DNA of 62,258 nt. Source: Ignavibacteriota bacterium (GTDB lineage: Bacteria > Bacteroidota > Ignavibacteria > UBA10030 > UBA6906). Below are positions 1 through 62,258 of the stretch, one piece after another. Location: NCBI GenBank assembly GCA_003158475.1, contig PMJR01000066.1, positions 1 to 62,258 on the forward strand. Direction: 5' to 3'. How positions within the stretch are numbered: the first letter of the stretch is position 1; each line of letters begins with the position of its first letter. The position numbers and the translations under genes were made by a program. The notes below the pieces were generated by a model. The model saw only the letters and a program-made list of their open reading frames with translations. It had not been told where the DNA came from and did not search any database.

Positions 1-4
1 TGTC

Positions 5-763
5 ATGAGATTCGACACCTTGTTCTACACCAAGTATGCCAGCCAAATCCCGGCAACTTCCCCTCTATGGTTCTTCAATAATTACGAAGCATATGACCAG
101 ATGTTTCTCAGATCGGGTGGTGGGGCATATGTCGATAGCATCCGCGAGTATCATCCCAGCAGGGAATTGAGAGCATTCATTCTCTTCAATGCCGCCATAG
201 AAGCACAAAGCAGTATGAATACAGAGGAAGTACGCCGTAACTATCTGAGACTGAAGGAGGAATTCGGCGATATATGGTGGTCAAAGATCGCAGATCGATG
301 GATCATGGTGGAAATGAAGGTAAAGCGGGGTGTGCAGGTACCGGTATTTTCATTCACAGACATGGACGATTCAACGATCCTGTACTCGAAGGCCTCGATG
401 AAAGGAGAGATCTATTTGCTAGACTTCTGGGCCACGTGGTGCATTCCCTGCCTCAATGAAATACCGTATCTTCAAAAAGTATACGGGAAATATCATTCGA
501 AAGGTCTCCAGATCGTCAGCATATCATCCGACACGAATAAATCAGACGTTTCATTGTTTCGACAACAGAAAGCCACAATGCCATGGAAGCATGTCTGGAT
601 TGGCGGCGATGAGCTCAAGATGATTCACGATCTTTTTGAGGTGACAGGCATCCCGAAGCCTATTCTCGTCAACCGGAACGGAGAAATAGTAGGATTAGGA
701 TCTGACGTGCGAGGCGAGAATCTCGATAGGATTCTCAAGGAGGTCTTAGTCTTAGGTGAATAA
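5..763 (+). CDS. TlpA/ResA-family thiol-disulfide oxidoreductase (probably 5'-truncated by the window edge)
   Basis: LLDFWATWCIPC (CxxC) and cis-Pro motif GIPKPILV; helical N-terminal region. Confidence 0.85.
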   Translation: MRFDTLFYTKYASQIPATSPLWFFNNYEAYDQMFLRSGGGAYVDSIREYHPSRELRAFILFNAAIEAQSSMNTEEVRRNYLRLKEEFGDIWWSKIADRWIMVEMKVKRGVQVPVFSFTDMDDSTILYSKASMKGEIYLLDFWATWCIPCLNEIPYLQKVYGKYHSKGLQIVSISSDTNKSDVSLFRQQKATMPWKHVWIGGDELKMIHDLFEVTGIPKPILVNRNGEIVGLGSDVRGENLDRILKEVLVLGE

Positions 764-827
764 AGCCCTTCCAAAGCGGCCGGCTGGGCTTGTGCTCTTA
801 TCAGTTGTGCAAATTACGGATTTCGGG

Positions 828-856
828 TTCTCCCATCCCGACCAGACCTCGCGGTG
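828..856 (+). repeat. ~29-bp imperfect direct repeat, copy A
   Basis: TTCTCCCATCCCGACCAGACCTCGCGGTG aligns with 1431-1459. Confidence 0.55.
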
Positions 857-887
857 ATGGTCCGAAGTACTCAAACTGAATAGGAGG

Positions 888-1407
888 ATGGCAATGCACT
901 TCCGTCGTTTACTCTTGAGTTCGTTTATGATATCAATCTGGACCACCCTGATGCTGGCTCAAACTATCAATAGCTCTCAGCTTATCGGGAGGTGGCAGAT
1001 ACACTCTAATGCAATCGCGTCTGGATGGAATGGGAACTATCAATTCTATTCAAACGGGAGGTTCATTTATCATTTCAATCAAATGGTTGACGAAGGGAAG
1101 CGAATCGTTTCAGTCCGGGGCAACTATCGAGTTTTCCGGTGATTCTCTGTTCTTTACGGCTTGATTCACAGATGAATATGTAGGAGGCGATCTCAGAAGG
1201 CCAGGCCCTCCTTCTGGCAGCGAGTGGGAGCTTGAGGGAGCAAAACTCACGCGTTTGCCGGTCAAGCAGCCGCTCGAGGAACCAACTGTTCTTCCTACGT
1301 GTGAATCGAAGACAACTGGAGGAAGATGTATCTGTATTGACGGAACGTTTTTCTACAAAATTAGCAGCAACCCCGATGCAGATCATTTCGATCTCCCGAA
1401 AATGTAG
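888..1407 (+). pseudogene. Disrupted secreted hypothetical protein
   Basis: Signal peptide then LIGRWQ...YQFYSNGRF. A +1 shift in the T-run at 1132-1135 continues as SGDSLFFTA*FTDEYVGG...FYKISSNPD, with in-frame TGA at 1162-1164 and final TAG at 1405-1407. Confidence 0.6.
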
Positions 1408-1430
1408 CATTGTTCCTCCGGTGTGAGAGA

Positions 1431-1459
1431 TTCCCGATCCCCATCCAGGCCTCGCGGTG
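1431..1459 (+). repeat. ~29-bp imperfect direct repeat, copy B
   Basis: TTCCCGATCCCCATCCAGGCCTCGCGGTG. Confidence 0.55.
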
Positions 1460-1626
1460 GAGCCTGGAACAGGGGGCTTTGCCGGGACCCAATCTCATTC
1501 AGTTGGAATAGTCGAATATTTACAGGACTAACAAACATTCTGCAACCGCCGCGCTGACCGGGTTTGTGTGGTTATACTGGAAGGGCCGTGGTTCAGTCCT
1601 CACTCAAATTTAGGCGGTGCTGTGCG

Positions 1627-3447
1627 ATGAAACTCCACTCGATTCGCGAGTCCCTTCGCGATGCGCGCGCAACGCTTCTCCGCTTTCCGCTTGTCGTCCT
1701 GGTTGCTGCGCTCGGGACTTTCGCAGCGCTCGTTCTGGCCGACTATGAAGGCCCCCCCGGCCCGACGATTCTCTTCAAGATACTCCTCGCCGCGATCCTC
1801 GGCATACCGTTCCTCGGTGCGTTGGCCCTGCTGGCAGAAAGGTATAAGTGGCGGAGATCGAAGGCGGTGGGGATCAACGCAATTGGACTTCTCGTTCTCG
1901 CGGGCTACGCGCTCAGTGTTCCCTCTGACCTGGCAGGAGCCCCGGGCTATTCTATCCTCCGGTTCTTCCTGTTTGCCTCAGGGCTGCACCTGTTTGTGGC
2001 GACAGCGCCGTTTTTGGCCAGAGGGGAGCTGAATGGATTCTGGCAGTACAACAAGTCGCTGTTTGTCCGACTCCTGACAGCACTGCTCTATACAATCGTC
2101 CTCTGGGCGGGACTTGCCATCGCACTCGCGGCGCTCAAAAACCTCTTCGGCCTCGATATTCCGGAGAAGCGGTATTTCGAATTATGGATCCTTTTAAACG
2201 GGCTCTTTATGACCTGGTTCTTCCTTGCGGGTGTGCCTCGAGATCTTGCTCATCTGGAGAGTGTGACGGAATACCCGAAAGGACTCAAGGTCTTCGCTCA
2301 GTACGTACTCTTTCCACTTGTCATGGTCTACCTTGTGATCCTGTATGTATACATGGGAAAAATCATTATCGCCTGGGACTGGCCGCAAGGATGGGTGAGC
2401 AAGCTCATACTTGGGTTCTCCGGCGCCGGCCTTTTCTCACTGCTCCTGCTGCATCCGGTTACCGGACGGGAAGAAAATGTTTGGATCAGGACCGCGGCAC
2501 GGTGGTACTACGTGATCCTGATTCCACTGCTCGTAATGCTGTTTTTCGCAGTCTGGAGGAGGGTCTCCGAATACGGTGTGACCCCAGGAAGGTACCTTGC
2601 CTTGGTGCTGGGACTTTGGTTTGCTGGACTGGTGATCTACTTCCTCGCAAGCAGGGCGAAGAATATCAAGGTCATCCCTGCCACACTGTGCATACTGGCA
2701 TTTGTCGTGAGCGTCGGCCCCTGGGGGATGCTTCGCGTATCTGAACAAAGCCAGCTCTCCCGATTCAGGTTGATCGCAGAGCGAAGCGGGTTCCTCCTGG
2801 ACGGCAAGATCCGCCCGTTGCATACAGAAATCCCATATCGTGATGCGGCACAAATCCGCTCGATCCTCTCCTATCTTCACGATATCCACGGCTATGATGG
2901 GCTTCAGGAATGGTTCAGCGGATCGCTCAAGAAAGACTCGACCGGAGAAGGAAATGTGTGGAAGGACGTTCCTGCTGTTGCGCAGATGATGGGACTCGGG
3001 GAAGGCGGAGGCGTCCAGGAGTGGGCAGGCCATGCGGTTGACTTGCAGGTGGCTCGTGACGGTGTCATAGATCTGACCGGTTACGATCGAATGATACGCG
3101 CGCCAAACATCACCGTTGGAGGCGGATGGGCGTCCTCGACAACGGAGAAAATCTCCTACCGTTTGGGGGACAGCCTGCACAACGTTATCATTGCCTTCGT
3201 TCGTGAGGGGAAAAAGGTCGCGCCGGTTGAGATCGATCTTCGTGCCCATGTAGAGAGGCTTCTCAAGGAATATGGCAGTGCAAACCTCAGTATGATTCCC
3301 CCGGAGAAAATGGCAACATGCAGCTCCGCAGGGGAAACCAGTGTCAAAGTCTGCTTCCGGAAGATTCGCGTCGAGCACCACGGCGGGGATGTTGTTGCCA
3401 CTCTGTGCGACGCGGACATATTGTACACGATTAAGGCGAGTAAGTAG
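1627..3447 (+). CDS. DUF4153-like multi-pass membrane protein
   Basis: About 10 TM segments, start motif 'RFPL', 'RRVSEYGVTPGRY' motif; ATG at 1627. Confidence 0.75.
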   Translation: MKLHSIRESLRDARATLLRFPLVVLVAALGTFAALVLADYEGPPGPTILFKILLAAILGIPFLGALALLAERYKWRRSKAVGINAIGLLVLAGYALSVPSDLAGAPGYSILRFFLFASGLHLFVATAPFLARGELNGFWQYNKSLFVRLLTALLYTIVLWAGLAIALAALKNLFGLDIPEKRYFELWILLNGLFMTWFFLAGVPRDLAHLESVTEYPKGLKVFAQYVLFPLVMVYLVILYVYMGKIIIAWDWPQGWVSKLILGFSGAGLFSLLLLHPVTGREENVWIRTAARWYYVILIPLLVMLFFAVWRRVSEYGVTPGRYLALVLGLWFAGLVIYFLASRAKNIKVIPATLCILAFVVSVGPWGMLRVSEQSQLSRFRLIAERSGFLLDGKIRPLHTEIPYRDAAQIRSILSYLHDIHGYDGLQEWFSGSLKKDSTGEGNVWKDVPAVAQMMGLGEGGGVQEWAGHAVDLQVARDGVIDLTGYDRMIRAPNITVGGGWASSTTEKISYRLGDSLHNVIIAFVREGKKVAPVEIDLRAHVERLLKEYGSANLSMIPPEKMATCSSAGETSVKVCFRKIRVEHHGGDVVATLCDADILYTIKASK

Positions 3448-3649
3448 CCCACATTGACGTACCCGTTGTATCCAGTTATGTTCATCGAGGAATTTGGACT
3501 TGCCGAGTGTTCCTGACCTGTTGCAGTGTTGAGGGATAGTGATCTTTGCTGACCCATCAACCACGCGAAGCACAGCAGTCCCCGTAAACTTCTGATCGGG
3601 CCTGCTGTTGAACGGCTCGCGAGCACTTCTGAGGTGACTCCCCAAGGAA

Positions 3650-4720
3650 CTATTTCATGAGAACCAGCCTCTTCATCGAGACAAAAGATCCAGTTTCCAG
3701 ACGGTAGAAGTATACTCCGCTGGAGAAATTGATCGGATTGAACGGCACGGTGTAGCTGCCGGCTTCCTGATGACCGTTCACGAGTGTGGCAACATCCTGA
3801 CCCAGCAAATTGTAGACCTTGAGGGAAACCTGAGCAGCGTTCTCAAGACTGTATTGAATCCTCGTGGATGGATTGAATGGATTTGGATAGTTCTGTTCAA
3901 GTGAGAAGTGTTGAATCGGTGAACTCTTGTTGCCGAGAGAGTTCACAACGCTCGGCTTAACCACAGTATTGGCATCCAATGTGACCGCGGTCTGTGCCAG
4001 CGCCCTACCGTCCAGCGTTGCGCCTGTAGTCATCACAATCGCTGTTTGACACAACATGACTCCCTTCATAGCAGCCGCCTTTCCAAGAGTAACCTGGCCG
4101 GCGACCTGCCAGAAGATATTGGACGTCCTCGCACCGCCGATGAGGGTAACCATAGCACCGTCGGCCAATACTAAATTCTGCGCTATCTGGAATATCCAGA
4201 TATCGTTTGCGGTCCCAGAAATGGTGACACCACCAGCAGATACCAGGACATCCGTGCCCCATTTGTATAGACCGGGAATGAGAGTTTGTCCAGTGACATC
4301 TCCGGCGTACAATTCAGTATAGCCGGGAAGTGATCGTCCAGCTGCATCAGTGTACGCAGTTTGCATGTCGCCTATTGCCGCCGTCATTTTGGCTGGACTT
4401 GGGACAGTATAGTCGGAAGCATATATTTTGCCAGTGACTAAGGACGATATCGAGAATGTGCCCGAGGCATCCAGTATAAGTCCAAATCCGGTTATGCCAG
4501 TCGCCTTGATTGGACTAACTCCAATATCACCGGTAATTTTGGTGACCCCTGTAGCAGAAACACCCGTTTGGGTGAGAATAACAAAATCGCCGGCCGTCGC
4601 AAGATTCACCGGTTTGGGCGACTGAGAAACAGCGATGGAAGTCAGCATCAAAGCAACTGCGAGTACTGCGCCGAGGGAGCGCGTCCACCTGTCTGGACTA
4701 CTTGCTGTACGCATCTTCAT
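3650..4720 (-). CDS. DUF3494 ice-binding-like protein with secretion C-terminal sorting domain
   Basis: VNLATAGDFVILTQTGVS, ITGDIGVSP, PGLYKW, IWIFQIA, NIFWQVAG, GRALAQTAVTLD; C-terminal QNYPNPFNPST...SGVYFYRL; GGAGG RBS before ATG 4720. Confidence 0.92.
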   Translation of the reverse strand: MKMRTASSPDRWTRSLGAVLAVALMLTSIAVSQSPKPVNLATAGDFVILTQTGVSATGVTKITGDIGVSPIKATGITGFGLILDASGTFSISSLVTGKIYASDYTVPSPAKMTAAIGDMQTAYTDAAGRSLPGYTELYAGDVTGQTLIPGLYKWGTDVLVSAGGVTISGTANDIWIFQIAQNLVLADGAMVTLIGGARTSNIFWQVAGQVTLGKAAAMKGVMLCQTAIVMTTGATLDGRALAQTAVTLDANTVVKPSVVNSLGNKSSPIQHFSLEQNYPNPFNPSTRIQYSLENAAQVSLKVYNLLGQDVATLVNGHQEAGSYTVPFNPINFSSGVYFYRLETGSFVSMKRLVLMK

Positions 4721-5168
4721 AAACCCTCCATTTGTCCGCATACGATTCCCCAATCTCTTAACTTGGATCGGATTGTCTTCCTTAAATGATTTCTCGAGCT
4801 GACACGAGTTCTGCTCGATCTTTCTTTGTTGTGCAAGGATTTCTGCATTTGAATCAACCGGCAATTGGGCCTCTTGAGTTGTCCGAAGGTCCTCTCGAAA
4901 TCCTTAACCTGTTGGTTCTCCTCCTCCTTAAGAACTCCGTATCTCTCTTCCAGTCTTCCCGCCAGGCTTTATGCTTTCCTGCAGTCAAGGCCGGCTGGGC
5001 GAGCCGTCCGTATTCAACCAGATGAAGCATACCGGATAGAACTGCAGAATGAATCGGCAGAAAGGATGAAAGGGTAGTTAACCACCGGTAGGAGGGAAAT
5101 GTCACCCTTCGCATGGAAATGAGCGACGCTATCCCGGAAACTGTCTCAAAACAGGGATAATCATCAGA

Positions 5169-5199
5169 GTGACAACGATCACAGGGTGACAATGATCAC
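5169..5199. promoter_or_regulatory. Two tandem GTGA-N6-TCAC (CRP/FNR-like) boxes
   Basis: GTGACAACGATCAC (5169-5182) and GTGACAATGATCAC (5186-5199). Confidence 0.5.
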
Positions 5200-5925
5200 T
5201 CATACTTCCACCATTGCCACCTAACTTGAGTACAGGATGCTCGTGATCATTGTTCGTCATTGATTCAGGGGGAGGTCAATGTCACCTCATATGGAGAATT
5301 GGGGGATCCCGTCGCCGGTGGAGGAGCTGTATTGCACTCAGAAAATCGGCTCTCCGTTGGACGACGGGCAGACCGCACTCGCCGGTGGCAGTCAGTTTTT
5401 CGTTCAGAAGAGCGAATGCTCCGAGGAAGGCGCGGATTCCGTTCCTCAACGTTCAACTAGGCCTGTTCCATTCTCTAAGCGTGAATGGCGCGGCCGGATA
5501 TAATCTTGAAGTAGCGTTCAGGCAGAAGGGACATGCGAGACCACTCTTTTGAAATATACAAGACCAGGGTTTTCAGGACGGTCCTCGAGATTGACCGGAA
5601 GGCAAAACCGGCCTCCCTGGGGGACACGCTGATCAGGCACTACTTCAATGCCGGCTACAGCGAGAGGGGTGCGGCGACCGCAATGATCGAAGTTGTAACA
5701 GTCCCGACGCCGTTTCGACCTTCCGCTGACTCCTTTCAGAGGCTCTAATCACTTGCAACGGGCCTGGTAACTAATCTTCCTGCTGCACCACGTCAAGAAG
5801 TTCCGGCCAATTTGTGGTCCCGGGTAATCAGGTTGGGTGATCGATGAAGCGAACGAGGAGGCCGGCAGCACAAGCAGATTATTCGGGATGACGTGCCGAA
5901 GATTTAAGTGCTATAGGATCCCCGC

Positions 5926-6579
5926 ATGATAACGATCCGCATATTTCTCATTGAAGATCATCGCACTTTGCGCGAGGGCATTGCAGCGATGATCAACGGA
6001 GAGGAGGATATGACGGTCGTGGGAGCCTCCGGAGGCAATGGCGACACATTGCTGCAGATGCGCAAACTGAGTCCTCATGTGGTCCTTCTGGACCTTGGTT
6101 TGCGGAATCAAAACGGCATCCGCACTACAGCGGCGCTTACAAGAGAATTCCCCGAAATTAATGTGATCGGGATGGGTCTTATCCCGTCACAACTGGATAT
6201 CATCGAGTTGGTGGAGGCGGGGGCATCTGGGCTCATCCTCAAAGACGCATCGATAGAGGTTTTTCTGGGGACCATACGGTCAGTGGTCCGCGGGACAAAA
6301 GTTCTGCCGCCCGCGCTCGCGGGATCGCTTTTTTCTCATGTTATCGAGCAGGCACAGAGAGAGGAAAAGGGAAAACTGATCAACGCGGTGCAGATGACGA
6401 AGCGTGAACGTGAAATCATTCCCCTGATCGCCGATGGACTAAGCAACAAGGAAATTGCCCAGCGGCTCAACGTTGCTACATACACGGTAAAGAGCCATGT
6501 GCATCACACCCTTGAAAAATTGGCACTCCACAGTCGCCTGCAAATAGCGACGTTTTTCCACAATCACGAGGCGTCCTGA
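5926..6579 (+). CDS. NarL/LuxR-family response regulator (orphan)
   Basis: Receiver domain (LIEDH, VVLLDLGL) plus HTH MTKREREI...GLSNKEIAQRL...TVKSHVH. Confidence 0.92.
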   Translation: MITIRIFLIEDHRTLREGIAAMINGEEDMTVVGASGGNGDTLLQMRKLSPHVVLLDLGLRNQNGIRTTAALTREFPEINVIGMGLIPSQLDIIELVEAGASGLILKDASIEVFLGTIRSVVRGTKVLPPALAGSLFSHVIEQAQREEKGKLINAVQMTKREREIIPLIADGLSNKEIAQRLNVATYTVKSHVHHTLEKLALHSRLQIATFFHNHEAS

Positions 6580-6786
6580 AATAATGTAATACTCATTGCA
6601 GTCGAACGGGTGCATTGCCTCCAATCCCACTCGCGATTCCTCCCCTCCCCCCCGGAAACTCTGTCAACAAACATCTATCGTGGACGAGAAGTGGCAAAAA
6701 GTCCCCCGAACAGCCGCGCTGGCTTCCTTTGTTAATACTACCGCTGCCATACGTAGTGGGGGAAATGTGATCCACGACAACTGTAG

Positions 6787-7032
6787 TCACCGCGAGTGAG
6801 TCGACTCCGATGGTGCGTCCATTCGCTTAAAGACCTGCTCCTTCAGAATGTCGAAAACATCGCGTTGTTCCGGGAGATGGCTTTTCACCATTGAGCCCGC
6901 AGAACCGGTGGTGTTTGTTTTGAGTGCACCTGCCGAATCGGCGGCATCTTTCAAAGAGTGTTCACCATGGGCGTTCGATTGCTGCGCGTACGAAGTGATA
7001 CACAGGAACGTAGAACACGAAAACAAAACCAT
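6787..7032 (-). pseudogene. Truncated secreted/outer-membrane protein remnant
   Basis: Signal peptide (…ITSYAQ), low-complexity linker, EQRDVFDIL, then an early stop; co-oriented directly behind the GT9 gene. Confidence 0.3.
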
Positions 7033-7051
7033 GCCAATGAAGGTGCAGGTG

Positions 7052-8365
7052 TTATACGGGTGCATGCCGGCCGAGACCGTTGAGATGGCCGGCAATGAGC
7101 GTCGACAGGCCTGCAACGTCGACGTGCTCGAAACACCTGACCGTCTTGCACGTCTTGAACATCTTGTTGAGACAGGTGATGTTGCGGCAGGGACTTCCCG
7201 CCTGGTAGCACCAGGACGGGGCATCCTGGTTTGCGGGAAGGTAGCCAGGCTGGAATGAATCGTAGCCCGACATCCGGGGCGTGGTGGCACCGAAGAAGGA
7301 GAGTACGGCCGTACGGTTCCGGAATTGATAGTGACCGGAGCGTGAGTACCGCCGGGCCGCTGCCAGATGCAGGGGGCCGGTGTCACCGGAGACGAAAACA
7401 TCGGCGTAATCAATGAGTGCCGAGAACACGTCCAGGGGCATGGTTCGGGGGACGATGCGAACCTTCGAACGAAGCGTCGATGGGATGGAATCGGCAAGGC
7501 GCTCTCCGATACCCGCCTCGGTATGGCCCGCCCCCAGAAGGATCGAGGTCTCCGCTGTTGTCTCCGCTGCGAGTAACCCCAGCAGCCTGGACTGGCTTTC
7601 GAACGGCATCAGATTGAATCTGCTGCTGCTATCCGGATTGAACATGATGACCGGTGCACGGGACGACAGGCCTGTCTCCCTGGTGAAGCGGCACGCGGAT
7701 TCTATCGCTTCATCGGAGTAGGTTGTCCGGACTCCCAAGAAGCAATCTTCACGGACCGGTTGAGCCGCCATGAGAAGCAGGCCACGGACAAATTGGTAGC
7801 TCTGATAGCTGAAGTGATTGATATGCACAGAATCGTTCTCGTTGCGCAGGAGAATCGGAGCACGGTTCAGGAATCTGGCTACCGACTGGCCGTTTCCTGC
7901 AATGTCCCTTTTTTCAAGGAAGGGGCAGATGTTCACGCACAGGTCATACTGACCACTGCGGATAACCCCCTGCAGCGCCTCGACGTCTGAGGACGACGGG
8001 AATTGCCCATCAGAAAACAGCGGAATGATCCGGGTTGCATCGGGGTTTCCCTCGATGAGGGGGGCCGCCACCTTGTTCACCACGTAATCGATCTCGGCAT
8101 CCGGGAAAAAATCGCGCAGGGCAATAAGTGATGACTGCATCATCACTGCGTCGCCAATATGGATGTCCGGGATTACGAGGAACCGCCGGAACGCCTTCAT
8201 TCTCTTCATTACTTTCCGGCTTCCGTGCTCGAATACCGCAGAGAGTGTGCGGCTCCCGTAGAGAGGACGGATCGTCGAATCCAACAGGCGCCCGCCGATC
8301 ACCGGAGAAATATCGGTGAGCCGGCTGGTTCCGGCAAAGATTATACTCTGTAATTTGGTATTCAC
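7052..8365 (-). CDS. Glycosyltransferase family 9 (heptosyltransferase-like)
   Basis: HIGDAVM, FPDAEIDY, ADVFVSGDTGPLHLAAA; GTG start with GGAGG RBS. Confidence 0.88.
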   Translation of the reverse strand: MNTKLQSIIFAGTSRLTDISPVIGGRLLDSTIRPLYGSRTLSAVFEHGSRKVMKRMKAFRRFLVIPDIHIGDAVMMQSSLIALRDFFPDAEIDYVVNKVAAPLIEGNPDATRIIPLFSDGQFPSSSDVEALQGVIRSGQYDLCVNICPFLEKRDIAGNGQSVARFLNRAPILLRNENDSVHINHFSYQSYQFVRGLLLMAAQPVREDCFLGVRTTYSDEAIESACRFTRETGLSSRAPVIMFNPDSSSRFNLMPFESQSRLLGLLAAETTAETSILLGAGHTEAGIGERLADSIPSTLRSKVRIVPRTMPLDVFSALIDYADVFVSGDTGPLHLAAARRYSRSGHYQFRNRTAVLSFFGATTPRMSGYDSFQPGYLPANQDAPSWCYQAGSPCRNITCLNKMFKTCKTVRCFEHVDVAGLSTLIAGHLNGLGRHAPV

Positions 8366-8697
8366 ATTCCTCCAGAAACGCAGTCACGATACGGCAACGC
8401 CGCACTCTCTTCTTCTCACGACGGGGAACGTGGTCCCGACATTTCGCGACAGTGATCTTTTCCTTTAGGTGGGACAATGTGACAACTGTTGGAAGATGTT
8501 CCTGGTGACAGTTCGGTAAACCGGGTGCAGGAAAGCAGTGAGGTGTGAAAGAACACGTAAATCTCGCCTGGTTTTTTCTATTGGAAAAACACAGAATCAA
8601 TCCGGGCTGTATGTACCTCTTTCTGTCGTGGAGGAATCTATGTAAAGATAACAATTAACGAGTGATCGTCAACGATAAACGGCAGAATGGATTATCG

Positions 8698-8997
8698 TCA
8701 CAGCCGTTCGACGCGTTTGGCGACAATAAGTCCTCCTTTAATGACTTCTTTGATGTGGGGGAGCACGCCCCGGACCTTTTCTTCATCGTCCACAAAAAGG
8801 ATCATGATGGGTCCCTCGTCCACAGTGCCGATCCCCTTGGTGTGATGGAGATGATGTTTCTGGCCGTACCCCATCACCGCGGGGAAGACCGAAGCGCCCA
8901 TGATCCCGTGATGCATGAGATACCGCATGATGTACTCGTCCATCCGTTTGTCCTGATGCAGGTCGTCTTCGTCGAGGAACATCGTGACTTCAAGCAT
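8698..8997 (-). CDS. DUF190 PII-like protein
   Basis: [22 protein letters not shown]...[13 protein letters not shown]; ATG overlaps the RND stop codon. Confidence 0.85.
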
Positions 8998-11900
8998 GAA
9001 CGTCTCCTTTTCCGTTGCGGAAGAGAATAAGGTAGAGAGCCGGGAGCGTGACAACGGTGAGGAACAACGCCGATGTCAATCCTCCCACAATCACCGTGGC
9101 GAGGGGACGTTGTACGTCCGATCCGATGCCCGTCGCACGCGCGGCCGGAATCAGCCCCAGGAGGGCGAGGAACATCGTCATCAGGTTCGGCCGGAGCTGG
9201 ATGATGGCTGCCTTCCGAACGGCATCTGCGACCGTGCATCCCTCGTCGTCGATCAGCCGGTTCGTCCTGGAGACGAACAACACGCCGGCGATGATCGACA
9301 CCCCGAAGAGGGATATGAACCCGACTCCGGCCGACACATTGAAGCTGTAACCCCGCAGCATCAGTGCGACGATTCCGCCCGCCAGGGCGAGCGGGATCCC
9401 GGCCATGGCGATGGCCACGTGCCGTAGGTTCCTGTAGAGCAGGAAAAGGATCAGGAAAATCATCCCGATGGTGAGCGGGATGACCACCGCGAGTCGCGCC
9501 GCAGCGCGGGAGAGGTTTTCGAACTGCCCCCCCCAGTCGAACGTGTATCCCTTCGGAAGCGTGACGGCCTGTGCCACCCGGTCCCTGGCCTCCGCAACGA
9601 AGCTCCCCTGATCGCGGCCGCGTATGTTCGTCCGGACCGATATCTGCCGCCTGCCATCCTCACGTTGTATGATCGTGGGCCCGTCGACCAGCCTGATTTC
9701 CGCCAGTTGCGACATCGCGGCGCGGGCCCCGGAAGGGGTCACCACAGTCATCCTCTTCACCGCGTCCACAGAGCTACGGAATTCAGACGAATACCGGACC
9801 ACGATGTCGAACCGGCGCTCGCCGTCGTAGAATTTGCTGACCGGCCTTCCCCCGACCGCCGCCTCGATCATCTTCTGGATATCGCTGACATTGACGCCGA
9901 ACCTTGCCGCCGCGGTCCTGTCGATTTCCACGGAGAGCTGCGCCTGGTTCCCTTCCTGCTCGATCCCCGATTCACTTGCGCCGGGGACGGACCGAATGAT
10001 CGCGAGGACCGAGTCCGCCTCCCGCCTCATCAGGTCGAGGTCCTCGCCGCTGATCAGGACCGCGAGATCGGCGACGCTCCCGGTGACCGCTTCGGTGACA
10101 TTGTCGAGGATCGGCTGTGAAAAGGAGAAGAGCGCACCCGGGATCGCCTGCTCGAGTTCGGACTTTATCCGCAGGAGGAGTTCCTTCTTGCTCACCGCCT
10201 TCGTCCAGCGGGAATAGTCTTCCAGTCCTACAAAGATCTCCAGCCGGTTTGGTCCGTACGGATCGGTTCCGTCGTCGTTGCGCCCGAGCTGGGTGAGGAC
10301 CACGTTGACCTGGGGATGGGCGCTGATCAGTTTCCTGATCACGGGGGTGTACTTGCCGGCCTCGCTGAGCGAAATTCCCACAGGGAAGAAGCAGCGTATG
10401 TTGAAGGATCCCTCGTCAAGTTCCGGGAGAAACTCGGTGCCGATGGAATGCGCCCCCGTCAACACGACCACGATCACGATGGCGGTCGCAGCCAGGACCG
10501 TGATCCAGGGGCGCCTGAGCACACGGCTGATCGTTCGTTCGTACCGCTGCTCGATCCAGGCGTACGCCGGGTTGTGCCACTCGATGTGCACCGGGCCTGC
10601 AGATTCGAAATGGCGACGGTAGAACATCGTCATCAGGACAGGGATCACCGTCAGCGCAAGCAACAGCGACCCGGTGATCGCGAACGCCAGAGTGTAGGCC
10701 ATGGGGGAGAAGAGCTTCCCCTCGACGCGCTGGAAGGAGAATATCGGCAGGTAGGCGAGTATGATAATGGCGATTGAAAAGAATATCTCCCGGCCTACCT
10801 CCTGCGCCGACGTCAGTGTGAACCGGATGATCCCCTCCCCCCGGTCGGCCGGGGTGGCGTCGCGGTAGCGTCGCATGATGTTCTCCACCATGACGACCGC
10901 CCCGTCGACGATGATCCCGAAGTCGATCGCGCCCAGGGAGAGGAGATTGGCGGGGATCCCCGTCAGGCGCATCATCGAGAATGCGAAAAGCATCGACACG
11001 GGGATCGTTGTGGCGACCACGAGCGCCGACCGCACGCTTCCGATGAAGAAGATCAGGACGATCAGGACGATGGAGATCCCCTCGAAGAGCGTTCCGGAGA
11101 CCGTGTCGATCGTGTAATCGACGAGCTGGCTCCGGTCATAGGTGATGCGGAGCGAAACGCCCGCCGGAAGATCGTTATCGTTGATCTCGCGCACCTTCTT
11201 CTTCAGAGCCTCGACAACGGCGGAGGGGTTTTCGCCCCTCCGCATGGCGACAAGCCCCTGGATCCCCGAAGAAACATCCTCGATCGTACCATCACTCCCG
11301 CGGATCGCATATCCCAGGGCCCCGGTAGGAGGGAGAGGGAATTCCTCCACGGTGCCGATATTCCTGATGAACACGGGGACGCCGTGCTGGACGGTGAGGA
11401 CGATGTTCTCGATGTCCTCCCTGTTCCTTATCGCGCCGATGCTCCTGACGGCGAATGCCTGCCCGCCCCTCTGGATGATATTCCCGCCGGTGTTCAGGTT
11501 GTTCGAGGTGACGGCATCGATGACGTTTTGGATCGTAATGTTGTACTGCTGAAGCCTGTCGGGGGAGGTTATGACGTGATACTGCTTCACCAGCCCCCCG
11601 AAATTGATAACATCGGCGACGCCCGGAACCTGAAGGAGTCTGGGGATGATGACCCAGTCCTGGAGCGTCCGGAGTTCCATCGGTGTGTGTTCATCGGTCG
11701 ATTCAATCACATAGCGGAAAATCTCTCCGACGGGGCCGGTCAACGGTCCGAGTGCGGGATTGACGCCGTCCGGGAGGACGGCATCGCCGAGTTTTTCAAG
11801 CACCCGCTGGCGTGCGAAATAGTCGTCGGTACCGTCTTCGAATGTAAGCTGAATGACCGAGAGGCCGAATATCGTTTTGGACCGGCGCGTGAGCACGCGG

Positions 11901-12130
11901 GGGACCGAGTTCAGAGCTCGTTCCAGCGGCTCGGTGATCTGCTGTTCGACTTCCGTCGCGGCGCGGCCGGGGAACAGCGTGATAACGGTAACCTGGGTGT
12001 CTCCGACATCGGGATATGCCTCCTTCTGAAGCTGGATCCAGGAGAAGACGCCGGTCGCGGCGATCGCCACGACGAGCCCGATCGTCGCGAGGCGCTGGTT
12101 GAGGGCAAAGGTGAGGAGCTGACGTATCAT
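8990..12130 (-). CDS. czcA: CusA/CzcA-family heavy-metal efflux RND transporter
   Basis: 1046 aa; [55 protein letters not shown]. Confidence 0.93.
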
Positions 12131-12133
12131 TGG

Positions 12134-12230
12134 CTATTCCCGCCGGTTATTCCCGCCTAAAATCGGCGGGATTGTTACTCCCGCCTGAAATCAGCGTGAT
12201 TATTACTCCCGCCTGAATTCAGCGGGACTC
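12134..12230. repeat. 28-bp tandem palindromic (REP-like) repeat, 3 full copies plus a partial
   Basis: TTATTCCCGCCTAAAATCGGCGGGATTG (12147), TTACTCCCGCCTGAAATCAGCGTGATTA (12175), TTACTCCCGCCTGAATTCAGCGGGACTC (12203); partial copy at 12134. Confidence 0.85.
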
Positions 12231-13226
12231 TTAGTACCCGAAACTCAGGCCCTTGAGGAGCATGGCTCCGTCGGTGACCACCCGTTCGCCGTCCGAGAGA
12301 CCCTTCAGCACGATCACGTCCCCCGCCCCGGAGGAACCTATGGTGATCTGGCGGCGCACGAACTCCGAGTCATTGAGTTGTATGAAGGCGTAGTCCGCCC
12401 CCTCGACGGTCACCACGCCTGATGCGGGCAAGAGCACGATCCCGCTTATCGGATCTCCGAAATCGACGCGGGCGAACATTCCCGGGAGGATCCGGCCCCT
12501 GGGATTGGGCATGGAGACACGCACCTTGACCGTGCGGGTGACAGGATCGACAACCTCGCCGATTGCGTCCGCCCGCCCCCGGAACTTCCCGTCGGGGAAT
12601 GACGCGAGCTGTATCGGGACATCTTCCCCTCTCTGCACCTCGTTGAGTTGCGATTCGGGGACGTCGCACATGAGCCATGCCGTCCCCGGGGGGATTGTGT
12701 CAAACTCCGGGGGGTTATACCCCAGGCCCCGAAGCTTCGATTCGCTCTCCGCCATCGCCGCCTTGGCGGTCGCCGCCTCGTTCTCGGCTTCGTTCAGATC
12801 TTTCGCCGTCGCGGCCTGGTTCTGAAACATGTCCTTGATCCTTGAGAGATTCTTGGAGGCGCGCGCGACGTTCGCGCTCGCCTGGCGGTACTGGGAATAA
12901 AGCGACGTGACGTCCGGCGAGTCGAACATCACGATCCTGTCGTTCGAGCTCAGTCCGGGCACAATGCTCGCGACGACCCGGGCGGGGGCGATGACGGGAA
13001 TGGTGGCGGTCCGTTTTTCCACCATCGCGGATGTGATCCGGCTGAGTCCGGGACTCCCCGACGGGAACCTGATACTTGTCCCGCCCTCGTTCACTTCCGC
13101 GCGCCGCGAGGTTTGCTGGTGGCGAGAGGCGGCCATGTCGTCGCCGTTGCAACCGCACATGAGTGCCGCGCCTGCCAGGATGCACGGGAGGGTCTGCATA
13201 AGAGTGAAGAGACGAGTGGCGTTCAT
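12231..13226 (-). CDS. czcB: RND periplasmic adaptor (CzcB-like), probable lipoprotein
   Basis: VVDPVTRTVKVRV...PGMFARV, GLSDGERVVTDGA; lipobox-like LMCGC. Confidence 0.88.
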   Translation of the reverse strand: MNATRLFTLMQTLPCILAGAALMCGCNGDDMAASRHQQTSRRAEVNEGGTSIRFPSGSPGLSRITSAMVEKRTATIPVIAPARVVASIVPGLSSNDRIVMFDSPDVTSLYSQYRQASANVARASKNLSRIKDMFQNQAATAKDLNEAENEAATAKAAMAESESKLRGLGYNPPEFDTIPPGTAWLMCDVPESQLNEVQRGEDVPIQLASFPDGKFRGRADAIGEVVDPVTRTVKVRVSMPNPRGRILPGMFARVDFGDPISGIVLLPASGVVTVEGADYAFIQLNDSEFVRRQITIGSSGAGDVIVLKGLSDGERVVTDGAMLLKGLSFGY

Positions 13227-13237
13227 GGTGATGTCCT

Positions 13238-14515
13238 TCAAGGCTGGAAAAGGTCTGTTCCTGTGACGTAGTTGAGCATTTCCATCGCGTCGGCACGGTC
13301 GTTCCCGAGCTGGTTCATCTGGAGCATGCTCGTGCGGTACGACTCGATGAAATCCGTAAACTCGATGACGCTCATGTTCCTTTTCTGGTAATTCGCAATC
13401 ATGCCGTCCACGAGCTCGCGGTACTGGAGCGGGAACCTCCGGTCGAACGAGCGGTACAGGCGTTCCAGGTCCGAAGCTCTTCGCAGGGCGGCGGCCACCT
13501 CCTCCAGCACCGACGCACGGTAATTGTCGTGCACCGCCCTGTCCGCCTCCAGCGTCCTGGCGGATACATCGATGTTCCCCTGGTTCCTGTTGAACAAGGG
13601 GAGATCGATCGAGAACGTGAGGGCATAGTAATCGGGGATGTAGCTGCCGGCACGGGACCAGAGGCCGCCTACCGTCAGGTCGGGCGTCGCCAGGGATTTC
13701 TGGTACTCCAGGTTGGCTTCCTCCCGCAGCACCGTGCCGTTCGCCTTCCTGAGGTCCGGCCGGTTCGCGAGTGCCGCAGCGGCGACGTCGGCGTACTGCA
13801 AAGAGTCCGGCCTGAACATTTCAAGCCGTTCGGCGTTGATTTTGGGGATGTAGATTTTCCGCACGCCCGCAGTGTCGCGGAGAAGCACCCGCAGGCTTGA
13901 CTCTATATCTGCGACCTTCCCGAGGAGGCCGAGACGCTCGTTCTGAAGCGAAAAGAGGAGCGATTTCAGCCGGAGGAGCTCCGCCAGGAGTATGGACCGT
14001 CTTTCGTACACGCCTTCGGTGACTGTCACGGTCTTCGTCAGCGTGGCGATGCTTTCGTCGTAGAAGCCGAGGGACTGGTGAAGGTAGTAGAGATCGTACA
14101 GATCGGTCCGCAGCTTGAGTTTGAGGGCCCGCATGACGTCATAGAAATCGTTGCCTGCATTCTCCGCATCGATTTCGGCGAGGCGGACCTGCTTGCCGCG
14201 TTTCCCCGCCAGGAGGAGGAGCTGCTGGATCTGGACCCCCGAATTCCCGCTGGCGGAAACGTCGAACCACCGCCCCGTATACTGGTTATGGATGTTCTGT
14301 TCGACGGAGAGGTTCGGGTTGTTCCAGAGCCCCGCCTGCGAGACGGCAGCCCGGGCGGCATCGATGTTGAACCTCGCGGCGACGAGCTGCAGGTTCCTCT
14401 GGAGGAACTGCTGTTCCGCGTCCTGAACGGCAATACGGATCGTGTCCGCCTGAGAGAATGCTCCCCGCGGTGCCAGCATGCACATGACCCACATCAGGGG
14501 AAGAATGCGGCGCAT
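13238..14515 (-). CDS. czcC: TolC-family outer-membrane efflux protein (CzcC-like)
   Basis: Signal peptide, NPNL, LAGKRGK, ANRPDL, DLPLFNRNQGNI. Confidence 0.9.
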   Translation of the reverse strand: MRRILPLMWVMCMLAPRGAFSQADTIRIAVQDAEQQFLQRNLQLVAARFNIDAARAAVSQAGLWNNPNLSVEQNIHNQYTGRWFDVSASGNSGVQIQQLLLLAGKRGKQVRLAEIDAENAGNDFYDVMRALKLKLRTDLYDLYYLHQSLGFYDESIATLTKTVTVTEGVYERRSILLAELLRLKSLLFSLQNERLGLLGKVADIESSLRVLLRDTAGVRKIYIPKINAERLEMFRPDSLQYADVAAAALANRPDLRKANGTVLREEANLEYQKSLATPDLTVGGLWSRAGSYIPDYYALTFSIDLPLFNRNQGNIDVSARTLEADRAVHDNYRASVLEEVAAALRRASDLERLYRSFDRRFPLQYRELVDGMIANYQKRNMSVIEFTDFIESYRTSMLQMNQLGNDRADAMEMLNYVTGTDLFQP

Positions 14516-14554
14516 AGAATCAATCTCTTTGTGGTTAATGACAACTCGCTGCAG

Positions 14555-14640
14555 TGTGCGCGTACGGTCCGCGCGGTAGGCACCCATGTCATGAGGGGAG
14601 GCATGAGGGCGTGACCGCTCAGTGGACCGGCACGTGCACA
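14555..14640 (-). other. Long imperfect hairpin between the upstream ORF and czcC
   Basis: TGTGCGCGTACGGTCC (14555-14570) is near-complementary to GGACCGGCACGTGCACA (14624-14640); inner GCGGT/ACCGC pairing. Confidence 0.55.
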
Positions 14641-14665
14641 GGATATCGCGGGGGAGGGGAGCGGA

Positions 14666-15040
14666 CTAAATGAGGAGCGCGCGGAGCTTGATATGGAGTG
14701 CGTTGACGGCGAAGACCATTTCATAGGAAACAGTCTTCTCGCCTGAGAACATTGACTGACCTACGAGCGAAGAGGCATCCGACTCCGCAGCCAGCGAGGG
14801 GCTGTCCTGGTCGAGTATGAGGCGAACCGGGGAGGGGGGAAATTTTCCCTGTGAGTCGGGTGACGACCGGTCGGGAGAGGGGATCGACCCGTACGGCGCC
14901 GAGGCGGCATCGTCGTCGTGTATGACGTAGTTGGAAGAGAAGATGTCGTCAAGATTTGCCGCATCTGCAAACAACGTGGCGGCGAACGCCCAGCTCACGA
15001 TCAGAAAAAGCCTGGAGCGCCGTTTGACGAATCGATTCAT
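14666..15040 (-). CDS. Small hypothetical protein heading the efflux operon (possible leader protein)
   Basis: Basic-hydrophobic N-terminus, acidic/Pro-Ser-rich middle, C-terminal IKLRALLI; lies right after a strong promoter. Confidence 0.6.
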   Translation of the reverse strand: MNRFVKRRSRLFLIVSWAFAATLFADAANLDDIFSSNYVIHDDDAASAPYGSIPSPDRSSPDSQGKFPPSPVRLILDQDSPSLAAESDASSLVGQSMFSGEKTVSYEMVFAVNALHIKLRALLI

Positions 15041-15081
15041 GAAAACAGGATGATTGACGGTGAGAACATCCGGAACAGGCA

Positions 15082-15110
15082 AATGTACTATACAGGGAGA
15101 ACATTGTCAA
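15082..15110 (-). promoter_or_regulatory. sigma70-type promoter of the efflux operon
   Basis: TTGACA-N17-TACATT. Confidence 0.65.
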
Positions 15111-15191
15111 CGTCTCTCAGGTTCCCCGCCCGGGGGAGTTCCCCGCTCGGGGAGTGAAAAATGACTGTTCCGCCTGCGGGACGGAAGGGAG

Positions 15192-15241
15192 TTGATTGTT
15201 GGGGGCGTTGGCCCTATTTTACATTCATTGTACGATACCAT
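15192..15241 (+). promoter_or_regulatory. Promoter and candidate operator of the hexuronate operon
   Basis: TTGATT-N17-TATTTT (15192-15220); pseudo-palindrome ATTGTACGATACCAT (15227-15241). Confidence 0.45.
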
Positions 15242-15254
15242 CGTCCATAACAAC

Positions 15255-16517
15255 ATGAGACTGGAAAAATACTCTCTCGGCATCGGAGACAGGTTCGGTC
15301 TTCAGGGTACGCACCAGCTACGGGCATTCCGGATGGCGGCGGAGAAAGGGCTGCAGATCTCCCCCGTCTGGAACAAATCAAACCGCGAGCACGCGATCAT
15401 CGGCACGCATCCCTCCGATACGCGCGCGGAGGCGGACGAGGCGGTCAGAGATCTCGGGTGGCGGGGAGCGTACTTCGTTGATGCGGACCATATCGGGGCT
15501 GCGACGGTGGAGAGGTTCATCGACTCGAGCGACTTTTTTACGATCGATGTCGCAGAGTTCATCGGGACGCCCGCCTCGGGGGATGCCGTCAGGACATTTC
15601 TCGGCGCCATGGCGCCCCTTACCGGAGCGATAGTCGTCCCCGGGCTTGACGAGCCGATGAATGTCGATGAGTCGCTCCTCCGCGCAGTTGCCGCCAAATA
15701 CCTTAACGCCGTGAAGGAGGCCGGGCGCGTCTACCGCATGATACTCTCGGGACGGCGCGGGAAGGAGTTCATCCCGGAGGTGTCTCTCGATGAGTCGGAC
15801 GCTCCGCAGTCGCCGGAAGAGCTTCTTTTCATTCTGGGGGCCATCGGCGCGGAGGGGATACCCGTCCGGACGATTGCCCCGAAATTCACAGGTTCATTTC
15901 TGAAGGGGATCGATTACGTCGGGGACAGGGGGGCGTTCGCCCGCGAGTTCGAACAGGACCTCGCAGTCGTTGCATTTGCGGCCGGATCCTTTCATCTTCC
16001 GGGGGACCTCAAGCTCTCGGTCCACACCGGAAGCGACAAGTTCTCCCTCTACCCCCTGATGCACAGGGCGATCAGGAGATTTGACGCCGGTCTCCATCTG
16101 AAGACCGCCGGGACGACGTGGTTGGAAGAGGTGATAGGGCTCGCGGAGGCGGGGGGGGAAGGCCTCCGGGCTGCGAAGGAAATCTATACGCTCTCGCTCG
16201 GCAGGTTCGACGAACTTTGCGGTCCCTATCTCCAGGTCATCAGCATCGACAGGTCGAAGCTCCCTTCTCCGGCGGAAGTGGCAACATGGTCGGGGGACGT
16301 CTTTGCCGGTGCGCTGCGTCACGACCCGGTTCACCCGGGGTTCAACCCGAACTTCCGCCAGCTCATCCATGTCGGTTACAAGGTTGCGGCGGAAATGGGC
16401 CACCGGTTCACAGACCTCCTGCGACACAACGCAGTTCCGGTCGGGAGAAACGTCACGTACAATCTCTACCACCGTCACATCGTGCCGCTGTTCCTGGGAG
16501 CGGGCAACCCGGATTGA
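15255..16517 (+). CDS. uxaE: Tagaturonate/fructuronate epimerase
   Basis: SLGIGDRFG, VDADHI, EVSLDE, KLSVHTGSDKF, HLKTAGTTWLEE. Confidence 0.9.
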   Translation: MRLEKYSLGIGDRFGLQGTHQLRAFRMAAEKGLQISPVWNKSNREHAIIGTHPSDTRAEADEAVRDLGWRGAYFVDADHIGAATVERFIDSSDFFTIDVAEFIGTPASGDAVRTFLGAMAPLTGAIVVPGLDEPMNVDESLLRAVAAKYLNAVKEAGRVYRMILSGRRGKEFIPEVSLDESDAPQSPEELLFILGAIGAEGIPVRTIAPKFTGSFLKGIDYVGDRGAFAREFEQDLAVVAFAAGSFHLPGDLKLSVHTGSDKFSLYPLMHRAIRRFDAGLHLKTAGTTWLEEVIGLAEAGGEGLRAAKEIYTLSLGRFDELCGPYLQVISIDRSKLPSPAEVATWSGDVFAGALRHDPVHPGFNPNFRQLIHVGYKVAAEMGHRFTDLLRHNAVPVGRNVTYNLYHRHIVPLFLGAGNPD

Positions 16518-16519
16518 GA

Positions 16520-17989
16520 ATGGGAACAACATTCATCAATGATGATTTCCTCCTCGGCACGAGGTATGCCAGGGAGCTCTATCATGCGTATGCCGCCACG
16601 CTGCCGGTGATCGACTACCACTCCCATCTTCCCCCGGGTGAGATCTCCGGGGACAGGCGGTTCGATACGATGACGCAGATCTGGCTCTCGGGGGACCACT
16701 ACAAGTGGCGGGCGATGAGGACGTGCGGCGTCGATGAGAGATTCATCACCGGGAACGGCTCCGACTGGGAAAAATTCGAAAAATGGGCGGAGACCGTCCC
16801 CAGGACACTCCGTAACCCGCTGTACCACTGGACGCACCTCGAACTTCGCCGGCCTTTCGGTGTGGAAGACAGGCTCCTCGATCCCTCGACGGCGAAAGGG
16901 ATCTGGGACGAGTGCAATGCGAAACTTGCATCGGCCGGGTTCTCCGTCAGGGGAATACTCGCCCGGATGAACGTCGAGGTCGTCTGCACTGTCGATGATC
17001 CTGTCGACACGCTCGAATATCATGCGCTCATGATGGGTGATCAATCGCTCAATGTGCAGGTGCTCCCCACATTCCGCCCGGACAGGGGCCTGGCGGTGGA
17101 AAACCCCGCGTCATTCATCGCCTATTGCAGGGAGCTCACGGCGTCGTCGGGAACTGAGATATCTTCCTATCCGGACTTCATTGCAGCGCTGAAGTCGCGG
17201 CATGACTTCTTCCACAGCCGGGGGTGCAGGCTCTCGGACCACGGGATCGAGACCGCGTACGCAGCGGAGTACTCCCCGGTGGGCGTAGAGACCGCCTTCA
17301 AGCGGCTTCTCCGGGGTGCGAGTCTCGATCCCGTGTCCCTTCTCGGTCTCAAGTCCTCCATCCTCCACGACCTGGCGGTGATGGACTGGGAAAAGGGATG
17401 GGTGCAGCAGTACCATATCGGTGCGCTGAGGAACACGAATTCCCGGATGATGCGGACGCTGGGTCCGGACACGGGGTTCGACTCCATCGGCGATTCCGAG
17501 GTTGCCCGACCGCTTGCGCGCTTCCTCGATTCACTCGACAGGGACGACCATCTTGCACGGACGGTCCTGTTCAACTTGAATCCCCGGGACAACGAGGTGT
17601 TCGCCACCATGGCAGGAAATTTCCAGGACGGCTCCGTCCCCGGAAAGATCCAGTACGGCCCCGCCTGGTGGTTCCTGGACCAGTCCAACGGCATGACGGG
17701 ACAGATCGAGGCTCTTTCCCATATGGGAGTCCTGAGCCAGTTCATTGGCATGGTGACTGATTCACGGAGCTTCCTCTCGTACCCGCGTCATGAGTATTTC
17801 CGCCGACTCCTCTGCGGGCTCCTCGGGGATGACATGGCCAACGGGTTGCTCCCCGGCGACGTCGGTCTGGTCGGGAACATGGTGCGGGACATCTGCTACT
17901 TTAATGCGAAGCGCTATTTCAGATTTCCGGACCGCCCCCGATCGCCGGCGGTTCCCTCACCCCCCTCCCCCACGAGGTCCCGGGCTTGA
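16520..17989 (+). CDS. uxaC: Glucuronate isomerase
   Basis: IDYHSHL, GDHYKWRAMR, NPLYHWTHLEL, AWWFLD, TDSRSFLSYPRHEYFRR. Confidence 0.96.
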   Translation: MGTTFINDDFLLGTRYARELYHAYAATLPVIDYHSHLPPGEISGDRRFDTMTQIWLSGDHYKWRAMRTCGVDERFITGNGSDWEKFEKWAETVPRTLRNPLYHWTHLELRRPFGVEDRLLDPSTAKGIWDECNAKLASAGFSVRGILARMNVEVVCTVDDPVDTLEYHALMMGDQSLNVQVLPTFRPDRGLAVENPASFIAYCRELTASSGTEISSYPDFIAALKSRHDFFHSRGCRLSDHGIETAYAAEYSPVGVETAFKRLLRGASLDPVSLLGLKSSILHDLAVMDWEKGWVQQYHIGALRNTNSRMMRTLGPDTGFDSIGDSEVARPLARFLDSLDRDDHLARTVLFNLNPRDNEVFATMAGNFQDGSVPGKIQYGPAWWFLDQSNGMTGQIEALSHMGVLSQFIGMVTDSRSFLSYPRHEYFRRLLCGLLGDDMANGLLPGDVGLVGNMVRDICYFNAKRYFRFPDRPRSPAVPSPPSPTRSRA

Positions 17990-18087
17990 AAACCTACGGA
18001 GTGAAAAACCGATGACTGCACTGTTCGATCTCGGGGGGAAAACCGGGAATTCTCCCGCAGGGATCCAGTGAATATGCAAGAACTGAA

Positions 18088-19392
18088 GTGAATACGACGA
18101 CGGTTGAACGCGCCGGCGCCCGTGGAGAAGTGGCGGGGACGGTGGGCCGGTACAGGTGGGTAATCTGCGCACTCCTTTTCTTCGCGACAACGATCAACTA
18201 CATCGACCGCCAGGCGATCGGAATACTGGCGCCTTTGCTCCAGAAGGAGATCGGCTGGAACGAGATAGAGTACGGATATATCGTGACCGCGTTCCAGGCG
18301 GCATATGCGCTCGGGCTTCTTGTTGCCGGAAGGCTGATCGACAGGTACGGCACGAAAATCGGGTACTCCGTCGCAATCGTACTCTGGAGTCTGGCCGCCA
18401 TGGCGCATGCCGTCACGCGCTCCGCGGCGGGGTTCGGAGCCGCGCGGTTTGCGCTGGGGCTCGGTGAGTCGGCGAATTTTCCGGCGGCGGTCAAGGCAAT
18501 CGCCGAATGGTTCCCGAAGAGAGAGCGGGCACTGGCGACGGGGGTCTTCAACTCGGGGGCGAACATTGGTGCCGTCGTTGCTCCCCTGACTGTCCCTTTT
18601 CTCGCTGTCACGTATGGCTGGCAGGCGGCGTTCATCGTGACGGGGCTCCTGGGATTTATCTGGCTCATTTTCTGGATCCTCGTCTACGAACGGCCCGAAA
18701 CACACAGGAAGCTCTCCCCGGCCGAACTCGGATATATCAGGAGCGATCCCCCCGATCCCGCTTCCGGGAAAATCCCGTGGGCGGGCCTCCTCAGGTACAG
18801 GCAGACCTGGGCGTTCGTGGCCGGGAAATTCCTCACCGATCCGATATGGTGGTTCTATCTCTACTGGCTCCCGAAGTTCTTGAACAAAACCTACGGACTC
18901 ACGCTCACTGACCTCGGAGTGCCCCTTGTCGTCATTTATACGATGACGAGCATCGGGAGCATCGGGGGGGGGTGGCTCTCTTCCAGGTTCATCGCGCAGG
19001 GCTGGCCGGTCGGCCGGGCCAGGAAGACCGTCATGCTCATCTGTGCTCTCCTGATCGTGCCTATCGTCTCCGCCGCGAGCGTTGCCGACCTCTGGGTCGC
19101 CGTCGCTCTGATCGGCGTTGCCGCCGCCGCACATCAGGGATGGTCGGCCAACCTTTTCACGACGGCCTCCGACATGTTCCCCAGGGATGCGGTCGGCTCG
19201 GTGGTGGGACTGGGGGGAATGGCGGGTGCAGTCGGAGGGATGCTCCTTGCGACGTCCGCGGGGTTCCTGCTGGAATGGACCGGGAGTTATATGACGCTCT
19301 TCATTATTTCAGGGAGCGTGTACCTTGTCGCGCTGTTCATCATCCATAGGCTGGTCCCGACTCTCGAGCCGGTAAAGATCGAGGCAGGGTGA
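18088..19392 (+). CDS. exuT: Hexuronate MFS transporter
   Basis: INYIDRQ, EWFPKRERALATGVFNSG, TDPIWWFYLYWLP, AAHQGWSAN. Confidence 0.9.
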   Translation: MNTTTVERAGARGEVAGTVGRYRWVICALLFFATTINYIDRQAIGILAPLLQKEIGWNEIEYGYIVTAFQAAYALGLLVAGRLIDRYGTKIGYSVAIVLWSLAAMAHAVTRSAAGFGAARFALGLGESANFPAAVKAIAEWFPKRERALATGVFNSGANIGAVVAPLTVPFLAVTYGWQAAFIVTGLLGFIWLIFWILVYERPETHRKLSPAELGYIRSDPPDPASGKIPWAGLLRYRQTWAFVAGKFLTDPIWWFYLYWLPKFLNKTYGLTLTDLGVPLVVIYTMTSIGSIGGGWLSSRFIAQGWPVGRARKTVMLICALLIVPIVSAASVADLWVAVALIGVAAAAHQGWSANLFTTASDMFPRDAVGSVVGLGGMAGAVGGMLLATSAGFLLEWTGSYMTLFIISGSVYLVALFIIHRLVPTLEPVKIEAG

Positions 19393-19396
19393 GACA

Positions 19397-20230
19397 ATGA
19401 ACATCAAGGAACTCGTCAGACTGTACGACTTCACCGGCAAATCGGTGATGGTGACCGGCGGGGCCGGCGTCCTGGCCGGGGAGATGGCGTGCGCGCTCTT
19501 CGGCTGTAATGCGCAAATCGCGATCGTGTGCCGGGACCCCTCGCACGCCGCCCCGCTCATGAAGCGGATCGAGCCGGTGGGTGACCGTGCCATCGTCGTC
19601 TTCGGCGACGTCCTCAAGGGGGAGACCATGCAGATCGCCGCCGATCAGGTGATACGTGCGTTCGGGAAGATCGACATACTCATCAACGCGGCGGGAGGGA
19701 ACGACCCCCGCGCTACGTCGGGGGGCGGGAACAGTTTTTTCGACATTCCGGCAGAGGCGCTGAAATTCGTATCGGACCTGAACCTCCTCGGGACAATGAT
19801 ACCATCCCAGATCGTGGGGAAACATATGGCCGGGAGGGGAGAAGGGGTCATACTGAACGTTTCCTCGATGAACGCCTTCCGCCCCCTGACGAGGATCGCG
19901 GCATACTCCGCTGCGAAGGCTGCCGTGAGCAACTTCACGCAATGGCTCGCGGTGTACATGGCGCAGGAGGTGTCGCCGAACATACGCGTGAACGCGATCG
20001 CGCCCGGATTCTTCCTCACGAATCAGAACCGGTACCTCCTGATCGACCGGGAGACGGGGAAACACACCGACCGGGGAAAAAAGATCCTCGATCACACTCC
20101 CGCAGGACGATTCGGGGAACCGGAAGATCTTCTGGGCACAGTGCTCTGGCTCCTCTCCCCGGCTTCGAAGTTCGTCACGGGGATCGTGGTGCCTGTCGAC
20201 GGCGGGTTTTCAGCTTTCGGTGGCGTCTAA
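19397..20230 (+). CDS. SDR oxidoreductase, probable D-mannonate/fructuronate reductase (UxuB-like)
   Basis: TGGAGVL, INAAGGN, PLTRIAAYSAAKAAVSNFTQWLA; operon context. Confidence 0.85.
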   Translation: MNIKELVRLYDFTGKSVMVTGGAGVLAGEMACALFGCNAQIAIVCRDPSHAAPLMKRIEPVGDRAIVVFGDVLKGETMQIAADQVIRAFGKIDILINAAGGNDPRATSGGGNSFFDIPAEALKFVSDLNLLGTMIPSQIVGKHMAGRGEGVILNVSSMNAFRPLTRIAAYSAAKAAVSNFTQWLAVYMAQEVSPNIRVNAIAPGFFLTNQNRYLLIDRETGKHTDRGKKILDHTPAGRFGEPEDLLGTVLWLLSPASKFVTGIVVPVDGGFSAFGGV

Positions 20231-20242
20231 AGGAGCGTGGCG

Positions 20243-21502
20243 ATGTCCGGCATAACGGGGAAGGGTTCACTTGACGCGCCGCTCGACGTGCCGGCAATCG
20301 AGGAGATCTGTGCGGATGCCCTGTCCGCTCTCGATCTCCGGGGGAAGCGAGTCCTGGTTCTCATCCCCGACCATACGCGACACGCACCGATCGGGTTGTT
20401 TTTCCACGCCCTCTACCGGATACTGGGCCGGAGCGTGAAGTGCCTGGATTACCTCGTCGCCACCGGGACGCACCGGGCGATGGAGCCGGAGAGGCTCTAC
20501 CGGCACATCGGCATTACGCCGGAGGAGCACCGGAGGGAATTCACAAACGTAAGCCTCCTCGCACATGAGCACGATAACCCCGCCGCGTTGAAAAGCATCG
20601 GCACGATCCCCGCCTCGGAGATCCGGACGCTCACTGGCGGTCTGTTCGTCCAGGATATCCCCGTGAGCATCAACAGGGCGGTCCTGGAGTACGACCATGT
20701 CCTCATCGTCAGCCCTGTGGTCCCCCACGAGGCGATGGGATTTGCCGGGGGGAACAAATACTTCTTTCCCGGCGTGGGGGGGGTCGACATCATCGAGACG
20801 TTCCATTGGCTGGCTGCCGTCATCACCAATCCGGCCGTCAACGGGGTGAAGGACACCGCCACGCGGCGTGTCATCGACAGGGCCGCACAGTTCCTCCAGG
20901 TCCCCCGCACATGCATTGCCTTTGCGGTGGACGACCGTGACCGGCTGGCATGCCTGTTTGTCGGCAGTCCGGAAGAGGCATGGTCCCGTGCGGCCGATTA
21001 CTCGGCGAAGCTCCACATCAAGTACATCGGAAGCCCGGTCGACCGGGTCCTGGGTGTGACGCCTGATATCTACGAAGAACTATGGGTCGGCGGAAAGGCG
21101 ATGTACAAACTGGAACCGGTCGTGGCCGACGGGGGTGAACTGATCATCTACGGTCCGCAGATCCGTGAGATCTCGTTCGTCCACGGCCGCGCAATCAGGC
21201 GGGTCGGCTACCACGTGAGGGATTATTTTCTCTCTCAGTGGGAGAAGTTCTGCGATGAGCCGAAACTGATACTGGCGCATTCCACAAACGTCCGCGGCGT
21301 GGGGTCGTTCGAACAGGGGGTCGAGCATCCACGCATCTCCGTGACACTGGCGACGGCGATTCCGGAAGAACTCTGCAGGGCCGTGAACCTCGGATTCCGG
21401 GATCCCCGGTCGATCGATCTGGACGCCTGGCGCCGGCATCCGGGGCGCGGCGACCTTGTCATTGAAAATGCGGGACAGGTCCTCTACAGGCTGCAGGAGT
21501 AG
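20243..21502 (+). CDS. LarA (lactate racemase) family protein, candidate sugar-acid 2-epimerase
   Basis: IPDHTR, ATGTHR, PHEAMGFAGGNK, ETFHW, GKAMYK. Confidence 0.85.
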   Translation: MSGITGKGSLDAPLDVPAIEEICADALSALDLRGKRVLVLIPDHTRHAPIGLFFHALYRILGRSVKCLDYLVATGTHRAMEPERLYRHIGITPEEHRREFTNVSLLAHEHDNPAALKSIGTIPASEIRTLTGGLFVQDIPVSINRAVLEYDHVLIVSPVVPHEAMGFAGGNKYFFPGVGGVDIIETFHWLAAVITNPAVNGVKDTATRRVIDRAAQFLQVPRTCIAFAVDDRDRLACLFVGSPEEAWSRAADYSAKLHIKYIGSPVDRVLGVTPDIYEELWVGGKAMYKLEPVVADGGELIIYGPQIREISFVHGRAIRRVGYHVRDYFLSQWEKFCDEPKLILAHSTNVRGVGSFEQGVEHPRISVTLATAIPEELCRAVNLGFRDPRSIDLDAWRRHPGRGDLVIENAGQVLYRLQE

Positions 21503-21559
21503 GAACCGGATGACGGAGAATATGCTGCGCCATCATCGGGAATCAGAAAGGAAGAAGAG

Positions 21560-22642
21560 ATGGACAATGTGCTCAACATCCGTCCCCGGGGGGCTCTCGA
21601 TCTGGTCTCCCTGGGAGCGCTGGTACACCGGCTTGATCCCGGGATCATCCCCTTCCGCAAGGCGGCTGAATGCCAGATCCACGTCAGCGGAGGTGAATAC
21701 AACGTCGCTGCAAATCTCTCCGACTGCTTCCGCATGAACACGGCGATTGCCACCGCGATGGTGGAATATCCCATCGGCGACCTGGCGGCGGAGCGCGTGA
21801 AAGCGATGGGGGTGAAGCCGTTCTACCGGTTCTTCAAGCACAACGGTGTCAACGGTCCGAATATCGCCGCGGTCTACAGCGACCGGGGGCAGGGTATTCG
21901 TGCTCCGGTGGTTTTCTATAACCGGTGCAACGAAGCTGCAGCGCAGCTTCGTCCGGGGGATTTTGACTGGGAGACCATCTTCTCGGGGGGGGTCCGGTGG
22001 TTCCACAGCGGGGGGATATTCGCTTCTCTCTCGGCGACAACGGGGGAGCTGATCATCGAGGGGATGAAGGCGGCGCGGAAGGCGGGGGCTGTCGTAAGTT
22101 TCGATCTCAATTTCAGGGAGAAGCTCTGGAGCATCTGGGGGGGGGAAAAAAAGGCGGCGGACGTCGTGGAGCGGATCGTCGGGAACGTCGATGTCCTCGT
22201 CGGGAATGAGGAAGACCTCCAGAAGGGACTCGGGATCCCCGGCCCCAAAGCGAATGCGAAATCGAAACTCGACCCGGAGATTTTTCTCGGCATGATGCGG
22301 GACCTGGCGGCACGGCATCCGAATGTCAGGGTGGCGGCGACGACGCTCCGGGAGGTGCATTCGGCAAACCGGCACAGCTGGAGCGCCGTGGCATGGGTCA
22401 ATGGCAAAGCCTTCAATGCGCCGGCATGCGATCTCGAAGTGCTCGACCGCGTGGGGGGGGGTGACGGGTTTGCGAGCGGATTCATCTACGGCCTTCTCTC
22501 AGGCGAGCCACCTGAGGAGGCGGTGAAACTCGGCTGGGCGCACGGGGCTCTCTTGACGACGTTTCCCGGAGATACCACGATGGCGACTCTTGAGCAGGTG
22601 CGGTCTTTCGCCGGCGGCGGCTCGGCACGCATACAGCGATAA
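21560..22642 (+). CDS. kdgK: PfkB-family sugar kinase, probable 2-keto-3-deoxygluconate kinase
   Basis: GGEYNVA, SFDLNFREKLW, GNEED, DRVGGGDGFASG. Confidence 0.88.
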   Translation: MDNVLNIRPRGALDLVSLGALVHRLDPGIIPFRKAAECQIHVSGGEYNVAANLSDCFRMNTAIATAMVEYPIGDLAAERVKAMGVKPFYRFFKHNGVNGPNIAAVYSDRGQGIRAPVVFYNRCNEAAAQLRPGDFDWETIFSGGVRWFHSGGIFASLSATTGELIIEGMKAARKAGAVVSFDLNFREKLWSIWGGEKKAADVVERIVGNVDVLVGNEEDLQKGLGIPGPKANAKSKLDPEIFLGMMRDLAARHPNVRVAATTLREVHSANRHSWSAVAWVNGKAFNAPACDLEVLDRVGGGDGFASGFIYGLLSGEPPEEAVKLGWAHGALLTTFPGDTTMATLEQVRSFAGGGSARIQR

Positions 22643-22701
22643 GAATTCATACGGAGTGCACCGGGCGCGGCTCGTGGACGGAATGATTGTGCTCCCCGGG
22701 C

Positions 22702-24087
22702 CTACATCTTCAGCGTAAGCCCGACCCCGAGTGATCCGCGCGAGAACGAGTCATGCGAAAAAAGCCAGCCGATGTTGTCGGAAGCGACGTCGAGCTGGAC
22801 CACCCAGATCTTCAGCCCGAACCCGAGGGCGAAATTGAAACGGTCCAATCCGCCGAACCCGACACCCGTCCTGATCGGGAGGAACTGCCATGGGCGGTAT
22901 TCAAGCCCGAGCGAAAGACGGCCCACCCTGCTCGATCCCGGGAAATCCGAGAACCCCTGCGCGAAATCGCATCCCGCCGTCATCTCCCCGTAGAGGATCT
23001 TCTTCACCCAGCTGATTTGCCCGAGTTCGACCTGGACGCCCATCCGGAGTGTGGTCGGGAGTCCCACGGTGAACGCCCCGCCCGGTTTCGTGTTTCCCGT
23101 AACAGAATGTTCGAGTGAGTCCCGCTGGGCGCCGTTCATCGGATCATCGAGGTGCATCCGTCCCAGTCCGTAGACTTGCCTGACGTCTCCGTCCCAGCGC
23201 ATCGAGCCGATATCGGTGACGCTGATGCCAGCAATCAGGAATTCATTCATCTCGGCGGATATCCCGAGGTCGACCCCAATCCCGCTCCCGGCGGGCGCAG
23301 GGAAAGGGGAACTCTTCAGGTCGGATTGCGATGTCACGCCGGCGAGGTCGACATTTGCGTCGAGCACGCCGTTGCTCCCCGCCGAGAGCCACGTGTTGTC
23401 ACGGGTGACCGCCGCGTAGGCGAACCCGTGTACCAGCTTTACCGAGAGACCCCCCGACCAGCTTCTGAACCAGGGAACGGCCGGGAGGACGAATCCGGCG
23501 GAGAGAGCGTACTCACGCGTCCACGCGGCCGCTCCGGCGGCGCCGCTGAAGTCGTACGAGGAGGCGGGCGTCACCCCCTCGAGAAGAAATCTCGCGTACG
23601 ACGAAGGGATCGCAGCGGTCGCAGCCACCCGTTCTGTCGCTGTGAGGGCGAATGTCGCGAATCCTTCGAAACGGATCGCCAGGCCTATGGGACGGACCTC
23701 CGCGTCGGCACTGATCCTTCCCATCCCCCCCGGGAACGCGTTCAGCAACTCCTGCTTGTCGCTCTCCGAGAGATTCCTCGCAACCCGGCCGGTCGGCGTT
23801 TCCACGCCCGTGAAGAACTTGTTGTAGAGGCCGTACGTCATGAAATCGCTCCCGACGCCGATTCCGATCGGCATCAGGCCGATCGTCACGGTTGCGTCGT
23901 CCCGGAGCGCGAGGTTCGCGGGATTGATGCCGACGGCATCGAGACCGCGCGAGGCTGCGACCGATGTCCTGGCCATACCCAGCCCCCGTATGTTGGTCTG
24001 CTCGCCGGCCAGAGTTTCGGGCGGCGTACCGGACAGCATGAGTGCGAGGAGGACGATTCCCGATACAGAAAGGCGGTTCGTTTTCAT
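22702..24087 (-). CDS. DUF5723-like outer-membrane beta-barrel protein
   Basis: Signal peptide, RGLGMA...INPANL N-terminus (FadL-like), GSGIGVDLG, LPTTLRMG; ends in a beta-strand. Confidence 0.7.
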   Translation of the reverse strand: MKTNRLSVSGIVLLALMLSGTPPETLAGEQTNIRGLGMARTSVAASRGLDAVGINPANLALRDDATVTIGLMPIGIGVGSDFMTYGLYNKFFTGVETPTGRVARNLSESDKQELLNAFPGGMGRISADAEVRPIGLAIRFEGFATFALTATERVAATAAIPSSYARFLLEGVTPASSYDFSGAAGAAAWTREYALSAGFVLPAVPWFRSWSGGLSVKLVHGFAYAAVTRDNTWLSAGSNGVLDANVDLAGVTSQSDLKSSPFPAPAGSGIGVDLGISAEMNEFLIAGISVTDIGSMRWDGDVRQVYGLGRMHLDDPMNGAQRDSLEHSVTGNTKPGGAFTVGLPTTLRMGVQVELGQISWVKKILYGEMTAGCDFAQGFSDFPGSSRVGRLSLGLEYRPWQFLPIRTGVGFGGLDRFNFALGFGLKIWVVQLDVASDNIGWLFSHDSFSRGSLGVGLTLKM

Positions 24088-26150
24088 TTGTTCACCTGGT
24101 ACTTGAATTCCGCCCAGATCCTGATCCTGATCGCCTGCGTTGATTCGAAGCTCACGGGATCGGTCCCCGCACTCGAGATCCCCATAAAGTAGGCCACGGA
24201 ATACGCACTGTTGAATTGCTGGATCTCGGTGCCGGCAAGTTGTATGATCCTCTCCGCATGCGTGGGAGACTGCACGATTCCCCCCTGGACAGCGGGAGCG
24301 GGAATGCTGATCGAGTCCCCGGCGGTCTGCGGGAGGACGAGGAGAAGTCGCTTCGCCCGGTCCAGAAATCTCAGCTTCAGGGCAACCTGGAGCGGGATGG
24401 CGTTGTCGATCGAGACATGCAGTTGTATGCTGTTGATATTACCCGCGGTCTTCGCGTCGACCAGCGTGTGCCCCTGGCCGGTTCCCGATGTGTCTCCGAT
24501 TGACGTGGTGTCGGCAAACAGCCCCCCGGTGAGGGAGCATATGAGGGGGAACGAAAGCTGGACCTGACCGCCGAACCAGCTGCTGTTCCCCATGGACTGC
24601 GGTGCCGAAATATCGTACTGCGGGTTGACGAGCACCGTCCCGCGTACGCGGAGCGAATCGGGGAGCAGGCCGCTGATCGAGGTGAGGAATCTCCCGACGT
24701 CTCCCGGCAAGAAGTCGATCGGCTGCAGGCCATTGCCTGTACTCGACTGCGGCACAGCCATCTCCGACAGGAGCTGGCCGCGGTTTCCCTCAGCCTGGAG
24801 TTTCAGGTCGAGCTGCAGTGGGAATCGTATCGTGGATTGCGGGAGAAGCCTCAGGTTTGCGGCCGGGACGTTCACCTGGCCTTTGAATTTCTTTGTGAGA
24901 TCGCCGAGCTTCACCGGGAGAAGCGTGTTGATGTTGACCCACGTCGGCTTCATCACACCCACCACACTGTCTGCCACGATCGACGTCGCACTCAGCGCAA
25001 ATGAGATATTGTCGTTTTCCCGGACCTTGACCGGGGCTCCTCCCCCCGCCGGTGTGAGGGAAATGGTCCCCGTCACGTCGAGCGCGGAGATGAAATTGCC
25101 GTCGGTGGAGTGAAGCCGGTACGCTCCGAGATCGAGCGTGCGGTCGAGGCCCTTCCCGGCTGGAAGAGAGACATTATCGGTGTAGGCGATCCCCGCGGGC
25201 GTCAGAAGCTCCCTGATGCTGTAGCTGAAGGACGCGTTCACCGGGAGCGCGCTCTGGAAATGAAGCGTAAGCCTCCCCGATTTCACGAAGAGCTCCTTCA
25301 CCAGATTCGAGTCCTTGAGCGCGAGAGACATCGTCACGTTGTTCACGGCAACCTGCGCGGGGAGCGTGGTGACGATGGCACTGCGCACCATCATATTCCC
25401 GGCGACAAGTGTCGCAACGACAAGGTTGTCGGAAGGGATGAAGACAGGCTGTGTGCTTCCCGGTTCGGAGAGTGCGATTCCCGTGAGCGACAGTGTGCGT
25501 GTCAGGAACACCCCCGCAAGGTCCATCGATGCGACCGATTCGGTCCCGGGCTGAATCGGGCCCATTCCGGTGAAATCAAACGTGCCGCACGCGGTGCCGC
25601 CGGCGTCCTTGAGCGTGATCGGGCCCTGCACTGTCGCCGGAACCGGGAGGTTGTTGCGCAAATGCAGCTCGAGAGTGCCGCTCTGGAAGCTCACGGAGTC
25701 GAGCCCGGGGAGCATCACCTGCAGGGGCGCAACCGAAAAAGTCGCCGGAGGGATGGGCGTCGTCGTCCCCTTTGGAAACGTGGCGGGGAAAGGGACCGGG
25801 AGTACATAGGACGTGCCGGCGACGGAGAAGACGCCGAGCTGAACCTGCGATGAGCATGTGAACGGAGAAAGGCTGACGAGGTTTCCGAAGAATGTGGGGT
25901 CTGCCTGGAACGTGGTCCTGTACACGAGCTGCGTCCCTCCCGGCGTGATCCCGAGGAGACTGGAATCCTTGCTGATGAGATCGGAAAGTGTGTACGACCT
26001 GAGGGAGACGGGGGCGGTCATCTGCGTCTCCCACGTCGGTGCGACCGGTGCGAGAGGTTTGTTGACGCAGTGGAACGAGATTCCCGCCAGCGCGAGCACA
26101 CAGATCGATCCCGCCGCTCTCTTTATGCGTTGTCTGATTGCTTTTTTCAT
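24084..26150 (-). CDS. Large hypothetical lipoprotein, beta-rich
   Basis: Hydrophobic stretch ending in Cys (ISFHC), then PVAPTWE...P; stop overlaps the start of the barrel gene. Confidence 0.75.
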   Translation of the reverse strand: MKKAIRQRIKRAAGSICVLALAGISFHCVNKPLAPVAPTWETQMTAPVSLRSYTLSDLISKDSSLLGITPGGTQLVYRTTFQADPTFFGNLVSLSPFTCSSQVQLGVFSVAGTSYVLPVPFPATFPKGTTTPIPPATFSVAPLQVMLPGLDSVSFQSGTLELHLRNNLPVPATVQGPITLKDAGGTACGTFDFTGMGPIQPGTESVASMDLAGVFLTRTLSLTGIALSEPGSTQPVFIPSDNLVVATLVAGNMMVRSAIVTTLPAQVAVNNVTMSLALKDSNLVKELFVKSGRLTLHFQSALPVNASFSYSIRELLTPAGIAYTDNVSLPAGKGLDRTLDLGAYRLHSTDGNFISALDVTGTISLTPAGGGAPVKVRENDNISFALSATSIVADSVVGVMKPTWVNINTLLPVKLGDLTKKFKGQVNVPAANLRLLPQSTIRFPLQLDLKLQAEGNRGQLLSEMAVPQSSTGNGLQPIDFLPGDVGRFLTSISGLLPDSLRVRGTVLVNPQYDISAPQSMGNSSWFGGQVQLSFPLICSLTGGLFADTTSIGDTSGTGQGHTLVDAKTAGNINSIQLHVSIDNAIPLQVALKLRFLDRAKRLLLVLPQTAGDSISIPAPAVQGGIVQSPTHAERIIQLAGTEIQQFNSAYSVAYFMGISSAGTDPVSFESTQAIRIRIWAEFKYQVNK

Positions 26151-26452
26151 GCTGCTGCGCTCCCCTTGATTCTCTGAGCCAGGTATGTTCAAATCCCATG
26201 CCCCGCGGGAGCGCCGGAGTGCCATATGGCACACCGACCCTAGCATCGCCGGCGTGAAGGGCTTATCACCCCCCGGGGGACGGGCGGAGCCTTACCTCCC
26301 TCCCTGCCCGTCCGTCGATGCATGTAGTTTCTTCAAAAAAAAACCATTATGGCGGACAAGGGTGACACGTGTGCGGAGAAGGGTCCGTTCCTTTCTCCCC
26401 GCAGGAAGGACGCAAAGAGAGAGGTTCCATGAGATGGGGGGACGCACCGGTG

Positions 26453-26481
26453 TTGACTGGCGCGTTCTGAAATGTTACATT
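26453..26481 (+). promoter_or_regulatory. sigma70-type promoter with extended -10
   Basis: TTGACT-N17-TACATT with TG; ATG 8 nt downstream. Confidence 0.6.
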
Positions 26482-26489
26482 CATCATCC

Positions 26490-27401
26490 ATGAATCCGTC
26501 TTCTCTTCACGCCCGCACACCGATCCGGGCCACGACCCGGGTCCGCCATTTGGCCGTTCCGGCCTTCCTCCTGGTGGTCTCCCTTCTCCGGCCCGGAGAG
26601 CATGTGTACGCGCAGGATACCTCTGACGTGAACCCCGCCCGGCTCGCGATCGTTTCAGGTATCACGTTCGGAACAGTGATCCCCGTCCACATCTACCAGC
26701 AGAACGCCTGGTGGCAGGGAGCCCGGGCTCCCTTCCGATTCGAAAATGACTGGGCGTACGCGTTGAATGTCGACAAGCTGGGACATATGTACGCGGGATA
26801 CCTTCTCTCCCGGACGTTCAGGTACTCGCTGGAGTGGAGCGGATTCAGCCGTCACACGAGCACGTTTTACGGGTCTGTGCTCGGATTAGCCTACCAGATG
26901 TATGTGGAAGTCGAGGACGGGTTCCACAGGATCTACGGCTTCAGCCCGGGGGACGCGTTCTTCAACATGATCGGCGCTGCAATTCCGCTTGCACAGTGGA
27001 CGTTCCCCCTCCTCAGGAATTTCACGCTCAAATACAGCTACTGGCCGAGCACGGGGTACAGGAACGAACTGCGCGCGGGACAGGGGAGGGCGTTCCTCGA
27101 CGACTACCAGGGGACAACAGTGTGGCTGGGCGTCGACCCCCATTTTTTGTTGGGGAGCCGCCTTGCGGATGCTCTGCCCCCATGGCTTGGCCTGGCGTTC
27201 GGCGTCGGGGCAAGGGACCTGGATGAGACTGGGGGCGGGCGACGTCAGGCCACGATTGCGCTGGACTACAATTTCTCCAGGATTCAAACGGGGAGCGACT
27301 TCCTCCAGGCGCTCTTCACGTTCGTGGACTTCTATCACCTCCCGGCGCCCGGCATCAGGCTTGACGGGAAACGGATCATCTTCGGGGTCTTCTATCCATG
27401 A
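26490..27401 (+). CDS. DUF2279/YfiM-like protein
   Basis: WW...FRFEND, VDKLGHMY, EVEDGF...GFSPGD, DDYQGTTVW. Confidence 0.8.
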   Translation: MNPSSLHARTPIRATTRVRHLAVPAFLLVVSLLRPGEHVYAQDTSDVNPARLAIVSGITFGTVIPVHIYQQNAWWQGARAPFRFENDWAYALNVDKLGHMYAGYLLSRTFRYSLEWSGFSRHTSTFYGSVLGLAYQMYVEVEDGFHRIYGFSPGDAFFNMIGAAIPLAQWTFPLLRNFTLKYSYWPSTGYRNELRAGQGRAFLDDYQGTTVWLGVDPHFLLGSRLADALPPWLGLAFGVGARDLDETGGGRRQATIALDYNFSRIQTGSDFLQALFTFVDFYHLPAPGIRLDGKRIIFGVFYP

Positions 27402-28021
27402 AGGGGATGACCCTGCGCCATGTTACTGCCGCCCTCTTCTTTCTCCTCCCCGGTGCGCTTTGCGTCGCGCAGTCTCCCCCTGGCGGGTCCGCCCCTCAGG
27501 ATTCCTCCCGGCAATTCGGACTCGTGTTCGACGTTCAGGTTGCCCCGCATTTCTCCTCGATCAACGCTTTCGCGGACGGGGGGTATTCGATCTCTCTCGG
27601 ATTCGGTCTGAACTTCTCCCCCATGTTCCAGATGTCGATTCAGGTTTATACAGGGAGGGAGGAATTCCCCGCCGGCTCCGCGAAGCCTGCGGACGGTTGG
27701 CTCCCCCTGGGTGGTGCCTCGCTCGAGGGGACGTTTTTCCTCGCGTCCGGCCCCACCGTGCGGCCGTACGGAACCGCAGGCTATGGCCTGTACACGATTG
27801 CCGGAGGGAATGGTTACAACGGAGGTGGTCCGCATTTTGAAGCCGGCGTCGAGTGGGATCTCTCCCGGTATTTTTCGATCCGGGGGGGTGTCCAGTACAC
27901 CATCATAAGTTTCCATGACCCAACGGGGGAAGCGTTCCAAGCCCTGGGCTTCGAGCCATTCACGGCACATTTTCTCGGCGCCGCGATCCGCTTGGCATTC
28001 TATCCGAGCGTCCTCCCATGA
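27398..28021 (+). CDS. Small outer-membrane beta-barrel protein
   Basis: Signal peptide, alternating beta-strands, RPYGTAGYG, terminal LAFYP. Confidence 0.7.
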   Translation: MKGMTLRHVTAALFFLLPGALCVAQSPPGGSAPQDSSRQFGLVFDVQVAPHFSSINAFADGGYSISLGFGLNFSPMFQMSIQVYTGREEFPAGSAKPADGWLPLGGASLEGTFFLASGPTVRPYGTAGYGLYTIAGGNGYNGGGPHFEAGVEWDLSRYFSIRGGVQYTIISFHDPTGEAFQALGFEPFTAHFLGAAIRLAFYPSVLP

Positions 28022-28033
28022 ACTGATGTCCAC

Positions 28034-28076
28034 GGGCCTCTGCTCCGCACCACCGGAGGAGAGAGGGGCTTTCTTT
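28034..28076 (+). terminator. Probable intrinsic terminator
   Basis: GCCTCT-GCTCCG...CGGAG-GAGAGAGGGGC hairpin followed by TTTCTTT. Confidence 0.45.
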
Positions 28077-28200
28077 AAGGGCTTGTAGAATCTACGATAA
28101 AACCCCCAAGGAGGTGTAATTTTTCCCTCCTCCGGCGGGACTAATCGTAAAAAAGTGCGTTCCCCACCTCTATTGCATATGTCCGTCTGAATGCCGGTTT

Positions 28201-28216
28201 TGGTACAGGATTTGTT
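28201..28216 (+). promoter_or_regulatory. sigma54-like -24/-12 element
   Basis: TGGTAC-AGGAT-TTGT (GG-N10-GT, non-canonical -12). Confidence 0.35.
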
Positions 28217-28297
28217 TATACAACGGTCAAATGAAAAGCCGGCGAATCGGGACGTTGAGGCCGGCGACAAGAGTATCAGACTGAGACCGGGGGACTT

Positions 28298-28681
28298 ATG
28301 AGAACTATCGCAATCGTCGTCGCGCTTTTCGGAGTGATCTTATTCTCGAAGCTGTACCTCGCGGAGCCCTCTACCGCCGACGGGCAGCAGGTGGTCGCAA
28401 AGCTTGTGCACGACAATTCGCTGGGGAGTATGAAACTCTCGGATTTCAGGCAGACGGGCGGGAAAGAATACATCCTCTCCGGTGTGCGTGTATACATCAT
28501 GACATTCGAGGGATCCGTGGAATGCATGAACTCTCCGGAGCAGGCCACGAATGTCGTCTTCGCGTTCGACCGCCGGGAAGGAACAAAAGTGTCTCCCATG
28601 CGCGCCGGTGACCGCCGCATTGTGAAGGGCGCGATACAGTTCGAGAAAACATCCTACGCCTGGGTGGGACAGCCGATGTGA
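28298..28681 (+). CDS. Hypothetical exported protein
   Basis: GGGGA RBS, N-terminal hydrophobic helix, 127 aa. Confidence 0.7.
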   Translation: MRTIAIVVALFGVILFSKLYLAEPSTADGQQVVAKLVHDNSLGSMKLSDFRQTGGKEYILSGVRVYIMTFEGSVECMNSPEQATNVVFAFDRREGTKVSPMRAGDRRIVKGAIQFEKTSYAWVGQPM

Positions 28682-28708
28682 CGCTCCTCGGGTAGCCGAT
28701 CGTGAGTT

Positions 28709-28754
28709 GACCGGCCCTTCTCCTGCCGTTTCCGCGGCGTGGGAAGGGCCGGTC
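28709..28754 (+). terminator. Strong hairpin / probable terminator
   Basis: GACCGGCCCTTC...GAAGGGCCGGTC perfect 12-bp stem. Confidence 0.6.
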
Positions 28755-28849
28755 TCATTCCTTCCTCCTCCGCTCCACCGATCGCAATTCTTCGTTTGGA
28801 GTTCTCCGGTTTCCTTCTAAATTAGCAGTTCATGACGAGTTCCTATCAG

Positions 28850-28872
28850 CCCCGGCTGAAATCGGCGGGACT
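28850..28872. repeat. Dispersed copy of the REP-like palindrome
   Basis: CCCCGGCTGAAATCGGCGGGACT matches the units at 12147-12230. Confidence 0.65.
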
Positions 28873-28903
28873 GTCAGCTTCAGACACAGAAGGGATTTGT
28901 TCC

Positions 28904-29917
28904 ATGTATGACATGATTGTGATCGGGGCCGGCCCCGCAGGGATAAGCATGGCATCCGAGGCCCGCGCCGCCGGCATCAGGGCCGGGAACATTCTCATTC
29001 TGGAGAAGGCGGGGGAACACTCGTTTTCGATCAAGAAGTACTACCCGGACAACAAGCTGGTGACCGCGAACTACAAGGGGTTCGAAGCCGCGTGCACGGG
29101 CGTGATGTGTCTCGTCGATTCGTCCAAGCATGAAACGATCTCCTACCTGGACCGGACGATCTCCGAGAACTCCATCACCGTCCACTACGAAGAAACGGTC
29201 TTCAAGATCCACAAGGAGACTGCGGTACAGAGGTTCACGATCACGACGGACAGCGGTTCGTATGACGCGACGGTGGTGGTGATCGCAATCGGCATACTGG
29301 GAAAACCGAACAAGCCGGGATACAGGATCCCTCCTTCGCTCAAAGACCGGATACTCTTTGACGTGACAACCACAGACGTGACCGATGCGGATGTCCTCGT
29401 CGTCGGCGGCGGCGATTCAGCGTCGGAATACTGCCAGTACCTCGTGCAAAAGGGGAACCGGATCACGCTCAGTTACCGGCGCCACGATTTTTCCAGGATG
29501 AACGATATCAACCGCCAGAGCATTCTCGCGCTGGCGGAACGCAACCAGGTCGGGGTCCTGTTCGGCTCCAACGTCACAGGTCTGACGGATGCATCGGGGA
29601 AGCCCGGCGTCGCGTTTGCGGAGCCCGGGTTCGGGACGAGAAGATACGACTATGTCCTGTACGCGCTCGGGGGGACGACACCGCGCAATTTCCTGAAGAC
29701 GATCGGCATTGAATTCGACGGCGAGGAACCGTACGTGCAGGAGGCGCATGAAACCAATGTGCGTGGAATGTTCCTCATCGGCGACCTGAGTGCGGGGACA
29801 AGGGGGGGATCGATCATCTGGGCATTCAACTCCGCGAACACGGCGATGAAAAGGATCTGCCGCGAATATCTCAGGTGCAGTGCGGACCCCTCGTCACCGA
29901 AGTCCATCCCGCAGTGA
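28904..29917 (+). CDS. Thioredoxin-reductase-like FAD/NAD(P)H oxidoreductase (FqrB/YpdA-like, no CxxC)
   Basis: IGAGPAG, VVGGGDSASE, ETNVRGMFLIGD; alternative in-frame ATG at 28832. Confidence 0.85.
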   Translation: MYDMIVIGAGPAGISMASEARAAGIRAGNILILEKAGEHSFSIKKYYPDNKLVTANYKGFEAACTGVMCLVDSSKHETISYLDRTISENSITVHYEETVFKIHKETAVQRFTITTDSGSYDATVVVIAIGILGKPNKPGYRIPPSLKDRILFDVTTTDVTDADVLVVGGGDSASEYCQYLVQKGNRITLSYRRHDFSRMNDINRQSILALAERNQVGVLFGSNVTGLTDASGKPGVAFAEPGFGTRRYDYVLYALGGTTPRNFLKTIGIEFDGEEPYVQEAHETNVRGMFLIGDLSAGTRGGSIIWAFNSANTAMKRICREYLRCSADPSSPKSIPQ

Positions 29918-29978
29918 ATCTCACGCTCCCGTACCGGGCGCGTCACCGACACAATTCCCGTTCACTCCCGAGGACCCC

Positions 29979-31487
29979 ATGCCCCATCCCCTGTTCCGCA
30001 GGAAGAATCTCGATGCGATACTCAAAGAAGCCGAAGAGCCCGACCGGCAGCTGAAGCGGGCTCTCGGGGCGTTTGATGTGATCATGCTCGGTATCGGCGC
30101 AATCATCGGATCGGGGATTTTCGCGACGATCGGGACCGCGGTCGCAGGAGATGCGATGCGCGCGGGTGCGGGACCCGCGATCGTCCTTTCATTCATACTG
30201 ACGGCGGTCGCGTGCGCTTTCTGCGGCCTCTGTTACGCGGAATTCGCATCGCTCGTCCCGATATCGGGCAGCGCCTATACGTACTCCTATGCGACGCTCG
30301 GCGAGCTGGTCGCCTGGGTGATCGGGTGGGATCTTATTATAGAATACGCGGTGGGGAATGTCGCGGTCGCCATCGCATGGGCGGCATATTTTCACCAGCT
30401 CTGTGTCGGACTCGGCTTCCATATCCCGGCCTGGTTGGCGGTAGACTATCGTTCGGCGCACCAGGCGGCCGACGCCGTTATCCAGTCCGGCCAGACCGAT
30501 CCCGCCGTCGTCCTGGCACATGAAGCCTGGATTGCGCATCCGGTCGTCGCGGGGGTCCCGCTTATATTCAATGCGCTCGCGGTCCTGATCGTCATGCTCA
30601 TCACCTGGCTGCTCGTCATCGGGGTCAAGGAATCCGCACGCGCAAACAACGTGATGGTCGCCATCAAGCTTATCATACTATGCTTTTTCATCTACTCCGG
30701 CGCGAAGTTCGTGAAACCCGCGAACTGGAGTCCCTTCATGCCGAACGGCTTCCACGGCGTCTGGGTGGGAGCAAGCCTTATTTTTTTCGCGTATATCGGG
30801 TTTGACGCGATATCCACGGCGGCGGAGGAATGCCGGAAGCCGTCGAGAGACCTGCCGATCGGCATCATCGGGTCGCTCCTGGTCTGCACGGTCATCTATG
30901 TGGGGGTCGCGCTGGTTTTGACCGGAATGGTACCCTGGAACCACCTCGGGGTTGCCGACCCGCTGGCAGCGGCATTCGCGTACGTCGGCGCTGATGTTTC
31001 CGCCGGTATTGTCGCCTTCGGCGCCGTCGTGTCGATGAGCGCCGTCCTGCTCGTCTTCCAGTACGGCCAGCCCAGAATATTCTTTTCCATGTCGCGGGAC
31101 GGCCTTCTCCCCCGTCACTTTGCCAGCGTTCATCCGAAATACCGTACTCCCCACGTCACCACGATTTGGACGGGGGTCGTGGTCGCGGCGGTCTCGGCGA
31201 TCGCCAATATCAATGAGATCGTCGAGCTGACGAACATCGGGACACTCTTCGCGTTCATTCTCGTGTGTGCGGGTGTGATCGTCCTTCGGCACAGAGAGCC
31301 CGGGAGAAAGCGGGCGTTCCGGACGCCGTTCGTTCCCCTCATCCCGGTCCTAGGGATACTCTCCTGCATCTATCTCATGATGGGACTCCCCGGAGTCACC
31401 TGGCTGAGGTTCGGCGTGTGGCTCATCATCGGCATGGTGATCTACTTTGCGTACGGGTACCGGAAGAGCCGCCTGAGGGGTGCCTAG
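29979..31487 (+). CDS. APC-family amino acid permease
   Basis: GIGAIIGSGIF, CYAEFAS, GSAYTYSY, FAYIGFDAIST, SRDGLLP. Confidence 0.93.
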   Translation: MPHPLFRRKNLDAILKEAEEPDRQLKRALGAFDVIMLGIGAIIGSGIFATIGTAVAGDAMRAGAGPAIVLSFILTAVACAFCGLCYAEFASLVPISGSAYTYSYATLGELVAWVIGWDLIIEYAVGNVAVAIAWAAYFHQLCVGLGFHIPAWLAVDYRSAHQAADAVIQSGQTDPAVVLAHEAWIAHPVVAGVPLIFNALAVLIVMLITWLLVIGVKESARANNVMVAIKLIILCFFIYSGAKFVKPANWSPFMPNGFHGVWVGASLIFFAYIGFDAISTAAEECRKPSRDLPIGIIGSLLVCTVIYVGVALVLTGMVPWNHLGVADPLAAAFAYVGADVSAGIVAFGAVVSMSAVLLVFQYGQPRIFFSMSRDGLLPRHFASVHPKYRTPHVTTIWTGVVVAAVSAIANINEIVELTNIGTLFAFILVCAGVIVLRHREPGRKRAFRTPFVPLIPVLGILSCIYLMMGLPGVTWLRFGVWLIIGMVIYFAYGYRKSRLRGA

Positions 31488-31541
31488 ACGAAGGGATGGA
31501 CCGGGGAATGTGAACGAAGAGCTCTGAACCGGGGGGGGCCG

Positions 31542-31820
31542 TTACTTTCGCCTGCGCACGGGGCGTTTTCGGGGCCGGTTCTCAGGCAAGGGGAAGCATC
31601 CGTGCGCGTTGAGGGCTCTGATCATACGATCATGCGCCGCCTGCGGAAGTCGGGGGGAAGGGACAGAACGGTACAGGCTGACCGTCCGTTTGAGCGACGC
31701 GAGGTACGCTCTGCAGTCGCGGCAGACCCTGAGATGCAGCCTGATCTCGCGGCAGCGACGGGTCCCGAGCTTCTGGTCGAGGTTGTCGCAGATGTGGAGA
31801 TAGACGTCAGCGCACTTCAT
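31542..31820 (-). CDS. Zinc-finger (ZAS/zf-HC2) anti-sigma factor
   Basis: HLRVCRDC (HxxxCxxC); overlaps the ECF sigma stop codon. Confidence 0.85.
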   Translation of the reverse strand: MKCADVYLHICDNLDQKLGTRRCREIRLHLRVCRDCRAYLASLKRTVSLYRSVPSPRLPQAAHDRMIRALNAHGCFPLPENRPRKRPVRRRK

Positions 31821-32467
31821 CTGCCATTCCTCCGGACCGGGCGTGCCATGTACGGCGTGAGCTGATCCCGCAAGAACGCGCGCGCGCGGCGGAGGCGCGA
31901 TTTTGCAGCCTCCTTCGATATCCGGACGATTTTCGCAGTCTCTTCCGTCGATTTTCCCTCCATATCCCGCAGCGTGAACACGATCCTGTACTCGGGGGGG
32001 AGTTTCCCGATCGCCTTCTCGATCTCGGCGCGCAGTTCCTTGTCCAGCACAAGATCAGCCGGCGTCTCGTCCCAGCGGGCGATTTCATGTGTGAACTTCC
32101 CGTCCGCCGACGTCTCGGGAGACTCCAGCGCCTCCAGCGATTCCTCGATCTCCCGGATCTTCCGCCTGCGGTGCCTCATCAGGCAGTTGTTCGTCACGAT
32201 GGCATACAGCCAGGTGGAAAACCGGGACCTCCCGTCGAACGAGCCGAGTTTCCTGAACACGTTGATGAACGTGTCCTGGAACGTCTCTTCGGCCTTCTCC
32301 CGGTCACGGCAGAGCTTGAACGCGTACCGGTACACGGTCTGTTCGTACCGGCGGACGAGCTCGCTGAACGCCCGCATATCACCCGCGCGGGCGGCTGCAA
32401 TCAGCCTCCCTTCTGCGAGTTTTTTGATCTCTCCGCCTGTCACTTGTGAGATGCCGGGATGGTTCAA
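31817..32467 (-). CDS. ECF sigma-70 factor
   Basis: AFSELVRRY, FDGRSRFSTWLY, LPPEYRIVFTLRD, KSRLRRAR; exact start uncertain. Confidence 0.92.
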   Translation of the reverse strand: MNHPGISQVTGGEIKKLAEGRLIAAARAGDMRAFSELVRRYEQTVYRYAFKLCRDREKAEETFQDTFINVFRKLGSFDGRSRFSTWLYAIVTNNCLMRHRRRKIREIEESLEALESPETSADGKFTHEIARWDETPADLVLDKELRAEIEKAIGKLPPEYRIVFTLRDMEGKSTEETAKIVRISKEAAKSRLRRARAFLRDQLTPYMARPVRRNGR

Positions 32468-32490
32468 AAGGGTTCAGCGGCGTTCCCCCG

Positions 32491-32676
32491 CTACGGCGCC
32501 GTGGCCTCGACGCTGGCTTCCTCCATCGAGGGGTCGATCGTCACGTGCAGAAAGTTCGGCCGGCAGCAGACCTGGCAATCCTCCGTATACTCCTGCTGCC
32601 GCCCCGCCGACGAATCAACGAGCGTGACGTTGACCTGGAAGCAGAAAACGCAGACAAATGTCGTTTCTATCTCCAT
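32491..32676 (-). CDS. CPXCG-motif cysteine-rich small protein
   Basis: CVFC...QEYTEDCQVCCRP; GGAGG RBS. Confidence 0.85.
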   Translation of the reverse strand: MEIETTFVCVFCFQVNVTLVDSSAGRQQEYTEDCQVCCRPNFLHVTIDPSMEEASVEATAP

Positions 32677-32782
32677 TCCTCCAAGATACCATTCGGCTGG
32701 CTGTGGAGCAACCCGGAGGTTTAGTTTCTCGCGAAAAATCCTTATATTTTACTCTCCATATCCGAACGAAAGCTTCCGACCG

Positions 32783-33613
32783 ATGAATCTTCGCCCGGCA
32801 GTCCTCCTCCTGCTCGTACTGGTCCCCGTCTTGTACGCGGGGCTCACCACCGTGTACGGGCTTTTGTTTTTCGGTGATTTCCCCCGCCTGGCCCGCATCA
32901 AGACTCCGGCCCTGCTCGTCACGGTGACATTCCATTGCGTCTATCTGATCGTCAGGACAATCGCGTTTGATCATCCCCCCATCACCTCGGTGTTCGAGAT
33001 CATGACCGTGCTGGCGGCGTCGATTGCGATCGGGTACACCTATATCGAGCTCCGGACCAGGGAGAGCGCCACCGGCTTTTTCATACTCTCTCTCGCATTG
33101 GCGTTCCAGACCGCCTCGTCGCTGTTCATCAGGGACCGGTTCGACATCCCGGTGTATCTCCACAGCATTATCCTGGGGTTTCACGTCTCCGCCGCCCTGC
33201 TCGGGTACACGGCGATCTCCCTCTCGGCCGCCTACGGGTTCCTCTACCTCATGCTCTATCACGAAATCAAATCATCCCGGTTCGGGCTGATCTATAACCG
33301 GCTCCCCAATCTCGAGATGCTCGAAACGATGAGCCACAGGGCGGAGGTGTTCGGATTCGTGGCCCTGGGCGTTGCCATCATCATAGGGGTGATCTGGCTC
33401 CCGCGCGTGTTTCACGATTTCTCGTACTGGGATCCCAAGCTCGTCGGGACACTGGTGATCTGGTGTCTCTACGCGCTTGCCCTCGGGGCGAAGAGGCGGC
33501 TGGGCTGGCAGGGGAGGAAGACGATGATCATCACGCTGGTGGCATTCTGTTTCGTGTTCCTCTCCATGACCGTGATAAATCTCTCCCTGAGCGGCTTCCA
33601 CAGCTTCCACTGA
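32783..33613 (+). CDS. ccsA: CcsA/HemX-like cytochrome c assembly membrane protein
   Basis: Multi-TM, FHV, LPNLEMLE, WDPK, terminal SGFHSF; directly upstream of hemA. Confidence 0.85.
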   Translation: MNLRPAVLLLLVLVPVLYAGLTTVYGLLFFGDFPRLARIKTPALLVTVTFHCVYLIVRTIAFDHPPITSVFEIMTVLAASIAIGYTYIELRTRESATGFFILSLALAFQTASSLFIRDRFDIPVYLHSIILGFHVSAALLGYTAISLSAAYGFLYLMLYHEIKSSRFGLIYNRLPNLEMLETMSHRAEVFGFVALGVAIIIGVIWLPRVFHDFSYWDPKLVGTLVIWCLYALALGAKRRLGWQGRKTMIITLVAFCFVFLSMTVINLSLSGFHSFH

Positions 33614-33615
33614 GA

Positions 33616-34908
33616 ATGAACCTTCACTCCATCGGGATCAGCCACCACACCGCGACACTCGACGTCCGCGAAAGGATGTGGCTTTCGGACGATGAAATCA
33701 AAGCCACCCTTCCCCGGCTGAAGGAGCAGCAGCACTTTGCCGAGTGCGTGCTGGTCTCCACATGCAACAGGACCGAGCTGTACGGTGTCGCCGCGGGTGA
33801 GAAGGTGGATGAGGCCGCGCTGAAACGGTTCCTCATCGATGCGAAAAGTGCCGCCCCTTCCGTCAGCGAGGAACATTTTGTTTCCGCGCATGCCGGCGGC
33901 GCGATCACCCACCTCTTCAGGGTGGCCGCCGGGGTCGAATCGATGGTCATCGGCGACGTCCAGATCCTCGGCCAGATCAAGGACGGGTTCAATCTGGCGA
34001 AGGAAAGCGGGACCATGGGGCCGGTGATGAACCGGCTCATGCAGGCGACGCTCCACGTCGGCAAGCGGGTGCGGACCGAGACATCGATCTGCGAGGGGGC
34101 GGTGTCCGTCAGCTACGCCGCCGTGGAACTGGCGAGCAAAATCTTTGCAGACCTGGCGAAGAAGTCCGTCCTGCTTATCGGCGCCGGCGAGACCGGCGAA
34201 CTGACGCTCCGACACCTCGTGGGGAAGGGGATCGGCCAGGTGAGGGTTGCAAACCGGACGCGCGAAAGGGCGGAGGCGCTCGTGGCGGCGATGGGAGGGA
34301 CGGTGATCGACTACGAAGAGATCGTCGATGCGCTCCGTTCCGTGGACATCGTCGTCACGTCCGTCACGAGCCCGTCCTACATCGTGCAGCCCGACGAGGT
34401 CCAGAAGGTCATGAAACAGCGGTCCAACAACCCCCTCTTCATCATCGACATCGGCCTCCCGAGGAATGTCAACCCGGCGGCGGGGAAAATAGAGAACGTC
34501 TTCCTGTACGATATCGACGCGCTGAGCACGATCGTGGACCGGAACCTCGACAGACGCAGGGGGGAGATGCCGAAAGTGACAAGGATCATCAGGGAGGAGC
34601 TGATCTCCTTCCTCCGCTGGCAGAACTCGCTCGAGGTGGGCCCGACGATTCAGGAATTCCGGGAGTCCCTCGAAGCGATCCGCTCGCAGGAGGTTATGAC
34701 GAACGTCAACCGCTTCAAGCCTGAGGACAGGGAGTTGCTCGAGCTTGTGACACGGAGGATAGTGAACAAGATCCTTCATGGACCGACAACCGTGCTGAAG
34801 CAGGGGGCGGAAACGGGAGCCCACACCGAGGATGCCGTGAACCGCGTGAAAGCCCTCCGTGAGCTCTTCGGTATCTCCCGGAACGGCGGGGCGGGCCATG
34901 AAGAGTAA
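33616..34908 (+). CDS. hemA: Glutamyl-tRNA reductase
   Basis: STCNRTELY, SMVIGDVQILGQ, IGAGETG, ANRT. Confidence 0.96.
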   Translation: MNLHSIGISHHTATLDVRERMWLSDDEIKATLPRLKEQQHFAECVLVSTCNRTELYGVAAGEKVDEAALKRFLIDAKSAAPSVSEEHFVSAHAGGAITHLFRVAAGVESMVIGDVQILGQIKDGFNLAKESGTMGPVMNRLMQATLHVGKRVRTETSICEGAVSVSYAAVELASKIFADLAKKSVLLIGAGETGELTLRHLVGKGIGQVRVANRTRERAEALVAAMGGTVIDYEEIVDALRSVDIVVTSVTSPSYIVQPDEVQKVMKQRSNNPLFIIDIGLPRNVNPAAGKIENVFLYDIDALSTIVDRNLDRRRGEMPKVTRIIREELISFLRWQNSLEVGPTIQEFRESLEAIRSQEVMTNVNRFKPEDRELLELVTRRIVNKILHGPTTVLKQGAETGAHTEDAVNRVKALRELFGISRNGGAGHEE

Positions 34909-35860
34909 GACGCTGAAGATCGGCAGCCGGGGGAGCGATCTCGCACTCTGGCAGGCGCGATGGGTGGAATCGGCAATCAGGAAGATCGCTCCGGCCTGCG
35001 ACATTTCCATCGTTGTCATCAGGACCACGGGGGACAGGATACTCGACTCACCACTCTCAACGCTGGGGGACAGGGGGCTCTTTACGCGAGAGATCGAGGA
35101 AGCCCTCCTGGGGAAACGCATCGATTGTGCGGTTCACAGCCTGAAGGACCTTCCGACGGAACTCCCTCCCGGGCTCACGCTCGGCGCCACCTGCCGGCGC
35201 GAGGACGTCCGGGATGCCTTCATCCCGCACCCCGTCAACCCGGTCCGGACGCTCCTCGACCAGAAACAGGGGGCGGGCATCGCGACCGGCAGTCTCCGGA
35301 GGAGGAGCCAGATCCTCGCGAAGCGGCCCGACATCCGGATCGTCGATATACGCGGCAACCTGAACACCCGCATGCAGAAGCTCAGGGATTCGGAGTGGGC
35401 AGGCATGATACTGGCGTGCGCAGGCGTCACGAGGCTGGGATGGGAGGAAAGCATCGGCGAGATCATCCCCGTCGACGTCATTCTCCCGGCGGTGGGACAG
35501 GGAGCAATAGGCGTGGAAATCCGGGCCCGGGACACCGGGACCGCCGCGATGATCGCAGCCCTGGACGATCCGCCCACCGCCCGCGCCGTCGAGGCCGAGC
35601 GTGCATTGCTCCGCACTCTGGAGGGAGGGTGCCAGGTCCCGATCGGCGCCTATGCGCGGATCGAGAAGACGGGTGAACGGGAGGTGCTGCATATTGATGC
35701 GGTGGTGGCCTCCCTCGACGGCAGGACGGTGGTCCGCGGCAGGACACACGGCCACCCCTCCGGAGCCGGAGAGATCGGCAGGGCTCTTGCAGAAACTCTC
35801 CTTGACGGGGGGGCGGACAGGATCCTGCGTGATATCCGCGCCGGCGGCCCTCCCCCATGA
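34898..35860 (+). CDS. hemC: Hydroxymethylbilane synthase
   Basis: GSRGSDLALWQA, AVHSLKD, RGNLNTR, EGGCQVPIG. Confidence 0.96.
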   Translation: MKSKTLKIGSRGSDLALWQARWVESAIRKIAPACDISIVVIRTTGDRILDSPLSTLGDRGLFTREIEEALLGKRIDCAVHSLKDLPTELPPGLTLGATCRREDVRDAFIPHPVNPVRTLLDQKQGAGIATGSLRRRSQILAKRPDIRIVDIRGNLNTRMQKLRDSEWAGMILACAGVTRLGWEESIGEIIPVDVILPAVGQGAIGVEIRARDTGTAAMIAALDDPPTARAVEAERALLRTLEGGCQVPIGAYARIEKTGEREVLHIDAVVASLDGRTVVRGRTHGHPSGAGEIGRALAETLLDGGADRILRDIRAGGPPP

Positions 35861-36627
35861 CGATGCGCAACCGGATGATCCTCATCACGCGGCGGCAGGG
35901 GCAGGCGGGAGAGATGATCCGGGAAATTGAACTTCGGGGTGGGACTGCCGTGGTGGTGCCGATGATCGGCACCGGCCCTCCCCGCTCATGGACAGAGTGT
36001 GACGCGGCGATCGGCCGTCTCGGGACATATGACGCGCTCATCTTCACCAGCGTGAACGCCGTGGAGAGCTTCGTCGGAAGGACACGTGTGCTCGGAGTCC
36101 CCGCCTCGTCGCTCGCCGAGGCGCGGTCGGTGGCGGTGGGCGAGGCCACCGCTTCTGCACTGACAGGGAGCGGTCTCACCGTCCTCCTCGTCCCCGAGAA
36201 ATTCGCCGGGTCATCGCTCGCCTCGGCGCTGGGAGATTCACTGTCGGGAAAGCGGGTTCTTCTCCCGCGGGGGAACATCGCGCGCGATACGGTGCCGGAT
36301 GCCCTTCGCGAGGGGGGAGCGATCGTCGAGACCGTGACCGTCTATGTGACATCCGGACCGGAGGTGACCGACCGGCGGGGCTTCGTCCACCGTGTGCTCT
36401 CAGGGGAGTTCGATGTCCTGACGTTCGCCAGTCCTTCGGCGGCGGTGAACTTCGGGACGCTCTTCCGTGCAGAAGAGTTGCGTGCCGTCCCCGATCATGC
36501 CAGGATTGCCGTGATCGGTCCCTCGACGGCGGACGCCGTGAGGGTGCTCGGGCTCGAGGCAGATATCGTTGCCCGCGAATCGACCGCCCGGGGATTGGTC
36601 CTCAGTATTGACGAATACTACCACTGA
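35857..36627 (+). CDS. hemD: Uroporphyrinogen-III synthase
   Basis: ILITR, IFTSVNAV, AVGEATA, TFASPSA, IGPST. Confidence 0.92.
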   Translation: MTMRNRMILITRRQGQAGEMIREIELRGGTAVVVPMIGTGPPRSWTECDAAIGRLGTYDALIFTSVNAVESFVGRTRVLGVPASSLAEARSVAVGEATASALTGSGLTVLLVPEKFAGSSLASALGDSLSGKRVLLPRGNIARDTVPDALREGGAIVETVTVYVTSGPEVTDRRGFVHRVLSGEFDVLTFASPSAAVNFGTLFRAEELRAVPDHARIAVIGPSTADAVRVLGLEADIVARESTARGLVLSIDEYYH

Positions 36628-36633
36628 AAGCGT

Positions 36634-37674
36634 ATGACCAATGATCTCTTCCTGCGCGCCTGCAGGAGGCAGCCCGTCGACCGGACCCCCGTCTGGATAA
36701 TGCGCCAGGCCGGCCGCTACCTTCCCGAATACCGCGCTCTCCGTGCACGGCACGACTTCCTTACGATGTGCAAAACCCCGGAGATCGCCTCGGAGGTCAC
36801 AATCCAGCCCGTCGAGATCATCGGTGTGGACGCGGCGATACTCTTTTCCGACATACTCGTCGTCCCCGAGGCGATGGGGATGCACCTGACCATGGTGGAG
36901 GCGGAGGGACCCCGGTTCTCCACGCCCCTCCGGTCGGCGGACGACCTGAGAGGACTGAAGCCTGTCGATCCGGAGCGGCAACTCCGGTTCGTCATGGATG
37001 CGATTGCGATGACCCGCCGGGGACTCAACGGGCGCGTCCCCCTGATCGGGTTCTCGGGCTCCCCCTGGACGCTTGCCTCCTACATGATCGAGGGGGGTGG
37101 GTCGAAGGACTTCCGGAACATCAAGAAAATGATGATCGATGAGCCCGCACTTCTCAAACAGATCATCGATCTCCTCACGGTGACCGTCCGGAGGTATTGC
37201 GAGGCCCAGGTTGCGTCCGGTGCGCAGGCGATTCAGATATTCGACACCTGGGGGGGAATACTCGACCCCGATCACTACAGGAAGTTCTCCCTCGATCCGA
37301 TGTTCGAAATTGTTTCAAAGATGCAGAGGGGAGATGCTCCCGTGATCGTGTTTTCAAGGGGGGCCGCGCATGCGCTCAAAGACCTCGCGGCGATAGGGGC
37401 GGACGTTGTCGGACTCGACTGGACCGTGGATATCGCCTCCGCGAGGAGCCTGATCGGAGAAGGCGTAGCCCTGCAGGGAAATCTCGATCCGGCATTCCTG
37501 TATGCCTCTCCGGAGAACATACGGAAGGAAGTCCGGTCGGTCTTGCGGGGATTCGGCCCGGGTCCGGGCCACATATTCAACCTGGGACACGGCATACTCC
37601 CCGGCATTCCGGTAGACCATGCCATCGCGATGGTCCGATCGGTGCACGAGGAGAGCCCCGCGTTTCATCTCTAG
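36634..37674 (+). CDS. hemE: Uroporphyrinogen decarboxylase
   Basis: WIMRQAGRYLPEY, ILFSDIL, QGNLDP, IFNLGHG. Confidence 0.96.
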   Translation: MTNDLFLRACRRQPVDRTPVWIMRQAGRYLPEYRALRARHDFLTMCKTPEIASEVTIQPVEIIGVDAAILFSDILVVPEAMGMHLTMVEAEGPRFSTPLRSADDLRGLKPVDPERQLRFVMDAIAMTRRGLNGRVPLIGFSGSPWTLASYMIEGGGSKDFRNIKKMMIDEPALLKQIIDLLTVTVRRYCEAQVASGAQAIQIFDTWGGILDPDHYRKFSLDPMFEIVSKMQRGDAPVIVFSRGAAHALKDLAAIGADVVGLDWTVDIASARSLIGEGVALQGNLDPAFLYASPENIRKEVRSVLRGFGPGPGHIFNLGHGILPGIPVDHAIAMVRSVHEESPAFHL

Positions 37675-37731
37675 GTGCGTTGTGCAGGGCGTGCTGAAAG
37701 TTCATCAGAAGCTCGATCCGAAGGAATGACA

Positions 37732-40566
37732 ATGACGCTACGGGGCACCCGGCCCGGAAGGAAAGCCGATCGCCGGAACGATCTCTTCACCGCGGAAATC
37801 CAGCTCCGGACTCTCGCCGCCCTCGGCGCACTGCGGAGCGACGGTGTCCCGCTTTCCCGTCTCCTCCGGCAACTTGCCGGAGTTCTGCGAAGGGAGACCG
37901 GATCCGGGTTCGTGTACATCCGGGCATCCGGCGCGCCGGGAAGAACCCCCGCGCTTTCGGCGGTCGCAGTGACTTCGCCCGGCCGCGCAGGCCTTCCCCC
38001 GGGCGAGCCGTTCCTCCTCTCCGGTGTCCGCCCGGGAAAAGTGCTCGTCGTATCCCCCGGGGTCCGGGGGAAGGTTGCGCGTCAGGTGCGGACGCTTGGC
38101 CTCATGAACCTGGTCGTCCTCCCTCTCCGCGTGGGGCGCCGCCTCCGGGGCGTGCTCGCCCTGGGGTCGCGGGAGAAATCTGTCGGGGGAGCGGCGGACC
38201 TCCGTTTCCTGCAGCATTGCGCACTCCAGGTTGCCGCGCTTCTGGCACAACGGGAAGAGCGCGAATTTATGAGGGATGCGGACGAGAAGTACCGTTCGCT
38301 TCGACTGGGGATGCCGGACACCCTCATCTTGCTGGATCCTCTTGACGGGAAGATCATCGATGCAAACCCGCAGGCCACCCGATTGACGGGATTCTCGCGC
38401 GGCCAGCTTACGGGGAAGACAGTCTTCAGCCTCCATACCCCTGCGGTGGCGGAAAAGCACCGCGCCGAGCTCAAACGGCTCCGGCGCGCCTTCACGCAGT
38501 ACGGCCCGATCGAGTTCCTGCGGCAGACGGGGAAGCCGGTTTCCGCCGAGATCAATGCCCGCCTCCTCGCGCTCGGGGGGAAGGCAATGATACTCTGCAT
38601 CGTGCGCGACATCAGCGAGCAGAAGAGGACGGAGGTGAAGCTCGCGGCGTCCGAGGAGCTCCTCCGCATCATCGTCGAAGGGACTCTGGACATGTTCTTT
38701 TATGTCCACGACACCGGCGGCGTCTTCACGTATCTCTCCCCCTCCGTGGGGAAGATCACGGGCTTTCCTCCCGAACACTGGGACTCCCGGTACAAGGATT
38801 TCCTGACGCCGAACCCGATCAACGACAGCGTCAGGGGATATGCGGACCGGGCGCTGAAGGAGGGGATCCCCGCACCCACATACACCTGCGAGGTGCGGCA
38901 CGCCGACGGGAGGCCCCTCCTCCTGGAGATCAACGAGAAACCGATTTTCAAGGAAGGGACGGTGATCGGCATCCAGGGGGTGGCGCGGGATATCACCGAA
39001 AGGAAACGGCTCGAAGAGGCGATACTCGAATCACGCGACAACCTGAACAGGATCCTCGACCAGACCCCGCTGGCAGTCACGGTGCTTGACGCGAGCGGCA
39101 ACCTCATCGATGTCAACGAAGCCTGGCTGCGCCTCTTCGGGGCCGCCGGGAGGGAGCTTGTCGTCGGGAAGTTGAATGTCTTCCATTCGCAGTTCATCAG
39201 GGGGACGGGTCTCGCGGACGGGTTCGCCGCGGTGTACAGGGGGGAGATCGTCGATGTCCCCGCGACCACCGTGGATCCCCGGAGCGCAGGGTCCGAGCTG
39301 CCCCTGAACGGCGTCGAACGGACCGTGCACGTGCGTATGTTCCCTGTGTTCGAGCGGAACGGGAAGCTCGTGAACGTTGTTGCGATGATGGAGGATGTGA
39401 CCGAGAGGCGCCGCCTCGAGGAACAACTCATTCAATCCCAGAAGATGGAGAGCATCGGGCTCCTCGCCGGAGGGATCGCCCACGACTTCAACAACATCCT
39501 GGGGGGGATCCTGGGATACGCGTCGTTCGTGAAGACGCAGGTGCCGAAGGAAGACAGGATCTATCCCCACCTGGAGACCATCGAGCGTTCCGCGCTGAGG
39601 GCGGCGGAGCTGACCTCGCAGCTCCTCGGGTTCGCCCGCGGAGGGAAGTACGTCGTCGGACCGCTCATCATCAATGATCTCGTCCGGGAGACTGCGGACC
39701 TCCTGAGGGGGACGATCGAGACGAACATCGCGATGACGACCGGTCTCGATGCTTCATCTCCCGTGATCGAGGCCGATGCCTCGCAGATGCAACAGGTATT
39801 GATGAATCTCTGTGTCAACGCAAGGGATGCGATGCCCGGCGGCGGGGAGCTGACGATAACGACGACGCGCCTCGACGCACCGGATGCTTTCCTCCGGTCG
39901 ATCCCGGAGGCAAGAGGAGGACGGTTCGTCCGCATTGAGATCGCCGATACCGGCATAGGGATCGAAAAGGCGATACGCGGAAAAATCTTCGATCCGTTCT
40001 TCACGACGAAGGAGAAGGGGAAGGGGACCGGGCTGGGACTGGCGACGGTCTACGGCATCGTGAAGAACCATAACGGGTTCATCAACGTCGAGAGCGAGAT
40101 CGGGTCGGGGACGACCTTTTCCGTCTATATCCCCGCCGTCGACAAGGTGGCTGCAAAGGTCCAGGAGGACGAGTCCCGCCCGCAGGGAGGCCAGGAGACG
40201 ATCCTCGTGGTGGACGACGAAGAGATGATACGGATGCTCGTGCGGGACATACTCGAGGAAATCGGTTACAACGTCCTCTCCGCAGCAGATGGCATCGAGG
40301 CGGTCGAGCTTTACAAGGAAAAGGACGGGGAGATAGATCTTGTGATACTCGACATGACGATGCCCGGGATGGGAGGGAGGGAGACGTTTGAGAAGCTTAA
40401 AGAGATGAATCCGAGCGTGCGCGCCATCCTCTCCACGGGCTATGCCGCGGACGAACGGGCGCGCCAGATGCTGGCCATGGGGGTGAAGGCATTCGTCCAG
40501 AAACCCTACCGGATTGACGACCTTGCCTCTGCCGTGCGCAAGACACTCGATTCCCCCGGAACCTAA
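37732..40566 (+). CDS. Cytoplasmic hybrid sensor histidine kinase (GAF-like, 3 PAS, HisKA/HATPase, REC)
   Basis: Three PAS domains ending RDISE/RDITE/EDVTE; [43 protein letters not shown]; start uncertain (37675-37732). Confidence 0.92.
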
Positions 40567-40580
40567 AGGAGGGGCGAGGC

Positions 40581-41564
40581 ATGGGAACAGAAAAACCGGT
40601 GGGAGTCGTGCTCCTGCAGCTCGGGGGCCCCGATTCGCTCTCGACGGTCGAGCCGTTTCTCTACAACCTGTTTTGCGACCCCGATATCATCGACCTCCCG
40701 CTGGCCTTTCTCTTCCGGCGCGCGCTGGCGAGGATCATTGCCAGGCGCCGCGCCCCGCGCGTCCGGCAGTTCTACGCACGGATTGGCGGCAGGTCTCCGA
40801 TTCTCAAGCTGACACTCCGGCAGGCTTCGGCTCTGGAACGGGCGCTGCGCCCCGCCCTCGACGCGCGGGTGGTGATCGCCATGCGCTACTGGCACCCGAT
40901 GACCGACGCGGCGATCGATTCGCTGGTCGCCGCCGGCGTCGAGAAGGTGGTACTCCTCCCGCTCTATCCGCAGTATTCGAGGACCACGACGGGTTCCAGC
41001 GTCCGGGAATGGGAGAGGGCGCTCCGGCGCAGGGGGCTCCGCCATTTCCTCGTCCGCACCGTCACGGAGTACTGCGAGCACCCGCTCTATGTCGCCGCTC
41101 TGGTGAGGAACATCGGCATCGCGCTGAGACGTGTTCCACCCGCCGACCGGACGGCCGTCCATCTGGTTTTCAGCGCTCACGGGACCCCGGTCAGCCTGGT
41201 GCGGAGGGGGGACCCGTACCAGGCACAGATCGTGAAGACCTATAATGCCGTGGTGCGGGAAGGGAAATTCGACTTGCCCCATCATCTCTGCTACCAGAGC
41301 AAGGTGGGACCGCAGCGCTGGCTCGAGCCATCCCTGGATGCGACGATCGATCGGCTCGCGCGGGAGCACGTGTCGCACCTGATCGTCATCCCGGTCGCTT
41401 TCGTGTCGGATCACTCGGAAACACTCTGGGAAATCAATATCGAGACGCGACAGGAGGCGCAGCGTCTCGGCATAAGGTATTTTGACATGTCTCCGGCGCT
41501 TCACACGGCTCCCCAGTACATCGCGGCCCTCAGAGATCTGGTCATGCAGAAAGCGACGCCGTGA
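40581..41564 (+). CDS. hemH: Ferrochelatase
   Basis: QLGGPD, IGGRSP, LYPQYS, FSAHG, YQSKVGP..WLEP, FVSDHSETL. Confidence 0.96.
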   Translation: MGTEKPVGVVLLQLGGPDSLSTVEPFLYNLFCDPDIIDLPLAFLFRRALARIIARRRAPRVRQFYARIGGRSPILKLTLRQASALERALRPALDARVVIAMRYWHPMTDAAIDSLVAAGVEKVVLLPLYPQYSRTTTGSSVREWERALRRRGLRHFLVRTVTEYCEHPLYVAALVRNIGIALRRVPPADRTAVHLVFSAHGTPVSLVRRGDPYQAQIVKTYNAVVREGKFDLPHHLCYQSKVGPQRWLEPSLDATIDRLAREHVSHLIVIPVAFVSDHSETLWEINIETRQEAQRLGIRYFDMSPALHTAPQYIAALRDLVMQKATP

Positions 41565-43000
41565 CCGGACACAGGGACGTCGTCATCGTCGGTGCGGGTA
41601 TCTCCGGTCTCACGGTTGCATACTATCTCCGCCGCGCCGGAGTGAGCCTCACGGTCCTGGATCCCGGCGATGCGCCGGGAGGGACGATGCAGACGCTCAC
41701 GGACGGGGGCTGGATGGTGGAGACCGGGCCGAACAGCGCGCTGGAAACGACCCCCCTGTTCGGGGAAATGTTCGACGGACTCGGCATCACCGGGGAGCGG
41801 CTGTACGCCGAGCCTGCCGCCGACCGCCGGTACATACTCAGGGACGGCGTCCTCCACCCGCTCCCGATGTCGCCGGGGGCGTTCGTCAGGTCGTCTCTCT
41901 GGTCCGTGGCAGGGAAACTGCGTCTCATGAAAGAACCATTCGTGGGCCGGGCGACGGAAGAGGAGACGGTTGCGCAGTTTGTTCGCCGCCGTCTCGGGGA
42001 GGAGTTCCTGGACTACGCGATCAACCCGTTTGTCGCCGGCGTGTATGCGGGAGATCCCGCGGCGCTCAGTGTACGGGCGGCATTTCCGAAGCTTTACGCG
42101 CTCGAGGAACGGTACGGGGGACTCATCCGGGGGATGGTGCGGGGGGCAGGCGAGCGGAGGAAACGGGCCGAGAAGGCAAAAGACAGGGCGCGGATGTTTT
42201 CGTTCAGGGAGGGGATGCAGACGTTCCCGATGGCACTCGGACGATCGCTCGGGGATGAACTCCGTCTGAAGTGCACGGTGACCTCGGTGGAGCGGAAGAC
42301 CCGCCCCGCGGGGACGCCGGAGTTTCTCGTCCGTTACAGGCGGGAGGGGGACCCGGGCTCGCTTGGGGCTGCGGCGGTGGTGCTGGCGGTGCCGGCGTAC
42401 ATCGCGGGGAATTTCGTCCGCCCATTTTCGGAGTCTCTTGCCGCGGCGCTCGAAGGCATTTTCTATCCGCCGGTCGCGGAGGTTTTCCTCGGGTTTCCCG
42501 CCTCTGCCATGGGACGTCCGCTCGACGGTTTCGGGTACCTGATCCCGGCCCGGGAGGAAAGAAAGATACTCGGAACGATCTGGTCTTCCGCACTCTTTCC
42601 CGGCAGGGCCCCGGCGGGTCATGTCGCTCTGACGACATTCGTGGGGGGAGCGAGGCAGCCGTTGGTTGCGGGACTGGGAGACAATGCACTGACAGAGATT
42701 GTCGCCTCGGAGATCCGTTCCCTCATGGCCGTACACGGGGATCCGGTGTACGCGAAGATCATACGCTGGGAGAAGGCCATCCCCCAGTACAACCTCGGCC
42801 ATCTCGCGCTCGTGGAGGAGATCGGGGGTCTCGAACGGCGGGTCCCGGGGCTGTACCTCTGCGGGAACTACCGCGGGGGGATTGCAGTCGGAGACTGCCT
42901 CGCGAGCGGGGAGAGATTGGCCCGCCGTATTGCCGGCGAAATGCGAAATTCTCCTTTCGGGAGCCCCGCACGAACGGCGGGGGACGGGAGGGATCAATAA
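41561..43000 (+). CDS. hemY: HemY-type protoporphyrinogen/coproporphyrinogen oxidase
   Basis: [34 protein letters not shown]. Confidence 0.92.
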
Positions 43001-43019
43001 CAAGCATGAAGGTGCACAG

Positions 43020-44024
43020 ATGAATACCGTCGAAACAAACGTCGCTTCGTTCCCGGTGGCACGGCTCCGCCGGCTCCGTATGACGGAGACACTGCGGGGC
43101 ATGGTCCGTGAAACCCACCTGAGCCCGGACGATCTCATCTATCCGCTCTTCGTCGTCCCGGGATCGAATGTAAAAAAAGAGGTTTCTTCGATGCCGGGGG
43201 TCTACCAGATGTCCGTGGACCAGATCGTCCGTGAATGCGCCGATGTCCATGCGCTCGGGATCCCCGCCGTGATATTCTTCGGCATACCGGAGGAGAAGGA
43301 CGAAGTCGGCTCCGGTGCCTACGATACTCACGGCGTCGTCCAAGAGGCGCTCAGGGCCGTGAAAAAGGAGGTCCCGGACCTTTTCCTCATCACCGACGTC
43401 TGCCTCTGTGAGTATACATCCCACGGGCACTGCGGGATCGTCCGGGGGAACGAGATCGTGAACGACGAATCCGTCGAACTCCTCGCCCGCGAGGCGCTCT
43501 CGCACGCCGAGGCGGGAGCCGATATGGTCGCCCCTTCGGACATGTTCGACGGCAGGGTTGGCGCGATCCGGCGGGCGCTGGATGAGCATGATTTCCGGAA
43601 CATCCCCATCATGTCTTATGCGGCGAAGTACGCGTCCGGTTTCTACGGCCCATTCAGGGAGGCGGCGGAGAGCACACCGAAATTCGGCGACAGGCGCTCC
43701 CACCAGATGGATCCGGCAAATTCCGACGAAGCGATCAGGGAGGTGGCACAGGACATCGCCGAGGGGGCGGACATTGTCATGGTGAAACCGGCGTTGCCTT
43801 ATCTCGACGTGCTCTACAGAGTGAAGCAGCAGTTCGGGATGCCGACCGCGGCATACAACGTCAGCGGCGAATACGCCATGGTCAAGGCGGCCGCACGTCT
43901 GGGGTGGATAGACGAAGAGCGCGTCATGATGGAGATGCTCACCGGGATCAAACGGGCGGGGGCCGACCTGATACTCACGTACTTCGCGAAGGCCGCGGCG
44001 GGTCTCCTCAGGAGGAAGCGGTGA
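43020..44024 (+). CDS. hemB: Porphobilinogen synthase (Zn-type)
   Basis: [35 protein letters not shown]. Confidence 0.97.
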
Positions 44025-45331
44025 CGGGTGACGTGAAGACCCGGAGATCCGATGCGCTGTTCGCGCGCGCGCTGGAGCTGATTCCCGGAGGGGTCAACTC
44101 ACCCGTCCGTGCATTCCGCTCCGTCGGGTGCTCCCCGCGTTTCATCACGAAGGCGGAAGGTGCACGCCTCTGGGATGAGGACGGCAACGAGTACATCGAC
44201 TATGTGGGTTCATGGGGACCGATGATACTCGGCCACGCGCACCCGCGGGTGATCGGTGCGGTGATCCGTGCCGCTGCTTCGGGGACCAGTTTCGGCGCAC
44301 CGACGGGGCTCGAAGTGAGAATGGCGGAATTGATAACGCGGCTCGTCCCTTCCGTGGAGATGGTCCGGATGGTGAACTCCGGCACCGAGGCGACGATGAG
44401 CGCGGTCCGCCTCTCACGGGCGTACACCGGGCGTGAGAAGATCATAAAGTTCGAGGGGTGCTATCACGGTCACGCCGACGCGTTCCTTATCAAGGCGGGT
44501 TCCGGCGCGATGACGATGAGTGTTCCCGACAGCCCGGGGGTCCCCGCGGGAGTCGCGGCACAGACGCTCACGGCCCGCTTCAACGACCTGGATTCCGTGG
44601 CGGCGCTCCTGGGGCTCCACCGCCGTGAGGTGGCGGCACTCATTGTCGAGCCCGTTGTCGGGAACATGGGGTGCGTCCCTCCGGAACCCGGATTCCTGGA
44701 GGGACTGCGACGTCTCTGCACGGAAGAAGGCGTCGTTCTCATTTTCGACGAGGTGATGACCGGATTCCGGCTTGCCCTCGGGGGAGCGCAGCAGCTTTAC
44801 GGGGTGAGGCCCGACCTGACGACACTCGGGAAGATCATCGGCGGGGGGATGCCTGTCGGCGCATACGGCGGGAAACGTGAGATCATGACGATGATCGCGC
44901 CGGCCGGACCGGTCTACCAGGCGGGGACGCTCTCGGGGAATCCGCTTGCAATGACCGCCGGGCTCGAGACACTGACAATCCTGGCCGGGGACCCCGGCCT
45001 CTACGATCAGCTGGAACGGAAATCACGGCGGCTGGCGGAGGGGATTGCCCGGACGATCGACTCGCTCGGGTTGCCGCTGACGCAGAACCGCGTGGGTTCC
45101 ATGTCCACGCTCTTCTTTACCCCCGGACGTGTCATCGACTATGCGGGAGCGCTCAAGGCGGACACAAAGCGCTTCGGTGTGTACTTCCGTGAGATGCTCC
45201 GCCGGGGGATCTACCTGGCTCCCTCACAGTACGAAGCAGGCTTCATGTCGGTCGCGCACACGGACGAGGATATCGACAGGACGATCGACGCGAACCGCGA
45301 GGCGCTCACAGCCGCATTCACCACAAAGTAA
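44021..45331 (+). CDS. hemL: Glutamate-1-semialdehyde 2,1-aminomutase
   Basis: [44 protein letters not shown]. Confidence 0.97.
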
Positions 45332-45341
45332 AAGGAGGCGC

Positions 45342-45821
45342 ATGTTTACACTGACCTGCGGATCCTACAAGATCGGAGGGGAGATCCCGGTGAAGTACGC
45401 ACATCGCCCGATCCCCGGGGCGGAGAACATCTCCCCGGCATTCAGCTGGGAGGATCCTCCGCCGGGCACCAGGTCCTTTGCTCTCTCGATCGTGGACCCC
45501 CATCCCGTGGCGAACAACTGGGTCCACTGGTTTATCATCGACATTCCCTTCCAGGAGCGATCGCTGGGGGAGGGTGCGTCCGGGACGGGGAGGCTTCCCT
45601 CGGGAGCAAAGGAACTTCTCAACTCGTACAACGAGAAGGGCTACGGAGGACCCGCACCGCCGAAGGGTTCGGGGTCACACCCGTACGTCGCCACGCTGTA
45701 TGCTCTCGATACTCCCTCGCTCCCTCTCGGGAAAGACACGGTTCTTTCGGCGTTCCTGAGGACGATCGAAGGGAAGAGCATCGCCGAGGCCTCCCTGACG
45801 GCGTACCACGAGCGGAAGTGA
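45342..45821 (+). CDS. YbhB/YbcL (PEBP) family protein
   Basis: NISP, DPHP...WVHW, YGGPAPPKGSGSHPY, LYALD; AGGAGG RBS. Confidence 0.9.
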   Translation: MFTLTCGSYKIGGEIPVKYAHRPIPGAENISPAFSWEDPPPGTRSFALSIVDPHPVANNWVHWFIIDIPFQERSLGEGASGTGRLPSGAKELLNSYNEKGYGGPAPPKGSGSHPYVATLYALDTPSLPLGKDTVLSAFLRTIEGKSIAEASLTAYHERK

Positions 45822-45843
45822 GCTGCTCATTGCGCGGTGTCTT

Positions 45844-46953
45844 TTACAGCATTCCCCCGACATATTGCGCAATCGCCGGCGACGCCGTCAGGCCGGGAGA
45901 TTCTATCCCTATCAGGTTGATGAACCCCGGGAGTCCCCGCTCACTCTCCTCCCGTATCACGAAGTCTCTCGGCGGCTCCCCCGGTCCCTGCAGCTTCGGA
46001 CGGATCCCGCTCATGTCTGGAGTGAGGTCTTCGTCACGGACATGCGGGAGTAACCGGCGGACGGAAGCGCCGAAGGCGCCCCGTTTCTTTTCGTCGACGC
46101 GGTAGTCCAGCACGCGACCCTCCTGGTACTCGATGTCCGGGCCGAACTTCAGGCGTCCCCCGAGGTCCACGACCGCATGGACGCCCAGCGTTTCATTGGT
46201 CGGGACCGGGTAGACGAGCCGGCTCACGCATCCGCTCAATGATGCCGGCAGGGCGAAATAGCATCCCCTGCTGTAGTGGAGCCGGTACCCTTCCCCATCC
46301 ACGTCGATGCCGGCAAGCGCGGCGATCGTGTCGGACTCCAGTCCGGCTGCGTTGATGACGCGTTCCGACGTGATCGTGGAGTACTCCCCCCCCTCACTGA
46401 CAGTGATCAGGTAGTCGTTGGAACGGCGTTCCACCCCGACAACGGTGCAGTGCGTCTGCACCTCGGCTCCCTGGTCCTTCGCTGTTCTGTAAAAGAAATC
46501 CATGAGTCCGTGCGCGCTGATGATCCCCGTATCCGGAGAGAAGAGGCCGCCGACGGTGACGATCTGCGGCTCCAGGGCAAGGACTTCCGCGGCGGTCATC
46601 ACGCGGAGCGAGACCCCGTTCTCCGATCCGAGAGCGCGGAGCCGGTGGAGTTCCCCTTCCTCCGATGGACGTGTGGCGGTGATGATCTTTGTGATCCGCC
46701 TGTGGGGAATGCCGTGGCGGCCGCAGATTTCATACAGGAGACGGTTTCCCTCGACGCAGAGCCGTGCCTTCAGCGAACCGTTGGCGTAATAAATTCCCGC
46801 GTGGATGACCTCGCTGTTGCGGCTCGAGGTCTCCTGACCGTACTTCGGATTCCTCTCCAGGAGGTACAGAGGTGCGTGGCGCCGGGAAAGCTCTGCGGCG
46901 ATCGCAAGGCCGACCGCACCACCGCCTATGACTGTGAGAGCGGCATCCGGCAT
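45844..46953 (-). CDS. FAD-dependent oxidoreductase, L-2-hydroxyglutarate oxidase (LhgO)-like
   Basis: IGGGAVG, TSSRNSEVIHAGIYY, GIRPKL, GIESPGLT. Confidence 0.88.
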   Translation of the reverse strand: MPDAALTVIGGGAVGLAIAAELSRRHAPLYLLERNPKYGQETSSRNSEVIHAGIYYANGSLKARLCVEGNRLLYEICGRHGIPHRRITKIITATRPSEEGELHRLRALGSENGVSLRVMTAAEVLALEPQIVTVGGLFSPDTGIISAHGLMDFFYRTAKDQGAEVQTHCTVVGVERRSNDYLITVSEGGEYSTITSERVINAAGLESDTIAALAGIDVDGEGYRLHYSRGCYFALPASLSGCVSRLVYPVPTNETLGVHAVVDLGGRLKFGPDIEYQEGRVLDYRVDEKKRGAFGASVRRLLPHVRDEDLTPDMSGIRPKLQGPGEPPRDFVIREESERGLPGFINLIGIESPGLTASPAIAQYVGGML

Positions 46954-46959
46954 GTTCAA

Positions 46960-47862
46960 TTACTCCACGATGTGCGGTGATTCCACAAGGACCCAGGTCT
47001 TGTCCGGCACGGTGCCCGCGGCGCGGAAGAAGTCCGCCGTGTCCCTCTTCCTGGAGTTGACCCTGACCCTGAGTCCCGCGGAATAGAGCAGGAGGGGGAT
47101 GTCGTTTTTCGAGTCGCTCGCCACCAAAAGGGGGATGAGGTCCGTGTGACGCCGGAGGGCGTCGATTTTGCCGGTGCGTATGGGGACAGGCTCCTCTGCC
47201 CGGTCCGTCAGGAGTCCGTCACGCACTTCCAGATCGATCCCGATGATCCGGTCCGGGGGTATGCCGAAGCGCCGGAACACCGGCACGACGCTCCATTTGT
47301 TGCTCCCTGTGACGACCCAGATGTCGAATTTCCGTTCCGTGAGCGCGCCGATCAGTTCCACGGATTCCCGGATGAACCTGGCGCCGCGGGAAAGATCGCG
47401 CCCGCCGAGCCGCCTGATCCCGATCGGCGAGGAGATCTCATCCTCGAACGTTGCGTCCGCCAGCGCGTGCACTTCCGCCGGCGTGTATCCCGCAAAAAGG
47501 CGGACGATGTCGGCGCAGGCCTTGACCACCGCCCCCGAGGCGATCTGGTCGAAATACCGCGAGAGAAGAATCTCCGCGAATCTGGGGTACGCAGGACTCC
47601 CCGCCCGCTCGGCGGGAACAAGTGCCGCCAGTTCCTCGTACAGGCTCCCGAGTTCCCCGCGCCGGGGATGATCCGGCCAAACCAGGGCGGGAGACCGCCG
47701 GAAATGAAAATGCTCGATTTGGCGGTAGAACATCGCCTCCCCCATATCCCCGTGAACCACCGTCCCGTCACAGTCAAAAACAGCGACGGGGCGGGGGCCC
47801 TGATCGTGGTTCAGGTGTCCGGCGAGGAATGCCGCGACGGCGGGGTCTGTCAGTATGGACAT
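46960..47862 (-). CDS. HAD-superfamily hydrolase
   Basis: AVFDCDGT, VVTGS, K...SDSKND. Confidence 0.82.
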   Translation of the reverse strand: MSILTDPAVAAFLAGHLNHDQGPRPVAVFDCDGTVVHGDMGEAMFYRQIEHFHFRRSPALVWPDHPRRGELGSLYEELAALVPAERAGSPAYPRFAEILLSRYFDQIASGAVVKACADIVRLFAGYTPAEVHALADATFEDEISSPIGIRRLGGRDLSRGARFIRESVELIGALTERKFDIWVVTGSNKWSVVPVFRRFGIPPDRIIGIDLEVRDGLLTDRAEEPVPIRTGKIDALRRHTDLIPLLVASDSKNDIPLLLYSAGLRVRVNSRKRDTADFFRAAGTVPDKTWVLVESPHIVE

Positions 47863-47887
47863 GTCGTGTGAGAGAGACGTTCCCCTC

Positions 47888-47947
47888 AAAATACGAAGGG
47901 AGGGGCGGAAGAGCAACATTGCAACTCACCGGCGAAAGAAGTATATT
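47888..47947. promoter_or_regulatory. Back-to-back divergent sigma70-type promoters (HAD gene / lepA)
   Basis: Minus strand TTGCTC-N17-TATTTT (47916-47888); plus strand TTGCAA-N17-TATATT (47919-47947). Confidence 0.55.
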
Positions 47948-48024
47948 GATCCATGACGTGTGCCCGACCGAGCAAGTCCGCCCCGCTTTCCCCGGGACGG
48001 ATTTTCTGTTATTGACGATACCGC

Positions 48025-49824
48025 ATGAACGCGATCCGGAATTTCTGCATCATCGCCCATATTGATCACGGCAAGTCGACGATCGCCGACCGCCTTCTCG
48101 AGCGGACCGGCACGATCACGCCCCGCGAGATGAAGTTCAACCAGGTCCTTGACGACATGGACCTCGAACAGGAACGCGGGATCACGATCAAGCTGCACGC
48201 CATCCAGATGCACTACGCGGCGAAGGACGGATCCTCCTACACGCTGAATCTCATCGACACGCCGGGACACGTCGATTTTTCCTACGAAGTCTCCCGGTCA
48301 CTCGCCGCCTGTGAAGGGGCCATACTGGTCGTGGATGCGTCGCAGGGTGTGGAAGCACAGACCATAAGCAACCTGTACCTTGCGATCGACGCGGGACTCG
48401 AGATCATCCCCGTCATCAACAAGATCGACCTGCCGAGCGCGACGATCGACGCCGTCAAAGGGCAGATCAGGGATCTGATCGGCTGCCGCGACGACGAGAT
48501 CATCCTGGCGAGCGCGAAGGCCAACATCGGCATCGACGAAATACTGGAGGCGGTTGTCGGCCGCATCGCATCCCCCGCGGGGGATCCTGCCCGGCCCCTC
48601 CGCGCCCTGATATTCGATTCGGTGTTCGACGCCTACCGCGGGTCGGTCGTGTACATCCGCGTTGTCGAAGGGACGCTCCGGGAGGGGGACAGGATCATGT
48701 TCTTCCACACGGGGAAACCTTTCGACGCCGAGGAGGTGGGGGTCCTGGAGATGAAGCGGCTCCGGACGGGGGAGCTGGCCGCAGGGAACGTGGGGTACCT
48801 CATCGCCGGGGTGAGGGACGTCCATGACACCAAAGTCGGCGACACGGTCACCTCGGCGGCGCACCCGGCAGAGAGTGCGCTCCCGGGATACAAGGAAGTG
48901 AAACCGATGGTCTTCAGCGGCGTGTACCCGACGAATGCCGAAGACTTCGAGGACCTCCGGAGCGCGATCGCAAAGCTGCAGCTCAACGACTCCTCGCTCG
49001 TCTACCAGCCGGAAACATCGACGGCGCTCGGGTTCGGATTCCGGTGCGGTTTTCTCGGCCTGCTCCACATGGAGATCGTCCAGGAACGGCTCGAGCGCGA
49101 ATACAACCAGAACATCATCAACACCGTGCCCAATGTGGAATACCGGGTGACACGGACAGGAGGTGACGTCGTTCTCGTGGACAACCCGTCCACCATGCCG
49201 CCCCTGGGCGAAGTCGCCATGGTGGAGGAACCGTACGTCAAGGCGCAGATCATCGTCCCGGTGGAATATGTCGGGAACATCATGAAGCTCTGCATGGACC
49301 GCCGGGGGGTGTACCGGAACACGACCTACCTCGATCCCACGCGGGCGGACATCGCATACGACATGCCCCTGAGCGAGATCATATTTGATTTTTATGATAA
49401 ATTGAAATCGACGAGCCGGGGGTATGCATCGTTCGACTATGACCTCCTGGATTTCCGCGAATCGGACCTCGTCAAACTCGACATCCTCCTCAACGGGGAG
49501 TCTGTCGATGCGTTCTCGTGCATCGTGCACCGGGACAAGGCGCACGACTGGGGGAAGAAGCTCTGTGTGAAACTGCGCAAACTGATACCGAGGCAGATGT
49601 TCGAGGTGGCCATCCAGGCGGCGATCGGCAGCAAGGTCGTCGCGCGAGAGTCGATTTCCGCGATGCGAAAGAACGTGCTGGCGAAATGCTATGGGGGCGA
49701 CATCTCCCGCAAGCGGAAGCTCCTGGAGAAACAAAAAGAAGGAAAAAAGCGTATGAAGCAGGTGGGGCGCGTCGAAATTCCCCAGGAAGCGTTCCTGGCG
49801 GTTCTCTCAATGGAAGACGAATAA
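48025..49824 (+). CDS. lepA: Elongation factor 4
   Basis: [55 protein letters not shown]. Confidence 0.98.
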
Positions 49825-49832
49825 GGAGGCCC

Positions 49833-50738
49833 ATGGCAAGAACGAACCGGTCATCGACGGAGAAGGAACATCGGGAGGTCAAAAAGGAGCCCGTCAAGGA
49901 CTTCCTGAAGGACCTGGTGTTCGTGCTCGTGTCGTTTTTCTTCCTGAACAGCTTTGTGCTCGCTTCGTTCGAAGTCCCCACCGGGTCGATGGAGAACGAA
50001 ATCATGGCGGGCGATTTCCTTTTTGTCAACAAGTTCATCTACGGCGGAACGACACCGCGCACGATTCCCTTTACCAACGTCCGGCTTCCGTGGTTCAGGG
50101 TCCCCGCCCTGCGAAGCGTCGGTCGCGGCGATGTCATCGTGTTCGAATTCCCCGGGCAGCGCGAGGAGATCCAGTCGCCGGAATTCATGTTCTATCTCAA
50201 GCGCTGCGTGGCGCTCAGCGGAGACACGATCCAGGTTGTCAACAGGATCCTGTACATCAACGGGACGCCGGCGCCGATCCCCCGGAACATGAAATTCAAC
50301 AACCTGAACCCGCGGCCGCAGGCATACGCGGACCCGAAGATCTTCCCCCGCGACGCACCGTTCAACGAGGATTTCTGGGGCCCGGTCACGGTGCCGAAGA
50401 AAGGGGACGTCCTTGACCTGAACGCTTCCACCTACATGCGGTGGGCGACATTCATCGTACGGGAGGGACACCGGGTGCGCCTTGACGAACGGGCACGGGT
50501 CCTCGTCGACGGCGTGGCGGTGACGAGGTACGTCGTCCAGAGGAATTACCTCTTCGGCATGGGGGACAACCGGGACAACAGCCTTGATTCACGGTTCTGG
50601 GGGTTCATCCCCGAGGAGAACATCGTGGGGACCCCCATGATCGTGTACTGGTCATGGGACCCGGACAAGCCCCTGAGCAGCATCATCGACAAGCTCGGGT
50701 CGATCCGTCTCAGCCGCATCGGCTCCCTCATAAGGTAG
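49833..50738 (+). CDS. lepB: Signal peptidase I
   Basis: PTGSME, GDFLFVNK, YLKR, GDNRDNSLDSRFWGF. Confidence 0.95.
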   Translation: MARTNRSSTEKEHREVKKEPVKDFLKDLVFVLVSFFFLNSFVLASFEVPTGSMENEIMAGDFLFVNKFIYGGTTPRTIPFTNVRLPWFRVPALRSVGRGDVIVFEFPGQREEIQSPEFMFYLKRCVALSGDTIQVVNRILYINGTPAPIPRNMKFNNLNPRPQAYADPKIFPRDAPFNEDFWGPVTVPKKGDVLDLNASTYMRWATFIVREGHRVRLDERARVLVDGVAVTRYVVQRNYLFGMGDNRDNSLDSRFWGFIPEENIVGTPMIVYWSWDPDKPLSSIIDKLGSIRLSRIGSLIR

Positions 50739-50739
50739 C

Positions 50740-51405
50740 ATGGAAAGGACGCCGGCCGGGGGAACCGGCCCGCGCCGGGCGCGCGTCTTCCGCCGCATCC
50801 GGGACGCAGCGGAGATCCTCGGATTGACCGTCGCGCTTGCGCTTGCGGTGAAGACATGTATCGTCGACGCGGTCCACGTGCCGAGCGCCTCCATGGAAAA
50901 CACGCTCTTGGTGGGGGACTTTGTCCTCGTCAACAAGTTCGTCTACGGTCCCTCGACGCCCCGGTTCCTGCCGATCGTGGGGAGCAGGCTCCCTGCGCTG
51001 CGGCTCCCGGGCCCCGGCTCGCCCGCCCGGGGGGACGTGATCGTGTTCTACGCGCCGGAGGGGACCCCTCCGCGGCTCTATGTCAAGCGCCTGGTGGGTC
51101 TTCCGGGAGATACCGTGATGCTTCGCGGCGGGGCGTTGATCGTCAACGGACAGGAGGTCGCTCCATCCCCGTCGGCGAAACCGGCGCGAAAGCACGCGGC
51201 CGACTTCGGTCCGGTCGTTGTCCCGAAGGCCGGGGAGACGATCCTCTATTTTGTCCTGGGAGACAACCGGGACGACAGCCTGGACAGCCGGGCGTGGGGA
51301 TTTGTGCCGTTCGACCGGATCGTCGGGCGTGCCATGATGATCTACTGGTCGGTGGACGGCCGGACGGGGATCCGTTGGGGGCGACCCGGTACCGTCGTCC
51401 GATAG
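50740..51405 (+). CDS. lepB: Second, shorter signal peptidase I
   Basis: PSASME, YVKRLVG, GDNRDDSLDSRAWGF. Confidence 0.9.
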   Translation: MERTPAGGTGPRRARVFRRIRDAAEILGLTVALALAVKTCIVDAVHVPSASMENTLLVGDFVLVNKFVYGPSTPRFLPIVGSRLPALRLPGPGSPARGDVIVFYAPEGTPPRLYVKRLVGLPGDTVMLRGGALIVNGQEVAPSPSAKPARKHAADFGPVVVPKAGETILYFVLGDNRDDSLDSRAWGFVPFDRIVGRAMMIYWSVDGRTGIRWGRPGTVVR

Positions 51406-51438
51406 CCTGTTCCTCAACTGTTTTTACAATAGACTGCG

Positions 51439-52575
51439 ATGTCATCTCTGTACGTTCATATCCCCTTCTGCCAGCGCAAGTGCGTCTACTGCGACTTCTA
51501 TTCCATTGAGACAGTCTCCCTCATGGGGACGTTTCTCGACGCCCTCGACACGGAAATCGCACTTGTCGGACCGGTGGGGGAGGGGGTGTCGTTCGACACG
51601 CTCTTCTTCGGAGGAGGGACACCCTCCCTGCTCGCGCCCTCTGAGCTCGAACGCGTGATGCGTTCTCTCCGGAGTGCATTCGCGATCAGGGGGGATGCCG
51701 AGATCACGCTCGAGACCAATCCGGGGACCGTTTCACTCGAGAAGCTGCGCCAGTACCGGTCTCTCGGCGTAAACCGCCTCAGCATCGGGATCCAGTCGTT
51801 CGATGAAAACGAGCTCCGGTTCCTCGGCAGGATTCACGACGCCGCTGAGGCGTCCCGATGCGTCGGTCTGGCGCGCGAAGCGGGCTACGGAAATGTGAGC
51901 GTCGACCTTATCTATTCCCTCCCCGGCCAGACGGTGGGGGAGTGGGAGAGAACGCTGTCAACGGCGCTCGCCCTCGGTCCGGATCACGTTTCGGCATACA
52001 GCCTGATCGTGGAGGACGACACGCCGCTTGCGCGGATGGTTTCCGCAAAGCTGGTGTCGCCGAATCCCGTCGAGGCCGAAGCGGTGCTCTATGAGCACAC
52101 CATGGCCGTGATGGAACGGGCCGGATTCGAACACTATGAAGTTTCGAGCTATGCCCGGCCGGGATTCAGGAGCCTGCACAACTCCGCGTACTGGTCCCAC
52201 GCGGGATACCTCGGCTTCGGGCCCTCCGCCCATTCGTTCTGGGCCCAGGGGAACGGTGGCAGTCAACTGCGGTGGGCGAATGTGCCCGCCCTCAGCAGGT
52301 ACTGCGGCAGTCTCCGGAAGGGTGAACTCCCCGTCGCGATGCGTGAAGAGATGACGTGCGCGCAGCTGTGCAACGAGCGGATCTTCCTCGGGCTGAGGAG
52401 CTCCGGCGTGGACCTCCGGAGGCTGGGAGATGAATTCGGGCTGCCGGCGGACAGGCTTGCGCTTGCCGGGGCACTCGTGGAGGACGGGGCGGCGGTGATG
52501 GACCGCGGCACACTGCGCCTGACGGCCCGCGGGTACATGCTCTGCGATGAGATTGCTGCGCGCATGATGGTGTGA
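51439..52575 (+). CDS. hemW: Radical-SAM heme chaperone HemW
   Basis: LYVHIPFCQRKCVYCDF, GGGTPS, YEVSSY, HNSAYW (HNxxYW). Confidence 0.9.
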   Translation: MSSLYVHIPFCQRKCVYCDFYSIETVSLMGTFLDALDTEIALVGPVGEGVSFDTLFFGGGTPSLLAPSELERVMRSLRSAFAIRGDAEITLETNPGTVSLEKLRQYRSLGVNRLSIGIQSFDENELRFLGRIHDAAEASRCVGLAREAGYGNVSVDLIYSLPGQTVGEWERTLSTALALGPDHVSAYSLIVEDDTPLARMVSAKLVSPNPVEAEAVLYEHTMAVMERAGFEHYEVSSYARPGFRSLHNSAYWSHAGYLGFGPSAHSFWAQGNGGSQLRWANVPALSRYCGSLRKGELPVAMREEMTCAQLCNERIFLGLRSSGVDLRRLGDEFGLPADRLALAGALVEDGAAVMDRGTLRLTARGYMLCDEIAARMMV

Positions 52576-52606
52576 TGTCCTCCCCCCACTTCCCGGGATT
52601 CAGGTC

Positions 52607-53578
52607 ATGAGAGTACTCGTCACGGGGATCGATGGCTTCGTCGGAAGCCATGCCGCCGAATACCTGCTCGGCATCGACGGGATGGAACTGCACGGCACGC
52701 ATTTTCTGCATCAGCAGACCGGCAACATCGACCATCTCCGCGGACGCATTACCCTCCACGAAGCCGATATCGTCGACGCGGAGGCCGTGCGGAGCATATT
52801 CAAGGCTGTGCGTCCCGACAAGGTGGTCCACCTGGCGGGGCAGGCATACGTTCCCACGGCGCTGCGCGATCCGTACGGGACATTCAGCGTGAACGTCATG
52901 GGGGGCGTCGCGGTGCTCGACGCAGCCCGGCGGCAGGCGGAAGAAAGGGGTACGGGGCCGGATCTCCTCCTCGTCAGTTCGGGGGAGGTGTACGGGAAAC
53001 CCCGGCTGGAACCGATCAACGAAGAGTCGCCCGTCAGGCCGGAAAATCCGTATGCTGCGAGCAAGGCGAGCGTCGATCTCATCGGCCAGGCGTACCGCCG
53101 CACGTTCGGCGTTCGCGTCAGCGTCGTCCGTCCTTTCAACCACGCCGGTCCCCGTCAGAGTCCCGTCTTCGTCTCTTCTGATTTCGGCCGCCAGTTCGCG
53201 CTCATCGCTGCGGGGAAGAACGAACCGGTGATACATGCCGGCAATATCGACGTACGCCGGGATTTCACCGACGTGCGCGACGTGGTCCGCGCATACTGGG
53301 CGATCCTCACGCACGCCTCCGAACACACCGTGTTCAATCTCTGTTCCGGGCGCGTCGTCGCCATCCGCGATCTCATCGACATGTTCCAGCAGGTGTCGGG
53401 AATACGGGTGACGGTACGGACCGAGGAATCACGGACGCGGGGAGGGGAAGCGCCTCTGATCGCCGGGAGCTATGCACGGTTGCGCGAGGCGACCGGCTGG
53501 GAGCCCATGATCCCGCTCGAGAAGACGCTGGCGGATGTCTTTGCATACTGGACCGCTGAGATCGATTCACGCGGATGA
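52607..53578 (+). CDS. Extended SDR, GDP-mannose dehydratase / GDP-4-keto-6-deoxymannose reductase-like
   Basis: TGIDGFVGSH, SSGEVYG, PYAASK, RPFNHAGPRQ, RDFTDVRDVV. Confidence 0.88.
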   Translation: MRVLVTGIDGFVGSHAAEYLLGIDGMELHGTHFLHQQTGNIDHLRGRITLHEADIVDAEAVRSIFKAVRPDKVVHLAGQAYVPTALRDPYGTFSVNVMGGVAVLDAARRQAEERGTGPDLLLVSSGEVYGKPRLEPINEESPVRPENPYAASKASVDLIGQAYRRTFGVRVSVVRPFNHAGPRQSPVFVSSDFGRQFALIAAGKNEPVIHAGNIDVRRDFTDVRDVVRAYWAILTHASEHTVFNLCSGRVVAIRDLIDMFQQVSGIRVTVRTEESRTRGGEAPLIAGSYARLREATGWEPMIPLEKTLADVFAYWTAEIDSRG

Positions 53579-54732
53579 ACATTCTTGTCGTCAACTGGCA
53601 GGACATCACCAACCCGCTCTCCGGCGGCGCGGAAGTCCATTGCCATGAGATCTTCTCCCGGATCGTCCGTGGCGGACACCGCGTGACCCTCTGCTGTTCG
53701 TCGTACCGGGGATCGGTGGGGCGCGAGAGCATCGACGGGATCGAGATACGCCGCTTCGGGAGCAGGCCGTTGTTTAATTTTGTGTTCCCTTTCGCGTACC
53801 TGGCCTGCCTGCGCGGGGGGGACTATGATGTGGTCGTGGAGGACCTCAACAAGGTCCCATTTTTTTCCCCCCTGTACGTGCGGCGTCCGCTCGCCGGAAT
53901 CGCCCATCATCTTTTCGGCAAAAGCGTCTTCCGTGAAACGGACCTCCTCTCCGCCGCCTATGTCTACGTGATGGAGCGTTGCGCAATGGCGCTCTACAGG
54001 ACGAGAATCCCTTTCATGGTCGTCTCCCGGAGCACCGAACAGGAATTCCTCGCCAACGGCTTCTCCCCCGGCCGGCTCGCCGTCATTCACAACTGCGTCG
54101 ATCACCGCAGGTACAATGTCGGCGAGGGGACGAAAAGTGCCGGTCCCCTTGCCGTGTATTTCGGACGGCTAAAGAAGTACAAGAGCGTCGATCACTTTCT
54201 GCGTGCGCTCCCCGCCGTCCTTGCCGCCTTCCCCCCCCTTAAGGCGGTGGTCGCGGGGGACGGGGATGATCTCGAACGGCTCCGCGAAACGGCGCGCGGG
54301 CTCGGGATACAGGACGCGGTCGAATTCACGGGGTTCCTCACCGAAGCGCAGAAGGTCGACCTCCTCCGGAGAGCCTGGTTCACCGTGACGACTTCGCTGA
54401 AGGAGGGGTGGGGACTCACGGTGATCGAAGCGAATGCGTGCGGAACACCGTCGGTCGCTGCGGATGTTCCCGGACTCAGGGATGCCGTCAGGGAAGGAGA
54501 GACGGGGCTTTTATTTCCCTACGGGGACATCGGAGCGCTGAGCGCCCGCATGTTCCGTCTCCTGGAGGACGGGGCGCTCCGGCGGCGTCTCGGGGAGGGT
54601 GCTGTGAGATGGGCTGCGACGTTCGACTGGGATGACGCGGCGGAAAGGACTCTTGCGTTTCTCTCGGGCGTAACCGGAGAATCTCCCCGCGCCCCGGAGA
54701 GCCCCTCCCACGGGAAGAAACTCACTTCATGA
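53575..54732 (+). CDS. Glycosyltransferase family 4
   Basis: NPLSGGAE, GRLKKYK, KEGWGLTVIEANACGTP. Confidence 0.9.
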   Translation: MNILVVNWQDITNPLSGGAEVHCHEIFSRIVRGGHRVTLCCSSYRGSVGRESIDGIEIRRFGSRPLFNFVFPFAYLACLRGGDYDVVVEDLNKVPFFSPLYVRRPLAGIAHHLFGKSVFRETDLLSAAYVYVMERCAMALYRTRIPFMVVSRSTEQEFLANGFSPGRLAVIHNCVDHRRYNVGEGTKSAGPLAVYFGRLKKYKSVDHFLRALPAVLAAFPPLKAVVAGDGDDLERLRETARGLGIQDAVEFTGFLTEAQKVDLLRRAWFTVTTSLKEGWGLTVIEANACGTPSVAADVPGLRDAVREGETGLLFPYGDIGALSARMFRLLEDGALRRRLGEGAVRWAATFDWDDAAERTLAFLSGVTGESPRAPESPSHGKKLTS

Positions 54733-54801
54733 GACGCTTGATAAGCCGTATCTGCCGCAACTGGCCCTTCACGTTTGCCTCCTGATCGTTTTCCCGGACC
54801 G

Positions 54802-56952
54802 TCAGTTCAAGAATTCCCATGAAATTCCGAACCTGATCGCCCGCTCCCCTCCGGGATAATACGGCGTGCCGAAGTACCGGTTACCGGCCAGGTTCTCCCA
54901 TATGAAATGGATGTACGCATCGCCGATGTGTCCGATCAGGAAAAAATCGGCGCTCGCGGTCGTTCCGAGCGGCGTCCCGGTGTTCGCCACATACGCGATC
55001 ATCTCCGGATTGAACAGGAATCCTACGTAGGGGAGCGTGAACCGTCCCCTGAAACCGGTCTTCAGCTCCAGCTTGTCGTTCACGAGTTTCTTCCGGTAGA
55101 AGAGGCCCCCGCTCCCGGAGAACTTCGGATATGCCTGAAGTATTGCGCCGCCGGATTTCTGGAGAAGGTACTCCAGGTTCCCCTCGAGCGAGAATGACCA
55201 GAAGCGGACGTCGAGATGCGCGGTGACCCCGCTCGTGTTTACCGCGGGACCGTTCGCGATGACTGCGCCCGGGAAGGGGGAAGCCGTTCCGTTGTAGGGG
55301 GTGAATGTGATCGGGTCGGTAACCGTCCTGTGAAAGAGCGCCAGGCGGACCGTCCCTGTCTCCGCAGTCCCGAATGTCGCTCCCGCTTCTTCAACAGTGT
55401 GGTGTTCGGCGACGATCGGCCCCGTCCGTACCACAGTGGAATCGGTCCAGAAGAGCTCCTGGTAATTCGGCACGCGCCACGACTGGCTCACTCCGCCGTA
55501 GAGGCTGAGCCATCGTCCGAAACGGAGCGTTGCGTCCGCACCGTACCCCGCGTACTCTTTCCCGAGGTACGAGTCGATCCTCGCGTAGAGAGCGACCGCG
55601 ACGGGACCCTCCGGATCGATCTCCTCCTTTCCCCAGAGTGCCCCCACGACGTTCCGGCGCCGTCCGAGGTTCGGACTCCCTTCGATCTGGCGGAGTTCCA
55701 CATTCCCCCCGACGCCGAGGTGCTGGAAACCCGTTGCGACGTCCTGTGTCGCCTGGACACCCGTCCAGGATGAAACATGGTCCGAGGAGACCCCCGGTGG
55801 AAAATCATGGTAGGGGTCCTCCCGTTCCCGGAACTCTCTCATCGTGTGGGAGTAATACAACGTGAGGTTCGTGACGTCTGCGGTGTCCCCCAGGAATGTC
55901 CCGACAAGGGAGAGATCGAAGTCGTTCCTTGTCACCTTTTCGTATGTGCTGTCCTGTTTCATAACCGCGAGTGTATTGTCGAACGCGGTCAGAAAGCCGC
56001 TCAACGTATCAACCACACCGCCGTTCATCTGCGTCTGTGTCGACGTGTGATAGTGGGAGAGTATGAGGTTGATGTCATGCGATATGTTGTACCTGATCTT
56101 CTCTCTTGCGTTCCAGGCGTCGTGCGCTTCGCCGATGAACCTCCCGTCCGTCGTCTGGTGCTGAAAACCGAGAGTGACGTTCATTTTCCGCGATATATTC
56201 TGGCTGAACGTGCCGTCGACGTTGGAGTAACCGTACGCGCCTTCGGAGTAGTTGAACTTGGTAAAAGGCTTGTTGCTGTTGTAGTTCTTTGTCACGAGGT
56301 TGACCGCAGCGCCCGTACTGTTGAGGCCGTAGAGGAACGCCCTGGGTCCTGTCACCACCTCGATCCGGTCGGCATATTCGGCCGTGAAATCATACAGCTT
56401 GAACACGCCGGATGCGGGGTCGTTCAACCCCCTCCCGTTGGAGCTTACCCTTGCAGCCCGCCAGTCGACCCCATCGAATGTGGCCTGGCTGTACTGTCCC
56501 TCGCTCTCCTGGTCCATCATGAAGACTCCGGGGAAGGACTCCAGTATCCCCCCCAGGGAGCGATAGTCGAGCCAGTGGAGGTCCCGGCTTGTCCTGACCC
56601 CGGAGGTGTCGGCGAACCGGTCGAGCGTCCCCACGAGGGACGGCGTGCTCATCCTTCCCAGCGTGTCCGCTGCCGCCGCACTGGAATCGTTCCTCCCCTG
56701 TCTCAGGGAGTCGGCCGCCGCATGACGGATCCGAAGTGAGTCCTCGCGAGGAGTACGGGGTCGCGTGGAATCCGGAGGGGGTGCTTGTGGCGCCAGCGCT
56801 GCCGCCATCTTTGGCAGCGGCTTCGGTAGCGCCGCAGGCGCCACAATGACGCAGAGCAGGAGCAGGCAGAGAGCGATCAACGCCCTCCTGCGTCCCGGCC
56901 GCCGTCGGACTGGTTCAGATCTGGTTCGGGACGCAGAACGTCGCAACTTCAT
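54802..56952 (-). CDS. TonB-dependent receptor-like / putative porin
   Basis: Plug motif DRIEVVTGPRAFLYG...AVNLVT; beta-barrel ending RFGISWEF. Confidence 0.8.
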   Translation of the reverse strand: MKLRRSASRTRSEPVRRRPGRRRALIALCLLLLCVIVAPAALPKPLPKMAAALAPQAPPPDSTRPRTPREDSLRIRHAAADSLRQGRNDSSAAAADTLGRMSTPSLVGTLDRFADTSGVRTSRDLHWLDYRSLGGILESFPGVFMMDQESEGQYSQATFDGVDWRAARVSSNGRGLNDPASGVFKLYDFTAEYADRIEVVTGPRAFLYGLNSTGAAVNLVTKNYNSNKPFTKFNYSEGAYGYSNVDGTFSQNISRKMNVTLGFQHQTTDGRFIGEAHDAWNAREKIRYNISHDINLILSHYHTSTQTQMNGGVVDTLSGFLTAFDNTLAVMKQDSTYEKVTRNDFDLSLVGTFLGDTADVTNLTLYYSHTMREFREREDPYHDFPPGVSSDHVSSWTGVQATQDVATGFQHLGVGGNVELRQIEGSPNLGRRRNVVGALWGKEEIDPEGPVAVALYARIDSYLGKEYAGYGADATLRFGRWLSLYGGVSQSWRVPNYQELFWTDSTVVRTGPIVAEHHTVEEAGATFGTAETGTVRLALFHRTVTDPITFTPYNGTASPFPGAVIANGPAVNTSGVTAHLDVRFWSFSLEGNLEYLLQKSGGAILQAYPKFSGSGGLFYRKKLVNDKLELKTGFRGRFTLPYVGFLFNPEMIAYVANTGTPLGTTASADFFLIGHIGDAYIHFIWENLAGNRYFGTPYYPGGERAIRFGISWEFLN

Positions 56953-57845
56953 ACCCGGGAATGTGGGGGAGTGATAAACGTCCGGACGCCGGGCGATGTG
57001 AGCGAAGCCGCTGCGAGACCGGCGGCTCCCGTGTCATGAAAGAATCCGTAGACTGATGACCCGCTCCCCGACATCGACGCAAAGAGGGCCCCGTCCCTCG
57101 CCATCGATTCCTTGATGGACCGGATCACGGGGTGCTCCCGGAAAACGGGAGACTCGAAATCGTTGACCAGGTGTTCGCGCAGGAGGAGGGGATCCGACAT
57201 CCCGCGGAGGAGAAGGGAGCGGAGGTCTTCCTGATCCGGCCGTTCCGGCGGTCGCGGGACGATGCGCGAGTAGGCCCATCGTGTCGAGACCTGGACAGGG
57301 GGTGTGCACAGGAGAATGGCGAACGGGACGTCGAGCCGGAAGTATTCCAGAACCTCTCCTCTTCCCGTCCCGAGCGCGGAGTCCTCCCCGAGGAAGAACG
57401 GGACGTCGGAGCCCAGCCGGAGTGCCAGTGCACGGAGATCGTCCTGGGGAAGGCTCTTCCCCCACAGCGCAGGGAGTGACCGGAGCACAGCAGCGGCGTC
57501 CGCGCTTCCACCCCCCAGGCCGGCCCCGATGGGTATGCGCTTGGTGATGTCAATTCGTACTCCGGGTCGTACTCCGGGCCGCACCTCCGTTCCTGCATCG
57601 AGCCTTTCCCGGAGCATCAGTGCCGCGGCGTAGCAGATGTTCGTCTGATCAGAGGGGGCCGCGGCATCGGTTGTGTGCACCGTGATGGCGTCCGAGGGAC
57701 GGAGAAGGATGTCGTCGAAGAGGCCGATGCGGTGGAAAACCGTGCGGATCTCGTGATACCCGTCGGTCCGCTTCCCCGTCACACGCAATCCGAGATTGAT
57801 CTTGGCGTATGCCCTGCAACTGATCTGGGGGGGAATGGGGGACAT
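56949..57845 (-). CDS. ispE: 4-diphosphocytidyl-2-C-methyl-D-erythritol kinase
   Basis: AKINLGL, KRIPIGAGLGGGSADAA, LGSDVPFF, MSGSGSSV. Confidence 0.96.
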   Translation of the reverse strand: MSPIPPQISCRAYAKINLGLRVTGKRTDGYHEIRTVFHRIGLFDDILLRPSDAITVHTTDAAAPSDQTNICYAAALMLRERLDAGTEVRPGVRPGVRIDITKRIPIGAGLGGGSADAAAVLRSLPALWGKSLPQDDLRALALRLGSDVPFFLGEDSALGTGRGEVLEYFRLDVPFAILLCTPPVQVSTRWAYSRIVPRPPERPDQEDLRSLLLRGMSDPLLLREHLVNDFESPVFREHPVIRSIKESMARDGALFASMSGSGSSVYGFFHDTGAAGLAAASLTSPGVRTFITPPHSRV

Positions 57846-57853
57846 GGTGCTGA

Positions 57854-57882
57854 AATATACGCCCGAAAGAGCGCGAAAGCAA
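57854..57882 (-). promoter_or_regulatory. ispE promoter, probably leaderless
   Basis: TTGCTT-N17-TATATT; ATG 8 nt downstream; no SD sequence. Confidence 0.55.
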
Positions 57883-57963
57883 AACACGGGGAACAGGATC
57901 GAACAGGGGTAACGCCCCGTCTCCGTGCCCCTCGGCACGGGCGGTGTCCCACGGCACAGCTGG

Positions 57964-57992
57964 TTGACTCTCGTCGGAACCGGGATTACATT
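57964..57992 (+). promoter_or_regulatory. sigma70-type promoter
   Basis: TTGACT-N17-TACATT. Confidence 0.6.
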
Positions 57993-58016
57993 ATAAACAT
58001 ACAGTTCATTGATCAG

Positions 58017-58061
58017 ACGGCTTCTTGTGTCCTGTTTTTGGGGAGAGGGGCCGTTTTTTTT
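58017..58061 (+). terminator. Intrinsic terminator-like hairpin in a 5' leader
   Basis: ACGGCTTCT...AGGGGCCGT followed by a T-run. Confidence 0.6.
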
Positions 58062-58144
58062 GCTTTCGCATAAGGATGCGGGACTCGGTCCTTGGACGAC
58101 AAACGCAAACGCAAAATCGCGCTTCTCTGAGGAGAAAGACGGCC

Positions 58145-60343
58145 ATGAGACATGTATTGCTCTGTTCCATAGTGGCATCATTGGCTCTATGTGCGGACTC
58201 CTCGTTCTCACAATCCAGCTGGTTCTGGCAGAATCCATCACCGACCGGTCAAATACTCAACGCGGTTTCTTCTCCTGATACCAATACGGTTGTAGCAGTT
58301 GGCCCTTTTGGAACGCTGCTCCGATCGACAGACGGCGGTTTGACGTGGAAGGAGCCTGTGATCGGAACCCCGCATCATCTCAATGGTGTCTCATTTGGTG
58401 ATGCATATTCAGGTACAGCGGTCGGAAGTTATGGCGTGATTCTGCACACCACGAACGCGGGTGTGACCTGGGTTGCGCAATCGAGCGGGACATCGGAATT
58501 CCTGAATGGAGTATGTTTCACGGACGCCGGGACAGGGACAGTTGTCGGGAGCAATGGCATAATTCTTCGCACGACGAACGGAGGTGCTACCTGGGCAACG
58601 CAATCAAGCAGGACAACAAATTCTCTTTCAAGTGTTGATTTTGTGGATGCCAATACGGGGACTGCTGTGGGGGAGGCCGGCACGGTTCTCCGGACGACGA
58701 ATGGAGGCGCGACATGGACGCCACAATCAGGCGGAACTGTGTGGCCTCTCTATGGAGTCCACCTTACGGATGACAGCACCGGCACGGCAGTGGGGTGGGG
58801 GCCTACGGGATTACGCTCCGCGAACGGTCTGGTCCTTCGCACAACGGATGGAGGCACCACATGGGCCGCGCAGAATATAAAGTCAATCCCGTTATATGCT
58901 GTTCGGTTTAGCGATGCAAGAACCGGCACCGCGGTCGGAGCAAGCGGATTGAACGGCATCAACGGGATTATCCTCCATACGACTGATGGAGGATTAACCT
59001 GGACGCCGATAGACACTGTCTCAAATTACGTTTTCAAGGCGGTACATTTTGCCAACGGCAGAATAGGATGGGCTGTCGGAGTGAAGGGGGCTATTTTCCG
59101 CACGACAGATGGAGGGGTGAAGTGGTCGGCTCAGTCAACGCTGCCGACATCATCGGCACTCTACGGGGGTTGCTTTGTTGACGACAAGACCGCGTTTGCT
59201 GTGGGCAACAACGGCGCTTTGCTTCGCACAACAGATGGAGGCTCCACATGGACCAGGCCGTCAGGTGATTTTGGACCCACCGAGTTCCACGCAATCGCGT
59301 TCGCTGATGCGGATTCAGGAACCGCCGTCGGAAATTTCCATGGATATTTCCGTAGCACTGACGGTGGAGCCAGTTGGGTGTGGGAGTATAACACCATCAT
59401 GTTGTTTGCGAATGCAGTCTGTTTCCCGAGTTCCCGTGTTGGATACATGGTGGGGAATGGCATCGCCAAGACAACTGACGGTGGGGCTTCGTGGATCAAG
59501 CAATCAGCCGGGCCCGACCTGGCTGCAGTCTGTTTCACCGATACCAACACAGGGACCGCCGTTGGATACTTCAATATGCTCCGGACGACAGACGGCGGGG
59601 TGAATTGGACGGAAGTGCCGGGGATGACGAACTACTTCCTTTATGGTGTATCGTTCACGGACGCAAACACGGGGACCGCCGTGGGGTCTGACGGAACCGG
59701 CAGTTGCATTATTCGCACGACGGATGGAGGGGCGACCTGGACAAACCAACCAAGTGGATTGCCTGGTGCGCCTTTCAACTCCATTCTCAATGCGGTCTGC
59801 TTCCTGGATGCAAACACAGGGATTGCAGTCGGACAAAGTAGCGGTATTGGCGAGTTGGATATACCCGCTGGTTATATCATCAGCGTGATTCTCCGTACAA
59901 CCAATGGAGGATCAACGTGGGCACAGGATCCATTCACGAGCTATAACGAGCTGTTGGGAGTATCCTCCCTCAATGCTCATACGTTGATGGCTTTTGGACA
60001 CGGCGGCACGATTCTTCGCACGGACAATGGCGGTCTAACGGGCATCAAAAATTCTCCACCGTTCCGGTCCGCGAGCCCGGCACAGGTGGTTCTGATGCAG
60101 AATTATCCGAACCCGTTCAATCCATCTACCACAATTCGGTACAGCCTGCCACACCGAACCCGGGTGACGCTGGGGGTATTCAACATACTCGGACAACAGG
60201 TCGCACTTCTCCAGAACGGCGATCAGGACGCCGGCTTCCACGAGGTGCGGTTTGACGGCTCAGGACTTGCGTCGGGGGTGTATTTCTACCGAATACAGGC
60301 GGGAGATTTTGTGCAGACGAAGAAACTGGCGCTCGTAAAATAA
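58145..60343 (+). CDS. Secreted YCF48/BNR-repeat beta-propeller protein with C-terminal sorting domain
   Basis: Signal peptide, WFWQNP, 14 [RHK]-[TS]-T-[DN]-GG-x-x-W-like repeats, QNYPNPFNPST...SGVYFYRI. Confidence 0.9.
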   Translation: MRHVLLCSIVASLALCADSSFSQSSWFWQNPSPTGQILNAVSSPDTNTVVAVGPFGTLLRSTDGGLTWKEPVIGTPHHLNGVSFGDAYSGTAVGSYGVILHTTNAGVTWVAQSSGTSEFLNGVCFTDAGTGTVVGSNGIILRTTNGGATWATQSSRTTNSLSSVDFVDANTGTAVGEAGTVLRTTNGGATWTPQSGGTVWPLYGVHLTDDSTGTAVGWGPTGLRSANGLVLRTTDGGTTWAAQNIKSIPLYAVRFSDARTGTAVGASGLNGINGIILHTTDGGLTWTPIDTVSNYVFKAVHFANGRIGWAVGVKGAIFRTTDGGVKWSAQSTLPTSSALYGGCFVDDKTAFAVGNNGALLRTTDGGSTWTRPSGDFGPTEFHAIAFADADSGTAVGNFHGYFRSTDGGASWVWEYNTIMLFANAVCFPSSRVGYMVGNGIAKTTDGGASWIKQSAGPDLAAVCFTDTNTGTAVGYFNMLRTTDGGVNWTEVPGMTNYFLYGVSFTDANTGTAVGSDGTGSCIIRTTDGGATWTNQPSGLPGAPFNSILNAVCFLDANTGIAVGQSSGIGELDIPAGYIISVILRTTNGGSTWAQDPFTSYNELLGVSSLNAHTLMAFGHGGTILRTDNGGLTGIKNSPPFRSASPAQVVLMQNYPNPFNPSTTIRYSLPHRTRVTLGVFNILGQQVALLQNGDQDAGFHEVRFDGSGLASGVYFYRIQAGDFVQTKKLALVK

Positions 60344-61187
60344 GGACAAGCTAACTGATCCTGCTCTTGTCGGGTGCGGAGGCGAGGGCGCTCTGCCTCC
60401 AAGTGGCGCTGAAGCGCCATGGCGACAAAGGCGCTCATCCCGACCGTGGTGAGACTCTGACGCGATATAAAAGCGAAGAATAAAGAGAGCACCGAGAGCC
60501 TGATCCGCGAGGGTTACTTTATTTTATGCCCTCGACGCTCGATCCGGTTGGGCCGGTGGGAGGCGATCAAGCCATTAACGTCCTGAAGGATATGAACGAG
60601 CTCGAAGCGGGGCACGAAGAGTTTGTGAAGAGTCTAGTTCCGAGCGTGGGTACGCTGTGATGAATCGCGCCGCGGGTCGCGGAAAAGATGACATGGACAA
60701 CCATCTTGAAATGAACCCACGAAAAGGCTTTTAACGCATCTGTTATCCGACTGGGAGCGAAAACTCACACGGCTGAATCTCTTTCAGAAATAATAAGTGC
60801 CCAGATCCGAAAATAAGTTCCCGCATAACTTCTTATCTCAATTGATCTATCGAGACTGATCAATTCTGCAACATTGACAATGGCGAGTTGACGCAATACC
60901 TTATTCGCGGAGTCTACACTGTTCTTCGCAATCGCTCCTTGTGTATCCGCAGCGATTCGGAGTGACTGTTCCCCTCGTAACCGTCGCTTGCTCGTCGCTG
61001 AATCCTGGAAGTGATTAGATTTCCCTTGCATCGGCTGACTGGAATAGTCGGTTCTTCTTGAACCCTTTTGGGCCGAGCCGGAAGCCCGCCCACTTTAACC
61101 CCCATGATGATGAGAACGAATGGAACGTGATTCATCAGAAAGTCCAACGCGCGAAGCCATGGCGATCGCAATAGTTGAGGATTCTGT

Positions 61188-62258
61188 ATGCCGATGAAGA
61201 AGCTCGCTCACGATCGATTTATCGTCTTGCTCACATTTGTGCTATGTCTCAATCTACAATGCAGTAAGAACAATCCCGTCACGACCCCTGACAACACGTT
61301 TAGTTTAATGATAGACGACGCGAGCTGCACAGAAGTATTTCTGCGTCTGGAAATTGGCGCTGCCAATTCTTCCCGCACTGTAACACTCAAACGGGACACG
61401 ACAACACTATTCACAAAAACACTTGCAGCGACTGAGACGGCTATCACAGACACAAATCTCCTGCCTGCACATTCGTACACCTATCATGCTCAACTCAGTA
61501 GTGGTTCGACTGCTCAGGTAGACGCTCGAACGATGGACACAACGAGCCACAATTGGAGCTTCCAGCAGTTTGAATTAGGCGATGGCAGCGGGAGCAGCGC
61601 GCTCTATGATGTGGCGATAGTTAATGACACGCTAGTGTATGCTGTTGGCGAGATCTACCAAGGTGGCACCGTCTATGATGTTGCAAAGTGGAATGGACGG
61701 GCATGGCGATTGGATCAATTGTACTACAGCGGGAACAATCCTATCGTACCAATACGCGGAATTCTTGTTTTGAAGACCGACAATATTTGGTTAGCAGCCG
61801 GAGGCGTGTTCCACTGGGATGGCGTTGTGCCAGAAGCTCAACTTAGTTTGTCTCGTCTTACTCTGTCTGATCCGAATGCGACCATTGAAAAGCTATGGGG
61901 GATTTCAGATTCATTCCTATATGGCGTAGGCAATTCCGGGACTATTGTTCACTTCAACGGAACAAGTTGGACGAAGATCGAGAGTGGAACGGCACTTGAT
62001 GTGCGAGACATCGTTGGGTCGCCGGATGGGAGTGAAGTACTGGCAATTGCATCAAATGATACAGACAAGAGACTTCTGAAGATTCAGGGAAATACGGCAT
62101 CTTCGTTGCCCACCGACGGTCTCGCAAGCATGGTGTATGGCAATTGGTTCGTACAGAAAAGACACTATTATGTAGTCGGGGCGGGGATTCATTTCAAACA
62201 CGCACTCAACGATTCTTTGTGGACTCGATATCCCCCGGGTGTTGTAACCAGCAACTTG
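61188..62258 (+). CDS. Lipoprotein with Fn3-like and propeller-like regions (3'-truncated; missing from the ORF track)
   Basis: GAGGA RBS; MPMKKL...LNLQCSKNNPV lipobox-like; TMDTTSHNW...LYDVAIVNDTLVYAVGEIY; frame stays open to the window end. Confidence 0.8.
   Translation, partial: MPMKKLAHDRFIVLLTFVLCLNLQCSKNNPVTTPDNTFSLMIDDASCTEVFLRLEIGAANSSRTVTLKRDTTTLFTKTLAATETAITDTNLLPAHSYTYHAQLSSGSTAQVDARTMDTTSHNWSFQQFELGDGSGSSALYDVAIVNDTLVYAVGEIYQGGTVYDVAKWNGRAWRLDQLYYSGNNPIVPIRGILVLKTDNIWLAAGGVFHWDGVVPEAQLSLSRLTLSDPNATIEKLWGISDSFLYGVGNSGTIVHFNGTSWTKIESGTALDVRDIVGSPDGSEVLAIASNDTDKRLLKIQGNTASSLPTDGLASMVYGNWFVQKRHYYVVGAGIHFKHALNDSLWTRYPPGVVTSNL

Follow-up and report, generated by a model that had tools for sequence, protein, structure and literature searches.

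Metal-sensing nascent leader peptides are a recent discovery; to our knowledge, copper is the only metal for which they have been described, their metal sites being of the Cys/His type and their stalling motifs based on proline. CruR (Bp2923) of Bordetella pertussis is a DUF2946 upstream ORF that carries a CXXC and a C-terminal RAPP motif, with a spacing between motifs described as extremely well conserved and functionally important; it is described as poorly structured, is followed by a spacer of 162 nt, and displays an excess of C over G (C>G bubble) that runs from the ORF into the spacer and was mapped there as a rut region (PMC9426467). In CutF of Rhodobacter capsulatus, 45 residues separate the metal site from the stalling motif and the site was placed in the SecY vestibule (PMC9973294); CutF-like genes often occur upstream of CusC/CzcC-type OEP genes and are found in Bacteroidota (PMC9973294; bioRxiv 10.1101/2025.02.05.636593). 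CzcI is reported to quench CzcCBA in the periplasm in trans, and czcI and czcICBA transcripts coexist (PMC10127602). In tna attenuation of E. coli, a ribosome held at the TnaC stop codon masks an adjacent Rho site, which leads to downstream transcription (PMC9973294). Finally, arrest at the stop codon has been described for peptides with the conserved C-terminal motifs NSP-stop, NAP-stop and DGMK-stop, one of which is proline-free (PMC10987492).

The locus described here lies in a contig of 62,258 nt (PMJR01000066.1, assembly GCA_003158475.1; hereafter the window) from an Ignavibacteriota bacterium, in which a small ORF precedes a putative metal efflux operon (Table 1). A preliminary description of this DNA had suggested that the ORF may control the operon by ribosome stalling, in analogy with DUF2946/CruR upstream ORFs. 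Its premise is correct, since both CruR (PMC9426467) and CutF (PMC9973294) belong to the DUF2946 leaders and have C-termini that are Pro-rich or carry RAPP.

A family of small genes heading envelope-protein operons

The small ORF starts with an ATG at 15040 and ends with a TAG at 14668-14666 on the minus strand, and its 124-aa translation (MNRFVKRRSRLFLIVSWAFAATLFADA...) contains the signal-like N-terminus, the acidic DDIF...HDDD stretch and the LHIKLRALLI end that had been noticed before. It is under purifying selection (dN/dS of 0.17), has full-length matches in 13/41 related genomes and belongs to a family of ca. 194 representatives (clusters at 50% identity) with members only from uncultured Ignavibacteriota/Bacteroidota. 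Judged from its conservation, this 124-codon ORF is a real, translated gene of an undescribed family, and its product is predicted to be a small, Sec-exported and largely disordered protein. The motif statistics given below derive from an alignment of 92 family sequences and the distance counts from 91 sequences; replication relied on new metagenome sequences and loci (29 for the distance and 28 for the C>G bubble). Because the family loci share ancestry, all such counts overstate independence.

Table 1. Features of the small-ORF locus and of the downstream operon, with positions in the window
Feature	Position	Strand	Basis
Overlapping ECF-type promoter candidate, GGAAC-N18-GTTCTC	15097..15125	-	GGAAC recurrence upstream of family loci
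Sigma-70-like promoter, TTGACA-17-TACATT	15082..15110	-	10/12 consensus positions matched
Small ORF, 124 codons + TAG, founding member of an unnamed family	14666..15040	-	Conservation, dN/dS
Predicted Sec-type signal peptide, residues 1-27	14960..15040	-	K/R-rich start, 14-residue hydrophobic core, A-D-A cleavage-type site; rule-based
Motif 1, residues 26-45, D-x-A-N-L-D-D-[LI]-F ... V-x-H-D-D-D	14906..14965	-	92-sequence alignment
Motif 2, residues 72-85, V-R-[VI]-I-x-D-Q-D-S-P-S-L-A-A	14786..14827	-	92-sequence alignment
C-terminal motif LHIKLRALLI, residues 115-124, ending at the stop codon	14669..14698	-	92/92 sequences
C>G bubble (tract rich in C and poor in G) with the stop codon at its centre, candidate site for Rho loading	14600..14720	-	C minus G windows
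GC-rich imperfect hairpin in the spacer, 86 nt	14555..14640	-	Minimum-free-energy fold
Weak Shine-Dalgarno-like GAGA, 8 nt ahead of the ATG of czcC	14524..14527	-	GAGA-N8-ATG
czcC, outer-membrane efflux protein	13238..14515	-	Pfam OEP 1.9e-31, 109.8 bits vs cut-off 22
czcB, periplasmic adaptor (membrane-fusion protein)	12231..13241	-	HlyD_D23; TIGR01730 111.8 vs 94.9
czcA, CusA/CzcA-family heavy-metal RND pump	8990..12130	-	TIGR00914 933.6 bits vs cut-off 701.45

The window protein had no match in Pfam at E <= 0.01, and NCBIfam and a PDB profile search likewise returned none. DUF2946 (PF11162) was absent from the Pfam families matched by the 92 members at E <= 1, and a search of the source genome with this profile at E <= 0.01 retrieved nothing. 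Canonical DUF2946 upstream ORFs with an RGPP end do occur in the same order, and comparison of the family with 11 of these proteins by hhalign (probability of 0.3%) indicated no relationship; comparison with CzcI of pMOL30 gave a probability of 1%, with an E of 0.054 over 18 columns. Searching the ESM Atlas yielded unnamed clusters only, plus one cluster in which 34% of the members carry DUF8440. A second family copy was considered upstream of the DUF2279 gene of the window (26472-27401), where the 102-aa ORF proved unrelated.

Based on their profile matches, the three genes that follow correspond to an HME-RND efflux operon of the czcCBA type, with pump, adaptor and outer-membrane factor all represented. 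The weak Shine-Dalgarno sequence previously assigned to czcC is indeed present, the ATG being located at 14515 and not at 14516. GAGA or GAGG followed by N8-ATG occurs in 7/9 aligned loci, and genome-wide enrichment of Shine-Dalgarno sequences is modest, at about -14 to -9. At all loci examined the small gene comes first in its operon, and in genomes with two copies each heads an operon of its own. The genes behind it vary, with OEP-MFP-RND genes following directly in some cases, DUF2279, an OMP barrel and OEP in others, or further combinations; OEP/MFP/RND genes are found downstream in most family loci. The small gene is thus found at the head of variable envelope-protein operons that are usually of the czcCBA metal-efflux type. 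At loci L047, L012, L011, L015 and L044, no RND pump gene was seen in the available flank, which indicates that a pump-specific partner is not universal. Zinc-related neighbours (ZnuA/ABC-3 and Nramp) occur at several loci, and PAS-HisKA_2 kinases are encoded directly upstream at 4.

Two invariant acidic motifs and a fixed distance to the C-terminus

In line with the predicted signal peptide, small residues occupy positions -3 and -1 in 71/92 sequences and the first ten residues contain 2.5 K+R on average. AlphaFold2, run with the 92-sequence alignment, places a helix at residues 10-27 in this region (pLDDT of about 91); it is confident only there, with a mean pLDDT of 62.6, and predicts that the protein is disordered beyond the signal helix. 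Within this putatively disordered part, the acidic motifs ANLDD..HDD and DQDSPS are invariant across the family. In motif 1 (dN/dS of 0.05), D26 was found in 92/92 sequences, D32 in 91/92, and N29 and H41 in 90/92 each, while in motif 2 (dN/dS of 0.04) D77 and D79 occur in 92/92 and S80 in 91/92. H41 and the conserved Asp/Ser residues are candidate metal ligands, which would differ from a Cys- or His-rich site; a CxxC or CxxxC is present in the mature part of 4/92 sequences.

The distance from D77 of DQDSPS to the C-terminus is 47-48 residues in 89/91 sequences, and the same value was obtained for 26/29 new metagenome sequences. The linker that makes up this ruler is poorly conserved in sequence despite its fixed length, and the other linker ranges from 39 to 64 residues; purifying selection acts on the linkers too (dN/dS of 0.31 and 0.14). 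The C-terminus itself has the consensus L[HY][IL]xx[RC]xLL[IL], always directly before the stop codon. All 92 sequences end in [LFI][LIR][IL], with LLI in 67, and proline is found in the last 10 residues of none (0/92), PP within the last 15 residues occurring once (1/92). Peculiarities were also observed at the nucleotide level: the terminal Ile codon is ATT in 23/29 and 22/27 loci (45/56), vs about 30% at other Ile codons, and the base after the stop is C in 18/25 and 22/29 loci. The identity of the stop codon is not conserved (16 TAG, 8 TGA and 7 TAA among 31 loci), which argues against an arrest specific to one release factor.

The preliminary description had proposed to see whether conservation is limited to the N-terminal helix and the last ca. 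10 residues. Both ends are indeed kept, the C-terminus in 92/92 sequences, but so are the two acidic motifs, and the linkers, with a dN/dS of 0.14-0.31, are not free to drift. A lack of conserved C-terminal motif or spacing in homologous loci, which had been named as an argument against a leader, was not observed, the motif being found in 92/92 and the spacing in 89/91 sequences.

Such a protein could also work in trans, as a CzcI-like periplasmic accessory protein that would bind divalent cations, dock on CzcC, CzcB or another envelope protein, and tune efflux as a quencher, chaperone or buffer. Docking would take place after export and signal-peptide cleavage, by means of the short conserved motifs and of the C-terminal strand. 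The precedent is CzcI, a small signal-peptide protein encoded upstream of czcC and reported to quench CzcCBA in the periplasm (PMC10127602), yet no similarity of the family to CzcI (hhalign, 1%) or to DUF2946 is detectable. Proteins that bind partners typically show short invariant motifs, here three, in a disordered context, an arrest-type Pro motif is absent, and selection extends over the whole protein including its linkers; a fold, however, was not predicted from the 92-sequence alignment. Likewise, the zinc-related neighbours at several loci would suit a protein of this kind, whereas the loci listed above that show no RND pump genes in their flank would not. We see in this explanation the main contender, albeit one that on balance we doubt.

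Promoter region

The TTGACA-17-TACATT promoter proposed earlier is present on the minus strand and is the sole such site within 14300-15400, shuffled sequences containing 0.5 on average. Sigma-70-like hexamers are found at -68 to -70 from the ATG of the small ORF in 9 close relatives, the distance thus being kept. A GGAAC motif also occurs, at <=130 nt upstream of the small ORF, in 24/31 loci, and in distant clades the motif takes the form GGAAC-N17-(C/T)GTCTAA. It represents a candidate ECF-type promoter, based on a consensus for this class that we take to be AAC ... CGT.

If the operons were ECF-driven, the small protein could be an envelope-stress signalling peptide, whose hydrophobic LLI-COOH end would be recognised as ligand or degron by a periplasmic protease of the PDZ type, with feedback on the ECF pathway. 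This would give a role to the recurrent GGAAC motif in both its forms and to the kinases directly upstream at 4 loci, but the ECF-type label depends on the assumed consensus and a good sigma-70-like promoter is also present in the clade of the window. The strictly conserved, nonpolar C-terminus would have a function as well, nonpolar C-termini being mentioned as degradation signals by the authors of the CruR study (PMC9426467). Yet among the neighbours of the loci examined, none encoded an ECF sigma factor, an anti-sigma factor or a PDZ protease, and neither the ruler nor the C>G bubble would be explained. A stress peptide is, in our opinion, the least credible of the explanations discussed here.

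Spacer, C>G bubble and hairpin

The spacer between the small ORF and czcC measures 150 nt in the window, and 55-356 nt in 25/25 loci with a placeable next start, with C > G in all 25. At the stop codon, C minus G reaches +28% in the window locus (78-nt windows); the family mean is +18 to +20%, with positive values in 29/29 loci, against a background with a mean of 0.8 and a 95th percentile of 15.4. The bubble was found again in 28/28 new loci (57/57 overall). It is in part a by-product of Leu, His and Ile codons, and the synonymous C3 share is modestly raised in the last 12 codons (0.63 vs 0.51). The source genome carries a rho gene (547 bits, above cut-off), so that a rut-like tract and a rho gene, as expected of Rho-dependent attenuation of the CruR/TnaC type, are both present; Rho may act at this locus. 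A protein acting in trans leaves unexplained the first position of its gene, the long spacer, the bubble seen at 57/57 loci and the ATT bias of the last codon; on this reading, the spacer and the hairpin described next would be common elements of an operon, for instance a site of mRNA processing or stability.

The 86-nt hairpin reported at ca. 25 nt after the stop codon was recovered when 14500-14680 was folded, as one long imperfect hairpin (14640-14555; -55.2 kcal/mol; z = -2.49, with 1/200 shuffles as good) that begins 25 nt past the stop of the small ORF and leaves about 40 nt to the ATG of czcC. It is kept in 6/6 genus-level loci, with 22 pairs and 87% of cells paired, and its covariation score of 0.291, vs 0.215 in shuffles, was reached by 6/500 of these; 5 pairs change on both sides. 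A consensus over 9 loci, with three more distant ones added, retains only 4 pairs (-2.9 kcal/mol), and z-scores of the spacer folds vary from +0.47 to -3.27 across 11 loci. Covariation, which the preliminary description had put forward as a check, is thus seen within the genus, but no common structure persists once distant loci are included. Neither a U-run after the hairpin nor an intrinsic terminator was found in the spacer.

One reading makes the hairpin part of a SecM/CutF-type translational switch, in which a ribosome stalled at the end of the ORF would melt the 86-nt structure that hides the czcC ribosome-binding site. CutF operates in this way (PMC9973294), and the existence of the hairpin (z = -2.49), its maintenance in 6 loci of the genus with 5 pairs changed on both sides, and a minimum-free-energy fold in which nucleotides immediately ahead of the czcC ATG pair with the region of the stop codon are all compatible with it. 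The hairpin nevertheless lies 25 nt after the stop and stops about 40 nt short of the czcC ATG, and its consensus structure is absent beyond the genus. Thermodynamic modelling of 17 loci found the region around the start of the downstream gene at least as accessible as with shuffled spacers, and it did not open consistently when a ribosome footprint was taken out of the fold. Furthermore, with 100-350 nt the spacers are long to be melted by a ribosome halted at the stop, a view that the CutF authors share for long spacers. We consequently hold a switch of this type to be highly improbable.

Several other options were examined for this region and rejected. No Rfam family, and hence no known riboswitch, metal riboswitches included, was matched when 14300-15300 was scanned at E <= 10. 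Pairing of the C-rich tract with the Shine-Dalgarno region is found in some minimum-free-energy folds (L004 and L020) but not above shuffled controls. Stop-codon readthrough producing a fusion to CzcC was conceivable in the window, where a single TAG, a shared frame and an open spacer are found, yet only 3/11 spacers are multiples of three and the shared frame was therefore taken as chance. Finally, contigs from RNA libraries (4 runs) cover parts of the ORF, of the spacer and of czcC, but they extend to sequence upstream of the promoter as well and could stem from DNA; one of them, 270 nt long and possibly DNA-derived too, spans the stop codon (14530-14799). As levels and transcript ends are not readable from these contigs, they carry no weight here.

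A putative metal-sensing leader that gates Rho access

Taken together by analogy with described leaders, these data suggest that the small ORF may be a metal-sensing leader of the CruR/CutF/TnaC kind which acts in cis by gating the access of Rho, a proposal to which we attach somewhat less than an even chance. From the features of the locus we infer metal binding, stalling, the action of Rho and the direction of the response alike. By the time translation arrives at the conserved LHIKLRxLLI-stop segment at the C-terminus, the acidic/His motif near the N-terminus would already have passed beyond the membrane, and the linker of fixed length would hold DQDSPS 42-47 residues from the peptidyl-transferase centre, either in the SecY vestibule or where the tunnel ends. 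If a hard divalent cation of the Zn, Co or Cd type then binds, the pulling force on the nascent chain or its conformation would change, and termination or ribosome release at the stop codon would be delayed. The parked ribosome would cover the C-rich, G-poor tract around the stop, where Rho could then not load, and transcription would pass the GC-rich hairpin, at which it might pause, and enter czcCBA. With metal absent, the ribosome would leave, Rho would load and most transcripts would end in the spacer.

What renders a leader likely is the combination of the conserved gene, its architecture with the ruler and the predicted disorder, its first position, the long spacer and the C>G bubble. 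The reality of the gene, the family, the motifs and the ruler, together with the place of the gene, its spacer, the bubble and the presence of rho, are supported directly. Additional support comes from the oddities of the ATT codon and of the C after the stop, from the precedents of arrest at a stop codon, and from the occurrence of DUF2946/RGPP ORFs in the same order. Other observations point away from it: a known arrest motif is absent from the C-termini of the family, the linkers are under purifying selection as would be expected of a protein with its own function, and the fixed distance of 47-48 residues could equally mean that this segment folds on a partner. Moreover, conservation of RNA structure ends with the genus, codon usage accounts for part of the C>G bubble, and CzcI, whose gene is the best studied among the small ones upstream of czcC, is reported to act in trans (PMC10127602).

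The analogous, non-RAPP leader of the preliminary description is therefore upheld as far as a conserved, Pro-free C-terminus at the stop is concerned, while folding models do not support a hairpin that hides the czcC start and no relationship to DUF2946 or CzcI was found. A narrower form of the proposal holds that the peptide, free of proline, arrests or pauses at its termination codon, senses hard divalent cations of the Zn, Co or Cd type through Asp/Ser/His motifs, uses the 47-48-residue ruler within the ribosome-SecYEG conduit, masks a Rho site at its own stop and evolved independently of CruR/CutF; in this form we consider it rather unlikely.

Were the small ORF a leader, sensing of this kind would reach beyond copper to zinc-type metals, and beyond proline motifs to another type of ending at the stop codon. 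Nascent-chain sensors would then have more than one origin, and the promoter, the 124 codons and the 150-nt spacer would together make up a compact cassette open to tests. With arrest in response to Zn, Co or Cd, it would further be a counterpart of the copper leaders for metals that have no described leader of such kind. Should the protein act in trans, the modulators of metal efflux pumps would gain a new member, periplasmic and disordered. In either case, about 194 clusters of "hypothetical proteins" gain context and precise mutational targets.

Comparison with known systems

CzcI of Cupriavidus metallidurans pMOL30 resembles the family in being small, with a signal peptide and a gene located directly upstream of czcC, in having no proline motif at its C-terminus and in being co-transcribed with czcCBA (PMC10127602). 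It differs by its His/Cys-rich composition with a weak DUF2946 match (E of 0.026), by a gap of 75 nt to czcC on pMOL30, and by its reported function as a quencher of the pump in trans.

CutF shares with the family the layout of a Sec-exported nascent-chain sensor that heads a metal-detoxification operon, with a metal site 45 residues from the C-terminal motif vs 47-48 residues here. In contrast to the family, it has a CxxxC and a PPP-type stalling motif that is EF-P-dependent, and a stem-loop that hides the ribosome-binding site of the next gene, an arrangement to which folding models at the family loci lend no support. The search filter of the CutF authors, PP in the last 15 residues, excludes the small-ORF family (1/92).

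The likeness to CruR covers the first position in a metal-related operon, the N-terminal signal, the small size and predicted poor structure, two conserved motifs at a tightly kept spacing, a long GC-rich spacer (162 nt, as compared with 150 nt in the window) into which a C>G bubble reaches from the end of the ORF, and a nonpolar C-terminus. CruR, however, has CXXC and RAPP where the family has Asp/His/Ser motifs and a proline-free LLI at the stop, functions independently of its signal peptide, and has no detectable sequence relationship to the family. It also controls a copper importer that is switched off by metal, whereas the small ORF precedes an efflux pump, for which the opposite response to metal would be expected.

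The arrest peptides that monitor Sec or YidC likewise combine a conserved motif just before the stop with an N-terminal localisation signal in an upstream ORF, and their arrest needs the stop codon; they are found upstream of secA or secDF, with motifs unrelated to LLI, and arrest in the small-ORF family is putative. TnaC, for its part, is a cytoplasmic peptide of 24 residues with a Pro-UGA end, and tryptophan is sensed inside the ribosomal tunnel, whereas the small-ORF protein has 124 residues, is predicted to be exported and ends at a variable stop codon. The logic proposed here would nonetheless be identical, namely a ribosome at the stop codon that masks a Rho loading site.

Organization of the czc locus

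The preliminary description had reported a promoter, a short ORF, a hairpin and a czc operon, and each of these elements is found in the sequence, all on the minus strand. The small ORF heads its transcription unit since the uxaE-type gene located upstream is divergently oriented. No intrinsic terminator was found in the spacer preceding czcC and an Rfam scan of the locus matched no family.

Features of the czc locus, with the evidence for each (TIGR00914 is the CusA/CzcA model)
Feature	Position or length	Strand	Evidence
Sigma-70-like promoter TTGACA-17-TACATT	15110-15082	-	10/12 consensus matches
Small ORF, 124 codons	ATG 15040 to TAG 14668-14666	-	translation
Spacer between small ORF and czcC	150 nt	-	sequence
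Hairpin, 86 nt, in spacer	14640-14555	-	-55.2 kcal/mol, z = -2.49, 1/200 shuffles as stable
czcC	start ATG 14515	-	Pfam OEP
czcB, HlyD-type adaptor	12231-13241	-	profile match
czcA, last gene	8990-12130	-	TIGR00914, 933.6 bits vs cut-off 701

The small ORF and czcC lie in one reading frame, with a single TAG between them followed by a stop-free spacer (14516-14668 (-)). TAG readthrough fusing the two was considered, but the length is divisible by three in just 3 of 11 homologous spacers and the shared frame is probably due to chance. Elsewhere in the window, the product of the gene at 3650-4864 (-) combines an ice-binding-like domain with a C-terminal sorting domain for type IX secretion.

A family of small proteins with a stop-locked C-terminus

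The small ORF is a real gene and the founder of an unnamed family; with a dN/dS of 0.17 among nine genus-level sequences, its frame is translated and constrained. Genome searches detected full-length matches in 13 of 41 related genomes, with identity dropping to ca. 30%, and the ORF is present in 7 of the 8 other genomes of the genus. Large protein collections contain 171 relatives (E <= 1e-3), and 194 representatives at 50% identity. All named records are from uncultured Ignavibacteriota or Bacteroidota MAGs from peat, fen or soil, every one being designated "hypothetical protein" at source. Neither Pfam nor NCBIfam models matched the window protein, Pfam gave no consistent match across 92 aligned members, a PDB profile search with the family returned nothing, and no description of the family was found in the literature searched.

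The alignment of 92 sequences defines a constant anatomy (residues numbered as in the window protein). The N-terminus is of constant length. It opens with MNRF and basic residues, continues with a hydrophobic core of 14 residues and closes with an A-D-[GA] site in which small residues occupy -3 and -1; the whole reads as a Sec signal peptide. It is directly followed by motif 1, A-N-L-D-D-[LI]-F ... V-x-H-D-D-[DE] (D26 in 92/92, N29 in 90/92, D32 in 91/92 and H41 in 90/92), by a Pro/Ser-rich linker 1 of variable length (39-64 residues), and by motif 2, R-[VI]-I-x-D-Q-D-S-P-S-L-A-A, in which D77 and D79 are both found in 92/92. Beyond linker 2, of low sequence conservation, all 92 proteins end with L-[YH]-[LI]-x-x-[CRH]-[TS]-L-L-[IL], the stop codon coming immediately after. 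D77 stands 47 or 48 residues away from the C-terminal residue in 89/91 sequences, and this ruler was found again in 26/29 further sequences from metagenome contigs. No proline occurs in the last ten residues of any of the 92 sequences, PP within the last 15 residues in only one, and CxxC or CxxxC in four. With the same alignment, AlphaFold2 modelled the signal helix alone with confidence (overall mean pLDDT 62.6; mostly 53-64 for residues 30-124).

Genomic context of the small gene

In the 31 distinct loci compared (designated L011, L012 and so on), the small gene comes first in all those examined while the downstream genes vary, and in genomes with two copies each heads its own operon. An OEP-MFP(-RND) set lies directly downstream in 11 loci, with a gap of 103-155 nt, and a second clade has an OEP-MFP set after 195-257 nt. 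In five Pfam-checked loci the first downstream gene encodes a DUF2279 lipoprotein, with an OMP barrel-like, OEP or PAP2 gene after it in places; other arrangements also occur, and no pump gene was seen in the available flanks of L047, L012, L011, L015 and L044. A DUF2279 lipoprotein gene also occurs elsewhere in the window (26472-27401 (+)), with no family member found upstream of it. In L035, the OEP gene that follows the small ORF (3169-4456) seems to be broken into two frames (258 and 220 aa), possibly by a frameshift or through misassembly.

Upstream of the small ORF, ZnuA and ABC-3 zinc-uptake genes were identified in the Pfam-checked L031, L032 and L033, a Nramp gene in L014, and PAS-HisKA_2 histidine kinase genes directly adjacent in L016, L041, L046 and L047. 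In 24/31 loci, among them L031-L037, L042, L045 and L032, GGAAC occurs no more than 130 nt upstream of the small ORF. In distant clades the motif takes the form GGAAC-N17-(C/T)GTCTAA, similar to ECF-sigma promoters. In the window clade, GGAAC-N18-GTTC (15097-15125 (-)) overlaps the sigma-70-like promoter, and two promoter types may therefore drive the family.

Hairpin, spacer and stop codon

The spacer does fold into the 86-nt hairpin previously noted. In six genus-level loci a 22-pair hairpin is retained at the same place, with 87% of cells paired, five pairs changing on both sides and a covariation score of 0.291 vs 0.215 when shuffled (6/500 reached it). Adding three more distant loci collapses the consensus to 4 pairs; distant spacers form other GC-rich hairpins that are not alignable and mostly of unremarkable stability (z +0.47 to -3.27). 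A SecM/CutF-style switch, in which the hairpin hides the ribosome-binding site of the next gene, is not supported by folding models and is improbable: partition-function folds, computed for 17 loci, show a start region as accessible as with shuffled spacers, and removing the bases under a terminating ribosome does not open it. Within the genus, the hairpin is possibly a pause or processing site.

The C minus G skew, measured in 78-nt windows, has its maximum exactly at the stop codon, with a family mean of +18 to +20% and positive values in 29/29 loci (+28% in the window locus), against a background in the same loci of mean 0.8, sd 8.9 and 95th percentile 15.4. In a new independent metagenome set of 29 loci it was positive in 28/28 (mean +17.9%). 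The C-terminal motif, through its Leu, His and Ile codons, accounts for part of this skew; its synonymous C3 share is 0.63 vs 0.51 in downstream genes. In the 25 loci with a placeable next start, the spacer measures 55-356 nt and contains more C than G in every case; its first 30 bases contain on average 12.6 C and 5.4 G. Another strong C>G bubble was observed within the ORF, over linker 1 (14810-14960 (-); up to +29.5%), and is positive in 28-31 of 31 loci. A C directly follows the stop in 18/25 and 22/29 loci. Where the last sense codon is Ile, it is ATT in 23/29 and 22/27 loci, i.e. 45/56 (14669-14671 in the window); ATT accounts for 29-30% of the remaining Ile codons of these loci and for 18% in the genome's long ORFs. 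This bias suggests selection at the termination site, at the nucleotide or tRNA level. A rho gene is present in the genome.

Leader peptide or protein acting in trans

Following the logic of the leader systems CruR and TnaC, the small ORF would be a cis-acting nascent-chain sensor, and a leader with a Rho-type read-out is our tentative choice. The first-gene position, the variable downstream genes and the predicted disorder fit such a sensor better than an ordinary periplasmic protein, and it is further favoured by the fixed ruler spanning a sequence-variable linker, by an ending tied to the stop codon with unusual codon use and context there, and by the long spacer and the stop-centred C-rich tract. 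Against it stand the absence of an arrest motif of known type, the variable stop codon (16 TAG, 8 TGA, 7 TAA) and purifying selection on the linkers (dN/dS 0.31 and 0.14). A further objection comes from CzcI, reported in PMC10127602 as a periplasmic quencher of CzcCBA and thus directly a precedent for a role in trans; that the small gene encodes a CzcI-like protein acting in trans is only somewhat less probable than the leader. In sequence, hhalign of the family against CzcI of pMOL30 gave a probability of 1%. That it encodes an envelope-stress peptide is very improbable, and a small share of the odds is assigned to no reading. Roles as leader and in trans are compatible and not mutually exclusive. 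The interpretation first proposed finds partial support, and the observation behind it holds. The family is well delimited and new, either a new variant of metal-sensing leader or a new periplasmic pump modulator, and it merits a bench test for which the mutational targets are now precise.

Comparison with known leader systems

The premise that DUF2946/CruR-type ORFs control metal genes is accurate (PMC9426467). In that paper CruR, encoded by a DUF2946 upstream ORF, controls Rho-dependent termination through its RAPP arrest and a CXXC motif, with a 162-nt downstream spacer and a C>G bubble; its mapped rut region starts inside the ORF, and the linker-1 bubble of the family likewise lies within the ORF. 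Canonical DUF2946-type small ORFs ending in RGPP, with His/Cys motifs, were also observed in genomes of the same order (L048 1393-1749, L049 1381-1737, and in L054, L050 and L052), upstream of genes of 385-400 aa, one of them a weak beta-barrel porin match; one such ORF is labelled "DUF2946 family protein" by NCBI. Against 11 DUF2946/RGPP proteins of the order, hhalign gave the family a probability of 0.3%.

The CutF sensor (PMC9973294) is exported by Sec, ends in a Pro-rich segment and has a stem-loop covering the ribosome-binding site that follows; 45 residues separate its metal site, which the authors locate in the SecY vestibule, from the C-terminal motif. In that study, whose search required PP within the last 15 residues, CutF-like genes were often located ahead of CusC/CzcC-type genes and were common in Bacteroidota. 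Sec-related upstream ORFs have been shown to arrest at the stop codon through conserved motifs at the C-terminus, of which one lacks proline (PMC10987492). Overall, the family has its architecture in common with CruR and CutF, but not its sequence.
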